NCBI GenBank assembly: GCA_027624955.1
Contig: JAQBTG010000002.1
Coordinates: forward strand, 24,694-88,693
Direction: 5' to 3'
Source of the DNA: Pseudomonadota bacterium
GTDB taxonomy: Bacteria > Pseudomonadota > Alphaproteobacteria > UBA828
Length of the DNA stretch: 64,000 nt
Shown here: one piece after another, positions 1 to 64,000 of the stretch
Position numbering within the stretch: the first letter of the stretch is position 1
How the letters are laid out: each line of letters opens with the position of its first letter
Position numbers and translations under genes: made by a program
Notes under the pieces: model-generated
What the model was told of the DNA's origin: nothing
What the model saw: only the letters and a program-made list of their open reading frames with translations
Database searches by the model: none

Positions 1-833
1 TCCATCGAAATTCCAACCAGGATCGCGAATACCCGCCAAATGCGCCAGAAGGCGATATCGACCGCTTGCTGCGCCTCTGCCTTTTTGCCGTTGCGAATCA
101 TGATCTGAATGACCGGCGTGCCGATCTGGGCATGGCGCGCTTCATCTGATTGGATGCTGGTGATCAGGTTTGAGAAGGTGTAATCGCCCATGTTCGCGGC
201 ATCGCGCGACAGGCCGATCATCTGGACGTTGGTCAGGCCGGTCTCAAAAGCGAAATTGAGCATGAGTGAAGTGGTCGGCGCGTCGCGCGTCATCATCACA
301 TCGTCGAGCGCATGACGGCCAGCAACGACGGCCCAATTCTGGGTGTGATGGGCCTGATGCGCCCAATCGAATTGACGGTCTTTTTTGGCTAGCGCATGGG
401 CGAACCAGAGATGGATCTGGCCGTGCCGCATTTCGTCCAGCATGCCGAAGGTCGCCATGTTGCGCATGCTCGGCGCGCGGCCGAAGCGCACCATCCGTTC
501 GTCCGCATGGCAGGCGGCATATTCGGATAAAGAGATCGAGCCATAATGCATTTTTAAGGCGCTTAAATAGGCCGGGTCGGCGTCTTCGTAATAATCGGAA
601 TGTGCGAGGGCGGTGCGGACAGAATAGGCGCCCGAGTCTTTCTCGCGCTGAATGCGGACATATTCGCGGTACGACACTTTATAGGGCTCGTCGAACGTCT
701 CCCACTCGGCGACCGGAATGCCGTAGGGATCGCTCATTTCCGGCGGGAATATTTCCTGTTCATCGACATAGCGCGGCGTCCAGTTGGTGTCGCGCGCGAG
801 GTCGTACCATTCGGAGCGTTCGAGTCTGGGCAT
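1..833 (-). CDS. Soluble di-iron monooxygenase hydroxylase alpha subunit (TmoA/TouA-like, aromatic/alkene monooxygenase). Only the N-terminal ~277 aa are present; the 3' end lies beyond the window start.
   Basis: The reverse-strand translation from the ATG at 833 (RBS GGAGG 6 nt upstream) gives MPRLERSEWYDLARDTNWTPRYVDEQEIFPPEMSDPYGIPVAEWETFDEPYKVSYREYVRIQREKDSGAYSV..., which by recall closely resembles group-2 SDIMO alpha subunits (TmoA-like). Segments such as GMLDEMRHGQ and ITSIQSDEARHAQ are present. This ORF is missing from the six-frame track because it runs off the window edge. Confidence 0.8.
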   Translation of the reverse strand, partial: MPRLERSEWYDLARDTNWTPRYVDEQEIFPPEMSDPYGIPVAEWETFDEPYKVSYREYVRIQREKDSGAYSVRTALAHSDYYEDADPAYLSALKMHYGSISLSEYAACHADERMVRFGRAPSMRNMATFGMLDEMRHGQIHLWFAHALAKKDRQFDWAHQAHHTQNWAVVAGRHALDDVMMTRDAPTTSLMLNFAFETGLTNVQMIGLSRDAANMGDYTFSNLITSIQSDEARHAQIGTPVIQIMIRNGKKAEAQQAVDIAFWRIWRVFAILVGISM

Positions 834-1040
834 TGTCGTGCCTCCATGAAGCGATGACGTGCCGCCTTAGCAGCATTCCGTAGATCAGGAGCTGCCTCTC
901 CCGAGCAGAGAAAACCTAGCCCGGCAGGACGAATTGCACCGACGGTAGCATGTTTCTGGGAATGAGTCGGTGGTTTTGATCCAAATCAGCGCGGCACATG
1001 CGTCACCCGCGACGCTGGAAAGGGGCATCGGCTCGGAGTT

Positions 1041-1120
1041 GTCAGGCCCCAGGTCCTTGGACTTGTCAGGCCCCAGGTCTTTGGACTTATCAGGCCCCAG
1101 GTCTTTGGACTTATCAGGCC
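1041..1120. repeat. Perfect/near-perfect 24-bp tandem repeat, 3.3 copies (gtcaggccccaggtcYttggactt), in the intergenic region between the hyuB-like stop and the SDIMO alpha start.
   Basis: Units lie at 1041-1064, 1065-1088 and 1089-1112, with a partial unit at 1113-1120 that overlaps the hyuB-like stop codon. The spurious plus ORF 970-1239 reads SGPRSLDL x3 across it. Confidence 0.9.
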
Positions 1121-2961
1121 AATGCCGCGAGGCGGGATTGGCGGAGTTTGGTGGTGGCGCTGATGTCGACAGCGAGATCGTCGCGCGCCGGCGAGCCGGT
1201 GATGATCACGCCATAGACCGCTTCGGCCTTGGCGCGTGAGACATAGCGCTCCTGCACATCGTTGAGAACACGTTCGGTCTCGCGCGTCAGGGGGTCGCCG
1301 TAGCCGCCACCGCCATTGTCGACGGCGCGTAATCTATCGCCCGGCGAGAGATGGCAATAGGCATCGGTGGAATAAAACTCCTCGCTGCCGTCGGCGGCAA
1401 TCTTCATTTGGATGGCGGGCTGCGACGGCAAGCCGCCGAGCACGCCCTGCGGCACATTTTCCAAGCCGTTGGCGATATTGATGATCAGCATGGGTTCGAT
1501 GCGCGGCCCCATGATCACTTCCGACGCCGGGCCGCCGCGCCGCCGTCCGGCGCCGCATGAATCCTCCAGCGCGCGCACGCTTTCAACCTGGAACGGAAAG
1601 CGCTGTTCGTTGACCTCGATGCTGTCGCGGTAGACCAGCCCGGCGCTGACCGGATTGACCATGCCGTGCATGCCGTCATTGCGCGCTGAGGCGGGCATGC
1701 CGCCGGCCGACATGAACATCTGGTTCACATAGGGTGCGCCGCCGTTGCGCCAATCCTTGCCCGAGCACACGCCCGTGCCGGCGCCGTTGCACATATTGCC
1801 CTGGCTGAAGCCATAGCCGTCGCCGAGCTGAGCGAAGCCGGCCTGAATGGTATTGATGATGGTATCGGTCATATTGGTGGTGGCGACCGAGCAGCTATGC
1901 GGAAAGCGCGGAATGCCGGTGACGCAATTTTCGCGCAGCAGAATATCCAGCCGCCGGAAGCTGCCGGAATTGTGCGGAATGTCGGGATCGAGGCAGCAGA
2001 ACACCGCTTGCGCCGCCGACATGGTGGAGGTCGCCTCGGTCAGATTTAGTCCGGCATCGACGGAATCCGGATTGTCGCGCAGATCCACCTTGATCCGGCC
2101 GTCGGTGCTGTCGATATCGATAGCGACTTTGATCTGAATGCCGTCCGGCAGAAACGGCATGATCGGATCATGCACGCCGGTGGCGGAGATGGTGCCACCC
2201 GGCAGAGCGCGGATCGCCTCGGCCGTCCGTCGCTCGGAATAATCGAACCAGTCGGCGACGAATTTGCGCGTCATGGCCTTGCCGTATTTGCCGATGAACT
2301 CCTTCAGCCGGCGCTCGCCGATGCGGGCCGCGCCCATCGCCGCGAGATAATCGCCATACCATTGATCAGGCACGCGGATGCGCCGGCGGCACATGCGGAT
2401 GATATCCTGGTTGTCCTCATAATCGCTTTGCACCTGCACACAGGGAAAGATCAGCGCGCCTTCTTGATAGACGTCCTTGGCGGCGGCGAAATAGGTCGTC
2501 GGCTGGCTATTGCCGCAATCGGCCTGATGCGCCTTGACCGCCGCCGTAAAGAAATGCTCGCCCTCAAAAAATACCGGAATGAGAAAGGTATGATCCGCGG
2601 GGTGGCTGTTGCCGACATAGGGATCATTGTCGAGAAAGGCATCGCCCTCGCGAAAATCCGGATGATATTTCGCCATCGAGGCGGTTTGCAGATGCATGCC
2701 AAACACATGAATCGGCATCGCCTCGGCGACCGCCAGAACCTCGTCATCCGAGGTGATAATCGCGCAGGAAAAATCGCGCGCGATGCCGATCACCGCCGAG
2801 CGGGCGGAGAACAACACGGTGTTGGTCATCTCACGGCAGATCGCGTCCATGCGGTTGGCCATGATGGCGAGCAGCACAGAGTCGAACTGGCCGTCCTGGT
2901 CCGCCTGGCTCGTCTGGTCCGTCCCTGTACCGGACGCGGGATTGTTCTTGGATATAGCCAT
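1114..2961 (-). CDS. Hydantoinase B / 5-oxoprolinase family protein (HyuB-like, ATP-dependent amidohydrolase beta subunit).
   Basis: A 615-aa ORF with typical HyuB architecture and length. A GGGGAG RBS sits before the ATG, and the gene lies 12 bp downstream of the hyuA-like gene, so the two are translationally coupled. Confidence 0.85.
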   Translation of the reverse strand: MAISKNNPASGTGTDQTSQADQDGQFDSVLLAIMANRMDAICREMTNTVLFSARSAVIGIARDFSCAIITSDDEVLAVAEAMPIHVFGMHLQTASMAKYHPDFREGDAFLDNDPYVGNSHPADHTFLIPVFFEGEHFFTAAVKAHQADCGNSQPTTYFAAAKDVYQEGALIFPCVQVQSDYEDNQDIIRMCRRRIRVPDQWYGDYLAAMGAARIGERRLKEFIGKYGKAMTRKFVADWFDYSERRTAEAIRALPGGTISATGVHDPIMPFLPDGIQIKVAIDIDSTDGRIKVDLRDNPDSVDAGLNLTEATSTMSAAQAVFCCLDPDIPHNSGSFRRLDILLRENCVTGIPRFPHSCSVATTNMTDTIINTIQAGFAQLGDGYGFSQGNMCNGAGTGVCSGKDWRNGGAPYVNQMFMSAGGMPASARNDGMHGMVNPVSAGLVYRDSIEVNEQRFPFQVESVRALEDSCGAGRRRGGPASEVIMGPRIEPMLIINIANGLENVPQGVLGGLPSQPAIQMKIAADGSEEFYSTDAYCHLSPGDRLRAVDNGGGGYGDPLTRETERVLNDVQERYVSRAKAEAVYGVIITGSPARDDLAVDISATTKLRQSRLAALA

Positions 2962-2973
2962 ATTTAAGCTCCC

Positions 2974-5064
2974 CTACGCCTTGCTCTCGGTTTCTGTTTC
3001 CAACATATAATTCCGCCGCGCCGTCACCCGTGCGGTGGCGCCGGGATAGACGACGATGGTGGTGGTTGGCTCCTCAATAATTGCCGGGCCAGCGATCACA
3101 GCGCCGGGGCTGAGGTCCGTGCCGACATAGACCGGCGCGTCGAGGGCGTCGTCGCCGCCGAAATAGGTTTTCGAAACACGCCTGGCTTCGGGCGCCTTTA
3201 ATTCGCCCGCCGCTTCTTCCGGCAAATTCGGCTTGTCGAGGATCGCGGTCAGCCGGCCCTTCCAATTGACGCATTCGATGGCGCCGCCTTCTTCTTTCAT
3301 GGCGTAGCGGCGGAAATGCACATCGTGGAACGCCTGCACCAAAACCTCTACATCGGCGGCGCTTTTGACCGTCTCCAGCGGCATGGCGAATTCCATTTCC
3401 CACTGTTGATTGATGTAGCGCGCCTCGACAAAATATTCGCTTTTGAACTGGTTGATGCCGCGCTCGCGCAATTCTTCGCTGAAGGCCTCGATCTGCTGGG
3501 TGATGCCGCCGAGCGCGCGATCGACGCCGGCGAAATCGAAATTTCCCGAATGGGCGTATTGGCTGGCGCTGAATTCGGCGACGATGTTGGAATATTGCCC
3601 ACCGCAGGCGCTAAGCGCCCCAGCGGTGCGCGGCACCAGCACTTTGGCGCAGCCGAGTGCCTTGGCGATGGGCAGAATATTGAGACCGGCAGCGCCGCCG
3701 CCGGCGACGAGAATGCTCTCCGCCGGGTTAACACCGTCCTGCACGGTGATTTCCTGAATCGCCTTGATCATCTGCTCACCGGCGATGGTGATGATGGCAA
3801 AGGCCGCCTGCTCAACGCTCAACTTGCTCTGATCGGCAATTGCCGAAACAGCCTTGCGCGCCGCCGCCACATCGAGCGCCATGCGCCCGCCGAGAAAGAA
3901 ATGCGGATCGATATAGCCGAGCACCACGGCGGCATCGGTGACCGTCGCTTCGGTGCCGCCGCGGCCGTAACAGGCCGGGCCGGGCATCGCGCCGGCACTC
4001 TTGGGGCCGACCCGGAGCAGGCCGCCTGAATCGATCCAGGCGATGGAGCCGCCGCCGGCGCCGACGCTCCGCACATCGACCGAGGAGAGGCCGAGATTGT
4101 GGCCGATCCATTCGCCGAGCAACCACGTCTCGCGGGTGAATTTGATTTGCCCGGCGCGCACCATGCTGACGTCGAACGTCGTGCCGCCGGTGTCGACGAT
4201 GATGACGTCGTTGCCTTCGCCTTCCGCCTCGGCATAAGCGATGCCCGCCAGGGGCGCCATGGCCGGCCCCGATTTAACCGTGTAGATCGGCTTCTCAACC
4301 ACATCTTTGACATGCATAACGCCGCCCGAGCACGCGCTCACCAGGATTTCGCCCTGATAGTTGGCCGCGCGCAGATCGCTCTCAAAGCCAGAAAGATGGT
4401 GCTGCATGAGCGGCTTTAGCGAGGCATCGATGGCGGTGGAGGAGGTGCGCGGATATTCGCGGATGATCGGATTGAGCTGATGCGACAGCGTGTAGGGAAT
4501 GCCCGGCAGGATCTCTGCAATCAATTCGCCAAGGCGCTTTTCATGCGCCGAATTGACGATCGACCAAAGCAGGCTCACCGCGACGGCCTCGATATTCATG
4601 TTCGCCAGGCCGGCGATGGTGGCGCGCGCCGCCGCTTCGTCGAGCGCTGTCTCGACGCCGCCTTCGGCATTGATGCGCTCGGGAATTTCGAAGGTGAGGC
4701 GGCGCGGCACGTAGGGCGGTGGAAACTCAATCACAATATTGAGCGGCTCGCGCTTGCCGCCTTGGCGGTACAGCAGAATGTCGGGGAAGCCTTCGGTCAC
4801 GAGGAGGGCGGTCTTGGCGGTCTTTTTTTCCACGATGGAATTGGTCGAGCGCGTGGTGCCGTATATCAAAACTTCAGTCTCGCCCAGTAGAGTCACCACC
4901 GGAACACCGATGATTTCCGCCGCATTGGTCAACGCGGCGGAAAAGCCGTCATAGCTGCGTTCGGGTGTGGTCAGCGCCTTGCCGACCACCAAATGCCCTT
5001 GTGCATCTGCAACGACGACATCGGTGAAGGTGCCGCCAGTATCGACGGCAATGCGATAGCCCAT
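2974..5064 (-). CDS. Hydantoinase A / oxoprolinase family protein (HyuA-like). The start is probably the internal Met giving MGYRIAVDTGGTFTD (5064); the longest ORF extends to 5106.
   Basis: The N-terminal DxGGTFTD ATPase motif is present (RIAVDTGGTFTDVVV). Length is about 697 aa, and it forms a pair with the downstream HyuB-like gene. Confidence 0.85.
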   Translation of the reverse strand: MGYRIAVDTGGTFTDVVVADAQGHLVVGKALTTPERSYDGFSAALTNAAEIIGVPVVTLLGETEVLIYGTTRSTNSIVEKKTAKTALLVTEGFPDILLYRQGGKREPLNIVIEFPPPYVPRRLTFEIPERINAEGGVETALDEAAARATIAGLANMNIEAVAVSLLWSIVNSAHEKRLGELIAEILPGIPYTLSHQLNPIIREYPRTSSTAIDASLKPLMQHHLSGFESDLRAANYQGEILVSACSGGVMHVKDVVEKPIYTVKSGPAMAPLAGIAYAEAEGEGNDVIIVDTGGTTFDVSMVRAGQIKFTRETWLLGEWIGHNLGLSSVDVRSVGAGGGSIAWIDSGGLLRVGPKSAGAMPGPACYGRGGTEATVTDAAVVLGYIDPHFFLGGRMALDVAAARKAVSAIADQSKLSVEQAAFAIITIAGEQMIKAIQEITVQDGVNPAESILVAGGGAAGLNILPIAKALGCAKVLVPRTAGALSACGGQYSNIVAEFSASQYAHSGNFDFAGVDRALGGITQQIEAFSEELRERGINQFKSEYFVEARYINQQWEMEFAMPLETVKSAADVEVLVQAFHDVHFRRYAMKEEGGAIECVNWKGRLTAILDKPNLPEEAAGELKAPEARRVSKTYFGGDDALDAPVYVGTDLSPGAVIAGPAIIEEPTTTIVVYPGATARVTARRNYMLETETESKA

Positions 5065-5368
5065 TCCTGCTCTCCCGATTTCTTCATATTTGGCCGTGCG
5101 TACCACGCATTTTTAAGATGCTCGACGACCTTGTCCTTGGATTCGATCTTGCGCGAATTGGAGGCGGCGATCAAATACTCAAGCGCGTCTTTGGCAAAAC
5201 AGTCGAAATTATTTTTCGCCGCGCCGACGTCTAGGCTCCTCAGCCGCACGCCATCCTGTGACCAGGCCGTTTTTTGCGCTCGATCTCCAGCCAGCCAATA
5301 TTTTTAAAGCCTTGTTGGTGGCGGCCAGCTAACGTAGCAGCCCTCTGGATTGGGAAGGCGGCAAAATT

Positions 5369-6118
5369 ATGTTGAAGGATCGCGTGGGACTGGTGACGGG
5401 TGGTGCGTCCGGAATTGGGCGGGCGACGGTACTGGCCATGGCTGCGGCGGGGGCCAAGGTTCTCGTCGCCGATATCGATGAAGCGGGCGGTGAAGCGGTG
5501 GCGCGCGAAGTAACGGAGGCCGGTGGCGTCGCCGAGTTTCTGCGCGCCGATGTGTCTAACGCGGCAGATGTGAACGCCATGGTGGCGCGCGCATTGAGCG
5601 CCTTTGGCAGGCTCGATGCCGCCGTCAACAATGCCGGCCTCGAGGGCCCTGAGGCGCCGGTACAGGGACAGGACATGGCGCAGGTGCAGCGCGTGTTCGA
5701 TATCATGATTAACGGCGTCTATCTCGCCATGCAGGCTGAGATACCGGCCATGCTGGCTGGCGGCGGTGGCGCCATCGTCAATATGAGTTCGATTTGGGGC
5801 TTGTTCGGCTACGCCGATTGGTCGCCCTATATCACCGCAAAGCACGCGGTTTCCGGCATGACCAAAGCGGTGGCGCTTGAAGTCGCGGCCCAAGGCATCC
5901 GCATCAATGCGGTTGCCCCCGGACCGATCCACACGCCGCTCCTGCTGCGCCTGTGGGATAACGATCTCTCTGGGTCGGCGGCACGCGTGCCGATGCGCCG
6001 CATCGGCCAGCCCGAGGAGGTTGCCAATGCGGTCGTCTGGTTGCTTTCAGATCAATCCAGTTTCATCACCGGCCATATCCTGCCGATCGATGGCGGCATG
6101 CTGGCCGAGAAGGGCTGA
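5369..6118 (+). CDS. SDR family NAD(P)-dependent oxidoreductase.
   Basis: It carries TGGASGIGRA (the Rossmann TGxxxGxG motif), NNAG, and the catalytic S...YxxxK (YITAKH). It is paralogous to the SDR at 33551-34303. Confidence 0.9.
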   Translation: MLKDRVGLVTGGASGIGRATVLAMAAAGAKVLVADIDEAGGEAVAREVTEAGGVAEFLRADVSNAADVNAMVARALSAFGRLDAAVNNAGLEGPEAPVQGQDMAQVQRVFDIMINGVYLAMQAEIPAMLAGGGGAIVNMSSIWGLFGYADWSPYITAKHAVSGMTKAVALEVAAQGIRINAVAPGPIHTPLLLRLWDNDLSGSAARVPMRRIGQPEEVANAVVWLLSDQSSFITGHILPIDGGMLAEKG

Positions 6119-6414
6119 CCCGCGCTGCGTTGTGGGCCGAGCTGCGTTTGATCGTGCTCGGCGGCGAAGATGTTGGCGGGCTTCGTCACAGACTCGTTTA
6201 ACTGCCCGCCCGCACGCTAGATGATCGATCGTGGGAAGCGAGGGCTTCGACAGCTGCTCGCATTCATCCGGCCAGTTTAACCGGATCGGCGCCGCTGGGG
6301 CACTCGCGTTTGCGACAAAGCCTTATATAAAACCGGGGCTTACACTCCAGTAACGCTTGCTCCGACAGCGCCAAATCTGTCGCCGCACGAGCTGGCGATG
6401 CGCCCGACAGATTC

Positions 6415-6472
6415 AGAAGGCGCCTTCGTCTTGGAGGCCGTTGCATTGAAAACGTTGAGGTGGCTTCTGTAG
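6415..6472. repeat. Copy A of an imperfect ~58-bp direct repeat; copy B is at 11941-11998. The core is ggaggccgNtgcattgaaaacgttgNNgtggcttctg.
   Basis: By-eye alignment gives about 83% identity over ~58 bp, with a near-perfect 28-bp core. The two copies flank the lower-GC nhaA-nhaR-hflK'-kef block. Confidence 0.7.
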
Positions 6473-6736
6473 GCTTCACTTCTTGCCATGATGAAAAACG
6501 CCAACACACGCGTATTTGATGGCCGGTGCAAGTACATGGCGCCTGTGTTTATGCAAAGCTTCGATGCCATTATTGGCTATCAGAATCTCGCATTCATTTT
6601 CCAGCAACCGGATGTTGAGACCGCCTTTAAGTTAATCGTCTTGAACAACTAGAACTTTCTTCATAGCCTTACTTTCCACCCGAGGGAACGCATCCGATTG
6701 TCCCCCAGGTCATTAACTCCATCCGCGATCCAGAAT

Positions 6737-8137
6737 CTAGTCTTCCGCCTCTCCTGGCCTGCTAACTAGGTAGAGCCAAATGAATCCAGCCACGCCCGCC
6801 AGCAGGGAAGCGGCAATAATGCCCGTCTTGGCCACCAGCAACAAATCATTGCGCTCGCCAAAACCGAGCTGAGCGACAAATATGGACATGGTGAATCCGA
6901 TCCCGGCCAGCAACGACACACCAGCGATCTGGGTGAACCGCGTATTTTTCGGTAGTTCGGCCACACCCAGCTTCAGCACCAGCCAACTTGCCCCAGTGAT
7001 GCCAATGAACTTGCCCACCACTAGACCGAGCGACACACCGTGCATCACCGGATTGGTCAAAATTTCACCCAGCGAACCAGAAGATAGCGGAATGCCGGCG
7101 TTGGCCAAGGCGAAGATTGGAATTACGAAGTAGGCCACCGGCATATGCCAGGTATGCTCCAATCGCTGCAACGGGGCTTCAACGCTGTGCACACTGTTTT
7201 TCAAGGCCTGTACGACGGCACGCAACTCGATATTGGTCATGATGCTTTTCCCAGGTTTGTGGCTGGCATCAAAACGCCTTATGAGTTCTTTGACGTGCTC
7301 ACTGAAACGTGTCGGGTCGTACTTTGGTATCGCTGGGACCGATAGCGCTCCCAATATGCCAGCCAGAGTGGCGTGCACACCTGATTGCTGCATGGCGTAC
7401 CACATCAACACCGCGACAATAAAATAGGGCATGGTATTGCGGATGCCGACCAGATTGAAAGCCAGCAGCAAAGCGAAGAGACCGCCGCAGAGCGCTAGGG
7501 GACCAAACGCAATGGTGTCGGTATAGAATAACGCAATCACCATCACGGCACCCAGATCGTCTACAATCGCCAGAGCGACCAGAAAGGTGATCAAGGCCTT
7601 GGGCACCCGGCTTGCCAGCAAAGCCAGGGCACCAACTGCGAAAGCGATGTCGGTGGCCATGGGTATCCCCCATCCAGCCGCCGCGTCGCCTTGTGGGTTG
7701 AAGGCAAAATATATCAAGGCAGGCACAACCATGCCGCCAATTGCCGCCGCAATCGGCAGGATGGCATTTCGTAGTTTCGCCAGTTCTCCTACCAGCAACT
7801 CACGTTTAAGTTCCAATCCGACGACAAAGAAAAATAGCGCCATTAGGCCATCATTGATCCAATGGTGCAGGGTCATTTCCAGCGCCCAACTGCCGATGTC
7901 GAGGCTGATTAGGGTATGTACGACATGCTCATAGACGGAAGCCAACGGTCCGTTGGCCAGTACCAACGCGACGATTGCCATACACATCAGCAGTAAGCCG
8001 CTCGTGGTCTGGCGGTGAATAAACTCTTCAAACGGCGTGAGGATTTTGCCGAAACTTTTTTCCCAGGGAGCGTAATAAACGCCTCTTTTCATTTTGGGAA
8101 TACGGTTTGCTCCTGTGTTTTTATTTTTCATCACCAA
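6737..8137 (-). CDS. nhaA: Na+/H+ antiporter NhaA. The start could alternatively be the Met at 8092.
   Basis: The NhaA signature region HWINDGLMALFFFVVGLELKRE and a 12-TM-type hydrophobic profile are present. It lies immediately downstream of nhaR. Confidence 0.9.
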   Translation of the reverse strand: MVMKNKNTGANRIPKMKRGVYYAPWEKSFGKILTPFEEFIHRQTTSGLLLMCMAIVALVLANGPLASVYEHVVHTLISLDIGSWALEMTLHHWINDGLMALFFFVVGLELKRELLVGELAKLRNAILPIAAAIGGMVVPALIYFAFNPQGDAAAGWGIPMATDIAFAVGALALLASRVPKALITFLVALAIVDDLGAVMVIALFYTDTIAFGPLALCGGLFALLLAFNLVGIRNTMPYFIVAVLMWYAMQQSGVHATLAGILGALSVPAIPKYDPTRFSEHVKELIRRFDASHKPGKSIMTNIELRAVVQALKNSVHSVEAPLQRLEHTWHMPVAYFVIPIFALANAGIPLSSGSLGEILTNPVMHGVSLGLVVGKFIGITGASWLVLKLGVAELPKNTRFTQIAGVSLLAGIGFTMSIFVAQLGFGERNDLLLVAKTGIIAASLLAGVAGFIWLYLVSRPGEAED

Positions 8138-9023
8138 ACAGCGACTGACGAGCTGCCTCCACTATGGCGGAGACGACTGGGTGCTTGACTTGGCGCTCGA
8201 CGGAGATGGCGTAGAAATGCGCTTTCACCTCATTGACCCGGCCAATCACAGTCACCTGATACTGCCTCTCCACCTCTGCCTCGATAACAGCGGGCGCTAT
8301 GAAGATCCCGACACCTTCTTGCCCAAAAGCCTTCATCAGCGCGCTGTCATCAAACTCGGCAATTCTTTGCGGGTAGATGCGATGTTTGTTCAGCCACTGA
8401 TCAATACTGGAACGCAGTTGATTGCCGGTACTCGGAAACAGTAGCGGTGCGCCTTCCAGACACTGGGGAAAATCACCAATTAGCTTCTTTTTCAGTTTCG
8501 CTGTGGCAAAGAAGCTGACCGCGCTCTCGCCAAGTTTATGACTAAAACTTCGCGTGCTGACCGTGGGAGGAACAGGACTGTCGGCCAGTACCAAGTCAAG
8601 GCGGTGCACGGACAATTCTGCCAGCAAAGTATCGAGACCCGTCTCGCGGCAAATCATGCGTACTGGGTCCGGCATCCGCAGCGCAGGCTGAAGAATTCGA
8701 TGGGCGATGGACTTGGATAGCACGTCGACAACACCAACCCGAAACAATTGGGGGCGGTCGTCAGGCAGCCGATGAATCGTATTTTCCAACTCACCGCCCA
8801 GCGAGAAGATCTCATCAGCATAGCTCAATACAAGTTGCCCGGTCTCAGTGAGCTCCAAATTGCGGCCGACCCGGGAGAACAGTTTCACTCCCAGATGCTC
8901 CTCCAGCAAACTCAGTTGCCCGCTGATCGTTTGCGGTGTCAGGTTTAGCCGTTCACTGGCCCTAGAGACGCCGCCCTCCCTAGCTACCGACCAGAAATAA
9001 TGTAGATGCTTGTAGTTGATCAT
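8121..9023 (-). CDS. nhaR: LysR-family transcriptional activator NhaR. The start is probably the Met giving MINYKHLHYFW (9023); the longest ORF extends to 9089.
   Basis: The N-terminal MINYKHLHYFWSVAREGGVSRASERLNLTPQTISGQLSLLEEHLGVKLF resembles, by recall, E. coli NhaR (INYNHLYYFWHV...LTPQTITGQI). Its stop is adjacent to or overlaps the nhaA start. Confidence 0.85.
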   Translation of the reverse strand: MINYKHLHYFWSVAREGGVSRASERLNLTPQTISGQLSLLEEHLGVKLFSRVGRNLELTETGQLVLSYADEIFSLGGELENTIHRLPDDRPQLFRVGVVDVLSKSIAHRILQPALRMPDPVRMICRETGLDTLLAELSVHRLDLVLADSPVPPTVSTRSFSHKLGESAVSFFATAKLKKKLIGDFPQCLEGAPLLFPSTGNQLRSSIDQWLNKHRIYPQRIAEFDDSALMKAFGQEGVGIFIAPAVIEAEVERQYQVTVIGRVNEVKAHFYAISVERQVKHPVVSAIVEAARQSLFGDEK

Positions 9024-9052
9024 CGGAATACCATAGTTCGATAAATACGAAT

Positions 9053-9075
9053 AATACGTCATATATATTCGTATT
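9053..9075. promoter_or_regulatory. Candidate LysR-type operator (a T-N11-A-style palindrome, AATACG-N11-CGTATT) immediately upstream of the likely nhaR start.
   Basis: An inverted repeat aatacg tcatatatatt cgtatt lies in an AT-rich tract 30-50 bp upstream of the Met at 9023. Confidence 0.4.
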
Positions 9076-9410
9076 TTATTGAATTTCAAGGATGGCCACC
9101 ATAGTTGTTGTTGAAACTACAACGACAATGCAGCGGAGGGGTTGATACGGGCTGACGTCACCCCGGACATCTTTTGTCTGATCCCATTCAATGCGCAGTC
9201 ATGCCTAAAGTTGGCGGCGTACTTATTTCCAATATTGGCGATCACATTCAACGATTGCCTGCGAGGAAATCTCGTTTCGGCGCAGGCCGAGAACATTGTC
9301 GATAAGGTAAGATGATAGGGAAAATGCATCCGCATGACGGGAATTTTGGAAAAACGGGGCATGGTAAAGCCACGAATTATTTATAACTTGAGAGACGAAT
9401 AAACTGTTAC

Positions 9411-9656
9411 GTGGTCGGACCAACGTGGTGGCAACGGCAACGGCCCCTGGGGAATTTCCCAGTTGGGTCACGCCGTGGTGAGGGCGGTCGCGGCTCCGGC
9501 GGCGGTGGCCGACGACCAAATGGCGGTGGCGGACCGCAACCGCCTGACTTAGAAGAGGTGTTGCGACGCGGTCAAGACAAGGCGCGGCGCTGGATGCCCT
9601 CTATTCGGGGGCCGCGCGGCGTCATTATCTTAATTCTTGTCGCCATTCTATCGGAC
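9411..9656 (+). pseudogene. hflK: Truncated 5' fragment of hflK (about the first 82 codons: Gly-rich N-terminus, PPDLEE(V/L)LRRGQD motif, start of the TM helix), then non-homologous sequence and a stop.
   Basis: The translation ...GGGGRRPNGGGGPQPPDLEEVLRRGQDKARRWMPSIRGPRGVIILILVAIL resembles the HflK N-terminal region. The SPFH/band-7 domain that should follow is absent, and the ORF ends at 9722 after an unrelated tail. Confidence 0.6.
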
Positions 9657-9784
9657 GATTGCGAGGTAAATCGATTCCAATACCAGAGTCAATTTAGCGA
9701 TTATTTGGAAAAGAACTGCTGAGCGGGAGCGTGCGGCTCGGTGCGCCGTCGCGGCCGAGGAGATGCCCAGGGGGGCTAGATTCG

Positions 9785-11506
9785 ATGGATATTCCAGAGA
9801 CCCATCTTGACGAACTGCTCTTTGCCCTAGTGATCATCCTGGGGGCCAGCGCGGGCGCCATGGCTATCGCGAAGCGCTTCCGCTTAAGCCCTGTGATTGG
9901 ATTGTTCGCGACGGGGTTCGTTGTCGGGCCGTCGGTCCTGGGCATTACCCAAAACGTGAGCCAGCTTCGCGAGATTGCCGAGTTCGGCGTGGTGTTGCTT
10001 CTGTTCGTGGTCGGACTTGAGATGGCTCCGCGCAAATTGTGGGCGATGCGCACCCGGGTTTTCGGGTTGGGCTCGCTTCAAGTGGCGGTAAGCGGCGCGC
10101 TCCTGTTCGGCTTTCTCGTCGCCACCGCGCTGCCGTGGAACGTGGCGCTAGTCGTTGGCCTGGCGCTCGCACTGTCGTCTACAGCATTCGTCGCGCAGAT
10201 TCTTTCCGAGCGGGCCGAGCTGAACACCGAGACGGGGCGGACTAGCATTTCGATCCTCATCTTACAGGATATGGCGGTCGTTCCCTTGCTGGCGATGGTT
10301 CCGCTCATTTCGGAGGGCGCGCCGCAGATCGCGGGCGAGCCAATCTGGCTGCGCGCGTTGATGATCATCGGCGTCATAGCCATCGTGCTGCTGATCGGGC
10401 GCTTCGTCTTGCCGGTCTTGCTCACTTGGACGGCGAAGCGGCGCTTCATGGACGTGTTCGCCGTGCTCTCAATGCTTGCGATGTTAGCCAGCGCCTGGGC
10501 GATGGAGTTCACGGGGTTGTCCATGGCGCTCGGCGCCTTTCTCATCGGGGTGACGCTGTCGGTGTCGGATTATCGCCATCAGGTCGAGGCGGCGGTGTTG
10601 CCCTACAAGGGACTACTGCTTGGGCTGTTTTTTCTCTCGGTCGGCATGTCGATCGACATCGCGGTGATAAAGCAGGAGTGGGTGCGGGTGATCTTCAGCG
10701 TACTCGCTGTCATCGGAATCAAGATCGCGGTCCTAATCGTGCTATGCGCTGCATTTCGGGTCTCGCGTCGGGCGACGATCCGCACAGCGTTCCTGCTCTC
10801 GCAAAGCGGCGAGTTTGGTTTCGTGCTACTGGGTTCTGCGCTGGCGAGCGGCCTCGTGGGCGAGGACCAGTTCGCCTTCGCCCTTGTCGTGATTTCTGTG
10901 TCGATGGCGGCGACGCCGGTTTTCGTCAAGCTCGGCAACGCGCTTGCCGACTTACTAGAAAGAGCGGGGCGCACATCTGCCCACTCCACGGCGGCCGACT
11001 GGGGCGAGGAAAAATACGTCGTGGTGACGGGAATTGGCAGGGTGGGGCGGATCGTTTGCGATATGCTCAAGGCTTCTGACATCCCCTACATCGCCTTCGA
11101 TGTCGACATTGAGAAGGTGGTGCGGGAACGGAAGTTGGGCCACCATGTCCGCTTCGGTGACGTCAGCGACCCGCACGTACTGACCTCGGGAGAACTCGCT
11201 CGGGCTGCGGCGGCGGTAGTGACGCTGAACGACAAGCGAGCCTGCGAAAAGGTGGTTAGTGCGCTGCGCAATTTCTATCCAGAAATGCCTGTACATGTGC
11301 GCGTCTATAATTTCGAGGACCGAGACGCGATGCTGGAGCGCGGGGTCGTTTCGGCGATTCCCGAAACCGTGGAAGCGAGCCTCGAGCTCGGCGCGGACCT
11401 TCTGCAGCACCTCGGCATATCCGACTCTGAGGTCCAGGACTTGCTCGGTATATTACGCGCAGATGGCTACGCACGGATCCGTAGCGGCGAGGAGAGGGGG
11501 GGCTGA
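9785..11506 (+). CDS. Monovalent cation:proton antiporter-2 (CPA2) family K+/H+ antiporter with a C-terminal RCK/TrkA-N domain (KefB/KefC-like). The track ORF begins at 9731; the Met at 9785 (MDIPETHL...) is more likely.
   Basis: A ~12-TM Na+/H+-exchanger-type membrane domain is followed by VVTGIGRVGRIVCDMLK, the Rossmann GxGxxG of the RCK domain. Total length is about 573 aa. Confidence 0.85.
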   Translation: MDIPETHLDELLFALVIILGASAGAMAIAKRFRLSPVIGLFATGFVVGPSVLGITQNVSQLREIAEFGVVLLLFVVGLEMAPRKLWAMRTRVFGLGSLQVAVSGALLFGFLVATALPWNVALVVGLALALSSTAFVAQILSERAELNTETGRTSISILILQDMAVVPLLAMVPLISEGAPQIAGEPIWLRALMIIGVIAIVLLIGRFVLPVLLTWTAKRRFMDVFAVLSMLAMLASAWAMEFTGLSMALGAFLIGVTLSVSDYRHQVEAAVLPYKGLLLGLFFLSVGMSIDIAVIKQEWVRVIFSVLAVIGIKIAVLIVLCAAFRVSRRATIRTAFLLSQSGEFGFVLLGSALASGLVGEDQFAFALVVISVSMAATPVFVKLGNALADLLERAGRTSAHSTAADWGEEKYVVVTGIGRVGRIVCDMLKASDIPYIAFDVDIEKVVRERKLGHHVRFGDVSDPHVLTSGELARAAAAVVTLNDKRACEKVVSALRNFYPEMPVHVRVYNFEDRDAMLERGVVSAIPETVEASLELGADLLQHLGISDSEVQDLLGILRADGYARIRSGEERGG

Positions 11507-11940
11507 CGGTATGCGGTGGAACGTCACTCAAATTTGCGGCGGCGGTCGCACCCCAGGGCGCATCCCAGGGCAGCTTGACTGTTTGACCGGTATCGTTAGA
11601 TCGGCTCCTGGTACATCGGAACGACAATTTCCGAGACCATGCGCGGTAGCTCTATGCACCTGCGGGGGTTGTCAGACAAACTGATCTGGCGGATCTCGGC
11701 AGCAAACATCGGATCGTGCCGGCTCCACCAGAACCGCACCGTCTGGTGGCAAATGTCTATCCCACGCTCGAACGGCGGATCCTCAACCTGCCGCTACGAC
11801 AGCGGATAGCTGATGTACATCGTGACCGCGAGGCGGATCACCTTGGGTGAGCTGTCGAAATAGCGGAACGGATTTGCCGTCCGCCCGGGCTATGCGTCGC
11901 CCACGCCGCCATCAAGCCGGTTTGGTCCGACAGAGCCCAT

Positions 11941-11998
11941 AGAAGGCCACCTGATCTCGGAGGCCGCTGCATTGAAAACGTTGCTGTGGCTTCTGCCG
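11941..11998. repeat. Copy B of the ~58-bp direct repeat (see 6415-6472). It overlaps the annotated GTG start of the fused oxoprolinase-like ORF.
   Basis: The sequence agaaggccacctgatctcggaggccgctgcattgaaaacgttgctgtggcttctg aligns with copy A. Confidence 0.7.
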
Positions 11999-14900
11999 CT
12001 GCCGGCACTTATATTGTGGTCGCTGTCAGCCATTTTGTGGCCTATTTGGGCAACGGCAATTTCGGAGTGTTACGACGTGGGCGAACGAACGGTGATGTTG
12101 CTGTGATTCTCGGCGTAGACGTTGGCGGCACCTTCACCGACCTGCTGCTTGCCGATCCCAAGACCGGGCGCTTCGAGATTGCCAAGGTGCCCTCTACGCC
12201 AGCCGATCAGTCGGACGGGTTCATGGCCGGCATCCAGGCGCTCGGCGCCGATCCGAGCACACTCGATTCAATCATTCACGGCACGACCGTGGGCACCAAT
12301 GCGGTGCTTGAACGGAAGGGCGTGCGCTGCGGGCTGATCACCACGCGCGGCTTTCGCGACACGCTGGAGCTTGGCCGGCGCACGCGGCCCAACCCTTGGG
12401 GCATGACCGGCCATTTCGAGCCGCTCGTGCCGCGCGACCGCCGGATTGAGGTGAGCGAGCGCATCGACGCCTCGGGCCGCGTGGTGACAGTGCTCGCAGA
12501 AGACGAGGTGCGCGAAGCCGTGGAGACGCTGCGCGAAGCCGGCGCGGAAGCGCTCATCATCCATTTCATTCACTCCTACCTCAATCAGGACCACGAGCGC
12601 CGCGCCGGTGAAATCGCGCGCGAAACCTGGACCAACGGGCATATCACGCTGGGCTCTGAGGTCTTGCGCGAAGTACGCGAGTTCGAGCGCGGCAGCACGG
12701 CGGCGCTCAACGGCTATATCCAGCCCATCATGACGCGCTATCTCGGCCATCTCCAACAGCGTCTGCGCGATGCCGCGTTTGGCCATGAATTGCTCGTGAT
12801 GCAGGGCAATGGCGGCATGATGAGCGCTGCGACCGCTGGTGAAAAAGCGGTTCATACCGTGATGTCGGGTCCGGCCGCGGGTGCAATTGCCGCGGCGCAT
12901 CTCGGCAGCGCCGCGGGCTTTCCGAACGTGATCAGCTGCGACATGGGTGGCACCAGCTTCGACATCGCCATCGTAAAAAACGGCGTGCCAACGACCACGA
13001 CCGAGAAGGACATCAGCTACGGCATGCCGCTCCGCGTGCCGATGGTCGATATCCAGACCATCGGGGCAGGCGGCGGCAGCATTGCCCGCGTTGATACCGG
13101 CGGCATCCTTCGCGTCGGGCCGGAAAGCGCGGGCGCGACACCCGGCCCGATCTGCTACGGGCGGGGCGGCACCGAGCCCACCGTGACCGATGCCAACCTC
13201 CTGCTCGGGCGGATCGACCCGGATACGATCGCGGGCCTCAATACCGGCCTTGGCGCAGACGCGGTGCGGCGTGCCATTGCCGAGAAGATCGGCAAACCGC
13301 TGGGGCTCGACGCCACCGAGGCGGCAGCGGCGATCATCCGCGTGGTCGATCATCAGATGGCGGGTGCGGCCAGGCTGGTCTCGGTCGACAAGGGAAACGA
13401 CCCACGAGAGTTCGCGCTGTTCGCATTCGGTGGCGCGGGTCCGATGCACGCGACGGCGATCGCGCGCGAGCTCGGCGTGCCGCATGTGGTGGTGCCGCGC
13501 TATCCCGGCATCACCTCGGCGCTCGGCTGTGTGCTCGCCGATGTCCGCCATGATTTCGTGCAGACCCTGCACACACCGCTCGAAGACGTGGATGTTGACG
13601 AGGCGGACCGCATTCTTGCCGACCAAGCTCACGAAGGGCGCGAGGTATTGGCGCGCGAGGGCGTGGCGGTCACGGCGGTCGAGGTCAGCCACGAGGCCGA
13701 TCTCTTCTATCGCGGCCAAAGCCATATGTTCCGCGTCGCGGTTGAGAGCCCGGGCTTCTCACTGGATGCAACGCGCGAGCGCTTCGCCGATCTCTACCGC
13801 GAGCGCTTCGATATTCTTTTGCCTGAGATGCAGCCGATCCTGGTGAGCCTCCGGACCACGATTCGCGGCGTCCGCACCTCGCCCGAGCTCACCTTCACGC
13901 CGAGCGCTGCTAAGAACGATCTGGCGGCCGCGCGAATCTCAACCCGCCCGGTCTTTTTCGATGGCGCTTGGCACGAGACGCCGATCTATGAACGCGAGCG
14001 CCTGCCGGCGGAAGCTGAGATCACCGGCCCCGCCGTTATCCAGCAGCTCGATACCACCATCCTCATTGAGCCGGGTTCGACCACGCGCATCGACCGCGCG
14101 GGCAACCTGATCGTCGAGGTGCCGCAAGCCGCCGCACAGAAGATCGCTGGGGCGCTAGATGCCGTGACCCTCGCGGTTATTCAAAGCGGTCTCGAACAAG
14201 TTGCGAGCGAGATGGACCTGGTTCACCAGCGCACCTCGTTCTCGCCGGTGATCTCCGAGGCCTACGACCGATCGAACGGGATTTACGACGCCGTAACCGG
14301 CGACATCATTGCCCAGGGCGAACTTGGGCTGCCGATCTTCCTTGGCGTCATGCAATCGACGACACAAGCCGTGATCGCCGAGCGCAAGGATTTGGAGCCC
14401 GGTGACATCATCCTGATCAACGATCCGTATAAGGGCGGCACGCATCTGATGGACGTCAAGATGGTGCGCCCTTTCTACTATAAAGGCAGGCACTGGGCGT
14501 ATCTCTCCAACACGGGGCATTGGCCCGACACTGGCGGCATGGTGCCGGGCGGCTTCTCCTCCGAGGCCACTGAGATCCAGCAGGAAGGCCTGCGTCTGCC
14601 CCCGGTAAAACTTTATCGGCGCGGCGTGATCGACCAGGACATCTTGCAAATCGTGCTGGCAAACATCCGCGTGCCAGACGAACGTGTCGGCGACATCCGC
14701 GCCCAGGTGGGCGCTCTTTCGGTCGGCGAAAAACGGCTTACGGCACTGCTCGACAAATACGGCGAAGCTACAGTCAGCGCAGCCATCGAGGCGCTCAAGG
14801 ACCGCTCCGAACAGCGCATGCGCGCGCATATCGAGACCATCCCCGACGGCGCATATGTTTTTTCCAGTTATATGGACAGCGACGGTGTCGATGACGCGCC

Positions 14901-15840
14901 GCTTGAAGTGCGCGTCAACACGACCGTCAAAGGCAGCGACATCCACGTCGATTTCTCGGGCTCCAGCCCGCCTTGCCGCGGGCCTGTCAACTCGGTTTGG
15001 GCGACCACGCTGGCCTCGGTCTATTGCGCGGTTAAGCACATCTTCCCCGACGTGCCGATCAACGCCGGCTGCTTCCGGCCGATCGCCGTCACCCCACCGC
15101 ATGACACGTTTCTCTATGCGACCTATCCGCGCCCGGTTTCGGGCTGCGCCGCCGAGACCGCACAGCGCATCATGGAAGCCGTGTTCGGCGCCTTGGGCCA
15201 GGCAATCCCGGAACGCATGTTCGCCGCACCCGCCGGTACCAGCGGCAATTTCAGCTTGGGCGGCGAAGACCCCGACGAAGGGCGCCGCTACGTCATGTAC
15301 ATCTTCTCGGGCGGCGGCTACGGCGGCTGGTGGGAGACCGACGGCCTGACCAACGGCTGCTCCTCTGTCGGCATCTCCAAAACCCAGCCGGCCGAGATAT
15401 TGGAGCAGCATTACCCGATCCTGTTCGAGGAATATGCGCTCCGCGAAGGCTCGGGCGGCGCCGGGCGGCATCGCGGCGGCTTCGGCGTCAACTACCGGGT
15501 CCGCCTGTTGCGGGGCGAGGCGAAAGCCTCGTTTATGATGGATCATGGGCGCATCGGTCCGCCCGGCTTGGGTGGCGGCCTGGCGGGTGCGGTGAACGAA
15601 ATAGAGATCACGCGCGGCGGTAATACCGAGCGGCCACCGCATCTCTCCAAGGGTGAGGGCTATGCGCTTCGTCCCGGCGACGTGGTGCAGGTACGCACAC
15701 CGGGCGGCGGCGGTTACGGCGATCCGCACGCCAGGCAACGTTCGAGGGTGGTTGAGGATCTTCGCCGGAATTACCTTAGCGCCGAGGATGCGGTGCGCGA
15801 CTACGCCTTCGATCTCACTGCAGACGAAGCCGCCGAGTAA
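11986..15840 (+). CDS. Fused hydantoinase A + hydantoinase B protein (5-oxoprolinase OplA-like, ATP-hydrolysing). The true start may be the GTG near 12103, just before VILGVDVGGTFTD.
   Basis: A 1284-aa ORF. The N-terminal half has the HyuA DVGGTFTD motif. The C-terminal half from about aa 730 is HyuB-like (AVTLAVIQSGLEQVASEMDLV...). The only in-frame ATG/GTG upstream of the motif is the GTG at 11986. Confidence 0.85.
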   Translation: MASAAAGTYIVVAVSHFVAYLGNGNFGVLRRGRTNGDVAVILGVDVGGTFTDLLLADPKTGRFEIAKVPSTPADQSDGFMAGIQALGADPSTLDSIIHGTTVGTNAVLERKGVRCGLITTRGFRDTLELGRRTRPNPWGMTGHFEPLVPRDRRIEVSERIDASGRVVTVLAEDEVREAVETLREAGAEALIIHFIHSYLNQDHERRAGEIARETWTNGHITLGSEVLREVREFERGSTAALNGYIQPIMTRYLGHLQQRLRDAAFGHELLVMQGNGGMMSAATAGEKAVHTVMSGPAAGAIAAAHLGSAAGFPNVISCDMGGTSFDIAIVKNGVPTTTTEKDISYGMPLRVPMVDIQTIGAGGGSIARVDTGGILRVGPESAGATPGPICYGRGGTEPTVTDANLLLGRIDPDTIAGLNTGLGADAVRRAIAEKIGKPLGLDATEAAAAIIRVVDHQMAGAARLVSVDKGNDPREFALFAFGGAGPMHATAIARELGVPHVVVPRYPGITSALGCVLADVRHDFVQTLHTPLEDVDVDEADRILADQAHEGREVLAREGVAVTAVEVSHEADLFYRGQSHMFRVAVESPGFSLDATRERFADLYRERFDILLPEMQPILVSLRTTIRGVRTSPELTFTPSAAKNDLAAARISTRPVFFDGAWHETPIYERERLPAEAEITGPAVIQQLDTTILIEPGSTTRIDRAGNLIVEVPQAAAQKIAGALDAVTLAVIQSGLEQVASEMDLVHQRTSFSPVISEAYDRSNGIYDAVTGDIIAQGELGLPIFLGVMQSTTQAVIAERKDLEPGDIILINDPYKGGTHLMDVKMVRPFYYKGRHWAYLSNTGHWPDTGGMVPGGFSSEATEIQQEGLRLPPVKLYRRGVIDQDILQIVLANIRVPDERVGDIRAQVGALSVGEKRLTALLDKYGEATVSAAIEALKDRSEQRMRAHIETIPDGAYVFSSYMDSDGVDDAPLEVRVNTTVKGSDIHVDFSGSSPPCRGPVNSVWATTLASVYCAVKHIFPDVPINAGCFRPIAVTPPHDTFLYATYPRPVSGCAAETAQRIMEAVFGALGQAIPERMFAAPAGTSGNFSLGGEDPDEGRRYVMYIFSGGGYGGWWETDGLTNGCSSVGISKTQPAEILEQHYPILFEEYALREGSGGAGRHRGGFGVNYRVRLLRGEAKASFMMDHGRIGPPGLGGGLAGAVNEIEITRGGNTERPPHLSKGEGYALRPGDVVQVRTPGGGGYGDPHARQRSRVVEDLRRNYLSAEDAVRDYAFDLTADEAAE

Positions 15841-15899
15841 GCCGCCGAGTAAGCCCGCGACAAAGCCGCTGAATGAGCGCCTGATAAGGATATCGAAAC

Positions 15900-17237
15900 A
15901 TGACAAATTATCCCGACACCGGCTCACGCTCCGCCGCGCTCTTTAAGCGTGCGCAAGCAGTGCTGCCCGGCGGCAACTCGCGGCAAAGCGTCTATCGTGC
16001 GCCGTACCCGATCTACATCCAATCGGCCAAAGGCGCGGTGTTGACCGATGTCGACGGCATCGAGCGCACGGATTTTCTCAACAACTTCACCTCACTCATT
16101 CACGGCCATGCACATCCGGACGTGATTGCGGCGGCGGCGGCGCAGCTTCCGCTCGGCACCTGTTATGCCGGCCCGACCGAGGCGGAGATCATGCTGGCGG
16201 AGCTGATTTGCGAGCGCTTGCCTTCAGCCGAGCGCGTGCGCTTCGCGAATTCCGGCACCGAGGCGGTGATGATGACTATCAAGGCGGCGCGTGCGCATAC
16301 GGGCCGGTCGAAGATCGCGAAATGTGAAGGCGCCTATCACGGTACCTATGATTATGCCGAAGTGAGCGAAGGCGTCGGGCCGGACGTATGGTCAGCGAGC
16401 GACCCAACTGCCATCGCCACCTCGCGCGGCACGCCAGCCGGCGTGCTCAGCGATGTCGTCGTGATGCCGTTCAATGATCCGGTCGCGGCCGAACGTATCC
16501 TGACACCGGAAGCTGGCAACCTCGCGGCCATTATCATCGACCCGTTGCCCAACCGTTGCGGCTTGACACCCGCCAACCAAGTATTCCTAAAATTTCTTCG
16601 TGATTTCGCTGACCGCCACGGCATCGTCCTCATCTACGATGAAGTCATCAGCTTCCGCATTGGCTTCAATGGTGCGCAGGGCGTGTTTGGCGTGTTGCCT
16701 GACCTCACGGCGCTCGGCAAGATTGTCGGCGGCGGCTTTCCCGTCGGCGCTATCGCCGGGCGGGAAGAAGTCATGTCGGTGTTTGATCCACGGGCGAGTG
16801 CGGTCGCGCTGCCCCATGCCGGTACGTTCAACGCCAATCCAGTTACGATGGTGGCAGGGCTGACGACGATGCGCCTCCTAGACGAGAAGCGCCTGGCCGA
16901 ATTGAACGCCTTGGGTGAGAAGGCGCGTGTTGCCTTCCGCGCCGCGATGGCCGATGCGGGAGTCGCCGGGCAAGTCACCGGCGCTGGCTCGCTGTTTCGG
17001 CTTTATCTCAACGACCGCCCGATCAGCGATTACCGCTCGGCCTATGTCGATGCCGACGAAAAGGCGCGCATGGCGCGGCTCAACCGCTATTTCCTCAATC
17101 ACGGTTTCATGATGGCGCCCTACGGCATGGGCAATTTGTCTACCGCGCTCGTCGAGGCCGATATCACCCGTTTCGCCGATGTTTTGCGGGACGGATTGCG
17201 CGATCAATTGCGCAATGCCGAAGACGAAGCTGCCTAA
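15900..17237 (+). CDS. Class III pyridoxal-phosphate-dependent aminotransferase (GSA-aminomutase / omega- or beta-amino-acid transaminase-like).
   Basis: A 445-aa ORF with the class-III AT fold and HemL-like layout. It has the YDEVISFR segment; the Schiff-base lysine lies in LGKIVGGGFP. Confidence 0.8.
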   Translation: MTNYPDTGSRSAALFKRAQAVLPGGNSRQSVYRAPYPIYIQSAKGAVLTDVDGIERTDFLNNFTSLIHGHAHPDVIAAAAAQLPLGTCYAGPTEAEIMLAELICERLPSAERVRFANSGTEAVMMTIKAARAHTGRSKIAKCEGAYHGTYDYAEVSEGVGPDVWSASDPTAIATSRGTPAGVLSDVVVMPFNDPVAAERILTPEAGNLAAIIIDPLPNRCGLTPANQVFLKFLRDFADRHGIVLIYDEVISFRIGFNGAQGVFGVLPDLTALGKIVGGGFPVGAIAGREEVMSVFDPRASAVALPHAGTFNANPVTMVAGLTTMRLLDEKRLAELNALGEKARVAFRAAMADAGVAGQVTGAGSLFRLYLNDRPISDYRSAYVDADEKARMARLNRYFLNHGFMMAPYGMGNLSTALVEADITRFADVLRDGLRDQLRNAEDEAA

Positions 17238-17266
17238 CCTAATCCCGGTTTAAGGAGTATTTTCTT

Positions 17267-18160
17267 ATGGCGCGAAAAGTCATCATCACCTGCGCGGTCA
17301 CCGGCTCTGCCGATACCGTCGGCAAGAACCCAGCCGTACCGGTCACACCGCAGCAGATCGCCGATTCGGCGATAGAGGCGGCGAAGGCGGGGGCTGCGAT
17401 CGTGCATGTCCATGTGCGCGACCCCGAAACCGGCCAGGCCAGTATGGCGCCTGAGCTTTACGAGGCAACGGCGGGCCGCATCCGGGAGAGCAACACCGAC
17501 GTGGTGCTGAATCTGACCACCGGTTATGGCGGTCGCATCAGCCTCGGGCTCGATAATCCACTCGAATTCGGGCCCGGCACGACCATGACTTCGCCGGCGC
17601 GGCGGATCGAGCATGTCTTGGCGCTCAAGCCGGAAATTTGCAGCCTGGATGTCGCGACCATGAATTCCGGCGGCATCCGCGACGAGAGCGTGATGATCAA
17701 CTCGCCGCCGCATCTGCGCTACATGGCCCAGGCGATGCGCGAGAACGGCGTGGTACCGGAGCTCGAAGTGTTCGATGTCGGACATGTGCGCCTCGCCCGG
17801 CATATGCTCGAAGCTGACCAGATTGCGCGCCCCGGCTTCTTCCAGCTTTGCCTCGGAATCCAATGGGGCGCGCCTGCGACGCCTGCCGCGCTTAACTATC
17901 TGTTGACCCTGTTGCCCGAGGGCGCGCATTGGGCGGCGTTTGGCATTTCGCGCGATCAATTGCCGCTGGCTGGCCTTTCCATTCTGAGCGGCGGCCATGT
18001 GCGCACGGGGCTTGAGGACAATCTCTATCTGCGCCAGGGCGAACTTGCGCCGTCTAACGCGGCGTTGGTCGAGCAGGCTGTCACGTTGATCGAGATGTTC
18101 GGCTGCGAAGCCGCAACGCCGGCCGAGGCGCGGGATATTCTCAACCTCCGCAAGCCCTGA
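17267..18160 (+). CDS. BKACE family enzyme (3-keto-5-aminohexanoate cleavage enzyme-like, DUF849), a beta-keto acid cleavage enzyme.
   Basis: A 297-aa ORF with an AAGGAG RBS. The N-terminus VIITCAVTGS...VPVTPQQIADSAIEAAKAGAAIVHVHVRD is typical of Kce/BKACE TIM-barrel proteins. Confidence 0.8.
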   Translation: MARKVIITCAVTGSADTVGKNPAVPVTPQQIADSAIEAAKAGAAIVHVHVRDPETGQASMAPELYEATAGRIRESNTDVVLNLTTGYGGRISLGLDNPLEFGPGTTMTSPARRIEHVLALKPEICSLDVATMNSGGIRDESVMINSPPHLRYMAQAMRENGVVPELEVFDVGHVRLARHMLEADQIARPGFFQLCLGIQWGAPATPAALNYLLTLLPEGAHWAAFGISRDQLPLAGLSILSGGHVRTGLEDNLYLRQGELAPSNAALVEQAVTLIEMFGCEAATPAEARDILNLRKP

Positions 18161-18168
18161 TCCAGCCG

Positions 18169-19968
18169 ATGGCTGGCAACCCCCAGATTGAGAGTGAGGG
18201 CTATACCCTAGAGCCGATGATGCTCGCCGTGCTATCGCGGCGCTTCGAGGCGATCTGCCGCGAGATGACCAACGGCATTTTGAAGGCCAGCCGTTCTGCC
18301 GTGATCAAAAACGCGCGCGATTTCTCGGTCGGCATCCTGACCCACGATCATCGATTGATCAGCGTTGAGGACGGCCTGCCGATCCACATCACCGCCCTCG
18401 ACCTCACCACGCGCGCGATCGATCGCCTGTTCGACGATATTGGAGAGGGTGACGCTTTTCTTAACAACTGCCCCTATTACGGCGCGACGCATCACGCCGA
18501 TCTCGATGTCATCGTGCCGGTGTATTTCGAGGGGCGTATCATGTTCTGGGCGCTCGTGCGTTGCCATCATGCCGACATGGGCGCGCCGCTGCCGACGACC
18601 TATTTGCCGCATGCTGCGACGATTTATGAGGAAGGTCTGCATTTCCCCGGCGTGCGCGTGGAGGAGGGCTACAAATCCAAGGCCGATATCCTGCGTATCG
18701 GATTGACTAAGATTCGCGCGAGCAAGATCTGGCTGGGCGATTATCGGGCGCAGCTTGGCGCCTGCCGCATCGGCGAGCAGCGCTTGAAGGAGCTGGTCGA
18801 GCGCCACGGTAGTACGATGATCGAGGACTTTATCGAAGACTGGATAACCTATGGCGAGCGCCGCACCAAAGCCGCCATCGCCAGTTTGCCGGCGGGCACC
18901 TGGTCATACGCGACAAAGCATGATCCGGTGCCGGGTGTGGCGGAAGACGGCATTCCGGTGCGCGTCACGGTTACGGTCGACCCTGAAGCCGGCGAGGTCA
19001 CGGTCGATGCCCGCGACAATATCGATTGTGTGCCGGGCGGGCTCAACCTGTCCGAGGCAACGGCCACCGCGTCCTGCCGCATCGGCGTGTTCGTCAATCT
19101 CGACCCTTCGATCCCGCACAACGAAGGCAGCGCCCGCTGTATCAACGTGCTATTGCGCGACGGCTGCGTCGTCGGCCGCCCGGCCTATCCCGTCGGCACC
19201 TCGGTCGCGACGACCAACGTCAACGACCGCTTGATCAACGCGGTGGCGTGCTGCTTCGCTCAGATGGGCAGCCCGCACGGCATTGCCGAAGGCGGCGGCA
19301 TGATGGCGAGCGGGCTGGCGGTGATTTCCGGCGACGATCCGTTGCGCGGCGGGCGCGCCTATGTGAACCAGCTTTTCGTTGGCTATTCGGGCGGGCCCGG
19401 CATCCACGGCCATGACGGCTGGCTCACCTATAACGACGCCGACACCTGCGGCATGCTGATGCTTGATTCGGTCGAGGTCGACGAAGGCATGTATCCGATT
19501 TTGATCGAGGAGCGCGGGGTGGCGCCCGACACCATGGGGCATGGCCGCTGGGACGGGGCGCCGGCGATGACCGGTATCTACGGGCCGCTCGCCGCTGAAA
19601 TGACAGCGATCTATTGCAGCGACGGCGATGTGGCGGCGGCACGCGGCGTGCTCGGCGGTCATGACGGCGCGCCTTCGTGCAACTGGAAGCGCGACGGTGC
19701 GGGCGGCTGGACAGAGATGCCGAGCTTCCATACCGAAATCTGCCAGCCGGGCGAGGCGCTGCGTTTCCTGGCAGGTGGCGGTGGCGGTTACGGCAACCCA
19801 AAGGAGCGCGCGCCCGAACGCGTGGTCGAGACGGTCAATCGCGGCTGGCTCTCAGCCGAGCGCGCCGAGGCGACCTACGCGGTCAAGCTCCGAATATCTG
19901 AGGACGGCCTCGATTACGTACTCGATGACACCGCGACGGCTCAACTGCGCACCAGCAACGGCGACTGA
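18169..19968 (+). CDS. Hydantoinase B / oxoprolinase family protein (second HyuB-like paralogue).
   Basis: A 599-aa ORF that is clearly paralogous to the 1114-2961 product, with the same block order (e.g. ICREMTN, GDAFLNN.PY). Its start lies 9 bp after the BKACE stop. Confidence 0.85.
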   Translation: MAGNPQIESEGYTLEPMMLAVLSRRFEAICREMTNGILKASRSAVIKNARDFSVGILTHDHRLISVEDGLPIHITALDLTTRAIDRLFDDIGEGDAFLNNCPYYGATHHADLDVIVPVYFEGRIMFWALVRCHHADMGAPLPTTYLPHAATIYEEGLHFPGVRVEEGYKSKADILRIGLTKIRASKIWLGDYRAQLGACRIGEQRLKELVERHGSTMIEDFIEDWITYGERRTKAAIASLPAGTWSYATKHDPVPGVAEDGIPVRVTVTVDPEAGEVTVDARDNIDCVPGGLNLSEATATASCRIGVFVNLDPSIPHNEGSARCINVLLRDGCVVGRPAYPVGTSVATTNVNDRLINAVACCFAQMGSPHGIAEGGGMMASGLAVISGDDPLRGGRAYVNQLFVGYSGGPGIHGHDGWLTYNDADTCGMLMLDSVEVDEGMYPILIEERGVAPDTMGHGRWDGAPAMTGIYGPLAAEMTAIYCSDGDVAAARGVLGGHDGAPSCNWKRDGAGGWTEMPSFHTEICQPGEALRFLAGGGGGYGNPKERAPERVVETVNRGWLSAERAEATYAVKLRISEDGLDYVLDDTATAQLRTSNGD

Positions 19969-19972
19969 GCGC

Positions 19973-22030
19973 GTGCGCTTCAATGTTTGCATCGATATCG
20001 GCGGCACGTTCACGGATTGCGTGGTGGCGGACGATGCCGGCACGGTTGAAATATTCAAGTCACCCACCACGCCGGGCCAATTCGAGCTAGGCTTCATGGA
20101 TGCGCTCGCGCTTGCGGCGGCTCATCATGGGCTGGAGCTGCCGGCATTTCTCGCGACCTGCGAGCGGATTGTGCATGGCACCACCGTTTCGACCAATGCC
20201 TTGGTCGAAGGCAAGACGGTGCCCACTGGCTTTCTGTGTAACAAGGGCCATCCAGATATTTTGACTTTTCGCGAGGCGCCTCGGAAACGCTGTTTCGATT
20301 TTCGCCTCGACTATCCCAAGCCCTATGTGCCGCGCCAGATGACAGCCGAAATTGGCGGGCGCATTGATGCCCAGGGGCGCGAGCATGTGCCGCTGGTGGA
20401 AAACGACGTGCGCGCGGCCGTCGATATGCTGCAACGGCGGAGCGTGCAGGCGATTGCCGTTTGCTTTTTGTGGTCGACCGTGAACCCGGCGCATGAGCTT
20501 CGGGCGCGCGCCATCGTTCACGAGATGTGGCCCGAGGTATCGGTCACGTTGAGCCACGAGCTCAACCCGATTCCGCGTGAGTACCGGCGCGCCATCTCGA
20601 CGGCGATTGACGCGTCGCTCCACCCGATCGTCAGCGCCTATACGAAAGCGCTCGCCGGTGCGCTCGAGGCCAACGGCTTCGATACCGATCATTTCCTTGT
20701 CGCAACCTGCACCGGCGGCATGATGCCGCCCGACGCGATCGTGGCGAAGCCGATTTTCAGCGTCATGTCGGGGCCGACGTTGGCACCGGTCGCGGCGCAA
20801 CATCTGACGAACGCGCCGGATGTCGTGGTTGTCGACATGGGCGGTACGACGTTCGATGTCGCAGCGATCCGCGATCGCCGGCTGATCGTCAATGACGAGG
20901 CCATGATCGGCGATGACATGCTGGGCATTCCCAAGGTGGACGTGCGCTCGGTGGGCGCCGGCGGCGGCAGCATCGCCTGGGTCGATGTTGGCGGTATGAT
21001 CCAGGTCGGGCCGCAAAGCGCCAGCGCCCAGCCAGGTCCGGCATGTTATGGCCTGGGCGGCACAGAGCCGACGGTGACGGATGCCAATGTCGTCCTCGGG
21101 CTGATTGATCCCGATGATTTTCTCGGCGGGCGCATGCACCTCGATGCCGCAGCCGCAGAGAAGGCGGTGGGCACGCTCGGCCAAATGCTCGGCCTCGGCC
21201 TGATCGAAACAGCTCTGACGATCCACACCACCAGCAATCACAACATGATCGCGGCGATCGAAGACATCACCGTGATGGAAGGCATCAACCCGCGCGAGAG
21301 CTTCCTCGTCGCCGGGGGTGGCGCAATCGGTTGCCATATCGGTGGCATCGCGCGCGAGCTCGGAATTAGGCGTTTCATGTTGCCACGGTTTGCTGCTGGC
21401 CTCAGTGCGTTCGGTGGCCTGATCTCGACCATCAAGTGGGAGCAAGCGACGACAGTTTTCTCAATCGCAGAGGATTTTGCGCTTGCCGCCGTCAATGAGG
21501 CGCTCGTCAGTATGCGCCGCAAAGGTGCCGCATTTCTTGAGCGCGCCGGACTCGAACCCGAAACACATCATTTTGAATGCGTTTTCTTTGGTCGATACGA
21601 GTTCCAGTCCTGGGAGATTGAAGTGCCGTTCGATGCTGCCGGTGGTCAACTTGTCGAAGCAGATATCGCCAAGCTGACGGCAGACTTCCATCGTCTGCAT
21701 GAGCGCATCTATGGCGTGAAGGATGAAGAGGACAGCGTCGAATTCGTGAGCTGGAAAGTGCGGGCGTTTGGCGAGGTTGCCAGGCTAAAAGGCGATAGCG
21801 ACCGGGTTGAACAAACCTATATGCCTGCATCAGAAGGCCAGCGCACGATCTTCCTCAGCGACCCCGAAACGCCGCTGGCTGCCCAGTTCTACCGTACAAA
21901 AAACATATCATCGGGTGCGGTTATCGACGGGCCGGCGGTGATTGCCGATGACACAACAACGATTGTCATCCATCCGGGATCAGTCGCGACCGCCGACGAA
22001 AACGGCAATCTTGTTGTCGTACAGGCATAA
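19973..22030 (+). CDS. Hydantoinase A / oxoprolinase family protein (second HyuA-like paralogue). A GTG start lies 5 bp after the hyuB stop.
   Basis: The translation (M/V)RFNVCIDIGGTFTDCVVAD... carries the HyuA N-terminal motif. About 110 codons at the 5' end of the track ORF (19628-) overlap hyuB in an Arg-rich wrong-context frame, so the GTG at 19973 is the plausible start. Confidence 0.8.
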   Translation: MRFNVCIDIGGTFTDCVVADDAGTVEIFKSPTTPGQFELGFMDALALAAAHHGLELPAFLATCERIVHGTTVSTNALVEGKTVPTGFLCNKGHPDILTFREAPRKRCFDFRLDYPKPYVPRQMTAEIGGRIDAQGREHVPLVENDVRAAVDMLQRRSVQAIAVCFLWSTVNPAHELRARAIVHEMWPEVSVTLSHELNPIPREYRRAISTAIDASLHPIVSAYTKALAGALEANGFDTDHFLVATCTGGMMPPDAIVAKPIFSVMSGPTLAPVAAQHLTNAPDVVVVDMGGTTFDVAAIRDRRLIVNDEAMIGDDMLGIPKVDVRSVGAGGGSIAWVDVGGMIQVGPQSASAQPGPACYGLGGTEPTVTDANVVLGLIDPDDFLGGRMHLDAAAAEKAVGTLGQMLGLGLIETALTIHTTSNHNMIAAIEDITVMEGINPRESFLVAGGGAIGCHIGGIARELGIRRFMLPRFAAGLSAFGGLISTIKWEQATTVFSIAEDFALAAVNEALVSMRRKGAAFLERAGLEPETHHFECVFFGRYEFQSWEIEVPFDAAGGQLVEADIAKLTADFHRLHERIYGVKDEEDSVEFVSWKVRAFGEVARLKGDSDRVEQTYMPASEGQRTIFLSDPETPLAAQFYRTKNISSGAVIDGPAVIADDTTTIVIHPGSVATADENGNLVVVQA

Positions 22031-22147
22031 ATCCAGCCCTGCGACCTTCGCGGTGACAGGCGAATTTGATATCCGCTGTCAGACTTGAGCCGACCGAAGA
22101 ATCAAGTCTCGTTGGTTGCTTGGCCGCACACGCAACAGGAGCAAATA

Positions 22148-23173
22148 ATGCGTATCTATGTAATCGGCGCGGGGGCCATGGGCTCCTTGTATGGCGGGTT
22201 GTTGGCGCGAAGCGGGTGTGAGGTAATTTTTGTCGATCGCTGGCGGGAGCACATGGATGCGGTCGCGGCGGACGGGCTCCGGCTGAGCGGTATCACCGGC
22301 GATTTCACCGTGCCGGTGCGGGCGATTTACGCTTCTGAAGAAGCGGGCATGCTGGCCGACGGCGGTGACGGCGATATCGCCATTATCTTGACGGATGCCA
22401 ATTCCACCGCGTTTGCCGCCAGCCTGGCGAAGCGGCTGCTCAAGCCGGGCGGTTACGCGCTGACGCTGCAAAACGGGATTGGCAATATCGAGGCGCTGGA
22501 GGCCGAACTCGGCCGCCCACGTGTGATTGGCGGGCTGAGCTATCATAGCGCCGCCATGGTCGAACCCGGCCACGCCATCCATACTCATAAGGGACCGACC
22601 TGGATTGGCGAGCTCGACGGCACGCCAAGCGCACGGGTAAGCGCGCTGGCGACGATGCTCAGCGACGCCGGCTTTAAGCCGCAGATTGTCGCGGATATCC
22701 TCGGCCAGATCTGGACGAAATTTATCCATAATTGCGCGATTAATCCGGTCTCGGCGCTGACCGGCCTCCGGGTTGGCGAGATATCGCGGGTGGCGGAGGC
22801 CGATGCGCTGCAAAGCGCGATTATTGAAGAGGCGCTCGCGGTGGTCGCGGCCAAGGGCATTGCTCTCGTCGACAGCGACCCGATGGCGAGCATCAAGAAA
22901 TTCTGCCTCGCCAAGTTCAACAAGCCCTCCATGTTGCAGCATATGGAGCAGGGCCGGCGCACCGAGATCGACGCGCTCAACGGCGCGCTGGTGCGTGAGG
23001 GCCGCGCCCTCGGCATTGCCACGCCGTATAACGAGGCCGTGACCTGGATGGTGGCGGCGATGCAGCACCAGAACATGCAGGTGATGCACGGCGCGCCGAT
23101 CGACTATGAGGCGCTCGAGGCCGAGATTAAGGGTGGCGCGGCGGCAGACCGCTCAGAAGACGAGGAAACCTAG
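22148..23173 (+). CDS. 2-dehydropantoate 2-reductase family (PanE/ApbA-like) NAD(P)H-dependent ketoreductase.
   Basis: MRIYVIGAGAMGSLYGGLLARSG (Rossmann) with an AGGAG RBS. Length is about 341 aa. The C-terminal ketopantoate-reductase domain includes LQHMEQGRRTEIDALNG. Confidence 0.8.
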   Translation: MRIYVIGAGAMGSLYGGLLARSGCEVIFVDRWREHMDAVAADGLRLSGITGDFTVPVRAIYASEEAGMLADGGDGDIAIILTDANSTAFAASLAKRLLKPGGYALTLQNGIGNIEALEAELGRPRVIGGLSYHSAAMVEPGHAIHTHKGPTWIGELDGTPSARVSALATMLSDAGFKPQIVADILGQIWTKFIHNCAINPVSALTGLRVGEISRVAEADALQSAIIEEALAVVAAKGIALVDSDPMASIKKFCLAKFNKPSMLQHMEQGRRTEIDALNGALVREGRALGIATPYNEAVTWMVAAMQHQNMQVMHGAPIDYEALEAEIKGGAAADRSEDEET

Positions 23174-23222
23174 GCATCGCCGCTGTGCTAGTCTGGTCAC
23201 GCTGGGATCAAGGAGCAAGCAG

Positions 23223-23570
23223 TTGGTAATCGTTATTTTCGAGTACGTCATCAAGGAAGGGCAGGCCGAGCGCTATTTAGAGACGGCGGCAAAGCTCATG
23301 CCGCTGGTTGAAACATTCGACGGTTTCCTTGGCGTGGAGCGCTACCAGAGCCGCACCGAAGCCAATAAACATCTCTCGCTTGTCTTCTGGCGCGACGAAG
23401 CCGCGATCGAGCCCTGGCGCAATCATCCGAATCATCGGGCTGCTCAAGATCTTGGGAAATCCGAGATATTCGAGGATTTCCGTATCACCGTGGTTGATAC
23501 CTTACGGTCCTATACGATGGGCGACCGAGGCGGCGCCCATACCGAAGATGCGATGCAAGCATTGGCCTGA
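23223..23570 (+). CDS. Antibiotic-biosynthesis-monooxygenase (ABM) domain protein, about 115 aa, with a probable TTG start.
   Basis: LVIVIFEYVIKEGQAERYLE...FDGFLGVERYQS...LSLVFWRDEAAIEPWRNHPNHRAAQ fits the ABM ferredoxin-like fold. An AAGGAG RBS sits 7 nt before the TTG at 23223. The upstream part of the track ORF (from 23106) is Arg-rich junk. Confidence 0.6.
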   Translation: MVIVIFEYVIKEGQAERYLETAAKLMPLVETFDGFLGVERYQSRTEANKHLSLVFWRDEAAIEPWRNHPNHRAAQDLGKSEIFEDFRITVVDTLRSYTMGDRGGAHTEDAMQALA

Positions 23571-23615
23571 CCTGCACTTGCCGCGCTCCCTAAATATCAC
23601 CAGGTTTCGGCTGCG

Positions 23616-23897
23616 CTAGCTGGCCTTTTGGCCGCCCGAAATCTCTGCAGGCGCCTGGTCGCGCAATAACGCTGCATCCAGCTCATTCGGGTCGATATTC
23701 AATATTTGCGTATGGCCCGGCTTTAGGCGGAGGTGAATCTGCGTCGATATCCGGTGGTAGGCGGCAAACGAAATGCTGTCCAGAAGCTCTTCTTCCGTTT
23801 CTACACGATAGGTGCCTGCCGGCAGCAGCTCATCGAATCCACTCAGGGCGAATGCCCGTTGGAAGGTCACTGTCTTGGTGCTGGTGCGTGTTGTCAT
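23616..23897 (-). CDS. Hypothetical protein of about 93 aa. The start is probably the Met giving MTTRTSTKTVTF.
   Basis: This is an ORF with a coherent acidic C-terminal half and no recognisable domain. The upstream in-frame extension to 24023 is encoded by an 11-bp x3 repeat and is probably leader, not coding. Confidence 0.4.
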   Translation of the reverse strand: MTTRTSTKTVTFQRAFALSGFDELLPAGTYRVETEEELLDSISFAAYHRISTQIHLRLKPGHTQILNIDPNELDAALLRDQAPAEISGGQKAS

Positions 23898-24044
23898 GGG
23901 TGGCCTCGTGGTGGCCTCGTGTGGCCTCGTGGCTGACGGCTTTATCGTCCCGTGGAGGCTGACGGCGGCGACGAGACGAGGTGCAGAGAATTGATCAGAC
24001 CATCGGGAATGTTTCGCGCGCACGTCTCAATCGGGCTCGCTGTA

Positions 24045-24353
24045 TTATTCAGCGGCATCCCGCTTTTCTTGTTCGGCCAATTTCTTGGCCCGTTTGGCTT
24101 GCTTTTCGTAGTAAATTGCATCGTCGCGGTCCGTCGCATCGGCGCGATCCTGGGCGGCGCGGGCCTTCTTGTCATAGTACCCGGCGCCCTCTCGTTCTTG
24201 CTCTTGCAGAAGTGCGGGCGCCGATTCAACGATGTCCGCCTTGTCGTCGTCGTTGGCGGATAGCGGGCTGGCCTGAATCAACAAAGCAGCTAAAGCCGTG
24301 GCGATAGCTGCCCCGCCGCGATATCGCCAGGGAGATTTGAAAAATATGTGCAT
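24045..24353 (-). CDS. Small secreted hypothetical protein (102 aa) with a signal peptide followed by a charged, Lys/Asp/Ala-rich region.
   Basis: The N-terminus MHIFFKSPWRYRGGAAIATALAALLIQASPLSA has the look of a signal peptide, and no domain is recognised. It sits immediately downstream of an AT-rich island. Confidence 0.45.
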   Translation of the reverse strand: MHIFFKSPWRYRGGAAIATALAALLIQASPLSANDDDKADIVESAPALLQEQEREGAGYYDKKARAAQDRADATDRDDAIYYEKQAKRAKKLAEQEKRDAAE

Positions 24354-24950
24354 GAATATATCCCAACCTGCATCTGGCTGGCAGGCGTCGTCGCGTGTGA
24401 TAGACCGAGCGTTGTCTGCTTCGAATGTTACGGCTTCGTAGAGGAGACGGCTACGCTCGATATTTTGTTCGGCACTGCAGCGGGCTGCTCGGCTGCCGGC
24501 GCGTCCTCGGGCCTAAATTTGGACGGCGCATCTTTTGCAGAGGAAATATCCTTGAATGACATGTAATGTTCCTTTTACTTATGGTGGCAATGAAATTGCA
24601 CCAATAAGTACATGGTTGTTTCATATGTATATTGCAACAAATTCTGATAATATTTTTGAATTATTTGATCAACGCAAAAAATGCGAAGAATTTATTTCAT
24701 TATTTAATATAACATTATTTATTCGGAAAATCTTTTATTTATGGGGTGACCCGGGAATTCGCGCGAGCCGACGCGCCGCCGCAAGCCTGCAAGTAGGCGA
24801 GGAATCGTCGTGCGGCCTGTTAAGTGTGCGGTCCGTTAAGAAGCCCGCACGGTGGATCCAGTCAGGTCGCGCCTTTGGTCTGGGCCGGCGAAGTCTATTG
24901 AGGGTCAAAACCGGCCCGGCGGAACGCGATGGCGCCGGGCGAGCCGGAAG

Positions 24951-25415
24951 TTACAGGCCTAAATCCGAAAGCCCGAGGTGCGCGTCGGGGCGGCGCCCCA
25001 ACGGCCAGGTGAACTTGCGGTCCGCCGCGGCGATGGGATGTTCGTTGATGCTGGCGATGCGGCGCCGCATGAGACCGTCCGCATCGAATTCCCAGTTTTC
25101 GTTGCCATAGGCGCGAAACCAATTGGCTGTATCGTCATGATACTCATAGGCAAAACGGACGGCGATGCGATTGTCGGCAAAGGCCCATAATTCCTTTATC
25201 AGACGATAGTCGAGCTCTTTTGCCCATTTGCGCGTGAGGAAAGCTTCGACCTCGGCACGTCCGGTAAGGAATTCAGCGCGGTTTCGCCACTGACTTTCCG
25301 CTGTGTAGGCGAGCGCAACCTTGGCCGGGTCGCGGCTGTTCCACCCATCCTCCGCCATGCGCACCTTTTGCTTGGCGGTCTCTTCCGTGAATGGCGGCAA
25401 TGGGGGTCGCGGCAT
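24951..25415 (-). CDS. DUF1348 family protein (NTF2/SnoaL-like fold).
   Basis: [30 protein letters not shown]...[24 protein letters not shown]...NENWEFD matches the conserved DUF1348 pattern as recalled. It is the last gene of a minus-strand operon. Confidence 0.7.
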
Positions 25416-25445
25416 GTCCGGCTCCTATGGATTGCGGCATCCTTG

Positions 25446-27098
25446 TCACCCAGCCGGTCCAAAAGACTCGGTGTGAATGCGTTCGGAAGGAATGCCCTGC
25501 TTCTCAAGTGTGTTCTGAATATTAGCCATAAACGCCGTCGGACCACAGAGCAGATAGTGCGCCTCGGGTAGTGCCGAAAGGGAGGCAATCAAATCACCGT
25601 CGATCCGTCCTTCGGAATCGTAGTCGATACCGAGTTTGTCCTCGGCGAGCGGTTTGCTGTAGGCAATGTGCAGATTGATTCCCGGACGGCGAGCCGCGAG
25701 ATCGCGTATCTCGCTCGCCAAAGCGTGGTGGGCGCTGTCGTGGCTGCCGTGGATAAACCAAACCGGACGCGCTCCGTCTTCGCCCGCCAGAGCATGAAGC
25801 ATCGACGCCATTGGCGTAATACCCACGCCTGCGCTGACCAGCAACACGGGGCATTGGTCACATGGAAGGATGAGATCGCCGATAGGGTTGCGGGCGTCGA
25901 CAAAAGCGCCAACTTCAATCTTGTCATGCAGATGACGCGAGGCGATGCCCAGCGGGTGGCGCTTTACGGTTGTTCTGTAGCGTTCGGCGCTTGGTCGACC
26001 GGAGAGCGAATAGGTGCGGCCAACCGTGCCGTCAATGCCTGGTACGTTAAGTTCAATCGGCAGATATTGACCCGCTGCAAAAAGAGGCAGGGGACCGCCA
26101 TCGCGCGCCTCAAATACAAATGACGTAATGTCCGCGCTCTCCCGGGCCTTCTCGATGAGCCGCAGGGTGCGGACGGAATCGGCGGATGCTTGCCACCGTA
26201 AAGCTACAGCGGAGGGGAGTTCGACAACCTGTTCGATATCTAGGGAGACCAAGCGTCGCGCTCCGGGAATTGCAGCGACAGCGTCCGAATCCCAATCGAT
26301 CGTTGTCCGGCCAGTCAGTTGCAGCAGGCTCCCCGTCGTGAAGTCCACAAACAACAATCCTGCTCTGGCATCGAGCACGAGGTTGCCGATGGTGTTGAAG
26401 TGATTGTTGCCGGCGAAATCCGGGAACCGTATTTGCGTTTGGTTCATCACCTGTACGAAGCCGGGTTCGCCGCCGCGGTGCGAGGCATCCATGCCGTATG
26501 CCGGACTTTCTTCTTCGCCTGCGTGGCCGCTGGCGATAAAAAATGTATCGGCCGACGAGATCCAGGCGATCTGTGATGGTGTGAGACGAGTGCCGCGCGA
26601 TGGCACGCCGGCTGAATTATCGCTGGTCCGCCGCCATTGCCGCTCGCGAATATATTGCGGGCAATTTCCGAAAGCTTGGTCCACGGAAAACAGCAAATCT
26701 CCGGTAGCGTTCGTAGAGACCCGGCCATTGACGCGATTGCGCCGGCGGCTGTCGAGCTCAATTCCCAGTAGCCCAAGGTGGTGCCCTGATGACAGCGTAC
26801 CCTCCAAGGCGTCGCCATCAGCGAGCGTTGCGTCTATGACCAGTGACTTGGAATCCGGTGACGTGATGAAGTTCTCTGGCCCTGTGAGCAAAGTTGCCCA
26901 AGGGCGTCCCCGGTCGTCGCGTGCTGCGGCGACCAAAAAGGGCAGGGCTGTGTGGAAGTCGAGGTGATCCTTCGCCAAGAACGGGCGCACGACTTTCCGC
27001 GCCCAATCTTCGATATCTTGAACACCCATCCTTCTCTGAACATCATGCTCACCGGAATGGAAAGGCGAACCGCTTTCCGTCCAATCATCGGTCATCAT
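25446..27098 (-). CDS. Two-domain flavoprotein: a pyridoxamine-5'-phosphate-oxidase-like FMN-binding domain fused to a ferredoxin-NADP reductase-like FAD/NAD(P)-binding oxidoreductase domain.
   Basis: A 550-aa ORF. The C-terminal half carries RTYSLS (the FNR-type RxYS FAD motif) and LLVSAGVGITP (the NAD-binding GxGxxP motif). The N-terminal half is a PNPOx-like split-barrel. Its start overlaps the upstream VOC stop (ATGA). Confidence 0.7.
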   Translation of the reverse strand: MMTDDWTESGSPFHSGEHDVQRRMGVQDIEDWARKVVRPFLAKDHLDFHTALPFLVAAARDDRGRPWATLLTGPENFITSPDSKSLVIDATLADGDALEGTLSSGHHLGLLGIELDSRRRNRVNGRVSTNATGDLLFSVDQAFGNCPQYIRERQWRRTSDNSAGVPSRGTRLTPSQIAWISSADTFFIASGHAGEEESPAYGMDASHRGGEPGFVQVMNQTQIRFPDFAGNNHFNTIGNLVLDARAGLLFVDFTTGSLLQLTGRTTIDWDSDAVAAIPGARRLVSLDIEQVVELPSAVALRWQASADSVRTLRLIEKARESADITSFVFEARDGGPLPLFAAGQYLPIELNVPGIDGTVGRTYSLSGRPSAERYRTTVKRHPLGIASRHLHDKIEVGAFVDARNPIGDLILPCDQCPVLLVSAGVGITPMASMLHALAGEDGARPVWFIHGSHDSAHHALASEIRDLAARRPGINLHIAYSKPLAEDKLGIDYDSEGRIDGDLIASLSALPEAHYLLCGPTAFMANIQNTLEKQGIPSERIHTESFGPAG

Positions 27099-27406
27099 AT
27101 TTTCTCTGCTACTTCATTCAGGCGCTGATAGAGATCATCGAGTACCGCCGCGGTCGCAACCTTCAATGCAAGATGATGAAGCCCTATGACATTCTTGCGG
27201 TCGAACGGAGCGGCGGTTTGCGGATTTTCTGCCTGCCACAGGGTGATCATCGTTGTGCCGTCACTCAAAAATACGGCGGTATAATCCGCTACCTCGCCGA
27301 CTTGCATGAATCCCAACAAATCGCCGAAAAATGATTGAGCCTCGGATAAATTAGGTACCGTCAGCCCAACGTGATGCGTCCCTTGGGTCAATGCGGTGGT
27401 TGTCAT
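27095..27406 (-). CDS. VOC (glyoxalase/bleomycin-resistance/dioxygenase) family protein, 103 aa.
   Basis: HHVGLTVPNLSEAQSFFGDLLGF...VIGLHHLALKV is typical of the VOC beta-alpha-beta-beta-beta module. A GGGGGA RBS is present, and its stop overlaps the downstream start. Confidence 0.7.
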   Translation of the reverse strand: MTTTALTQGTHHVGLTVPNLSEAQSFFGDLLGFMQVGEVADYTAVFLSDGTTMITLWQAENPQTAAPFDRKNVIGLHHLALKVATAAVLDDLYQRLNEVAEKI

Positions 27407-27616
27407 AATTTTTATCCCCCGGATGTAGCGCTGGCCGGCGACACCGGATGTGTTCGCCTCCTTTCCGCTACTGGGATAAATATATTATGTCTGAAGGAGA
27501 AGATAATTGGCAGACTTGGCAATTGATTGTTGCGATTATTGAAATAATCAATTGGTCGGTTTCAGCCCATGCCTCTTCTCAGGCAAGTCCCGCCGGTACA
27601 CTGGGGCGTGCTCCAA

Positions 27617-28414
27617 CTAGCCGATCATCACGCCATTCTGGATACACAGCACCTCGCCCTCGTCGAGCGGCACCCAGCCCTCGTCTGAAAGCGGCACGCT
27701 GGCAACTAAGACAACATGCTGGTCTTCGCTGTCGAAATGCAATCCCGGAATATCATAGGCAGACTCCGGCGCGCATTGCCGGCACAGCCGATACAATCCG
27801 GGTGGCGCGACATTTCCCGAGGTGGGTTGTGTTCTCTTGTTGCCATGCGCAAAAAATGCATCGCCATCGGCGTAAAGGAAATTGGCCGGACCCAGCGGAC
27901 TGATTTCAGCCGCGAATTGACTAACGATTTGATGGCGGTGGGTCAGCGACGGAACCCCTCTGGTACTGAGCCAAAGCTCAGATAAACGCTCAAGCAGGAT
28001 GCAGAAGGCGTGCTCGGAATCGGTCTCTCCGACGGGTCGATAGCGCTGATATGACAGCGGCTTCGCCGTTTCGATGTCGTGCAGGTTGCCGTTATGCGCG
28101 AAGACATGCTTGCGCCCGCCAAGCTCCCGCATAAACGGGTGGGTGTTGATGAAAGATACGCTGGTCCCCGTCGCCGAGCGGATGTGCGAAAGAATGATTT
28201 TACTGTTGAGCTTTTGCCGGCCGATGAACTCCACCCATTCGCTGCCGGCGGCGGGCCCGGCCTCCTTGATGAGCCTGGCGTCGCGGTCTTCAAAATATGC
28301 GATGCCCCATCCGTCACGATGCGGCCCCGTGTCACCGCCATGCCTGGCGAACGTATCGAGGGAGAGTTTCGCGGTAACCGGAATATTGCTGGAAAGACCG
28401 AACAGTTCGCACAT
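27617..28414 (-). CDS. Class II (Ntn-type) glutamine amidotransferase domain protein, stand-alone (YafJ/EgtC-like amidohydrolase).
   Basis: The N-terminus begins MCELFG (Cys2 nucleophile after Met removal). A 265-aa GATase-II domain has no fused synthetase domain. Confidence 0.8.
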   Translation of the reverse strand: MCELFGLSSNIPVTAKLSLDTFARHGGDTGPHRDGWGIAYFEDRDARLIKEAGPAAGSEWVEFIGRQKLNSKIILSHIRSATGTSVSFINTHPFMRELGGRKHVFAHNGNLHDIETAKPLSYQRYRPVGETDSEHAFCILLERLSELWLSTRGVPSLTHRHQIVSQFAAEISPLGPANFLYADGDAFFAHGNKRTQPTSGNVAPPGLYRLCRQCAPESAYDIPGLHFDSEDQHVVLVASVPLSDEGWVPLDEGEVLCIQNGVMIG

Positions 28415-28508
28415 TTTATGAAGAAACCTTTTCAGCTATCGGCCTGGCAGCCGGCAATTGCAGCAGCGCAAAGGTGTTACCGCGTTTCAGCGGCGCCGGG
28501 TCGGGAAT

Positions 28509-29807
28509 TTAATCGCTCGGTGTTGGCACCTTTGGCGCGTGTTGCAGGACGTCGACATAATGTTCACGGATCGCTCCGAGGTTGACCTGATTCAGAAAGG
28601 CCGAATAAGCGAGGTAGGACACAAGAAACCGTAGGTCCTTCACCCAAGGCGGCAGATAGCGGGGAAATTGGCAAAGCCCTTCCTGGACCAATATGCAGAT
28701 CGCCGGCAGATCTTCGATGTTGAGTTTGCCGCAGAATAGCAAACGGATGCAGTCCAGCCGGTCGAGCTGCACGGCGACCCGCAAGAAATTATGAACGCGC
28801 AGAAGCCCTTCTAGATAGACCACATCCTTGGTAAACGGCGCACCGCCAGTGACCAATCCGCCGCGCACCACCCGGCGCGCATTTTCGAAGGATTGGCGCG
28901 TGCTGTCGGTGCGCTCGAAAAAGAATTTATAGATCTCGAGAAAATCGGCGCCGTCGATCGCCATTTGTATCGCGATGACACGGTCGGCCAAGCGGCGCAT
29001 GCGGCTCGGGTCCATAGCGCCACTGATGATTTCGGCGAACACGGCGAGGCCTTCTTGCGTGCGTGTGGTGCCGGGATGCCCCGCCGCCAGCAGGGGCATT
29101 CGCTTCTGCTCATGGCCATTCAGGGTGGTCCCGATATGGACGAAGGCCTCGTGCTGAATCAGTTGCGCGCAGTCTCGGTCGGAAAACACCGCATCGCTGC
29201 GAAATCGGATATAGCGTCCTCCGGCGATGGCTTTCGCGGATAGATGATCCATGATCTCAAGGCGCGGCGCGGCAGCGCCAAAATGCGCGACGACTTGAGG
29301 GCGGATTTGTTCGACCAGTTCGGTTGCGCTGTATTCTATGGGCGATTCGTCGAGGTGGAGGTCCTGATGCTTGAAGCCGGCCAGCACACCGTCGAGCGCC
29401 TGGGCGAGATCGATGGGACGGGTAACTTTATCCACCATGGCCGCATTCGGCGCGCCGTACAGCTCGGCCGACAATTCGAAAAATTCTTTCGTTCCGACGG
29501 CACCGACCATATTTGCACCGGTATCGACCACATCGGCGACCCTCGATAGCCAGTGATGGACGGGCGAGGAACCATCGATCAAGGCGCGGGCGGCGCGAGT
29601 GCGCTCGTGTGTTTCATCGGGGCGAATCTGGGTATACGTTACCTGTGGCAGGGCGCATGCTCTTTTCGCCATGAACGCTTCGTAAGCGTCTTCAGGCCAT
29701 GCCACGCTGCGCAACATGCGCACCGGGCGTTCAGCTTCGCGCAAGGCAGCGGCTGCTTCGATTATTCGATCGCGCTCTCGTGAGCTAAATTCGGCGGTGG
29801 CGTTCAA
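28509..29807 (-). CDS. DUF1704 / 'flavohemoglobin expression-modulating QEGLA motif' family protein, with an HExxH motif suggesting a gluzincin-like metallohydrolase. TTG start.
   Basis: It contains QHEAFVH (HExxH) followed 27 residues later by TRTQEGLAVFAE (the QEGLA motif, a possible third zinc ligand Glu). Length is 432 aa. An AAGGAG RBS sits 8 nt before the TTG. Confidence 0.65.
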   Translation of the reverse strand: MNATAEFSSRERDRIIEAAAALREAERPVRMLRSVAWPEDAYEAFMAKRACALPQVTYTQIRPDETHERTRAARALIDGSSPVHHWLSRVADVVDTGANMVGAVGTKEFFELSAELYGAPNAAMVDKVTRPIDLAQALDGVLAGFKHQDLHLDESPIEYSATELVEQIRPQVVAHFGAAAPRLEIMDHLSAKAIAGGRYIRFRSDAVFSDRDCAQLIQHEAFVHIGTTLNGHEQKRMPLLAAGHPGTTRTQEGLAVFAEIISGAMDPSRMRRLADRVIAIQMAIDGADFLEIYKFFFERTDSTRQSFENARRVVRGGLVTGGAPFTKDVVYLEGLLRVHNFLRVAVQLDRLDCIRLLFCGKLNIEDLPAICILVQEGLCQFPRYLPPWVKDLRFLVSYLAYSAFLNQVNLGAIREHYVDVLQHAPKVPTPSD

Positions 29808-29958
29808 GAACCTGGCTCCTTATGGTTTATCGTTTGTCGATCCCGGTAGGCTTAGAGGATACATATTGACCGCAGGCGAAGCGGCCGGTCGAGAGAATTG
29901 TGGAGATTCGCGATGAAATTTCTTTCTGGCGCGGCACGCGACAAGGGATAGGAAAAAC

Positions 29959-30342
29959 GTGACTCAGACATCACCAAACGCCGTGAATCTTCTCGGCGAA
30001 TTCGAAAATGTAACGGAATATTGGTCACCGCAAATCGTCGGGCAGGTCAATGACCAGTACGTCAAGATAGCCAAAGCCAAAGGAGTGCTGGCGTGGCACA
30101 AGCATGATGAGGAGGACGAGCTTTTCTACATCTGCAAAGGCAGCCTCAAGATCGAGTACGAAGATTCGGAGGTTATCCTCAACGAAGGCGACTTCCATAT
30201 CGTACCGAAAGGGAAAATGCATAATCCCGTGGCGGAATCGGAATGCTGGATCATGTTGATCGAAACGGTAACGGCAGCGCATACTGGCGATGTCGTGATA
30301 GAGCGGACCAAATCCATCGCGGCGCAGCGCAAGCGGCGCTAA
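29959..30342 (+). CDS. Cupin domain protein (cupin_2 type).
   Basis: A 127-aa ORF. WHKHDEEDELFYICKGSLKIEY....GDFHIVPKGKMHNP matches the two cupin motifs, G(X)5HXH and G(X)5PXG(X)2H. Confidence 0.7.
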   Translation: MTQTSPNAVNLLGEFENVTEYWSPQIVGQVNDQYVKIAKAKGVLAWHKHDEEDELFYICKGSLKIEYEDSEVILNEGDFHIVPKGKMHNPVAESECWIMLIETVTAAHTGDVVIERTKSIAAQRKRR

Positions 30343-30453
30343 ACGACGAACCCCCTGGATGGGCGACCGCCTGATTCGGGGTCAAGAACAGACCCAAAGT
30401 GCCGGAAAGTTCGGCAATATGTCTATTTCAGCCCTTACAAATTGGAGAATTTA

Positions 30454-30888
30454 ATGCCCGAATACATTCCCTCACCCATTGATTGGGTGCGCGAACAGAT
30501 AAAACTTTATGAAAGCAGCGGCGGTACCGAAGGCACCACATTGAAGGATACAGGATTGCCCTGCATCGTCATCACGCATAAGGGCAATAAGACCGGTGGC
30601 GTGCGCAAAATCGCATTGATGACGGTTAAGGTTGGCGATGGCTATGTGCTGATTGGCTCGAACGGCGGCGCGCCTACGCATCCGGTGTGGATTTATAATT
30701 TTAGGGCCAATCCGGACGTGGAAATACGGGATAAGACCAAGGTCCAAAAGATGCGGCTTCGCGAGGTTCACGATGATCCGGAACGCGAGAAGTTATGGCA
30801 GGCCGGTGTGAAGGCATTCCCCCCCTACGAAGAATACAAAGCAAAAACGTCGCGTAAAATCGCGGTCTTTATTGCCGAACCAATTTGA
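30454..30888 (+). CDS. Nitroreductase-family deazaflavin-dependent oxidoreductase (DUF385/Ddn-like PNPOx split-barrel).
   Basis: MPEYIPSPIDWVREQIKLYESSGGTEGTT...PCIVITHKG.KTGG.RK.ALM...GYVLIGSNGGAP.HP.W..N is the characteristic pattern of this family. The local GC is lower, about 52%. Confidence 0.65.
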   Translation: MPEYIPSPIDWVREQIKLYESSGGTEGTTLKDTGLPCIVITHKGNKTGGVRKIALMTVKVGDGYVLIGSNGGAPTHPVWIYNFRANPDVEIRDKTKVQKMRLREVHDDPEREKLWQAGVKAFPPYEEYKAKTSRKIAVFIAEPI

Positions 30889-30980
30889 GCTGACCGACTG
30901 CGGCAGCCGCACGCCCAAGATTGTGAGGCGTGCGGCTGTGACCGCATGGGTAAAGAGAATTCGGCGAAGGGAATTTGGTG

Positions 30981-31787
30981 ATGGGTAGGCTCGAAGATCG
31001 GGTGATCATCGTAACCGGTGCGGGTGCCAGCGGTGAAGGCATCGGCAACGGCAAGGCATGTGCAATTCACTATGCCCGCGAGGGTGCACGGGTCGTCGCG
31101 GTCGACATCAATAAAAGCGCCGTGGAGGAGACGGCGAATATCATCACCGAGGAAGGCAATTCAGTTCTAACCATATTGTGCGATGTCACCGATAATAGCT
31201 CGGTATCGGCGATGGTTGCGGCCTGCCTAAAAATCTATGGCCGGATTGATGTTCTGCACAATAATGTTGGCATTCTGGATGTTAACGGGCCGGTATCACT
31301 GCCCGAAGCGATGTGGGACAAAATTATCGATACCAACGTCAAGAGCATGTTTCTCACGTGCAAACATGTCTTGCCGGTGATGGAAAAACAGGGCAAGGGC
31401 GCGATTGTGAACATCTCCTCGGTCGCGGGAATCCGTTATTGGGGAACGCCGGCAATCGCCTACGACACGTCGAAAGCAGCGATCCTGCAATTTACCCGCA
31501 CCGTGGCGCTTGAATATGCCGCCAAGGGAATCCGCGCGAACTCAATTTTGCCCGGCGTTATCGATACGCCGTTGATCAACGCGTCGCTTGAGGAGATCAA
31601 TGACCCGGCTGAAGTTGAACGTATCCGCCAAGAGCGCCATGCCATGATTCCGATCGGGCGCATGGGCGATCCGTTTGAGATTGCCAAGGCAGCGGCTTTT
31701 CTGGCCTCCGACGATGCAAGCTATATCACCGGGACGGAATTGATCGTAGATGGCGGGCTGACGAGCACCTGCATCCCTACTTGGTAG
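30981..31787 (+). CDS. SDR family oxidoreductase.
   Basis: It has VIIVTGAGASGEGIG, NNVG, and S...YDTSK (the catalytic triad region). Confidence 0.85.
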   Translation: MGRLEDRVIIVTGAGASGEGIGNGKACAIHYAREGARVVAVDINKSAVEETANIITEEGNSVLTILCDVTDNSSVSAMVAACLKIYGRIDVLHNNVGILDVNGPVSLPEAMWDKIIDTNVKSMFLTCKHVLPVMEKQGKGAIVNISSVAGIRYWGTPAIAYDTSKAAILQFTRTVALEYAAKGIRANSILPGVIDTPLINASLEEINDPAEVERIRQERHAMIPIGRMGDPFEIAKAAAFLASDDASYITGTELIVDGGLTSTCIPTW

Positions 31788-31902
31788 GGGCGGCGACGCG
31801 GGGCGACGCGGCGCGGCCGTTCAAGCTATTTGATTTGGCGTTGATCTGCGCCGGCGCTGGTGCAGGAATGCGGCGCCATTCTGCCGCCCGCCGGGGCTAG
31901 CA

Positions 31903-33525
31903 ATGAAACTGGTCCACGGGCTCGCCTTCGATAATATACGCGGCGATATCTATGGTGGTCTCACAGCCGCCGTGGTCGCCCTGCCGCTGGCGTTGGCGTT
32001 TGGCGTTGCCTCCGGCGCCGGGCCAATGGCCGGGCTGTACGGCGCCATCATTGTCGGCTTTTTTGCCGCCCTTCTCGGCGGCACGCCAAGTCAAATTTCC
32101 GGCCCAACCGGGCCCATGACCGTGGTCATGGCGGTGATCTTCCTGCGCTATGCCGATCAGCCGGGCACCGCTTTTACGGTCGTGCTCATGGGCGGGCTAT
32201 TGCAAATTCTTTTCGGTGCGCTTCGTGTCGGTCGCTATATCAACCTGGTACCGTTTCCGGTGGTATCCGGCTTCATGAGCGGCATCGGCTGTATCATTAT
32301 CATCCTGCAATTGGCGCCGTTGATAGGGCAAAGCCATCCCGGCGCAAATGTTGTGCAAAGCCTGGGTGCCCTGCCCAGCGATATCGCCGCACTCAATTGG
32401 CAGGCCGCGTTGATCGCCTGCGTGACGCTGGGCATCGTCTATTTCACGCCACGGCCTATCCAGCGCCTCGTGCCGACTCCGCTGATTGCCCTGGTGATCG
32501 GCACCATCGTGGTGTGGCTGTTTCTTGCCGGTGTGCCGACCCTGGGTGAGATTCCAACCGGCCTGCCTGAACTGCAATTGCCGTCGCTCGATTGGCTGAC
32601 GCTCAGCGACATGGTGGGCTCGGCCCTGATGCTGGCGCTGTTGGGATCGATCGACAGCCTGTTGACTTCTTTGGTTGCCGATAGCGTTACACGGAGCCAG
32701 CACAATTCAGACCGCGAACTTATCGGCCAAGGCATCGGCAATTTTCTCGCCGGCCTGTTTGGCGCCATTCCCGGTGCCGGCGCCACGATGCGCACGGTCG
32801 TCAATGTGCGCGCCGGCGGGCGCACACCGATTTCGGGCATGGTGCATTCGCTGGTGTTGCTCGCCGTGGTGTTGGGCGCCGGGCCAATTGCCTCGCATAT
32901 GCCGCACGCTGTGCTGGCCGGCATTCTGGTCAAGGTTGGCATCGATATTATCGATTGGGGTTATCTCCGGCGCATCGCGCGAGCGCCGCGCGCCGGCATC
33001 GCCATCATGGGCGTGGTGCTGGGATTAACTGTGTTCGTCGATCTGATCATTGCGGTCGCGGTCGGCATCGTCTCGGCCAGCCTGTTGTTCGTCAAGCGCA
33101 TGTCCGATTTGCAGTTGGAGAATGTGCACGAGGTTTCAGAAGACCGGCCGCTCACGCCTGAAGAGGCGGATATATTAGAGCGCCACGCAGACGACATCAT
33201 AATCTACTACATTTCCGGGCCGATGAGTTTTGGCGCCGCCAAAGGCCTGACGCGGCGCGTCGCCGTCACCGGCGAATTCAAAGTGTTGGTGCTTGATCTC
33301 TCAGACGTGACGTTTATCGATACCAGCGCGTCGCTCGCCATCGAAGATGCCATGGCTAATGCTACGGAGTTGGGCCTGGACGCGCTCCTCGTCGGCCTAC
33401 GCCCGCGCGTACGCAATACGCTGGAACGGCTCGGCGTCATCCACAACATTCCCGCGCATCATTGTTTAGAGACCCGCGCCGAGGCGCTGACCTACGCCGC
33501 GGAATTGCTCGCCAAGCGCGGCTAA
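31903..33525 (+). CDS. SulP family inorganic anion transporter (sulfate-permease fold with a C-terminal STAS domain).
   Basis: A 540-aa ORF with multiple TM helices. Its N-terminus is SulP-like (GDIYGGLTAAVVALPLALAFGVASG), and the C-terminal ~120 aa are STAS-like. Confidence 0.85.
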   Translation: MKLVHGLAFDNIRGDIYGGLTAAVVALPLALAFGVASGAGPMAGLYGAIIVGFFAALLGGTPSQISGPTGPMTVVMAVIFLRYADQPGTAFTVVLMGGLLQILFGALRVGRYINLVPFPVVSGFMSGIGCIIIILQLAPLIGQSHPGANVVQSLGALPSDIAALNWQAALIACVTLGIVYFTPRPIQRLVPTPLIALVIGTIVVWLFLAGVPTLGEIPTGLPELQLPSLDWLTLSDMVGSALMLALLGSIDSLLTSLVADSVTRSQHNSDRELIGQGIGNFLAGLFGAIPGAGATMRTVVNVRAGGRTPISGMVHSLVLLAVVLGAGPIASHMPHAVLAGILVKVGIDIIDWGYLRRIARAPRAGIAIMGVVLGLTVFVDLIIAVAVGIVSASLLFVKRMSDLQLENVHEVSEDRPLTPEEADILERHADDIIIYYISGPMSFGAAKGLTRRVAVTGEFKVLVLDLSDVTFIDTSASLAIEDAMANATELGLDALLVGLRPRVRNTLERLGVIHNIPAHHCLETRAEALTYAAELLAKRG

Positions 33526-33550
33526 GTCGGACGACTAATGGGCGGCTCGC

Positions 33551-34303
33551 TCAGCCGACCTTGCACATCATGCCGCCATCGATCGGCAGCACATGGCCGG
33601 TAATGTAACTGGCGCGATCGGAGCATAGCCAGACCACGGCCTCGGCCACTTCGTTTGCTTCGCCGACGCGGCCCATCGGCACGCCGAGCGCGGCTTTGTC
33701 GACATCGCCGCTCCAATCGCGCAGCATCATCGGCGTGCGGATCGGCCCCGGCGCGATGGCGTTGACGCGGATGTTCTTTTTCGCGAGTTCGAGCGCGGCG
33801 GTTTTTGTCAGGCCAGAAATGGCGTGCTTGGCCGCGATATAGGTCGAGCGCTCGGGGCCGGCATTCAGGCCCCAGACCGACGTGGCATTGACGATTGAAC
33901 CGCCGCCGCCGGCGATCATTGCTGGGATCTCATGCTTCATGCAGGCGAGGATGCTGAACAAATTGACGTCATAGGCGGCTTTCACCTCCGCCAAATCGAC
34001 GTCCTGAACGGGGCAGGCCGGGCTTTCGATGCCGGCATTGTTATAGGCGATGTCGAGGCGGCCATATTCATCGAGCGCACGCGCCACCATGCGCGCGATC
34101 GCGGCCTCATCAATCACATCGACCGTCTCAAAAACCGCGCGTCCGCCCAATTCGTGGATTTCCGCCACCATCGGATCGCCCTCCGAAGGCTCTCTGCCGG
34201 TGACCACCACCGCTGCGCCTTCGCGCGCCATGGCAAACGCCGCAGCCCGGCCGAGCCCTGCGGTGGCGCCCGTCACCACGCCAACTTTTCCCTGCAACAT
34301 CAT
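33551..34303 (-). CDS. SDR family oxidoreductase, paralogous to the 5369-6118 product. The start is probably at the MMLQGK Met; the track ORF extends to 34339.
   Basis: It has VVTGATAGLGRA, NNAG, and YIAAKH. The C-terminal 100 aa are near-colinear with the 5369 protein (VNAIAPGPI.TP..LR.W......A..VPM.R.G...EVA.AVVWL.SD..S.ITGH.LPIDGGM). Confidence 0.85.
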   Translation of the reverse strand: MMLQGKVGVVTGATAGLGRAAAFAMAREGAAVVVTGREPSEGDPMVAEIHELGGRAVFETVDVIDEAAIARMVARALDEYGRLDIAYNNAGIESPACPVQDVDLAEVKAAYDVNLFSILACMKHEIPAMIAGGGGSIVNATSVWGLNAGPERSTYIAAKHAISGLTKTAALELAKKNIRVNAIAPGPIRTPMMLRDWSGDVDKAALGVPMGRVGEANEVAEAVVWLCSDRASYITGHVLPIDGGMMCKVG

Positions 34304-34496
34304 ATCTTGCTTACCCTCTACCCGGTTGATGGCGCGCATCGAGCAGGCGCCGCCGACGATGATGCGAAATCATTTCGGTTATATCAATGACCTGGCGCTG
34401 GCTGGTTGCGGCGGTAGATAGCGCTGCCAACGGCTGGGCGGTGCGCTTTGCCGCCCAGCCGTTGGCATACTTGGGTTTAGAGGTTCAAGCCCGGTG

Positions 34497-35381
34497 CTAG
34501 CTCACATTGTCGCCGCGGCGGAAGGCTCGGATCACGTTGTCGCGCAGCACATGGCGAGCCATGTCTTCACCGAGCCGCTCGGCTAATTTCGCCTCGAAAT
34601 AGCGGTGCACATAGGTGTTGTCGCGGTCGTACTGCCACACCGGCGGATTGACATAAACCGAGGCATCGGCCGAGACGATCACCTGGTCGGGATGGCCCTT
34701 GGTGATGTTCTCGATGCGCTCGAGCATTGAGGCATCGTCGGTCGGGCCGTTGAAAAACGGGTCGGTGTCGGCGCTGATCGCATCGAACTGCACGGTTGCG
34801 CCGCGACCGACCATCTTGAGATGGTCTTCATTGCTCGACGGCTGCGAATGGCCCCACACAAATCGATCCAGTTTGAAGCCCTCCGCTTCCAACGACGCGA
34901 CAACTTCGTTGGCCACATTCGCATGCGGGCAATGCATCGAAATGGTGCAGCCGGTTTTCTTCGCCGCTATGGCAGCGGCCCGATGAAATGGAACCTCGGT
35001 TTCGACGACGGCATCCGAGGACACCGAGATCTTGATAAATCCGGCGCGAATATTGGTGCCGTCAATTCCCATCGTCAGCTCGCGCATGAAGTGCTCGGCG
35101 AGACGCGGGACCGAGAGATCAGCCATCGCCGGCGGCACCAGGCTTTTGTAGATGCCGGTCGGACAGACAATATTCATCCCGGTTTGGCGCGACACATGGC
35201 GCAGCAACAGGACGTTGCGCCCGACACCGAGGTTGGTCCACTCAATCATCAAATTGACGCCCTGGCCGCGCAGTTCCATGGCGCTGGTGACGCTGGCGCC
35301 GAGCGCTGCCGACCAATTAACGTCCATATATTCGGCAGCGTTTGGCCCGTGAAAATCGACGAACAGATGTTCATGCGCCAT
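34497..35381 (-). CDS. Phosphotriesterase-like (PTE/PLL, amidohydrolase superfamily) protein body, beginning MAHEHL... with the metal-ligand residues intact.
   Basis: It has HEHL (first two His ligands), IRAGFIKIS (the carboxylated Lys), and the remaining ligands in MHCPH, WGHSQ and VSADAS, by recalled alignment to Brevundimonas OPH. The upstream in-frame codons are separated from the start by a single TAG. Confidence 0.75.
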   Translation of the reverse strand: MAHEHLFVDFHGPNAAEYMDVNWSAALGASVTSAMELRGQGVNLMIEWTNLGVGRNVLLLRHVSRQTGMNIVCPTGIYKSLVPPAMADLSVPRLAEHFMRELTMGIDGTNIRAGFIKISVSSDAVVETEVPFHRAAAIAAKKTGCTISMHCPHANVANEVVASLEAEGFKLDRFVWGHSQPSSNEDHLKMVGRGATVQFDAISADTDPFFNGPTDDASMLERIENITKGHPDQVIVSADASVYVNPPVWQYDRDNTYVHRYFEAKLAERLGEDMARHVLRDNVIRAFRRGDNVS

Positions 35382-35387
35382 GGCTTT

Positions 35388-35567
35388 CTAGATGTCTGCG
35401 GCGCTGACCGGCCCGGTAACGGTCTGTAGGACGGCGTTCTCGATTGTGTCCGCCAACGCGAATTTCGAACTGCCGAGAGTTGTCAGGGCCATCGCGCCGA
35501 GCGCCGCGCCCGAGCCCAGTAGAAACGATCGCCGGCTTGCTAGGATATCCAGAGGATTGTTTGACAT
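35388..35567 (-). other. 5' ORF encoding a twin-arginine (Tat) signal peptide plus the first PTE-homologous residues. It is in frame with the PTE body but ends at a TAG (35388-35390).
   Basis: MSNNPLDILASRRSFLLGSGAALGAMALTTLGSSKFALA contains the SRRxFL Tat motif. A GGGAG RBS precedes the ATG at 35567. ...LQTVTGPVSAADI* aligns to the OPH region TVRGPITISEAGF. Confidence 0.65.
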
Positions 35568-35718
35568 GATTGCTCCCGTAGTTGATTTTGTGAACCACTT
35601 GTGATCCAATGGAAAATTGATCTAATAATGGTACACTAATGGATCCAATGATCAAGGTGCAACTTGGCGTCCTAGAGCGCGCGGCGGAATCGATCAAGCG
35701 TGCGACAAGGCGCGCGAT

Positions 35719-36405
35719 ATGAACAAGCGCGAGCGATCACACGAGCTGTCCGGCGCGGTTCGTGCCTCGATAACCGATCGCATCGCATCGGGTGAATTGG
35801 CGCCGGGCGACCGGGTGCCGACGGAGCGCGCGCTCTCGGAAAAATATGAGATTGCCAGGAATACCGTGCGCACGGTGTTGCGCCAGCTTGAGCGCGACGG
35901 GCTGATCGTGCGCCATGTCGGCAGCGGTACGTTTGTTGCCGATAGGGAAGGCCAGGTGCGGTTGACGCCGGCCACGGGCATTGGTGACGCGTCGCCGTCC
36001 GATATCATGGAGGTTCGCTTGCTCGTCGAGCCGGGCATGGGCGAGCTTGCTGTCTTGCGCGCTACTCAATCGGATCTCGACACCCTACAAAAATGCCTGG
36101 AGCGCGGAGAGGCGGCGCGTTCGTGGCGTGAATTCGAGCGCTGGGACGCTGAATTTCATGAGGCATTGGCGCTGACGACGAAAAACCGCGCGGTGATCGA
36201 TATTCTAAGTTCGATCAACCGGCTTCGATCCCTTTCGGCGTGGGGAGAGTTGAAGAAGAAGAGCCTCACTCCGGCGCGCCGGACAATTTACGAACGCCAG
36301 CACCGCGCGATTTTGACGGCGCTCTCCAAACGAGATTCTGCCGGTGCGCAGAAGACCATTCGCCAGCATCTGCTGTCCGTTCGACATAATCTCATCGGAT
36401 ATTAA
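35719..36405 (+). CDS. GntR-family transcriptional regulator (FadR/FCD subfamily).
   Basis: An N-terminal winged-HTH (LPTERALSEKYEIARNTVRTVLRQLERDGLI) is followed by a C-terminal FCD-like helical domain. It is divergent from the PTE-like gene. Confidence 0.85.
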   Translation: MNKRERSHELSGAVRASITDRIASGELAPGDRVPTERALSEKYEIARNTVRTVLRQLERDGLIVRHVGSGTFVADREGQVRLTPATGIGDASPSDIMEVRLLVEPGMGELAVLRATQSDLDTLQKCLERGEAARSWREFERWDAEFHEALALTTKNRAVIDILSSINRLRSLSAWGELKKKSLTPARRTIYERQHRAILTALSKRDSAGAQKTIRQHLLSVRHNLIGY

Positions 36406-36520
36406 GCGCTGCCGGCGATCGATCGACCGGCAATCGGGCCTCGCCTCATGTTTTGGCGGACTTCGCCAAGTTGATCTATCGGGGCGTTTACATCTTTTGA
36501 AAATGCGGCGGCGCTAATAC

Positions 36521-37333
36521 TCAGAACTTGAACTCAATTACCGCAGCGCCGGCGCCATATGTGGGGCCGTAGCCGTGAATTTCGGCGTGGTTATAGCTGC
36601 CGCCGATCCCGCCCAGTACCCAGGCGAGATGTTTGAAGCCCATATCGACCTTCGCCGCCGCCGCATATTCGCCGCAGAGGTCCTCGACCTGCTGTGCTTC
36701 TCCCGCTGCCATCAAGTCGAGCATGCGGCGGTTCCATTTGTCATCTTCGGCACTGGCGATGCGGTCCGCGGCGATATCGATTTCTTCGCGGAATATCGTG
36801 CCTGACAAGCCGCCGACACCGACCACGGCATAGCGTTTGCCCTGTGCCTCCGCGGTTTCTGCAGCCATCGCGGCGATGGTTCGGGTCTTTTCAAAATCGT
36901 GATAGACGTTATTCGCGGCCAACACGAGCGGGCAGTTTGCGCCCGAATTCAAAAAACCGTTGGCGACAATCGTGCCCGTGTCGATCGGGAAAGCGTCGTA
37001 ATCAACGCCCTTGGATTGGATGCCGCGTGCGTTGGCGGTTTCGATACAGGCATGCGCCAGTTTGGTATCGATTTTTAGATCATATTCAAGATCGCCATAC
37101 TCGTACCAGTTTTCGTCAACATGGGTCCCGGACAATTGCGGTCGTGTTTGCCACAGTTCGTCCAGCACAGCGATCCATTGGGTCGAATAGAGCAAAATGA
37201 CATCAGGCTTGGCCGCAGCCAAAGCGCGCGCGGCTATCTCGAAGCCGGTGGTAAGTTCCTTCCAGGCTGGATTGTCTTTGCGCAAATAGGGCAGGGGGGA
37301 GCCGGTCACCAAAAACGCTGCGGCCAATGTCAT
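36521..37333 (-). CDS. LigB-family extradiol ring-cleavage dioxygenase, non-catalytic-type subunit (2-aminophenol 1,6-dioxygenase alpha, AmnA-like).
   Basis: A 270-aa ORF with the LigB/class III extradiol fold. It lies directly downstream of a 304-aa LigB catalytic-type subunit. The size pair (about 305 + 271 aa) and the beta-then-alpha order match amnBA as recalled. Confidence 0.6.
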   Translation of the reverse strand: MTLAAAFLVTGSPLPYLRKDNPAWKELTTGFEIAARALAAAKPDVILLYSTQWIAVLDELWQTRPQLSGTHVDENWYEYGDLEYDLKIDTKLAHACIETANARGIQSKGVDYDAFPIDTGTIVANGFLNSGANCPLVLAANNVYHDFEKTRTIAAMAAETAEAQGKRYAVVGVGGLSGTIFREEIDIAADRIASAEDDKWNRRMLDLMAAGEAQQVEDLCGEYAAAAKVDMGFKHLAWVLGGIGGSYNHAEIHGYGPTYGAGAAVIEFKF

Positions 37334-37364
37334 GGAATTTATCCTCGGTGCGTAACGTGTGAAG

Positions 37365-38291
<927 letters not shown>

Positions 38292-38467
38292 CTACCGGAC
38301 AAGCTGATTGCGACAGGTCATTAGATTAAATTCAAAGAGCGGTCTCATCGACTTAGGTTGGTACACTTCATTGTCGTCGTTAAAGTGAGTCTATATCAAT
38401 TACACCTAGTCTATCGGCAGTGCACTGCCTCCGCCATCCCCTGCCAGGATCAAGAGGAACATCAGAT

Positions 38468-39580
38468 ATGGTTAAGCATCTCGTCTCGGTTGATCGTACC
38501 ATTCCGTTGGCGGAGTGCCCCGCGGAAGGCCATAACCGTTGGCACCCCGACATCACACCGATGATTCATGTGAAGAGCGGCGACGAGGCGGAAATTCATA
38601 CGCGTGACTCGTTTGACTGCCAAATTCACAAATCTATGTCGGGCGCGGATTTGGGTCAGGCCAGCATTGGCCGTGCGCATCCTTTGACCGGGCCGGTTTA
38701 TGTCGAGGGAGCGGAGCTCGGCGATTTGCTGGCGGTCGATATCTTGGACGTCAAATCGCATGACGAAGGGTTCACGCTTATCGCGCCGGGGTTCGGCTTT
38801 TTGCGCGACCGCTTTACCAAACCGCATCTGATTCATTGGGAGATGCGGGATGGGTTTGCGACCTCGCCCGACCTGCCCGGTGTGCGCATTCCGGGCGCGC
38901 CGTTTTTTGGCGTGATGGGCTTGGCGCCGTCGCATGAATTGCTCGCCCGCATAAATGCGCGGGAGAAGAGCCTGCATGAGCGCGGCGGCGCGGTATTTCT
39001 GCCCGATGCCGACATGGCGGTGCCGGCTGATCCGGCAATCGCGGGTGAAGCCATGCGCACCATCGCGCCGCATGAAACCGGCGGTAATCTCGACATCAAA
39101 CAATTCGTCAAAGGCACGACAGTCTATTTGCCGGTCTATCAGAAGGGCGCGTTGTTTTCAGTAGGCGACGCACATTTTGCCCAAGGTGACGGCGAATCTT
39201 GCGGCAGCGCGATCGAGACTTCGGCCATTCTGCATGCGCGCTTCCGCGTGCTGTCCGGCGTGGCGGCGCGGCGCGGCCAGACCGATGTTTCTTTCGGCAA
39301 TGAAAACCCCGGGGGCGCGCCGCTCGATTGCTCGACCCGGTTCTACGCAACCACCGGCACCTGCCTGAAACGCGACGGCGAGAATCTGTCGGAAGACCTC
39401 ACCTTGGCAACGCGCAACGCGCTCTTGAATATGGTGGATTACATCGGCGAGCGCTGCGGCTTCTCGCCGGAAAATTCGCTGGCCTTGGCGAGCGTCGCGG
39501 TAAATTTGCGCATCAGCCAAATTGTCGATGTCCCCAACCTGACGGTATCCGCCTTCTTGCCGCTTGAGATTTTCGACTAG
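38468..39580 (+). CDS. Acetamidase/formamidase (FmdA_AmdA) family protein.
   Basis: A ~370-aa ORF with a GAGGAA RBS. It has the conserved FmdA-family profile, including GNLD.KQ and SVGDAHFAQGDGE. The start was chosen at MVKHLV. Confidence 0.75.
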   Translation: MVKHLVSVDRTIPLAECPAEGHNRWHPDITPMIHVKSGDEAEIHTRDSFDCQIHKSMSGADLGQASIGRAHPLTGPVYVEGAELGDLLAVDILDVKSHDEGFTLIAPGFGFLRDRFTKPHLIHWEMRDGFATSPDLPGVRIPGAPFFGVMGLAPSHELLARINAREKSLHERGGAVFLPDADMAVPADPAIAGEAMRTIAPHETGGNLDIKQFVKGTTVYLPVYQKGALFSVGDAHFAQGDGESCGSAIETSAILHARFRVLSGVAARRGQTDVSFGNENPGGAPLDCSTRFYATTGTCLKRDGENLSEDLTLATRNALLNMVDYIGERCGFSPENSLALASVAVNLRISQIVDVPNLTVSAFLPLEIFD

Positions 39581-39595
39581 CAAAGGAACGTCGCT

Positions 39596-40357
39596 GTGAA
39601 GATGCATATTCTCTCCGGCGGCCGCCTCAGGATGCAGAAGCTCGTCTATTTGCCTGGCTCGGCGCCCGAGGAAATGATCGAGCTGCCGGTTTCCTGTTTC
39701 CTGTTCATTCACCCACACGGCAATGTGCTGTTCGATACCGGCTGTCACCCGGAAATAGCCGTCAACCCGGAGGAGCGTTGGGGGCCGATGGCGCGCTTTG
39801 TAATTCCGGCGATGTCGGCTGATGACAACATCATCAGCCAGCTCGCGCGGGTGAATCTGGCGCCCGACGATATCGATATCGTGGTGAATTCGCATTTGCA
39901 CTGCGACCATTGCGGCTGCAACGAGTTTTTCTCCAAGGCGACGATCTACTTACACCGCGATGAGCTAGCCTGTGCGCGCGATCCGGCGAGCGAGGGCCAA
40001 GGCTATTTCCAGGCCGAATGGGACCACCCGATGCCGATGATCGAATTCGACGGTGAAGTGGATATCTTCGATGATGGGCGCTTGGTATTGCTGCCGCTGC
40101 CTGGCCATTCGCCGGGGATGACCGGCCTGCTCGCCGCGCTGCCAAAGAGCGGCGCGCATCTGCTGGCTTCGGACGCGGTCGCGGTGCGCGAGAATTTACA
40201 GCCGGAAAACATGCCGCAAAATACCTGGAACCGCGACGTGCAAACTAAATCCATCGCCGAGATCACCCGCATCGAGAAATCGGGGGCGCAGGTTCTGTGC
40301 GGCCATGACTTGGCGGAGTGGTCGACCTTCAAGCAGGCGGAGGAAAGTTACGCCTAA
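39596..40357 (+). CDS. Metallo-beta-lactamase-fold N-acyl homoserine lactonase-like hydrolase.
   Basis: A 253-aa ORF. HLHCDHCG matches the AiiA-type HxHxDH zinc motif, with a downstream His in LPGHSPGM. Confidence 0.65.
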   Translation: MKMHILSGGRLRMQKLVYLPGSAPEEMIELPVSCFLFIHPHGNVLFDTGCHPEIAVNPEERWGPMARFVIPAMSADDNIISQLARVNLAPDDIDIVVNSHLHCDHCGCNEFFSKATIYLHRDELACARDPASEGQGYFQAEWDHPMPMIEFDGEVDIFDDGRLVLLPLPGHSPGMTGLLAALPKSGAHLLASDAVAVRENLQPENMPQNTWNRDVQTKSIAEITRIEKSGAQVLCGHDLAEWSTFKQAEESYA

Positions 40358-40400
40358 CGCGTCCGCCGCCCCGCCGCCATTGAGCAAAGGAAAAAACACC

Positions 40401-41414
40401 ATGTCGAATATCGTAAATCATCAAATCAGACTGGCCGGCCGGCCGGTCGGCCTGCCCAAATCAAGCGATTGGCAGTTTACCGAGGCGGCGGTGCCTGACC
40501 TCGAGGCTGGCCAGGTATTGGTCAAGATTCACTACATCTCGGTTGATCCGGCGATGCGCGGCTGGATGAACGACCGCGAAACTTATGTGCCGGCGCTCAA
40601 GCTCGGCGAAGTGATGCGCGCGCTGACGGTTGGCGAGGTGATCGCCAGCGAGAATCCGGCCTTCGCCACCGGCGAGTTCGTCGTTGGTATCGACGGCGTG
40701 CAGGAATATGCGATCTCCGACGGCAGCGCATTGATGAAGGCCGACGCCAGCCTGGCGCCGCTGCCGGCTTATTTGAACAGCTTGGGGATCGCCGGGCTGA
40801 CCGCCTATTGCGGCCTGATCGAGGTCGGCGCGCCGAAAGCGGGCGAGACGGTGGTCGTCTCCGGTGCTGCCGGATCGGTCGGCGCGCATGTCGGTCAGAT
40901 CGCCAAGATCAAGGGCTGCCGCGCGGTCGGCATTGCCGGCGGGGCGCGCAAATGTGCGTTCCTCATCGACGAGCTCGGGTTCGATGCGGCGATCGACTAT
41001 CAGAATGAGGATCTCAATGACGGCCTGGCGCGGAGCTGCCCTGACGGTATCGACGTGTTTTTCGATAATGTCGGGGGCGAATGTCTGGATGCGGCCCTGG
41101 CGCGCATCAACTTTCACGCCCACGTCGTGATCTGCGGCGCGATCTCTCAATATAACAATACGACGGCGATCGAAGGCCCGGCCAATTACCTCAATCTACT
41201 TATCCGCAGTGCTCGGCTGGAAGGCTTTATCTATTTCAACTGGCGCAACCAGTGGCCGGAGATGGTCGCTGAACTCGCCGGTTGGCTGAATGCCGGCAAG
41301 TTGAACTGCCCCGACGATATCGTCGAGGGCGGTGTGGCGGCCTTCCCTGAGACGCTGTTGCGGCTGTTTTCCGGCGACAATTTCGGAAAATTGATGATCA
41401 AGGTGGCCGCTTAA
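40401..41414 (+). CDS. NADP-dependent oxidoreductase of the MDR superfamily (YncB/PTGR-like alkenal/one reductase).
   Basis: A ~337-aa ORF with an AAAGGAA RBS. It has the Rossmann motif VVVSGAAGSVG and no zinc-binding Cys cluster. The start was chosen at MSNIVNHQ. Confidence 0.75.
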   Translation: MSNIVNHQIRLAGRPVGLPKSSDWQFTEAAVPDLEAGQVLVKIHYISVDPAMRGWMNDRETYVPALKLGEVMRALTVGEVIASENPAFATGEFVVGIDGVQEYAISDGSALMKADASLAPLPAYLNSLGIAGLTAYCGLIEVGAPKAGETVVVSGAAGSVGAHVGQIAKIKGCRAVGIAGGARKCAFLIDELGFDAAIDYQNEDLNDGLARSCPDGIDVFFDNVGGECLDAALARINFHAHVVICGAISQYNNTTAIEGPANYLNLLIRSARLEGFIYFNWRNQWPEMVAELAGWLNAGKLNCPDDIVEGGVAAFPETLLRLFSGDNFGKLMIKVAA

Positions 41415-41552
41415 GGTTCTCTGCTGACGTCTTCGCCCCCAGGTACGAAGCAACCATAGTTCAGCGGCCGGCGATGGCGGCGCAATATTGGCGTAGGCGC
41501 CTCCCATAGCCTATCGTGCCAGTCAGGTATTAAACCGGGGAGAACAGCGAAG

Positions 41553-41996
41553 ATGCGCTCGATCAAGGTAAGCAAGAGGATATCTGCCGCGCCGGCGGCG
41601 GTGTGGGCGGTTCTCGCGGACTATCCCAACATCGCGTCATGGAACTCGGGTGTCACCAAATCATTCTCGACCTCGGACAGCACCAGCGGCGTCGGCGCAC
41701 AGCGGCACTGCGATTTGGCGCCGTTCGGCGCGCTCGAAGAAACCGTCAAAGAATGGGATGAGGCGAGCCGCCTGGTGATCAGCATTGATTCGGCGAAAAA
41801 ATTGCCGATGGCGCATGGTCTCGCCACCTTCACCCTCACCCCGGCGGGCGAAGAAACCACCGTCACCATCGATTACGCCTACCAGCCGAAGTTCGGCTTT
41901 GTCGGGCAAATCCTGGGCAGCGTCGCCCTGGACGGCCAATTTACCAAGGGCTTCAACGCATTCCTCAAAGATCTCGACAAGGCCGCGCGGAAATAG
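41553..41996 (+). CDS. SRPBCC (START/Bet v1/polyketide-cyclase-like) family protein.
   Basis: A 147-aa ORF. The N-terminal KVSKRISAAPAAVWAVLADYPNIASWN pattern is typical of the SRPBCC helix-grip fold. Confidence 0.6.
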   Translation: MRSIKVSKRISAAPAAVWAVLADYPNIASWNSGVTKSFSTSDSTSGVGAQRHCDLAPFGALEETVKEWDEASRLVISIDSAKKLPMAHGLATFTLTPAGEETTVTIDYAYQPKFGFVGQILGSVALDGQFTKGFNAFLKDLDKAARK

Positions 41997-42056
41997 CCTA
42001 GCCGTAGCCTCGGCCGCAATCGGTGCTTTCAGATGGCGACGGCCGGCGTCTGATCC

Positions 42057-42530
42057 TTAAGTCTTGGCGGATTCTGCCCAGCCTTTGTTGATCGGCTCGA
42101 AGAAATTGACATAGACGTTGACCGCCTGAAATTTCCACACGCCATCGACCTTGACGAACACATTGTCATAAGCGGCAACGAGTAGGTTTGAATCAAGAGC
42201 GCCGTCGCTATTCACGGTGGCGGTCTGAAACAGGCGCCAGGCGCCGCGCACGCGATCATCGGTCTCGAAGGTGATGATCGGGTTGGTGACGAAATGGGCG
42301 GCGAACACCAGTACGCCCGACAGGCTTTCGAAAAAATCCCAGATCGCTTGGCGTCCTTCATGGCGGCCGAAGGCGTCGGATTCCCAGGTGGCGTCCTCGA
42401 CGAAAAAGGCGGTGATTTTATCGGGATCGTAGCCCTGGTCAGCGACCAGCAGATATTCCGCCATCAATTTGCAAATGTCGTTATGCGCCTCAAGCCGGGC
42501 GATGCGTTGTTCGAGGGTCTGGTCAGCCAT
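42057..42530 (-). CDS. Nuclear transport factor 2 (NTF2/SnoaL-like) family protein. The start is probably at MADQTLEQ...
   Basis: About 157 aa. It has the LEAHNDICKLMAEY pattern and an NTF2-like cone fold. The upstream extension to 42623 has no RBS support. Confidence 0.6.
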   Translation of the reverse strand: MADQTLEQRIARLEAHNDICKLMAEYLLVADQGYDPDKITAFFVEDATWESDAFGRHEGRQAIWDFFESLSGVLVFAAHFVTNPIITFETDDRVRGAWRLFQTATVNSDGALDSNLLVAAYDNVFVKVDGVWKFQAVNVYVNFFEPINKGWAESAKT

Positions 42531-42646
42531 GGCAAACTCCTTCTTCAATGGGCGGCGATGAATATCATGGATTTTACCGGCGGCGCTAGGCAGTATTCCG
42601 ACCGCTTTTATGATGTGGTGCAAGCGGCGACAGAGGAGAAGAAAAA

Positions 42647-43147
42647 ATGAGCGCGCGAGAATGGATGATGAGCGATCGCAACATGGCCGATCAGCCGATC
42701 GAGAGTTTTACTGAACTGAACGATGAAGAGCGCGCCAATCTGGCACTTCTGGCGCAGCAATGCCGCGGGTGGTCGAGCCAGAATATCGACGAGGTGGTCG
42801 CGCCGATGGCGGAAGACGGGGTGTATCACGACATCACCTTGCCGCCGGCGGAAGGCCATGCCGCGATTCGTGAATTCGGTGCCGGGTGGCTCGAAGCGGT
42901 GCCGGATCTCTCGCTTTATATCGAGACGTTCTGTGTGCAGGGCAACGTGGTGTGCGATATGGGGCGCATGAGCGGCACCATTTCCAAGGAATATTTCGGC
43001 TTGCCCAATACGGGGAAAAGGTTCGATTGCCAGTTTTCGCAAATTTGCTTCATCGAAAACCACAAGATTAGCTATCTGCGGGGGCTGTGGAACGCCGCCG
43101 ATATGTACAATCAGGTCGGTTGGGATGTGGCCGGCTTGAAACGCTAG
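42647..43147 (+). CDS. SnoaL-like / ester-cyclase (NTF2 superfamily) protein.
   Basis: A 166-aa ORF. Its N-terminal region (EERANLALL....W) is typical of SnoaL-like polyketide cyclase family proteins. Confidence 0.55.
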   Translation: MSAREWMMSDRNMADQPIESFTELNDEERANLALLAQQCRGWSSQNIDEVVAPMAEDGVYHDITLPPAEGHAAIREFGAGWLEAVPDLSLYIETFCVQGNVVCDMGRMSGTISKEYFGLPNTGKRFDCQFSQICFIENHKISYLRGLWNAADMYNQVGWDVAGLKR

Positions 43148-43268
43148 CTGTGCAGGGCGGTTTGGCGCTATGCTCGGCCTTGGCGACCGTCCTTCCCAAG
43201 GGTCACATTGACCGTTCTGGGCATTGGGCGTCTCGGAAACATACTGAAACGGTTGACTGGGACGCGCT

Positions 43269-44219
43269 ATGAAATCGGTTGATATCGTTGCCCGCCGGAG
43301 CGGCGGGCTGTTCCTATCGCTACTGCTGATTTTTATCGCCGGCGCCAATTTCAGCTTTATCTTTTCAGTCAACAAGGTCGCGACCGAAGCCGGGGTTCCA
43401 TTTTTCGCCTACGTCTTCTGGTACACGTTCGGCGCCGGCGCGGTGTTGTTTGTCGTTGCCGCAATTCGCCGCGAATTGCCGCGCGTTGATTTCATCCATT
43501 TAAGGGCTTACGGCGTGGCCGCGGCGCTCGGCATCGCCTTTCCATTCGCGCTGCTCGCCTTTGTCGCGCCCAAATTGCCGTCCGGCGTGGCGGTGCTGCT
43601 GGTTATTTTGACTCCGGCGTTTACCTATTTATTTTCACTGCTCGCCCGTCTCGAGCGCATCCACATCATGAGTGTCGCTGGGCTCGTGCTCGGCGTCGCC
43701 GGCGTGTTGTTTATCGTCATTCCGAGTGGCAGCCTGCCGGACGCCGACATGGCTGGCTGGTTCATCCTCGCCCTGCTGGCACCGATCTGTTTTGCCGGTC
43801 TCAATGTTTATGTCGAACTGGTGCGCCCGCCGGAAACGGCTTCGCTTTCGCTCGCGGTCGGCATTCTGTTGTCGAGCGCTTTGCTGCTGCTGCCCTTGAT
43901 GCTGGCGACCGGTCAGCTTTATATTTTCCCCGGACCGGTGCAGGACGGCGACCTCGCGCTTCTGGGTGCGGTGGTGATCAACATCATCATGTGGCCGCTG
44001 TTCTTCGAAATCGTCAAACGTACCGGTGCTTTTTTGATGTCGATGATTAACGTCTTCGGCGTGGTGATCGGCATTTTGTGGAGCATTGTCCTTTTTGGAG
44101 AACGCCATAGCGGCTACGTCTGGCTTGCCGCCGCGCTGATGTTGCTGGGCCTCGGGCTAATTCTGGCGCGGCCCATTATGTCGAGTCGGGCGAAACGCGC
44201 CGCCGCCGACAAGGCTTAG
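43269..44219 (+). CDS. DMT-superfamily (EamA-type) transporter.
   Basis: A 316-aa ORF with about 10 predicted TM helices arranged as two repeated EamA-like halves. Confidence 0.75.
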   Translation: MKSVDIVARRSGGLFLSLLLIFIAGANFSFIFSVNKVATEAGVPFFAYVFWYTFGAGAVLFVVAAIRRELPRVDFIHLRAYGVAAALGIAFPFALLAFVAPKLPSGVAVLLVILTPAFTYLFSLLARLERIHIMSVAGLVLGVAGVLFIVIPSGSLPDADMAGWFILALLAPICFAGLNVYVELVRPPETASLSLAVGILLSSALLLLPLMLATGQLYIFPGPVQDGDLALLGAVVINIIMWPLFFEIVKRTGAFLMSMINVFGVVIGILWSIVLFGERHSGYVWLAAALMLLGLGLILARPIMSSRAKRAAADKA

Positions 44220-44298
44220 AGCGTGCCGCCAAAATTCCTTTAAAATATAGCCTTGGTTTGCCAGGCGCGCTCCCGGGTGGAGAAGGGGAATTTTTGAA

Positions 44299-45057
44299 AT
44301 GTTGTTCGATCTCACAGGAAAAGTGGCACTGATTACCGGAGCGAGCCGCGGCGTTGGCGCGGCGATTGCAGCGGGCCTTTCGCAGCACGGCGCGACCATT
44401 ATCCTGAATGGCCGCAACCCGGAAACTCTGGAACAAACCGCCACAGAACTGCGCGCTATTGGTGGCCAGGTTCACACATCCGCCTTCGATGTGAGCGATG
44501 CCGAGGCGATCACAGCGGCGGTTGGCGAGATCGAGGCGACGATCGGGCCGGTCGATATATTGGTGAACAATGCCGGCGTTCAACACCGTCAATTGCTGAG
44601 CGAATTGCCCGAAGCCGATTGGCGGCGCGTGCTCGAAATCAATCTGACCGCACCGTTCTTGATGGCGCAATCGGTGGCGCGGGGCATGCTGCGGCGGAAG
44701 TCGGGAAAAATTATCAATATCTGCTCGTTGACCAGCGAAATTACCCGGCCCGGTATCGCGCCTTATACGGCGGCCAAAGGCGGCTTGAAGATGCTAACGA
44801 AATCTATGGCGGTGGAATGGGCAAAGGACAATGTGCAAGTCAACGCGATTGGTCCGGGCTTTTTGATGACGGAGATGAACAAGGTTCTGGCGGAGGACGA
44901 AAAGTTTAATGAATGGGTTTGCGGGCGGACACCGGCTGGGCGATGGGGCACACCGGAAGAAGTGGCGGGCGCCGCAGTCTTTCTCGCATCCGAGGCGTCA
45001 AATTACATTACCGGTCAAGTGATCTATGTCGATGGCGGCTTTCTCTCCACCATGTAA
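44299..45057 (+). CDS. SDR family oxidoreductase (gluconate-5-dehydrogenase-like).
   Basis: It has VALITGASRGVG, NNAG, and S...YTAAKG. Confidence 0.85.
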   Translation: MLFDLTGKVALITGASRGVGAAIAAGLSQHGATIILNGRNPETLEQTATELRAIGGQVHTSAFDVSDAEAITAAVGEIEATIGPVDILVNNAGVQHRQLLSELPEADWRRVLEINLTAPFLMAQSVARGMLRRKSGKIINICSLTSEITRPGIAPYTAAKGGLKMLTKSMAVEWAKDNVQVNAIGPGFLMTEMNKVLAEDEKFNEWVCGRTPAGRWGTPEEVAGAAVFLASEASNYITGQVIYVDGGFLSTM

Positions 45058-45086
45058 GTACAGGCGGTGGCGCGATATCTTAGGTC

Positions 45087-46544
45087 TTAACCGGCGAGCG
45101 GAATACGGACGATAAATTCCGTGCCCTGGCCCGCCACGCTCTTTACCTCAGCACTGCCGCCATGCACCTCGGCGGCACTTTTTACGGTCGACAGGCCCAA
45201 CCCCGTGCCAGAGAACCCGACGGCGTTGCCGCCCCGGAAATATAGCTCGAAGATGTTATCGATCTCCGCCGGCTCGATGCCGATGCCTTGATCGGCAACG
45301 CGAAATTCAACCTGGTTTCCGCGGCGTGAAATTTTGATATCGATAGTGCTTCCGTGCGAAGAATATTTGATCGCGTTTGATATTAGATTGTTCAAGATAT
45401 GGCGCAGCAGCTGCGCATCGAGCACCACCTGATCGAGATCGCCGCTAAAATTCAAATTTACCGTCTGCTCTGCATTGGTGCTGAGGCGCATTTGCTGCAC
45501 CAGATCGCGGCAAAACGGGCCGAGGTCCATCACCGCCGGATTGCACTCCAGCTTGTTGGCGCCGATCTTGCTACCGACAAGAATTTTGTCGAGCACTTGG
45601 GTGATGGCCGATACTTGCTTCTTGATATTTTCCAAATTGTCCTTGAATTCATGCGGTTCCAAGCGCTCGGCATAGCGGTCCATGATATCGGCGGAGGCGT
45701 GAATCGTGGTCAGCGGCGTGCGGAAATCATGCGACACGGAGGCGACAAAGTTCGACCGGACCTTGCCCATCTCGCGCTCATTGTCGAGCGCCACCCGGGC
45801 GACCTCCTCGGACCGCCGGCGCTCGGCCAACTCAAGCTGGAGCTCTAAGTTTTCCTGATGTTTGCGCGCCGTCAGCCGGGTGCCGGCAACCACCGTGAAC
45901 AAAACAACGGCGTACACCACCAGGAGAATGCCGATCGTGACGCCCAGAATTAACCAAACTAGATTGGAGATCGTGCTTTTGAGCGTGGTGACGTCGGAAT
46001 AAATCTCTAGCACGCCGGACGCCGCCGGCGCGCCAGAGGTCGTGAAGATCGGGATGTAGCTCGAGACCAGGTCGCGATTAAAAATTGTTTCCTCGAATGC
46101 ATTAAATTGGTCGCGAAAGGTCAGCGTGCTGGCGACCACATTGCCGATGGCCGATTGAAATCCCGCGTTGTCGCTTTTGTCCTCGCCGATCTGGCTGGGG
46201 TCTGAGGAATAAACCGTCATGCCGGAGCGGCTGTATATCTTAATATTGACGATTCGCGTTCCCTGCGTGGCGTCGGTAAAGGCAAGGTTGATGTGCCGTA
46301 GCGCGGGGAGTTGCTTTAACTCCGCTGCTGAGAGGTCCGGCGCTATATTCATAAGCTCGCCGACTTCCTCGCGTAGCATGTTCGACATGGCAAAGGTGAG
46401 CGCGACGTTGCTTTCTTCCGCCATGTTCTTGAGCCGTGCGATCGAAGCAGCCTGATTGACATAGGCCAGCGCGCCTGCGGCCACCAACAGGACAATGCCG
46501 CCGATAAGGGCGAAGCGAAGCGGTAGTGATAAATTGCGCAGCAT
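45087..46544 (-). CDS. Sensor histidine kinase with an N-terminal periplasmic/extracytoplasmic sensor region flanked by two TM segments. No cognate response regulator is adjacent.
   Basis: It carries the HisKA H-box SVSHDFRTPLT and HATPase_c N/G1/G2 boxes (LISNAIKYS; DQGIGI; GTGLGLS). Confidence 0.85.
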   Translation of the reverse strand: MLRNLSLPLRFALIGGIVLLVAAGALAYVNQAASIARLKNMAEESNVALTFAMSNMLREEVGELMNIAPDLSAAELKQLPALRHINLAFTDATQGTRIVNIKIYSRSGMTVYSSDPSQIGEDKSDNAGFQSAIGNVVASTLTFRDQFNAFEETIFNRDLVSSYIPIFTTSGAPAASGVLEIYSDVTTLKSTISNLVWLILGVTIGILLVVYAVVLFTVVAGTRLTARKHQENLELQLELAERRRSEEVARVALDNEREMGKVRSNFVASVSHDFRTPLTTIHASADIMDRYAERLEPHEFKDNLENIKKQVSAITQVLDKILVGSKIGANKLECNPAVMDLGPFCRDLVQQMRLSTNAEQTVNLNFSGDLDQVVLDAQLLRHILNNLISNAIKYSSHGSTIDIKISRRGNQVEFRVADQGIGIEPAEIDNIFELYFRGGNAVGFSGTGLGLSTVKSAAEVHGGSAEVKSVAGQGTEFIVRIPLAG

Positions 46545-46679
46545 AATTGACGCCCCGGCTATTTGCCGGCGGGCCGAATTCGGCTTTGCGGCTTAGATCG
46601 TTGAATTATTTTTTGTCATAGACTTTTCTGTGTCGCGGTCGGCCGCAGCGAATTGTATCTACGTCAGACAATCCGAATC

Positions 46680-47201
46680 CTATAGGAAGACGCCGATACT
46701 CTGAGTTGGAAGGGTTGTATGGGATAATAGCACCCGCCGCCGCGCCAAACGTAAACCTTGCTCCTCTTTTCGCAGAATATCCTGACGTTCGGCGGCAAGC
46801 ACGGTGTACTCCGCTGAATCGCCGCGGCCCAGATAAAGCAAGAGGTTCGATTTAACGTCGATCTTCCCTTCGTTCCACTGCCCGGCTCTGACGTTACCGA
46901 TCACCCGGCGGGTGCGTGTTGGCGGATCTTCTCCCCAGGCACTGTCGGTGCCGAGCCGGGCCACGCGGGCTTGGAGCGACGCAAAGGTTTCCTTCATATG
47001 CCATCCGTTTTCGACAACCGGATCTTCACCGCGCAGCCGGGTCACCAGGATTGGCATTTCATAGTGAATATCGGCAGTCAATAAATCGAGCCATTCGGTG
47101 ACGCGGTTTTCGTCGAGGCACTCGGCTTCCTGCGCGAGAAATTGATAGCAGGCAAACCAGGCCGTTATGTCCTGCTCCTGTAAATTTGAATTTTTCATCA
47201 T
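46680..47201 (-). CDS. Aromatic ring-hydroxylating dioxygenase beta (small) subunit.
   Basis: About 173 aa with an NTF2-like fold. It lies directly downstream of the Rieske alpha subunit and has an AAGGGA RBS. The start was chosen at MMKNSN. Confidence 0.75.
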   Translation of the reverse strand: MMKNSNLQEQDITAWFACYQFLAQEAECLDENRVTEWLDLLTADIHYEMPILVTRLRGEDPVVENGWHMKETFASLQARVARLGTDSAWGEDPPTRTRRVIGNVRAGQWNEGKIDVKSNLLLYLGRGDSAEYTVLAAERQDILRKEEQGLRLARRRVLLSHTTLPTQSIGVFL

Positions 47202-47235
47202 TCCCTTGTTCCTCGAGTGCTCGCGCTGGATGGCG

Positions 47236-48639
47236 TCAGTCGAGTTCGCGCGGTGCCGGCAGCAGCTCCGGATAGGCATCGTCCGTTACGAATCGCGCCC
47301 ATTGCCGAATTGTGTAGCGGTAGGAGTTCTCCTCATAGCGGTGTGAGGTCGCGAGTCCGGGGCCCTGCCAATCCTTGATCGGTTCGGCGGTGCCGACGCG
47401 AAATCCGGCCTGATAGTTTAATTTCATGCCGCAGCCGAAAACGCTTGTGCTGGTGCGGTTCATCCCACGTCCGGCGACGCCGTCGTCCTGATCGAACACG
47501 CCGGTGCTGCCGAAGGTTTGCACCGCCGCCAGATAGGATTTTTCGCGAAACTCGGCCGACGCGCTCTTCGGCACCAGGGTCCAGCTCCACGCTTCCATCT
47601 TGCCGTCGCCGCGCGGCTGCCAGAGGCGCACCTGCGCGAACCCGGTGGCGGGCTGCCCAGCGGTGCCGGTTAGGGGGATGATGAGGTAGGAGAAATTGGG
47701 GAACACGGTGCCGACCAGCACGCGGCTGCGGCGCGCGAGATCGGCTTGCAGCGCATCGAGTTTGTCGAACGAATAGCGCTCAGCGAATTCTTCGGGATAT
47801 CCCCAGAACGCGGATTCATCGCTCGGTGCGATTGATATGGTGGTGTTGTGTCCGCCGCCGGTGATGACATGGTGGCCGAGAATATTGGCCGCGAAGGGAA
47901 TCTCGATTGCGCCGATGTCGAACAACGAACGGTGCAGGGTGATCAAGTGATAATCATCGCCAAAGCCGTCAAACCCGGCTTTCCAATTGGTTGGCCACAT
48001 ATAGCGCTGCGGTGCGCCGACGACTTCGAGATCGTCGAACAGAGCGAAGAAAATATCGAGATAATAGGCCGCATCGCCAAGGTAATCTGCGAGCGACGGC
48101 GCGGCGTTATCTAAACAAGCGAAATACAAGCCGCGATAGAGCTCAAGCCGAGGCGCCGCATGCAAGCCCCATTGGCTGCGATCGAGGCCGCCGATCGCAT
48201 CGCCCTGTGACGGCGCGCCGATGAGATGGCCGATATTGTCATATGTCCAGCCGTGATAGGGGCATTGAAATTTCTCGCTGTTGCCGCGTTCCACCGCGCA
48301 AACCTGAGAGCCGCGATGGCGGCACGCGTTGAACAACAGCCGGACTTGATTATCGGCGCCGCGAACAAGAATGAACGAGTCCTCGCCGATATAGCGCAGC
48401 AGATGATCGCCGCGCTTTGGAATTTCAGATTCATGGCCGACAAATGTCCACGCCCGGGGAAACAGGCGCTCGCGTTCCAGGGCATATAGCTCCGGATCGC
48501 TGCCGAACACCCATGCCGGCACCAAGCCTTGCTGGATATCTTTTTCCAGCATCTCAAACCTGGCGCGCATTTCTGGCGATAGGTTGCGGGTGCGCATTAT
48601 TGCCGGGGACAGGCCGTTCGCTGCCGGGTTCGACGTCAT
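47236..48639 (-). CDS. Rieske [2Fe-2S] aromatic ring-hydroxylating dioxygenase alpha (large) subunit.
   Basis: CRHRGSQVC...CPYHGW is the Rieske motif, and DDYHLITLH is the mononuclear-iron His motif region. A GGAGA RBS precedes the chosen start MTSNPAANG (48639); the track ORF extends to 48729. Confidence 0.85.
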   Translation of the reverse strand: MTSNPAANGLSPAIMRTRNLSPEMRARFEMLEKDIQQGLVPAWVFGSDPELYALERERLFPRAWTFVGHESEIPKRGDHLLRYIGEDSFILVRGADNQVRLLFNACRHRGSQVCAVERGNSEKFQCPYHGWTYDNIGHLIGAPSQGDAIGGLDRSQWGLHAAPRLELYRGLYFACLDNAAPSLADYLGDAAYYLDIFFALFDDLEVVGAPQRYMWPTNWKAGFDGFGDDYHLITLHRSLFDIGAIEIPFAANILGHHVITGGGHNTTISIAPSDESAFWGYPEEFAERYSFDKLDALQADLARRSRVLVGTVFPNFSYLIIPLTGTAGQPATGFAQVRLWQPRGDGKMEAWSWTLVPKSASAEFREKSYLAAVQTFGSTGVFDQDDGVAGRGMNRTSTSVFGCGMKLNYQAGFRVGTAEPIKDWQGPGLATSHRYEENSYRYTIRQWARFVTDDAYPELLPAPRELD

Positions 48640-48652
48640 AGGCTGTCTCCGC

Positions 48653-49762
48653 TTATGAACAAGGCTGCGGGAATCGAATTGCCCCGCGGGTGATCTTATG
48701 GCCTTCCAAATCGTCGAAGGCCGCCGCAATCTCGGAGATATCGTAGTATCGGTCGGTGATGGCGTCGAACGGCAGTTCGCCGGCCATCATGAGGTCGACG
48801 AAGCGCGGGATATCGCGGCGCGGAACAATTGAGCCGCCATTGGTCCCGGTAATAATTTTTTCATTAATCAAGCCGCGCAACGGCACCGAATATTCAAGAT
48901 CGTTTTTCATGATGCCGATAGCGACGATTGTGCCGCCGGCCCGGGTCGCGGCGATGCCGGCCTCGATGGTGCCGGCGGCGCCGACGGCATCATAGAAAAT
49001 ATCGACACCCCTGCCGCCCGGTGTCAGCTTCAATATATCGTCAATGGCATTGGGGCCGGCGAGCACGGCATCTGTCGCGGCGCCGGAGGTGAGCGCGTTG
49101 TCGAGCTTTGTCGGTACGAGATCGACGGCGATCACGCGCAACGCCTTGAGCGCGCGCGCACCCAGCATGGTGGCGATGCCGACGCCGCCGGCGCCCAGCA
49201 CAGCAATCGTTGCGCCGGGCTGCACGGGCGCGCGGATCATGGACGCGCCAAGACCGGTAGAGATGCCGCAGGCCAGGCCGGCCAATTTTTCGAGCGGCGC
49301 ATCGGGGCGCACCTTGACCACCGCTGAGACCGGGACAACGGCATATTCGGCGAATGAGGATTGCGAAAAGAAACTGTTGATGTCATTGCCGCCGCGCCGG
49401 AGCCGCGTCGTGCCGTCGGGCATGACGCCGCTGAAAGCGGTCTCAAACCAGCGATCGCAGATCGACAGGGCGCCGCGATCACATTGCGGGCAGGCGTTGC
49501 ACGGCATGATGATGGAGCAGATCACCGGGTCGCCGAGCGCTACTTCGCGCACGTCCGGCCCGACCGCATCGACGTAGCCACAGCCTTCATGGCCGAGCAC
49601 CACCGGCTTCGGCACATCGAAATTGCCGCGCACCACCGAGAGATCGGTATGGCAAATGCCGGCGGCGACGATCCTTATCCGGACCTCGCGCGCCTGCGGT
49701 TGCGGAACATCAATATCCTCGACGGAGAATTGATTTGTGCCAGTGCATAGGACGGCTCGCAT
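48653..49762 (-). CDS. Zinc-dependent alcohol dehydrogenase (MDR family). The start is at MRAVLCTG.
   Basis: GHEGCGYV (catalytic Zn), the CxxC..C structural-zinc cluster (CNACPQCDRGALSIC), and the GAGGVG Rossmann motif are present. A GGAGA RBS sits about 10 nt upstream. Confidence 0.85.
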   Translation of the reverse strand: MRAVLCTGTNQFSVEDIDVPQPQAREVRIRIVAAGICHTDLSVVRGNFDVPKPVVLGHEGCGYVDAVGPDVREVALGDPVICSIIMPCNACPQCDRGALSICDRWFETAFSGVMPDGTTRLRRGGNDINSFFSQSSFAEYAVVPVSAVVKVRPDAPLEKLAGLACGISTGLGASMIRAPVQPGATIAVLGAGGVGIATMLGARALKALRVIAVDLVPTKLDNALTSGAATDAVLAGPNAIDDILKLTPGGRGVDIFYDAVGAAGTIEAGIAATRAGGTIVAIGIMKNDLEYSVPLRGLINEKIITGTNGGSIVPRRDIPRFVDLMMAGELPFDAITDRYYDISEIAAAFDDLEGHKITRGAIRFPQPCS

Positions 49763-50034
49763 TTTTTGTGTTTCTCCGTGCCTGTTATTGTGGCCCCCAA
49801 AGCGCCGCGCTGCTCGAGATCGGGCACTTCGGTATTGGTAATTTAACATCGCCAATCTGACCACAGCAATCGGCCTGTCGCCGCGATCCGGCATGCCTGA
49901 GGGTTGACGGATCGCTGGTGGCGCCACTGCGTTAGAATATGATCCGGGCTTGGCATAGCGGAGAATCAGATTAATTTAGCGGGCTCACGCCGCGCCGGAC
50001 CTGCGCAACCAGACCGGAAGGAGAACCGCCAGCG

Positions 50035-50691
50035 ATGACGGATGATACAGAATCGACGACACCGTTCGAAATTGTGCGCTGGGATCTCAACCCTGGGCGC
50101 ACAGTGCTCGTCATCATTGATGCGCAGAATGATTTTCTCCACCCGGACGGTTGGTATGGCCAGAAGGGCATCGATATTTCCCATATGCGGCGCACCATCG
50201 CGCCGACACGCCAGTTGCTGAAGGATATCCGCGCCAAAAACATCCCTGTGGTGTGGACGCGCCATGGCTGCCGCGGGGTGGAAGACGGCGGACCGTTCAT
50301 GCAACTCCGCCCGTTTCTCAAGGAAGGCGGCTTGCGCCAAGGCAGTTGGGGCTATCAAATATTTGACGAGCTCGGCCCGCGCGAAGACGATTGGTACGTG
50401 GAGAAATCGCGCCTCAGCGCCTTCTACAACAGCAATCTTGAGACCGTCCTGCGCGCGCTTAATGCAGATACCGTGCTGATCGTTGGCGTGCTCACCAACC
50501 AATGCGTGGCGGCAACCTCCAAAGATGCGATGTTTCGCGACTTTCGGCCGATTGTGATTGAGGACTGCACCGGCACCACGTTGCCGCACCTGCACGCCCC
50601 GGCAATCGAAATGATGCAGGTCGGCTGGAGCGAAGTACGCGATCTTGAGTCTGCGCTGAGCGAAATTCGCCAGCTCTCACCGGCGCGCTGA
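50035..50691 (+). CDS. Isochorismatase-family cysteine hydrolase.
   Basis: A 218-aa ORF. VLVIIDAQNDF, the catalytic Cys in GVLTNQCV, and the overall YcaC-like profile are present. Confidence 0.8.
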   Translation: MTDDTESTTPFEIVRWDLNPGRTVLVIIDAQNDFLHPDGWYGQKGIDISHMRRTIAPTRQLLKDIRAKNIPVVWTRHGCRGVEDGGPFMQLRPFLKEGGLRQGSWGYQIFDELGPREDDWYVEKSRLSAFYNSNLETVLRALNADTVLIVGVLTNQCVAATSKDAMFRDFRPIVIEDCTGTTLPHLHAPAIEMMQVGWSEVRDLESALSEIRQLSPAR

Positions 50692-50748
50692 AGCCGAGCT
50701 ATGCGCCGAATTTTATGACCACAAAGAACAGTTCAAGGGAGGCGGGAC

Positions 50749-51912
50749 ATGCAATTGGGTGAACCATCTTGGATGAACGAGGAATATGCGATCGTCCGGG
50801 ATTCGGTGCAGAAATTCATCGCCGCCGAGATTGCGCCGCATTATGAGGCGTGGGAGCAAGCCGGCATCATGCCGCGTGACATCTGGACCAAGCTCGGCGC
50901 GCACGGCCTGCTCGCCCCCGACATGCCGGAGGAATATGGCGGCGCCGGCGGAACTTTCGAACATCTGGCGGTAGTCATCGCCGAGTTTGCCCGGCACGGC
51001 TATGCGAGCTTTGCCGGCAGCATGCTCGGCGTCCATTCCGGCATCATTAATCATTATATTTTGAACAATGGCAGCGCCGAGCAGAAAGCGCGCTATCTGC
51101 CGGCGATGGCGTCCGGCGAGATGGTGGCCGCCATCGCCATGACCGAACCCGGCGCCGGATCGGACCTCCAAGGCGTGACCACGACGGCGAAGCGCGACGG
51201 CAATGGCTATATCCTGAACGGCGCCAAGACTTTCATTTCCAACGGCCAGCATTGCGACGTCGTCGTGGTGATCGCCAAAACCGACAGCACGGTCGCCGGC
51301 TCCAAAGGCATCAGCCTGCTGTTTGTCGAGAAAGACGCTGCCGGCTTTAGCCGCGGTCGCAATCTCGATAAGATCGGCCTGCACTCCGCCGACACCTCGG
51401 AACTGTTCTTCGCCGACGTCCGGGTTGAGGGCGATGCCGTTCTCGGCCCCGAACATGGCGGATTCGGCGTGCTGATGACTGAATTGCCGCGCGAGCGCTT
51501 GACGCTGGCAATTGGCTCTCTGGCCGCCGCCGAGGGCGCGATGCAATGGACGATCGACTACATCCAGGAACGCCAGGTCTTTGGCCAGCCGATCGGAAAA
51601 TATCAGAACACCCGTTTCAAGATAGCCGAAATGATGACCGAACTGCGCTCGCTGCGCGCCTTTATCGACGATTGCACAAGACTGCTATCGACCGACGATC
51701 TCGACACCGTGACGGCCAGCATGGCCAAGCTCAAAGCCACCGAATTGCAGGGCGAAATCATCGATGGCTGCCTGCAATTCTTCGGCGGCTATGGCTATAT
51801 GCGCGAGTTTCCGATCAGCCGCGCCTTCGTTGACGCGCGAGTGCAGCGCATCTATGGCGGCACGTCGGAGGTAATGAAGGAAATTATCGCGCGCGACATC
51901 CTCGGGCGATGA
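50749..51912 (+). CDS. Acyl-CoA dehydrogenase.
   Basis: A 387-aa ORF with ACAD N-terminal, middle and C-terminal domains. It ends with the IYGGTSEVMKEIIAR-type region that precedes the catalytic Glu. Confidence 0.85.
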   Translation: MQLGEPSWMNEEYAIVRDSVQKFIAAEIAPHYEAWEQAGIMPRDIWTKLGAHGLLAPDMPEEYGGAGGTFEHLAVVIAEFARHGYASFAGSMLGVHSGIINHYILNNGSAEQKARYLPAMASGEMVAAIAMTEPGAGSDLQGVTTTAKRDGNGYILNGAKTFISNGQHCDVVVVIAKTDSTVAGSKGISLLFVEKDAAGFSRGRNLDKIGLHSADTSELFFADVRVEGDAVLGPEHGGFGVLMTELPRERLTLAIGSLAAAEGAMQWTIDYIQERQVFGQPIGKYQNTRFKIAEMMTELRSLRAFIDDCTRLLSTDDLDTVTASMAKLKATELQGEIIDGCLQFFGGYGYMREFPISRAFVDARVQRIYGGTSEVMKEIIARDILGR

Positions 51913-51953
51913 GCGCTTCCTAAGGCGCCCGCGCTAATTCGTAAATTAGGCGA

Positions 51954-52580
51954 TCAAAGCGCCGGCGGAACGGTTTTCTTGGCGCTGTCACGCTCTGCCA
52001 TGCGCGCTGACCAGGGCCTGAGATTTTGCGTCGCGTTGAGCAGTGACTTGCCTTCTGCGGTCATCTCCAAAACTGAAAGCACTGGGAAAACGAAGAAATC
52101 CGCCAGCGTTGGCTTGTCGCTGGCAAAATATTTTTGTTTACCGAGCGCGCCGTCGAGTGCGGTGAGGGCTTTTGCCGCCTTGGGCATGCTTTCTAATATA
52201 AGGTCTTCATTTGTCGTGCCGCCGAAGGCCGGAATGACCAGCCGTTGCAGGACGATATCGATTCCCGGGCGGTAGAGATATTGGATAAATACCGATATCC
52301 ATTGATTCATGCGGGCACGTTGCAGCGGATCATCCGGCTGTAAGGCGGGTCCGTCGAAATTTGTGTCGATGTAAGAGGTGATCGCGAGCGTCTCATAGAG
52401 GCGAATATCGCCATGGGTCATCGCCGGCACTGGGCCCCAGGGATGGCGTTCCAACTGCTCCGCAGATTGTGGCTGGGCCGGGTCTAGCTCGTACGGCACG
52501 CCTTTTTCGATCAGGGCGAGGGTGCAGGTGCGGCCATAGGTGCTGAGCGGCAGCGCATGGATGATTAAAGCAGACATCAC
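51954..52580 (-). CDS. Glutathione S-transferase.
   Basis: A 208-aa ORF with an N-terminal thioredoxin-like GST domain followed by a C-terminal helical domain. Confidence 0.75.
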   Translation of the reverse strand: MMSALIIHALPLSTYGRTCTLALIEKGVPYELDPAQPQSAEQLERHPWGPVPAMTHGDIRLYETLAITSYIDTNFDGPALQPDDPLQRARMNQWISVFIQYLYRPGIDIVLQRLVIPAFGGTTNEDLILESMPKAAKALTALDGALGKQKYFASDKPTLADFFVFPVLSVLEMTAEGKSLLNATQNLRPWSARMAERDSAKKTVPPAL

Positions 52581-52778
52581 GATCCATTTGAGTTAGGGCA
52601 GGGTTAAGTTGATCCTATAGTTAGCACTCTCAGCCACGCCTTCAATATATTTTCGGCGGGCCTCCCTTTGGGGCTTGGCGTCTTCGCTTACCCCCGTCGC
52701 TTTACTCGCCAAGGGCCAATCGCCATAATTAACGACTTCCTCTGATACCATCGCCACCGCAACTGGAAAGCCGTAAGC

Positions 52779-53621
52779 ATGCCCGAAACATCGTCCTATA
52801 CGCCGCCAAAAGTTTGGAAAGACGTTAATGAAAACGGTGGCACATGGGCCAGCATCAATCGCCCGACCGCCGGTGCAACGCATGAGCAGGAGCTGCCGGT
52901 CGGCAAGCATCCGTTGCAGCTCTATTCGCTGGCGACGCCGAACGGCGTCAAAGTCACGATCCTGCTGGAGGAACTGCTGGCGCTCGGACATAAGGGGGCT
53001 GAATATGATGCCTTCCTGATCGAGATCGGCGATAGCCAGCAGTTCGGCAGCGGCTTCGTCGCGCTCAACCCGAACTCTAAGATTCCGGCCTTGCTCGATC
53101 AGAGCACATCGCCGGGAACGCGGGTGTTTGAATCAGGCGCGATCCTCCTCTACCTGGCGGAAAAGTTCGGAGAGTTTGTTCCGCAGGAGCTATCGGCACG
53201 GGCCGAATGTTATTCCTGGCTGTTTTGGCAAATGGGAAGCGCGCCCTATCTCGGCGGCGGATTCGGCCATTTCTACGCCTATGCGCCGGAAAAATTCGAA
53301 TACCCGATCGACCGCTATGCGATGGAAGCGAAACGCCAGCTTGATGTCTTGGATCAAAATTTGTCGGAGCGGCGCTACCTGTGCGGCGATGACTACAACA
53401 TCGCTGACATCGCCACCTATGCCTGGTATGGCAATCTGGTGCTGAATAATTCTTACGATGCGGCGGAATTCCTCGACGTGGCGTCGTATAAACATGTCGT
53501 CAGATGGGCGACGGAAATAGAACAGCGCCCGGCGGTCAAGCGCGGCCGGCGGGTCAATAAAACCTCGGGACCGGAAGACGAACGCCTCCCCGAACGCCAC
53601 GACGCAAGCGACCTCGATTGA
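52779..53621 (+). CDS. YghU/YfcG-type (Nu-class) glutathione S-transferase / glutathione-dependent disulfide-bond oxidoreductase.
   Basis: A 280-aa ORF. Its long N-terminal extension, with LQLYSLATPNGVKVTILLEEL, is typical of YghU. Confidence 0.75.
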   Translation: MPETSSYTPPKVWKDVNENGGTWASINRPTAGATHEQELPVGKHPLQLYSLATPNGVKVTILLEELLALGHKGAEYDAFLIEIGDSQQFGSGFVALNPNSKIPALLDQSTSPGTRVFESGAILLYLAEKFGEFVPQELSARAECYSWLFWQMGSAPYLGGGFGHFYAYAPEKFEYPIDRYAMEAKRQLDVLDQNLSERRYLCGDDYNIADIATYAWYGNLVLNNSYDAAEFLDVASYKHVVRWATEIEQRPAVKRGRRVNKTSGPEDERLPERHDASDLD

Positions 53622-53797
53622 TCGGCGCGGCAAGCGGAACGCGCCGGAGTTGGTGAGGATCGGGCAACAAGGCTTAACGAGCCTGTGATATGGCCGGCTT
53701 TGCGCCGGGGATATCTGGCCTCACAATCCACCCGGCGGAAAAAAATTCGTTACCGTTGATCTCTCTTCCTTGACCTTCCAGGTGCTGGAAGCATTAT

Positions 53798-54274
53798 ATG
53801 GATGGAATGACAAGCGACGCGAAGAACATTGTTCCGCCGCCGCAGCGGCAGCCGGTCAATTTTTTCAGATTTTCCGGACGCGTTGCCATGGCGTTGGCCC
53901 TGGCATTTACAATAGTTTTTGGCCCCTCCCAAATTAGCGCGGCCACGCCGGATCTGAATAATGCGGCGGGCCAGAAGCAACCTCATCACGACGAGCAGGC
54001 GAACGCCGGTCATCATTCAATTGGCCCGGCGGCAAGCGGGCATCACACAGCGGCGATTAAGGTCTATTGCAACACGGCGACGCCTGGCCATGGCGACCAT
54101 GCGCAGCATGGCGACGGTATGTGCGAAGGCTACCGCGTTATGTCTTCTGCCCTGACATCCGCCGAACGCGAATTTGCGCGGTATTACATTCGCCTCAGTG
54201 CGAAAACGGCGCCTGATAGCGCCCCGGCCGGCCACTCACCCGAGCGCCTCAAAGAACCTCCCCGAACCGTCTAA
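53798..54274 (+). CDS. His-rich hypothetical exported protein. The start is uncertain; an internal Met at about 53888 begins a hydrophobic signal/TM segment.
   Basis: The segment MALALAFTIVFGPSQISAATP is followed by a run of His residues (PHHDEQANAGHHSIGPAASGHHTAA...HGDHAQHGDGMCEGY). It lies immediately upstream of a multicopper oxidase gene. Confidence 0.4.
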   Translation: MDGMTSDAKNIVPPPQRQPVNFFRFSGRVAMALALAFTIVFGPSQISAATPDLNNAAGQKQPHHDEQANAGHHSIGPAASGHHTAAIKVYCNTATPGHGDHAQHGDGMCEGYRVMSSALTSAEREFARYYIRLSAKTAPDSAPAGHSPERLKEPPRTV

Positions 54275-54382
54275 GGCGGGTATCCCCGCTTCATTTTGAA
54301 TGAAGGGCTTCCGTAGCGAAGCTTGAAATGGCCTGCCGTGGTTCTCCCATCCGCGGCGGCTGGGACGGATCATGTGTGAGGA

Positions 54383-55708
54383 GTGATCATGAGCGAGAAA
54401 AGAGAATTGCCACAATCGGCGGCACAGACCGCCGAAGAAACCACCGAAGAAAGCGCCAAAAAATCTAGGCCGACCACATCGTCTTCTAGTACCGACACGC
54501 CGCCTTCGGGACCGACGCGGCGCGCCGTGCTGCGCTCGGCGGCGTTGGCGGCCACCGGCGGCGCGCTGTTGGGCGCGGCGGGCAAAGCAGGGGCCAGCGA
54601 ATATCAGGCAGCCCAGGGCTCCATGATGTTTATGAAAGGGCACAACATGATTGGTGCGCGCACCAATCCGCCGGGCGCGCCGGGCGACCATGAAGTGCCC
54701 TACCGCAGTTTCGATATCAGCTTTGATCTGATGGAGCATGAATTGGTGCCGGGCGTGAGCCTGCCGGTATTCGCTTTCAATAAGCAGGTGCCGGGGCCGC
54801 TCTTCCGCGTGCAAGAGAATGATTGGGTCAAGATCAGCGCCACCAACAATACGGAAGAGATGCACACCATCCATTGGCATGGTCTCGACGTGATTTACAC
54901 CATGGACGGCGTACCGATGGTGACGCAGGACCCGATCCACCCGGGCGAGACGTTCGTTTATCGCTTTCAGGCGCGCCCGGCAGGGACGCGGTTCTATCAC
55001 TGCCACTGGAGCACGCCGCTGCATATGATGTCGGCCCTGCACGGTGCCTTCATCATCGACCAGGCAGATGATCCGGTGCGCCAAGCCTTCCCCTATACGC
55101 GCGACTACACGCTGATGCTTGAAGCGTTCGACGTGAATTGGACACGCAAGCACATCAATGAAGTTTTGGCCGGCATGAAGCGGGTCAACAAGCTCATGGC
55201 GATGGGCAAGCTGGACCCGATCACGCACGGCTTCTTTCGCGATTACGATGAATTTAAGGCCGCCGTCGCGGACGGTTGGACACCGCCCTATGTGCGCGGC
55301 GCGGCGGAGCGCAGCACGCCGGAGCCCGATTTCTTCGCGATCAACGGCAAATGTTATCCGGCCACCGAAAAACTCAAAATCAAGCAAGGCGAATATATCC
55401 GCATCCGCCTGATCAATGGCGGCTTCCTGTCACATCATATGCATTTGCACGGTCATAATTTTTGGCAGGTGGCGGAGGACGGCAACCCGCTGCCCCAGCC
55501 AATTCGCATGAACACCGTATCGCTGTTTCCCGGAAAGACGGCAGACATCATCGTTTACGGCGACAATCCTGGGTTTTGGACTTTCCACGACCACGATGTC
55601 CGGCGGGTGATGAATAACGGCATCTATCCGGGCGGCATGCTCACGATGCTTGAATATGAAGATATGGGCGACGTGCCCTACGTCCCCTCCATCGCCATCA
55701 ACGAATAA
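54383..55708 (+). CDS. Tat-exported multicopper oxidase, two-domain type (laccase-like).
   Basis: The Tat motif TRRAVLRSAALAATGG and the Cu-binding motifs HWHG, HCHWSTPLHMM, HHMHLHGH and HDHD are present. The length of 441 aa fits two cupredoxin domains rather than a 3-domain CopA or PcoA. Confidence 0.75.
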   Translation: MIMSEKRELPQSAAQTAEETTEESAKKSRPTTSSSSTDTPPSGPTRRAVLRSAALAATGGALLGAAGKAGASEYQAAQGSMMFMKGHNMIGARTNPPGAPGDHEVPYRSFDISFDLMEHELVPGVSLPVFAFNKQVPGPLFRVQENDWVKISATNNTEEMHTIHWHGLDVIYTMDGVPMVTQDPIHPGETFVYRFQARPAGTRFYHCHWSTPLHMMSALHGAFIIDQADDPVRQAFPYTRDYTLMLEAFDVNWTRKHINEVLAGMKRVNKLMAMGKLDPITHGFFRDYDEFKAAVADGWTPPYVRGAAERSTPEPDFFAINGKCYPATEKLKIKQGEYIRIRLINGGFLSHHMHLHGHNFWQVAEDGNPLPQPIRMNTVSLFPGKTADIIVYGDNPGFWTFHDHDVRRVMNNGIYPGGMLTMLEYEDMGDVPYVPSIAINE

Positions 55709-55726
55709 CCGGAAAGGAACTGACCG

Positions 55727-56971
55727 ATGAAAAACAAACTTATCTCTCTCGCCGCCGGTTGTTCAGCCGCCCTCTTTGCCGCCGGCGCTATGGCTCTGGA
55801 GATCGATCCAAACGTGCCGCCGGAGATCAGTCTCGGCGGGCGTCTTGTTGCCACGGCCAACTTCTCGGATACGGAACAAGCGGTTGGCAGCAATAAGACC
55901 GATGCGGCGCTCGATATCGCCGATTCAAGCATTCTCATCAGCGCCAGCAAATATTTGTTCAACGCCGGTGATTACGGTTACGCGGTGTTTGGCCTCACAA
56001 TTCCGGAGGACGATTCTGACCTGCCGGATGAGATATTCGTGCACCAGGCGGCGGTCGGCATGGGCAGTCAAGATTACGATCTAGTCCTTGGCCGCACGCG
56101 ACTGCCAAATACCTTGGTTTCGTTTCCGACCGTGCGCGACGACGATCTTCTCGCTTTCACCCATGTCGGCAACGCCGGCGCTAACGTAGAGGCGGAGGAA
56201 GATACAATTTTTGGCGGTGTCCTCGGCGGCACGCGGTATCTATGGAAGCAATTCCAGGCGCAAGCCTTCGCCACGGCGCGGGCCGAAACCGACCTTACCA
56301 ATCTCACAAATAGTGACCGAACTGCGCGTTCTAATTTAAACGGCGCGGCGTTTGGCTTTGCCTATGAAATTCCCGAAGAGATCAAGTTTGACCGCGGCAT
56401 CCGCTACGCTGCTGTCGGGCTCGATTGGCAGCGCGTTGATGAGTTGGCGGGCGGCGATGATGACGACGTCGCGGCCGTTCTGGCCGGCCTAAGTTACAAC
56501 CTCAGCGACGACCCTGAGGCAAGCTGGGCATTGGATTTTCAGGGCATCTACAATTTCGGCGCCGGGGTCGCCAATCTCAATTCCGACGTGGCGCGGGCGC
56601 GCGGCGAGCAATATGCCCTGGTCAGCGCGCTCCGCTACACCGCCCGCCCGCAATTGCAAACCGATTGGCAAGCGGCCATCACGGTGGCGTGGAAGGATTA
56701 TGCGGATTTTGACGACGCCTCTTCTTTTGCAATAGTGCCGAGTATCGCCTGGCGATTGGGCAGTGGTGTCGAGGTGCTCGGCCAATATCGATTTCTCAAC
56801 AATGGCGCCACCTTGGGCGCTGCGGAGAATCAGGACCGTAGCCACACACTCTTTCTCGGCCTGTCCTTCGCTTTGGATACGACCTTCAACGAATCTGTCG
56901 GTGCGCGCGGCTCGATTCTCAGCCTAGAGCACAACATGCTCAATCCCGGCCCCGCCGGGCTCGGCCATTGA
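55727..56971 (+). CDS. Outer-membrane beta-barrel (porin-like) protein with a signal peptide.
   Basis: The signal peptide is MKNKLISLAAGCSAALFAAGAMA. Alternating amphipathic beta-strand patterns with Tyr/Phe/Trp-rich strands follow. No family was recognised. Confidence 0.5.
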   Translation: MKNKLISLAAGCSAALFAAGAMALEIDPNVPPEISLGGRLVATANFSDTEQAVGSNKTDAALDIADSSILISASKYLFNAGDYGYAVFGLTIPEDDSDLPDEIFVHQAAVGMGSQDYDLVLGRTRLPNTLVSFPTVRDDDLLAFTHVGNAGANVEAEEDTIFGGVLGGTRYLWKQFQAQAFATARAETDLTNLTNSDRTARSNLNGAAFGFAYEIPEEIKFDRGIRYAAVGLDWQRVDELAGGDDDDVAAVLAGLSYNLSDDPEASWALDFQGIYNFGAGVANLNSDVARARGEQYALVSALRYTARPQLQTDWQAAITVAWKDYADFDDASSFAIVPSIAWRLGSGVEVLGQYRFLNNGATLGAAENQDRSHTLFLGLSFALDTTFNESVGARGSILSLEHNMLNPGPAGLGH

Positions 56972-56991
56972 GAGACGGAGGAAGGAAGAGA

Positions 56992-57420
56992 ATGATGCAA
57001 ATCAAAAGTAAGACGCTTCCACTCATCGCGGCGGTGGCCGCTTTCACCACTTCCGTCGCTGTGGTCACTCCCGCTATGGCGCAAGAGTCCGGCAGCCATG
57101 AGGGGCACGATATGTCTGCCATGATGGCTGTGGGCGAAGCCGGTGCCTGGTCCTATACAGGGCGGGAAAATCCACAAATGCAGATGCACGGGCGCTGGGA
57201 AACGGTGCCGCTAAAGGGGCGAGCTAGCGCCGCGGTTTCCGCCGCCGCCATGACGCACCAGGAGCGCTGCGCCGCGCTGATGGCGGCGGAGGATTTGATG
57301 CAGGATCACGCGACCCTCGCGGCTTGTACGGGGATAAACCCATCCACCCCGATGGAACAACAACCGCCGCCGAGCCAACATGATGACATGGACCATGGCG
57401 ACGGCGGACAAAGTAACTAA
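56992..57420 (+). CDS. Met/His-rich periplasmic hypothetical protein and possible copper ligand.
   Basis: The signal peptide MMQIKSKTLPLIAAVAAFTTSVAVVTPAMA is followed by SGSHEGHDMSAMMAVGE...MQMHG...HDDMDHGDGG. The gene sits between the porin-like and cupredoxin genes. Confidence 0.45.
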   Translation: MMQIKSKTLPLIAAVAAFTTSVAVVTPAMAQESGSHEGHDMSAMMAVGEAGAWSYTGRENPQMQMHGRWETVPLKGRASAAVSAAAMTHQERCAALMAAEDLMQDHATLAACTGINPSTPMEQQPPPSQHDDMDHGDGGQSN

Positions 57421-57444
57421 CTCTAACTCCAACAGAGAAGGCAG

Positions 57445-58278
57445 ATGATGAAACACAGAAAACTGGCCGCCACCACGGTGCTGGCTCTAATGATCGGCGC
57501 GGGAATTTCCACAGCAGCCATGGCCGATACGGCGGTCATCAAAATGAAATTCGATGAAGACAGCGGCGATCTTTATTTTGAGCCGGCCAAGGTCACTATC
57601 AATCCCGGCGATACCGTGGTCTGGCTGCAAGATGATGTCGACAACGAGCACAACGTGGCTGCCTATCCCAACCTCATTCCGGAAGGCGTGCAGCCCTTTG
57701 AAAGTCAGATGATGACGCGGGTAGGCGAAAGCTGGAGCATGACCTTCGACAAGGTAGGCAGCTATTTCTATCACTGCCATCCGCATGAGGCGGCGGGCAT
57801 GAAAGGGCTGATCGTGGTCGGTCGCGAATCTCTGCCGGAGGAATTCCGAAAAGCCAGAGCGGGTGATATGTCGCATGACCATGGCGACGGCGATATGGAC
57901 GACATGAAGCATGGCGATAAGGACGGCATGAAGCATGGCGACAAGGACGGCATGAAGCATGGTGACATGGACGACATGAAGCCTGGCGATAAGGACGGCA
58001 TGAAGCATGGTGACATGGACGGCATGAAGCATGACGACATGGACGGCATGAAGCATGACGACATGGACGGCATGAAGCATGGTGACATGGACGGCATGAA
58101 GCATGACGATAAGGACGGCATGAAGCATGACGACATGGACGGCATGAAGCATGACGACATGGACGGCATGAAGCACGGCGACGATGATGATCATCACCAA
58201 GATGGTGACAAAAAGGAGAACAAGATTATGGAGGATGGGCATGGCCACGATAATGACCATGGCGATCACCACGATTAG
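57445..58278 (+). CDS. Exported type-1 copper (cupredoxin: plastocyanin/pseudoazurin/amicyanin-like) protein with a C-terminal tail of 12 tandem 8-aa DGMKH(G/D)D(M/K) repeats.
   Basis: A signal peptide is present. The cupredoxin ligand pattern His...Cys-x2-His-x4-Met appears in FYHCHPHEAAGMKGLIVV. Residues from about 148 to 250 are a Met/His/Asp repeat array. Confidence 0.75.
   Translation: MMKHRKLAATTVLALMIGAGISTAAMADTAVIKMKFDEDSGDLYFEPAKVTINPGDTVVWLQDDVDNEHNVAAYPNLIPEGVQPFESQMMTRVGESWSMTFDKVGSYFYHCHPHEAAGMKGLIVVGRESLPEEFRKARAGDMSHDHGDGDMDDMKHGDKDGMKHGDKDGMKHGDMDDMKPGDKDGMKHGDMDGMKHDDMDGMKHDDMDGMKHGDMDGMKHDDKDGMKHDDMDGMKHDDMDGMKHGDDDDHHQDGDKKENKIMEDGHGHDNDHGDHHD
57886..58192 (+). repeat. 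24-bp tandem repeat array (about 12 units of gacggcatgaagcatgRcgaYaWg) encoding the DGMKHxDx repeats.
   Basis: Direct inspection shows highly regular 24-nt periodicity. The spurious minus-strand ORFs 57487-58296 and 57771-58169 are its reverse-frame translations (MLHAV / MPSMSSCF repeats). Confidence 0.9.
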
Positions 58279-58420
58279 GGCGCGCCGGACGGTCAAGGGC
58301 GCCTTCGGCTAGGCGCTCCGCATTAGAGAAGATAACTGTGAACGGCAATTTTTTTGACAGCGAGGTGGCGGAGCTAATCGCTCTATGCCCCGCACCGCCA
58401 GCGGCCTTGATTGATCGGCT

Positions 58421-59614
58421 TCAGCGCGGCCCCAGCAAACAATAGGTGTCCATCTTGCCTTTGCCTTTGATCTCGATCGTTCCGTTTGCGCTGAATAGGT
58501 ATTTGTCGCTTAGCGCGCGGTAGACGGTTTCCGTGACCTGGATGGTATCCGCCGCACCGCTTGATTCCATACGGCTCGCGACGTTCACCGTGTCGCCCCA
58601 CATATCGTAGGCGAATTTGTTTTTTCCGATGACGCCAGCGACGACCGGGCCGCTATGGATACCGATGCGGAGTGAAAAGGCCTCGCCGCTGTCCTTCTTT
58701 ATCTCGCTGATGGCCGATTGCATATCGAGCGCCAGATTGGCGATGGCCTCGGCGTGGTCCGGTCTTGGCTCCGGCACGCCGCCCGCTACCATATAGGCGT
58801 CTCCGATGGTTTTGATTTTCTCCAGACCGTGACGGATGGTGAGTTCATCAAAGCGAAAAAAGATCTCGTTGAGCTTGGTCACCAGTTGATCCGGGCGCAC
58901 GGTGCTCGAATACCCGGTGAAATCGACAATATCGGCGAAGAGCACGCTCGCATCGTCATATTCCTCGGCGATGACGCCGGGCCGCGACTTCAGAACCTGC
59001 GCAGTTTTTCGCGGAAGAATGTTCAACAGCAGGCCGTCGGCTTTGGCCCGTTCGCTGACGGCGCTGATCACGAAATAGCTGGCGAAAACAAAGACGATGA
59101 GCGACCAAATGCTCAAATTCATGAAGAAGAACAACACCCTCGTATCATCGGATACGGGATGGCCGTGCCTGATAAAAAAATCTTCGAAGGCAAACGAGAT
59201 AGCGATATTTACGAGATAAAGCAGCAGCCAGATGATTGACTGCTTCATTGAAAAAAACATCAACGCGATGATCGGGCCGCAGAACGCCCATAGAAGGACC
59301 AAACCGGAATCGAAAACGCTGCCGATGCTCCACTGGATCAGCGCGGTGATATAGATGATGCAGAGGATCTGGACATAAACCAACGGGCGATGCTTACGCG
59401 TGAAATGGCAGATAACGATTGTTGATCCGACAATCACGACAAAGGCGAAAGGCAGGAGCGAAACCAACCCGAAGCCAAAGATGATGTAGTACATTGCCGT
59501 CCAGGCAGTGCCCGCTAGGCAGCACGACGCGGCGACCAGAAAGATGGTGATTTTTTCCAGTCTGACGTCGTCGGTGTCATCGGGTGCGTAGGCGAAAAAG
59601 GTCTTCAGATTCAT
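58421..59614 (-). CDS. Membrane-anchored class III adenylate/guanylate cyclase. The start is probably the Met giving MNLKTFFAYAP...; the track ORF extends to 59854.
   Basis: A ~6-TM N-terminal domain is followed by a CYCc catalytic domain (VLFADIVDFTGYSS, KTIGDAYMVAGG, the metal-binding Asp residues, and the GDTVNVASRME transition-state region). GC is markedly lower, about 48-55%. Confidence 0.8.
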   Translation of the reverse strand: MNLKTFFAYAPDDTDDVRLEKITIFLVAASCCLAGTAWTAMYYIIFGFGLVSLLPFAFVVIVGSTIVICHFTRKHRPLVYVQILCIIYITALIQWSIGSVFDSGLVLLWAFCGPIIALMFFSMKQSIIWLLLYLVNIAISFAFEDFFIRHGHPVSDDTRVLFFFMNLSIWSLIVFVFASYFVISAVSERAKADGLLLNILPRKTAQVLKSRPGVIAEEYDDASVLFADIVDFTGYSSTVRPDQLVTKLNEIFFRFDELTIRHGLEKIKTIGDAYMVAGGVPEPRPDHAEAIANLALDMQSAISEIKKDSGEAFSLRIGIHSGPVVAGVIGKNKFAYDMWGDTVNVASRMESSGAADTIQVTETVYRALSDKYLFSANGTIEIKGKGKMDTYCLLGPR

Positions 59615-59769
59615 TCTGTTCGGCGCTCTGATGTGAAAGCCGGGCTGCGAATTTGAACGGCTGGCAGGGGCGGCGAACCGTAGCATGAACTGGCGGGCGG
59701 CAGAGAGCTGCTGGAGGAACGGTGACAAACAGCGCTTCGAGAGCGCCCAGTGCGGGGAGGCTGAGCAAT

Positions 59770-60486
59770 ATGGATGATTTTTATGTGGTTGCGACCGAGC
59801 CCGGCCATGTTCGGCACGACCTACCAGTTTGGGCCGGCAAGCGTGCTGGGGCAATCAAGTTCGATGCCGCATCCGGCCGCAAAGTCGAGCGGGCAGATAT
59901 CGCGGACGTGCCAGGCGCTTTTCAGCTCCTCGATGTCCTGAGCGTTGATGAGTGTGATCGCTTGGTCGAACTCAGTGATGCTCTCGGCTATCACGATGAC
60001 GCGCCGGTGTCGCTGCCGCGCAGCATTCTCCACACCAACAATTTCAATTGGGTGGTGGATGAAAGCGTCGACGGCCCAATCTGGGAACGTTGCAAAGATT
60101 TTGTCGCAGCATCCACCTACACCAGCCGGATAGCCTGCGGCCTCAACGGGCGTTTTAGATTTTACCGGTACCACCCGGGTGATTACTTTGCGCCACATAC
60201 GGACGGGGTGTGGCCTGGGAGCCGCGTCGTTGACGGGCGATTGGTCCATGACGCCTATGGCGATCGCATCAGCGAAATGACGTTCTTGATTTTCCTAACG
60301 GACGGATATGAGGGCGGGCGGACTCAGTTCCAGTCGCAACAGAACGCTGTTACCAGCGTCGCCACCCCGAAGGGCGCGGTCCTGTGCTTTCCGCATGGTA
60401 CGCATCCGCAGCACTGTGTTCATGCGGGCGAAGAAGTAACATCTGGGAAAAAGTACATCATACGCACCGACATATTGTTTGGTTGA
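59770..60486 (+). CDS. 2-oxoglutarate/Fe(II)-dependent oxygenase (prolyl-4-hydroxylase-like).
   Basis: About 238 aa. The facial triad is present: YHPGDYFAPHTDG (HxD) and a distal His in GTHPQHCVHAG. The start was chosen at MDDFYVV; the track ORF begins at 59722. Confidence 0.65.
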   Translation: MDDFYVVATEPGHVRHDLPVWAGKRAGAIKFDAASGRKVERADIADVPGAFQLLDVLSVDECDRLVELSDALGYHDDAPVSLPRSILHTNNFNWVVDESVDGPIWERCKDFVAASTYTSRIACGLNGRFRFYRYHPGDYFAPHTDGVWPGSRVVDGRLVHDAYGDRISEMTFLIFLTDGYEGGRTQFQSQQNAVTSVATPKGAVLCFPHGTHPQHCVHAGEEVTSGKKYIIRTDILFG

Positions 60487-60925
60487 AGAATAACACCAGC
60501 GAGAATTTCCAGTGCTCCGATCACTAACCCTGCACGTCCGTCCGGGGTCGCGAACAAACTCACCGTCGGCTCGTTCTGAGCCGGCGGTCGTTTCATCTGG
60601 GTTGGTAGAGCCGCAACGATTTTACAGCCGCTGCAGGCAAAAACCGAGGTCCAGAAGGCGATGAATTGCCACCGCCATGTGATCGTCCTACGATGGATTC
60701 AATGGCTTGCAAAACATCGGCGGTGGAACAATTGACCCGCAAACGCCATCGCGTCACAATTCGAAAAGAGGCAGCGCAAGACGTGATCAAGGCCATTTTA
60801 CGCGCCTCTATGAGAAACCTCATGCGGGTTTCTTTGTTGTTCGCGCCATCACCGCGCCGCTGGCCAAACGGTCGTGATACGCAAGCTAGGAATGGCCGCT
60901 CAAATGTTGGTCTCCACCCTCTGAT

Positions 60926-61693
60926 TTGGCGGCAGGGCGGTCCGGATTGACTGAGCAGCCCAAAGATTCTTGCCCCGCTTGCCTCTGTGGCGAATCCACA
61001 CCCTTTGCGATTCACGAGGGGATGGCGCTCGTCCGCTGCGGCGATTGCGGCGTCATCCACATGGACAGACTGCCTTCGCCGACGCAATTGGCGAGCCTGT
61101 ACGACGATGCCTATGACGGCGCGACGACGGGTTACTTCGCCAAAGTAGACTCAAAAATGCGCCGGTCCCTTCACCGTGTCCGTCAATTGCGGCGGCGGGT
61201 CAGCGGCGGCCGATTCCTTGATATCGGTTGCAGTGGCGGATTCATGGTGGAGGCGGCGCGGCTGCAAGGATTTGGAGCGCATGGCGTTGAGGTCGATCCT
61301 AAGTCGGTCGCCTATGCGCGCGAACATTACCCGGCCAACGCCTATTTTCATGGCACCGTACAGGCGTTCGCGGAATCGCACGGCGGCGAGCCACTTTTCG
61401 ACGCTGTGTACTGCAGCGAAGTGATCGAGCATGTGCCCGAATCGCGGTCTTTCGTTGCCGCCATTGCCGGTTTGATGCGGCCAGGAGCGGTCCTCTACAT
61501 CACGACGCCGGACATCAGCCACTGGCGCCGTCCCAAGGAACTGACGAATTGGGACGCTTTCTGCCCGCCCTCGCATTGCGTTTTTTTCAATCCAGCCAAC
61601 CTCACCAGGCTGCTCGCCGCGCACGACCTTGTCGTATTTAAACGCTTCATTTCTTTGAAGCCGGGGGTCAAGCTTTTGGCGCGAAAGTCATGA
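60926..61693 (+). CDS. Class I SAM-dependent methyltransferase with an N-terminal Cys4 zinc-ribbon. A TTG/alternative start is possible.
   Basis: CPACLCGES...CGDCGV (zinc ribbon) is followed by FLDIGCSGGF (SAM motif I, GxGxG-like) and an acidic motif II. Confidence 0.65.
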   Translation: MAAGRSGLTEQPKDSCPACLCGESTPFAIHEGMALVRCGDCGVIHMDRLPSPTQLASLYDDAYDGATTGYFAKVDSKMRRSLHRVRQLRRRVSGGRFLDIGCSGGFMVEAARLQGFGAHGVEVDPKSVAYAREHYPANAYFHGTVQAFAESHGGEPLFDAVYCSEVIEHVPESRSFVAAIAGLMRPGAVLYITTPDISHWRRPKELTNWDAFCPPSHCVFFNPANLTRLLAAHDLVVFKRFISLKPGVKLLARKS

Positions 61694-61942
61694 CCCTGAA
61701 ACCGTTGCAGGCTTAAGCAAAGGCCGCTCCTGCTCCGCGGCTTCCGCCGGATATTCGCGGCGCTGCTGGCCCGCTGGATCGCCCCCGGAAGGTTCGATCA
61801 TGCCCGTTCGGGTCCTTCAGCCGCTCTGTCCGACTTGCGATAGCCGGCGCGGTCGAGCGCAGCGTAAAATCCTAATCCGAAAACCTGACCGGCCCCGGTA
61901 CGGTTTGAACTGTACAAGGCCAATTTACCGGCTAGGCTCGCA

Positions 61943-62896
61943 ATGATGCAAAAGATACTAGTTACAGGCGCGTTGGGACAAATCGGTTCGGAACTGGTGC
62001 CGGCCCTGCGAGAGCGGTATGGGAGCGAGGCGGTCATCGCTTCGGGCATCCGCTTCAGGTCCATGGGCCCTGTTACGGAAGGCGGCATTTTTGAGATTCT
62101 AGATTGCACCAATGTCGATGACGTCGGCGCGATCGTTCAGAGACACAATATCGGCACGATCTATCACCTGGCCGCAATCATGTCGGCGGTCGGGGAGAAA
62201 CAACCGGAAGACGCCTGGGACCTTAATTTTGGCGCCTTCGCGAATGTCCTGAAAGTCGCCCGACAGCACCGGTGCGCCGTATTTTTTCCGAGTTCGATTG
62301 GCGCATTCGGTCCGACCACGCCGAGTCACAACACGCCTCAAGACACGTCGCAGCGTCCCACGACAATATATGGCGTCGCCAAAGTCGCGGGCGAATTGTT
62401 GAGCGACTATTACGCTGCCCGCTTCGACCTCGACACGAGAGGAATTCGATTGCCGGGCCTTATCTCCAGCGTGACATTGCCAGGCGGCGGTACCACGGAT
62501 TACGCGGTCGATATATTTTATCAGGCGGTGCGCGAGAAACGCTATACCTGCTTCCTGCGGGCCGATTCACGGCTCGATATGATGTACATGCCCGATGCGA
62601 TCAGCTCGATCACGCAATTGATGGAGGCCGACGCGAGCCGTTTGAGGCATCGCAATGCCTTTAACGTGACCGCCATCAGCATTACGCCAGCGGAGCTTGC
62701 CGCTGAAATCCAACGACACATTCCGGACTTTGTCATCGACTACGACGTCGACCCCTTGCGTCAGGCGATCGCCGATTCCTGGCCTGATTCGATGGACGAC
62801 AGTGCGGCGCGCGCGGAATGGGATTGGTCGCCCCGTTACGATCTCGCCGCTATGACCAGAGACATGCTTGAGAAAATCCGAACCAAGCTGACCTAG
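61943..62896 (+). CDS. tdh: NAD-dependent epimerase/dehydratase-family L-threonine 3-dehydrogenase (extended-SDR type).
   Basis: MMQKILVTGALGQIGSEL...IYHLAAIMSAVGEKQPEDAWDLNFGAFANVLKVAR...YGVAKVAGELL (catalytic YxxxK) resembles, by recall, SDR-type TDHs of Cupriavidus/Flavobacterium. Confidence 0.7.
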   Translation: MMQKILVTGALGQIGSELVPALRERYGSEAVIASGIRFRSMGPVTEGGIFEILDCTNVDDVGAIVQRHNIGTIYHLAAIMSAVGEKQPEDAWDLNFGAFANVLKVARQHRCAVFFPSSIGAFGPTTPSHNTPQDTSQRPTTIYGVAKVAGELLSDYYAARFDLDTRGIRLPGLISSVTLPGGGTTDYAVDIFYQAVREKRYTCFLRADSRLDMMYMPDAISSITQLMEADASRLRHRNAFNVTAISITPAELAAEIQRHIPDFVIDYDVDPLRQAIADSWPDSMDDSAARAEWDWSPRYDLAAMTRDMLEKIRTKLT

Positions 62897-63237
62897 CCGT
62901 CAGGCGCGCGGTGGCGCCGCCGCTTGGCCGCCGGCACTTTCTCTGTTTGGCAGATTTCTGTCACACCGGAATCCCCGAGATGACTCCCTTTGTTCAACGG
63001 CATTGCCGGCCCACAAAGCCGGCCGATCTGGCACCTTAGGTCAGGCAGTCGGTGACTTCGCGCCCCGCCGCTTGGCCGGGAAAATATGTCGCCATCGCCT
63101 GGGTAGACAGTGTTAACATACGGCGGTAAAGTCCAGAATCTCTGAAGGCATGGCGGCGCCAACAGGCGCACGGACTGACGCCCGACGTATCGGGTTGTGA
63201 ATTTTTGCCGAGGACCAGAAAGAACTATCACGTGTCC

Positions 63238-64000
63238 ATGAACACAATTCCCCTCCGCTCCTGGGTTACGGGTCGAATGTCGATTGCGCCATCGACGTCG
63301 CAGGCCGTCGAGCAGCGCGTGTCGTCGCTGGTCTTGTTGGTTGGCAGTTTGGTAAGCGCCACAGGCGCCGGCCTCGGAATTCTCGCCGCGTCCTGGTCGC
63401 CCGAGCAGGCAATGCCCTTTGATATGGTGACGATGCCCACGGCGACGGTGCTGTTTTCCTCAATATTTCTCGCCATCCTTGTCACGGGCAACCGCTATAA
63501 CCGCCAAATTGCCTATGTTTGGGTCGCCTTTTCAGGACTGTTCAACCTGATCGCGGTCGCCGATGCGTTGTTTGTTTCGCCCTCGCCAAATCTGGTTTTC
63601 TATCTTCTGTGGATTCCGCTCTATTACATATTCCTCAGCTTCGTCTTAAACGGTCGCCAAGCATTCTTTGTCGGTTGGGGCTGTTTTCTCGCCGTTGTGC
63701 TGATGTTCCTGGTGTATGGCCTAACGGGACCTGGCGCCGATCTTGACGGACGCGAGTTCAATTTGCTCGTTCAATCAGCCGCCACACAGGGCGGCACGTT
63801 GGGTTTGATGTATTTCTTCCGTGTCTATCGCGAGCGCTTTCACCATGAATCGGAGCGTAGTTCGGAATATCGAAAAATAGCAGCGGAACTGGAAGCCGCG
63901 GTGCAGCGCGAGCAGGCGACGCATCAGCAGGTAGAAATCGCCAACCAAGCCAAAATTCAATTTCTCGCCGGCATGAGCCATGAATTGCGCATGCCGCTGA
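63238..64000 (+). CDS. Sensor histidine kinase, 5' portion (membrane domain plus the start of the HisKA domain). It runs off the window end.
   Basis: Checked codon by codon, the ORF runs open from the ATG at 63238 to position 64000. Several TM helices are followed by a coiled region and the H-box FLAGMSHELRMPL at the window end. It is not in the ORF track because it has no stop. Confidence 0.75.
   Translation, partial: MNTIPLRSWVTGRMSIAPSTSQAVEQRVSSLVLLVGSLVSATGAGLGILAASWSPEQAMPFDMVTMPTATVLFSSIFLAILVTGNRYNRQIAYVWVAFSGLFNLIAVADALFVSPSPNLVFYLLWIPLYYIFLSFVLNGRQAFFVGWGCFLAVVLMFLVYGLTGPGADLDGREFNLLVQSAATQGGTLGLMYFFRVYRERFHHESERSSEYRKIAAELEAAVQREQATHQQVEIANQAKIQFLAGMSHELRMPL

Follow-up and report, generated by a model that had tools for sequence, protein, structure and literature searches.

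The closest described counterparts of the protein studied here are found among several kinds of copper protein. The MXXMXHXXM ("MDH") motif is repeated in CopA and CopB, where it has been implicated in copper binding, and occurs 5-14 times in the CopA paralogues of Pseudomonas putida (PMC12428095, PMC3056050). For CopI, the periplasmic copper-tolerance cupredoxin of Rubrivivax gelatinosus, the published model lets a flexible His/Met region bind Cu(I), which the cupredoxin centre subsequently oxidises (PMC13308877, PMC4600104); its conserved internal His/Met-rich segment (residues 83-95) was reported to be essential for resistance, and the N-terminal His-rich site varies among CopI homologues (PMC13308877). 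The Met-rich domain of CueO can draw Cu(I) away from strong chelators, and a larger domain is more effective (PMC11494321, PMC12041951). Besides, P. putida possesses CinA, described as a copper-inducible "methionine-rich azurin-like protein" in a title cited by two papers (PMC4600104, PMC3056050). The disordered His/Met tail of AccA, in turn, binds Cu(II) with picomolar and Cu(I) with near-picomolar affinity, and is dispensable in vivo (PMC13006917).

In the window, i.e., the whole 64,000-nucleotide stretch of DNA that was analysed, one gene encodes a cupredoxin with a long repeat tail. Its open reading frame (57445-58278, plus strand) encodes 277 aa and agrees exactly with the coordinates originally given, while some gene callers place the start one codon later, giving 276 aa (P0001). 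Its parts are as follows:

57445-58278, plus strand: cupredoxin gene with repeat tail, 277 aa (signal peptide, cupredoxin, repeat tail)
57445-57525, plus strand: predicted Sec signal peptide, aa 1-27, cut after AMA (sequence features only)
57526-57852, plus strand: cupredoxin domain, aa 28-136 (PF00127, ligand alignment, AlphaFold2, Foldseek)
57649-57651, 57775-57777, 57784-57786 and 57799-57801, plus strand: codons of the type-1 ligands H69, C111, H114 and M119, respectively
57862-57888, plus strand: G-D-M-S-H-D-H-G-D motif adjoining the domain, aa 140-148 (conservation in 37 sequences)
57889-58176, plus strand: 12 in-frame 24-bp units encoding (G/D)D(M/K)D(G/D)MK(H/P) (Tandem Repeats Finder, codon table)
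58177-58275, plus strand: C-terminal Asp/His/Lys segment GDDDDHHQDGDKKENKIMEDGHGHDNDHGDHHD (read from the sequence), followed by the stop codon at 58276-58278

The leader, MMKHRKLAATTVLALMIGAGISTAAMA followed by DTAV, contains an n-region, an h-region and an AxA site, features that point to the signal peptide previously claimed, of Sec type; in the AlphaFold2 model, aa 1-23 have a pLDDT below 50 and the first strand begins at aa 29. The His/Asp-rich C-terminus that had been reported (HGHDNDHGDHHD) is indeed found at the end of the protein. Over aa 28-136, the plus frame differs from that of a related lineage (L026) by 16 synonymous and 6 non-synonymous codons. Two minus-strand open reading frames (57487-58296 and 57771-58169) were considered as genes and rejected as mirror products of the repeat.

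Judged from both sequence and model, the folded part is a plastocyanin/pseudoazurin-like cupredoxin with a Greek-key beta-sandwich fold, confidently predicted and carrying all four type-1 ligands. PF00127 is matched at aa 33-125 (E 1.6e-19; 70.6 bits against a gathering cut-off of 21.2), and alignment to Phormidium plastocyanin (3bqv) identifies the ligands as H69, C111, H114 and M119 with the spacing C-x2-H-x4-M; the complete type-1 copper site of the original prediction is thus borne out. These four residues, as well as the HCHPHE motif, are invariant in an alignment of 37 family members. Mean pLDDT is at least 96 in every 10-residue block from residue 31 to 130, and Foldseek matched pseudoazurin 3paz (E 2e-11) and plastocyanin 3bqv at 36-39% identity, with target-normalised TM values of 0.65-0.89 across the 50 matches listed. 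Fold, ligand set and the C-x2-H-x4-M loop are therefore those of pseudoazurin and plastocyanin, to which the protein is 34-39% identical; on the other hand, it differs from both in the invariant HCHPHE, the GRESLPEEFR..GDMSHDH extension, the tail and the copper-cassette context, and scores below the cut-offs of the pseudoazurin (TIGR02375, 62.2 bits vs 109.85) and plastocyanin (TIGR02656, 70.2 bits vs 87.85) equivalogs. In the GDMSHDHGD motif, H144 is invariant and M142 and H146 are kept in at least 90% of the 37 sequences; the block of residues 141-150 has a mean pLDDT of 53.

The tail comprises 141 aa and is disordered, with pLDDT below 50 across most of residues 147-277 (AlphaFold2). Tandem Repeats Finder reports a period of 24 over 57889-58182 (12.2 copies, 90% matches, 0% indels, score 448), and codon-by-codon reading yields 12 in-frame units of 8 distinct DNA types in the order ABCDBEFFEGFH, both confirming the 12-unit tandem repeat initially described. 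Calling this 24-bp repeat near-perfect was fair but generous, since units differ at up to 4 of their 24 bases. In the register used earlier the units read D(G/D)MK(H/P)(G/D)D(M/K); the second Met becomes Lys in four of the 12 and His becomes Pro in one, so that conservation of the ligand positions is not strict. Five residues (D, G, M, H and K) make up 92% of the tail, Asp alone 32%. Read as M-K-H-G/D-D-M/K-D-G, the unit matches the spacing of the MDH motif, and the tail holds four full MxxMxHxxM, seven HxxMxxM and 12 MxH motifs. By comparison with CopA and CopB, the tail appears to be built of copper-type ligands; to this extent the copper-binding tail proposed earlier finds support in its ligands and their MXXMXHXXM spacing, the binding itself being a reasonable expectation.

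The likeness to the CopA/PcoA and CopB repeats of Pseudomonas and E. coli plasmids extends to the 8-residue period, the tandem arrangement and the variable copy number, together with the same M-x-x-M-x-H-x-x-M spacing (PMC3056050, PMC12428095). Unlike in those proteins, in which the repeats are an insert in a three-domain oxidase or belong to an outer-membrane protein, they form here the C-terminal tail of a single-domain PF00127 cupredoxin. The filler residues are Asp, Gly and Lys, those of the Pseudomonas MDH repeats being Ser, Gln and Gly.

Set against CopI by the published description of that protein, the window protein fails each of the CopI features compared (ligand pattern, internal segment and N-terminal His site). 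The CopI ligands H70/C125/H130/M135 are spaced C-x4-H-x4-M with 55 residues from His to Cys, as against C-x2-H-x4-M and 42 residues in the window protein (PMC4600104). The additional segments of CopI are N-terminal and internal, short and non-repetitive, whereas the window protein has its 141-aa tandem array at the C-terminus and lacks an internal insert: between its ligands no CopI-like His/Met insert is present, only ESQMM, aligned to SQLM of plastocyanin, and the low-confidence segments listed for the AlphaFold2 model include none between residues 24 and 146. The CopI-type N-terminal His-rich Cu(II) site is likewise absent, the predicted mature N-terminus, DTAVIKMKF, having no His. Furthermore, copI follows copA-copR, while the window cupredoxin is accompanied by a two-domain oxidase and an outer-membrane-like protein. 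No structure named CopI is among the PDB matches listed for the window protein, and a homology search with a published CopI peptide gave no candidate.

Other precedents share single aspects of the architecture. CueO of E. coli and Hafnia alvei also has a flexible Met-rich region near a type-1 copper site, although this domain is built into the oxidase itself and lacks a regular tandem-repeat structure. CinA, as far as its cited title and description go, is azurin-like and encoded with a pre-Q0 reductase, as opposed to the plastocyanin/pseudoazurin-like protein of the window. AccA and other PCuAC proteins resemble it in architecture only, as a cupredoxin-like fold with a disordered His/Met extension at its C-terminus: the AccA tail peptide studied is a non-repetitive 16-mer, and the core binds Cu(I) through HXnMX21/22HXM instead of a type-1 site (PMC13006917). 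The PCuAC family (PF04314) is not among the Pfam matches of the window protein. Given CopI, CinA, the Met-rich domains of CueO and CopA, and the AccA tails, the earlier description of a Met/His array on a cupredoxin as unusual was overstated; the protein represents a type of periplasmic copper-handling protein already known, in a form that is long and varies in length.

A Met/His/acidic tail of 17-142 residues follows the conserved GRESLPEEFR..GDMSHDH segment in all 56 homologues (56/56), and 245 in-phase units from 61 distinct tails give the consensus H-G-D-M-D-x-M-K. The Lys-rich spacer and the terminal His cluster recur in closer relatives. A homology search with the tail alone returned two matches, both from the same family, in a type of search whose composition filtering removes such sequences. 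The family and its cassette were found only in metagenome-assembled genomes (MAGs) of uncultured aquatic, mostly marine, water-column Alphaproteobacteria.

The cupredoxin is the last gene of a five-gene cassette, whose other members are:

53798-54274, plus strand: His-rich protein, 158 aa, two Cys, first cassette gene (open reading frame list)
54383-55708, plus strand: two-domain multicopper oxidase, 441 aa (Pfam Cu-oxidase_3 and Cu-oxidase_2)
55727-56971, plus strand: outer-membrane-like protein with signal peptide, 414 aa, always after the oxidase and 52-92% identical
56968-57420, plus strand: secreted Met/His-rich protein, 142-150 aa, two Cys (open reading frame; starting at 56992 instead gives 142 aa, the length of the gene call)

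The order oxidase, outer-membrane-like protein, (Met/His protein), cupredoxin is kept in at least 14 loci. The small His-rich protein has no Pfam or NCBIfam match, permissive Pfam and PDB sequence searches included; homologues occupy the same position in three other loci (L003, L011 and L026), and the gene at the equivalent position in L023 has a weak DUF2946 match (E 7.5e-4, below the curated cutoff). The oxidase carries the type-1 motif HCH in domain 1 and HDH instead in domain 2, among solved structures it is closest to the two-domain oxidases 2zwn and 3g5w (E 1e-56), and its identity is 70-91% across the loci with full-length matches; a twin-arginine leader (TRRAVL) and the label "type C" would fit a reading of its sequence. 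MXXMXHXXM is absent from its sequence, of which Met is 4.8%. For the outer-membrane-like protein, no match was obtained in Pfam (permissive scans included) or PDB sequence searches, PF05275 among them, so it is not CopB by Pfam; one homologue has a weak Porin_4 match on record. The Met/His-rich protein has no Pfam match either, nor any in permissive Pfam or PDB sequence searches, and in P0047 and P0053, apparently also in P0104 and P0109, it precedes the cupredoxin as the N-terminal part of a single fused protein. No copper sensor or exporter adjoins the cassette, and motif scans of the 64 kb revealed no other copper gene; Rfam and tRNA scans of the window returned nothing, and the promoter/terminator scan gave nothing convincing except a hairpin after gene 1.

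More distant relatives (37-39% identity) retain HCHPHE and have a CusF_Ec domain where the tail would be expected (E 1e-22 to 1e-25; L023, L025). CusF_Ec (PF11604) is absent from the window protein (Pfam). These cupredoxin-CusF fusions belong to the same HCHPH clade and end in a C-terminal Cu(I)-binding module, in which folded CusF replaces, or adds to, the disordered repeats. A regular expression located the CusF signature motif in two representatives (P0125 and P0137), and in P0137 MDH-type repeats precede it. The CusF-fused relatives are encoded after a three-domain oxidase and CopB (PF05275, E 1e-70), with a P1B ATPase nearby in L025 and L018; the CopA-type oxidases and CopB of L023 and L025 hold no full MDH motif, only short Met-rich stretches. 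In a closer relative (L004), CsoR-like and PCuAC-like genes lie just upstream of the cassette. By this comparison, the CusF domain in tail position and the CopA/CopB or P1B-ATPase loci support a copper role for the family.

The array had also been expected to vary in length. Otherwise identical contigs from three samples carry 12, 11 or 8 units, and a second lineage shows a 3-unit difference, in line with that expectation; copy number either varies or is mis-assembled. The longest internal exact repeats are 63 bp at a shift of 96 and 46 bp at a shift of 24, and deletion across those 46-bp and 63-bp repeats of the window would give precisely the 11- and 8-unit versions. Variants related in this way could come from replication slippage as well as from assembler collapse. 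The twelve-unit count and the assembly differences could be assembly artefacts or reflect neutral slippage within low-complexity sequence that tolerates it, tail length then being without function, a reading we consider unlikely. Every sequence comes from a metagenome assembly, the 8-unit contig has a coverage of only 5.6x, and a contig that might have passed for a 6-unit allele (L002, 2.7x) was rejected as a chimera or recombinant of two lineages, its 5' part matching the L026 lineage at 99.8-100% identity and its 3' part the window lineage at 100%. Against the artefact reading, the longest internal exact repeat is 63 bp, which reads of at least 100 bases could resolve, and the 12-unit form was assembled on a 131-kb contig and the 11-unit form on a 72-kb contig, the two BioSamples being distinct though belonging to the same project. 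An NCBI MAG protein (MDA1354872.1) matches the window protein at every residue, all 12 units included, though possibly from the same sample; a relative's gene with an array of about 5 units (P0003) is identical across four separate contigs; and the 236-aa and 260-aa forms of the second lineage were each assembled more than once. Composition and ligand spacing, moreover, are preserved over deep divergence, though the unit sequences differ. The suggestion of contingency, for its part, does not hold: a 24-bp unit, divisible by three, is gained or lost in frame, only tail length can change, and a phase-variable on/off switch was rejected. Array length would tune the number of sites rather than turn the gene on or off.

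The protein probably gathers copper in the periplasm on its repeat array and passes it on to the redox-active cupredoxin domain and the adjacent oxidase. The tail, a flexible and acidic array of Met/His motifs with His/Asp clusters on either side, would work as a multivalent, low-affinity, fast-exchange antenna, binding Cu(I) on Met/His triads (about seven HxxMxxM sites) and Cu(II) on His/Asp; its capture of copper would raise the local concentration and strip the metal from competing ligands. The type-1 centre and the two-domain oxidase, encoded two genes upstream and having no Met-rich segment of its own, would then oxidise Cu(I) to Cu(II), with electrons presumably flowing from bound Cu(I) through the type-1 site to the oxidase. 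The whole cassette would thus resemble a CueO/CopA-type cuprous oxidase whose Met-rich recruiting module resides on a separate small protein, with detoxification rather than supply as its likely physiological direction. Several observations count against copper capture: all clade members come from uncultured organisms, neither a copper sensor nor an exporter adjoins the window cassette, and its outer-membrane-like protein is not CopB by Pfam. So do the imperfect ligand positions (Lys in 4/12 units, His missing in one) and the 32% Asp, which would also suit hard cations (Ca, Mg, Mn, Fe). In the AlphaFold model, neither the tail nor the conserved MSHDH motif docks onto the cupredoxin domain, and the comparable AccA tail is dispensable in vivo (PMC13006917).

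A minor possibility is that the system serves copper supply, the tail scavenging scarce, complexed copper that enters via the outer-membrane protein and metallating the cupredoxin and the oxidase, much as AccA/PCuAC would. The aquatic, mostly marine origin of all carriers, the missing exporter and sensor, and the PCuAC-like gene adjoining the cassette in L004 agree with it, as does AccA itself, in which a cupredoxin-like fold with a His/Met tail serves metallation (PMC13006917); Met-rich domains able to take Cu(I) from strong chelators would aid acquisition as much as detoxification. However, relatives stand in classical resistance contexts (CopA-type oxidase with CopB, P1B ATPase, CsoR-like repressor), PF04314 is missing, and a pure chaperone needs no complete type-1 redox site. 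A further alternative is an ordinary electron shuttle serving the two-domain oxidase or another periplasmic enzyme with a non-copper substrate (Fe(II), Mn(II), phenolics), the tail being a polyanionic docking or cation-binding appendage. Pseudoazurins and plastocyanins, i.e., electron carriers, are the closest solved and annotated relatives, 2zwn was deposited as a two-domain laccase, and Asp is abundant in the tail. We nonetheless regard such a shuttle as quite improbable, because Met and His are spaced as in the copper motif, because in relatives the tail gives way to CusF, which is specific for Cu(I)/Ag(I), and copper-resistance genes lie nearby, and because the scores fall under both curated equivalog cut-offs.

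Under the copper-capture reading, the family defines an uncharacterised five-gene copper cassette composed of a two-domain oxidase, an outer-membrane-like protein and three Met/His-rich proteins. It also presents tails of naturally graded length on a shared scaffold, spanning 17 to 142 residues overall and 8, 11 and 12 units in otherwise identical genes. With the recruiting module physically apart from the oxidase, such a series makes the recruitment idea developed for CueO directly testable in vitro.

Copper in seawater is almost entirely bound by organic ligands. A more speculative and rather doubtful extension would see in the cassette a "split" cuprous oxidase, with the recruiting array and a relay type-1 copper on a small, mobile cupredoxin and the oxygen-reducing trinuclear centre on the two-domain oxidase, array length (8, 11 and 12 units in one population) acting as a rapidly evolving in-frame tuning knob for stripping Cu(I) from strong organic seawater ligands; in addition, the invariant H110-C111-H112 together with the conserved M142/H144/H146 might form a surface copper site in electronic contact with the type-1 centre via Cys111. 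As a separate observation, H110-C111-H112 is the same HCH pattern that wires the type-1 copper to a second copper site in multicopper oxidases and nitrite reductase.

The open reading frame at 57445-58278 on the plus strand is complete and encodes a protein of 277 aa, whose N-terminal part matches PF00127 in Pfam (E 1.6e-19), making it a member of the plastocyanin/azurin-type cupredoxins, and whose residues H69, C111, H114 and M119 fall on the four type-1 ligands in an alignment to Phormidium plastocyanin. To judge by its sequence, the leader (KHRK, a hydrophobic core and AMA-D) resembles a signal peptide of the Sec type. AlphaFold2, run on 37 homologues, places the start of the first strand at residue 29; mean pLDDT is at least 96 in each 10-residue block of residues 31-130, and pLDDT lies below 50 for most of residues 147-277. 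Foldseek matches of this model are pseudoazurins and plastocyanins (36-39% identity), and the protein scores under both curated equivalog cut-offs, for pseudoazurin and for plastocyanin. The tail starts at residue 137 and comprises 141 residues (32% Asp, 17% Gly, 16% Met, 14% His and 13.5% Lys), ending in HGHDNDHGDHHD. Tandem Repeats Finder locates a single array in the region (57889-58182; period 24, 12.2 copies, 90% matches, no indels, score 448); read by codons, 57889-58176 gives 12 in-frame units, each (G/D)-D-(M/K)-D-(G/D)-M-K-(H/P), which is another register of the D(G/D)MKH(G/D)D(M/K) unit of the original prediction. Eight distinct DNA types are found among the 12 units, in the order ABCDBEFFEGFH (one letter per type). 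The reading frame, array, domain, ligands and model therefore confirm the cupredoxin with a repeat tail that had been described. For its 24-bp units, "near-perfect" was slightly generous, because one unit has lost its His and in four the second Met is replaced by Lys. The long ORFs that run across the repeat on the minus strand were rejected as mirror artefacts.

The window belongs to a 131-kb metagenome scaffold (ENA ERZ23495043, MEHR18-1_SAMN03444961 scaffold_176), in which the cupredoxin gene closes a row of five plus-strand genes with little space between them, referred to here as the cassette.

Genes of the cassette, in order (window positions)
53798-54274, +, first gene: His-rich protein, 158 aa, two Cys
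54383-55708, +, second gene: multicopper oxidase, 441 aa, twin-arginine leader
55727-56971, +, third gene: outer-membrane-like protein, 414 aa
56968-57420, +, fourth gene: Met/His-rich secreted protein, 142-150 aa, two Cys
57445-58278, +, fifth gene: cupredoxin with repeat tail, 277 aa

The closest solved relatives of the oxidase are the two-domain oxidases 2zwn and 3g5w (E 1e-56); it has a type-1 HCH motif in domain 1 and HDH at the same place in domain 2, and no MXXMXHXXM motif was found in it. No other gene of the cassette is as well conserved (70-91% for full-length matches), and a long Ser/Thr/Glu-rich stretch lies ahead of its twin-arginine motif. The His-rich, outer-membrane-like and Met/His-rich proteins gave no sequence match in Pfam, NCBIfam or the PDB, and the outer-membrane-like protein is not CopB by Pfam. 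The latter comes after the two-domain oxidase in every case (10 MAG loci, 52-92% identity), has numerous invariant Asp, Arg and Pro positions, and ends unusually in ...PGPAGLGH instead of an aromatic residue. The Met/His-rich protein bears a conserved WSYxGRENP...GRWE motif, and the counterpart of the His-rich protein at locus L023 has a weak, sub-threshold DUF2946 match. A GC-rich hairpin at 54274-54291, followed by a T-rich run (AGGCGGGTATCCCCGCTT CATTTTGAAT), starts on the last stop-codon base of the first gene, in the 108-bp gap before the oxidase gene. The flanking genes belong to ordinary metabolism, and a motif search revealed no other copper-related genes in the 64-kb window.

We regard a copper interpretation of the protein as well supported by comparison with related proteins and loci. 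Read as M-D-G-M-K-H-G-D-M, the unit has the exact spacing of MXXMXHXXM, the "MDH" motif that is repeated in CopA and CopB, is implicated in copper binding, and occurs 5 to 14 times in the CopA paralogues of Pseudomonas putida (PMC12428095, PMC3056050); the tail holds four complete copies, together with seven HxxMxxM triads and 12 MxH pairs. A CusF_Ec domain takes the tail's place (E 1e-22 to 1e-25) in relatives that share 37-39% identity and retain the HCHPHE stretch around the Cys ligand. In one representative (P0137) the CusF signature motif comes after three MKGMDHxK units, and the tail of another (P0152) is made of MDHSKMKM-type units. The repeat array and a folded domain that binds Cu(I)/Ag(I) are thus interchangeable after the cupredoxin domain. 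The order oxidase, outer-membrane-like protein, (Met/His protein), cupredoxin recurs at at least 14 loci; at L004 (869-kb contig, 3483-4331), PCuAC-like (PF04314) and CsoR-like metal-sensing repressor (PF02583) genes lie immediately upstream of the cassette. The CusF-fused relatives come after a three-domain oxidase and a true CopB (PF05275, E 1e-70), a P1B ATPase lies nearby in L025, and another relative is found near a P1B ATPase with HMA domains. P0047 and P0053 carry the Met/His protein of the preceding gene joined to the N-terminus of the cupredoxin by a linker of MDHDA/MGHDT repeats (15-bp), and P0104 and P0109 are apparently fusions of the two proteins as well. Met-rich tandem repeats are also present in neighbour genes at other loci, so that repeat expansion seems a general habit of related copper loci. 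These neighbour repeats (15-39 bp, up to 13.8 copies; L003 8923-9028; L017 4728-4934 and 5035-5149; L018 4960-5413; L021 6300-6353) encode Met-rich peptides of MMGPG and GGMHK type, as read from the consensus units. Downstream of the L004 cassette are a transposase and a type I-E CRISPR-Cas locus.

Searching 5.8 billion proteins returned 56 homologues. Where a source name is given, it reads plastocyanin, pseudoazurin or hypothetical protein, and some of these entries come from MAGs designated "Rhodospirillaceae" or "Alphaproteobacteria". When one genome was scanned for each species, 18 loci emerged, all from MAGs, mostly of Alphaproteobacteria, and none from isolates. The four ligands, HCHPHE and the post-domain GRESLPEEFR..G(D/E)MSHDH are kept in every family member, and the tails beyond are composed of Met, His and acidic residues (17 to 142 residues, median 68), that of the window protein being the longest seen. 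Closer relatives repeat 8-residue units (5.5 x HDDMKDMK in L003, 4.2 x HGDMDEMK in L008, two copies in L011), and other lineages have expanded different units, such as an 18-residue unit in P0031 and HKGHEMHEGHEK-type repeats in P0084. The consensus of 245 in-phase units, taken from 61 distinct tails, is H-G-D-M-D-x-M-K. What is conserved in the tail is thus its composition and ligand spacing, not its sequence, and tandem duplication has rebuilt it several times. P0083 (327 aa) has a short Met/His tail and then an extra C-terminal region of ~130 residues (IAFWRGFQDALFNHDFD...WKIKHVHWS), which looks like a separate globular domain.

The original prediction called a cupredoxin joined to a Met/His array unusual, which overstated the case, since the combination is known from CopI and CinA. 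CopI has its ligands at H70/C125/H130/M135 (C-x4-H-x4-M, the Cys lying 55 residues after the His); an internal His/Met insert at residues 83-95 is conserved, and a His-rich site lies near the N-terminus (PMC13308877, PMC4600104). Our protein shows the pattern C-x2-H-x4-M, its Cys lies 42 residues after the His, it lacks the insert and it has no His at its mature N-terminus; judged on these published features rather than on the CopI sequence, it is not CopI. CinA, a "methionine-rich azurin-like protein" at least as cited in PMC4600104 and PMC3056050, is a further precedent. CopA/PcoA and CopB share the MDH motif with our protein and differ from it in host architecture. Three features appear new: a C-terminal array of 12 regular units attached to a pseudoazurin-like domain; a conserved cassette that includes a two-domain oxidase and an outer-membrane-like protein without family match; and the apparent variation of array length within a population.

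Copper capture and homeostasis is the reading that we consider probable. The tail would most likely be a flexible, multivalent copper antenna, its Met/His triads holding Cu(I) and its His/Asp residues Cu(II), tethered to a redox-active type-1 centre and partnering the adjacent two-domain oxidase, which has no Met-rich segment; the cassette would thus be comparable to a cuprous oxidase of the CueO/CopA type that has its recruiting domain on a separate small protein. Copper binding, electron flow and physiological direction are inferred here, and the mechanism is modelled on systems that have been tested. CueO requires its Met-rich domain to strip Cu(I) from strong chelators but can do without it when Cu(I) is free, and a larger domain performs better (PMC11494321, PMC12041951); in CopI, a flexible His/Met segment is proposed to bind Cu(I), which the cupredoxin site then oxidises (PMC13308877). 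AccA is a warning for the antenna, because its His/Met tail binds Cu(II) yet is dispensable in vivo (PMC13006917). The main rival, in which the protein serves copper supply or metallation, is rather unlikely, and a plain electron shuttle is improbable. The boldest reading, a split cuprous oxidase whose recruiting array is tunable, perhaps with another copper site at the invariant HCH triplet, is likewise rather unlikely.

In multicopper oxidases and nitrite reductase, a His on either side of the Cys ligand is the arrangement by which type-1 copper is connected to the next copper site. HCHPHE (H110-C111-H112-P113-H114-E115, window 57772-57789) is invariant in 37/37 aligned family members and retained in the CusF-fused relatives; two relatives (L025, L022) show weak Cu-oxidase_3 matches over this stretch (E about 0.004). 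Among the top 150 representatives, 30 of the 47 single-site cupredoxins have HCHPH, most of them with a Met/His-rich N- or C-terminal extension.

The prediction that array length varies is borne out at the level of assemblies. The 90%-identity cluster of the protein includes sequences that do not differ outside the array and measure 277/276, 269/268 or 244 aa. L033 and L030, the same 6.8 kb in ENA and NCBI, come from SAMN03444948, another BioSample of the window's project, and differ from the window by no mismatch and by one unit fewer (ABCDBEFFEGH); L031, from an unrelated assembly at 5.6x coverage, has four units fewer (ABCDBEFH) and shows 3 mismatches over 3.6 kb. Within a second lineage, the domains of P0019 (236 aa) and P0068 (260 aa) are identical and their arrays stand three units apart; for a member near-identical to P0019, at least 11 contigs are on record. 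The variants with 11 and 8 units correspond exactly to deletions between the longest exact repeats inside the window array (46 bp when shifted by 24, 63 bp when shifted by 96), which slippage and assembler collapse alike would produce. Real arrays are favoured by the absence of exact repeats above 63 bp in the window array, by an NCBI MAG protein identical to ours with all 12 units, and by the identity of the P0003 gene in four separate contigs; assessed separately, an artefactual or neutral repeat count and variation seems unlikely. The suggested contingency switch was wrong, because a 24-bp unit never shifts the frame and only length is tuned. An apparent 6-unit array in L002 (1-1057; 1,057 bp, 2.7x coverage) was discarded as a chimera of two lineages, either an assembly chimera or a recombinant: bases 1 to ~750 match the L026 lineage at 99.8-100% identity and the remainder matches that of the window at 100%, the switch falling in the conserved end of the cupredoxin domain.
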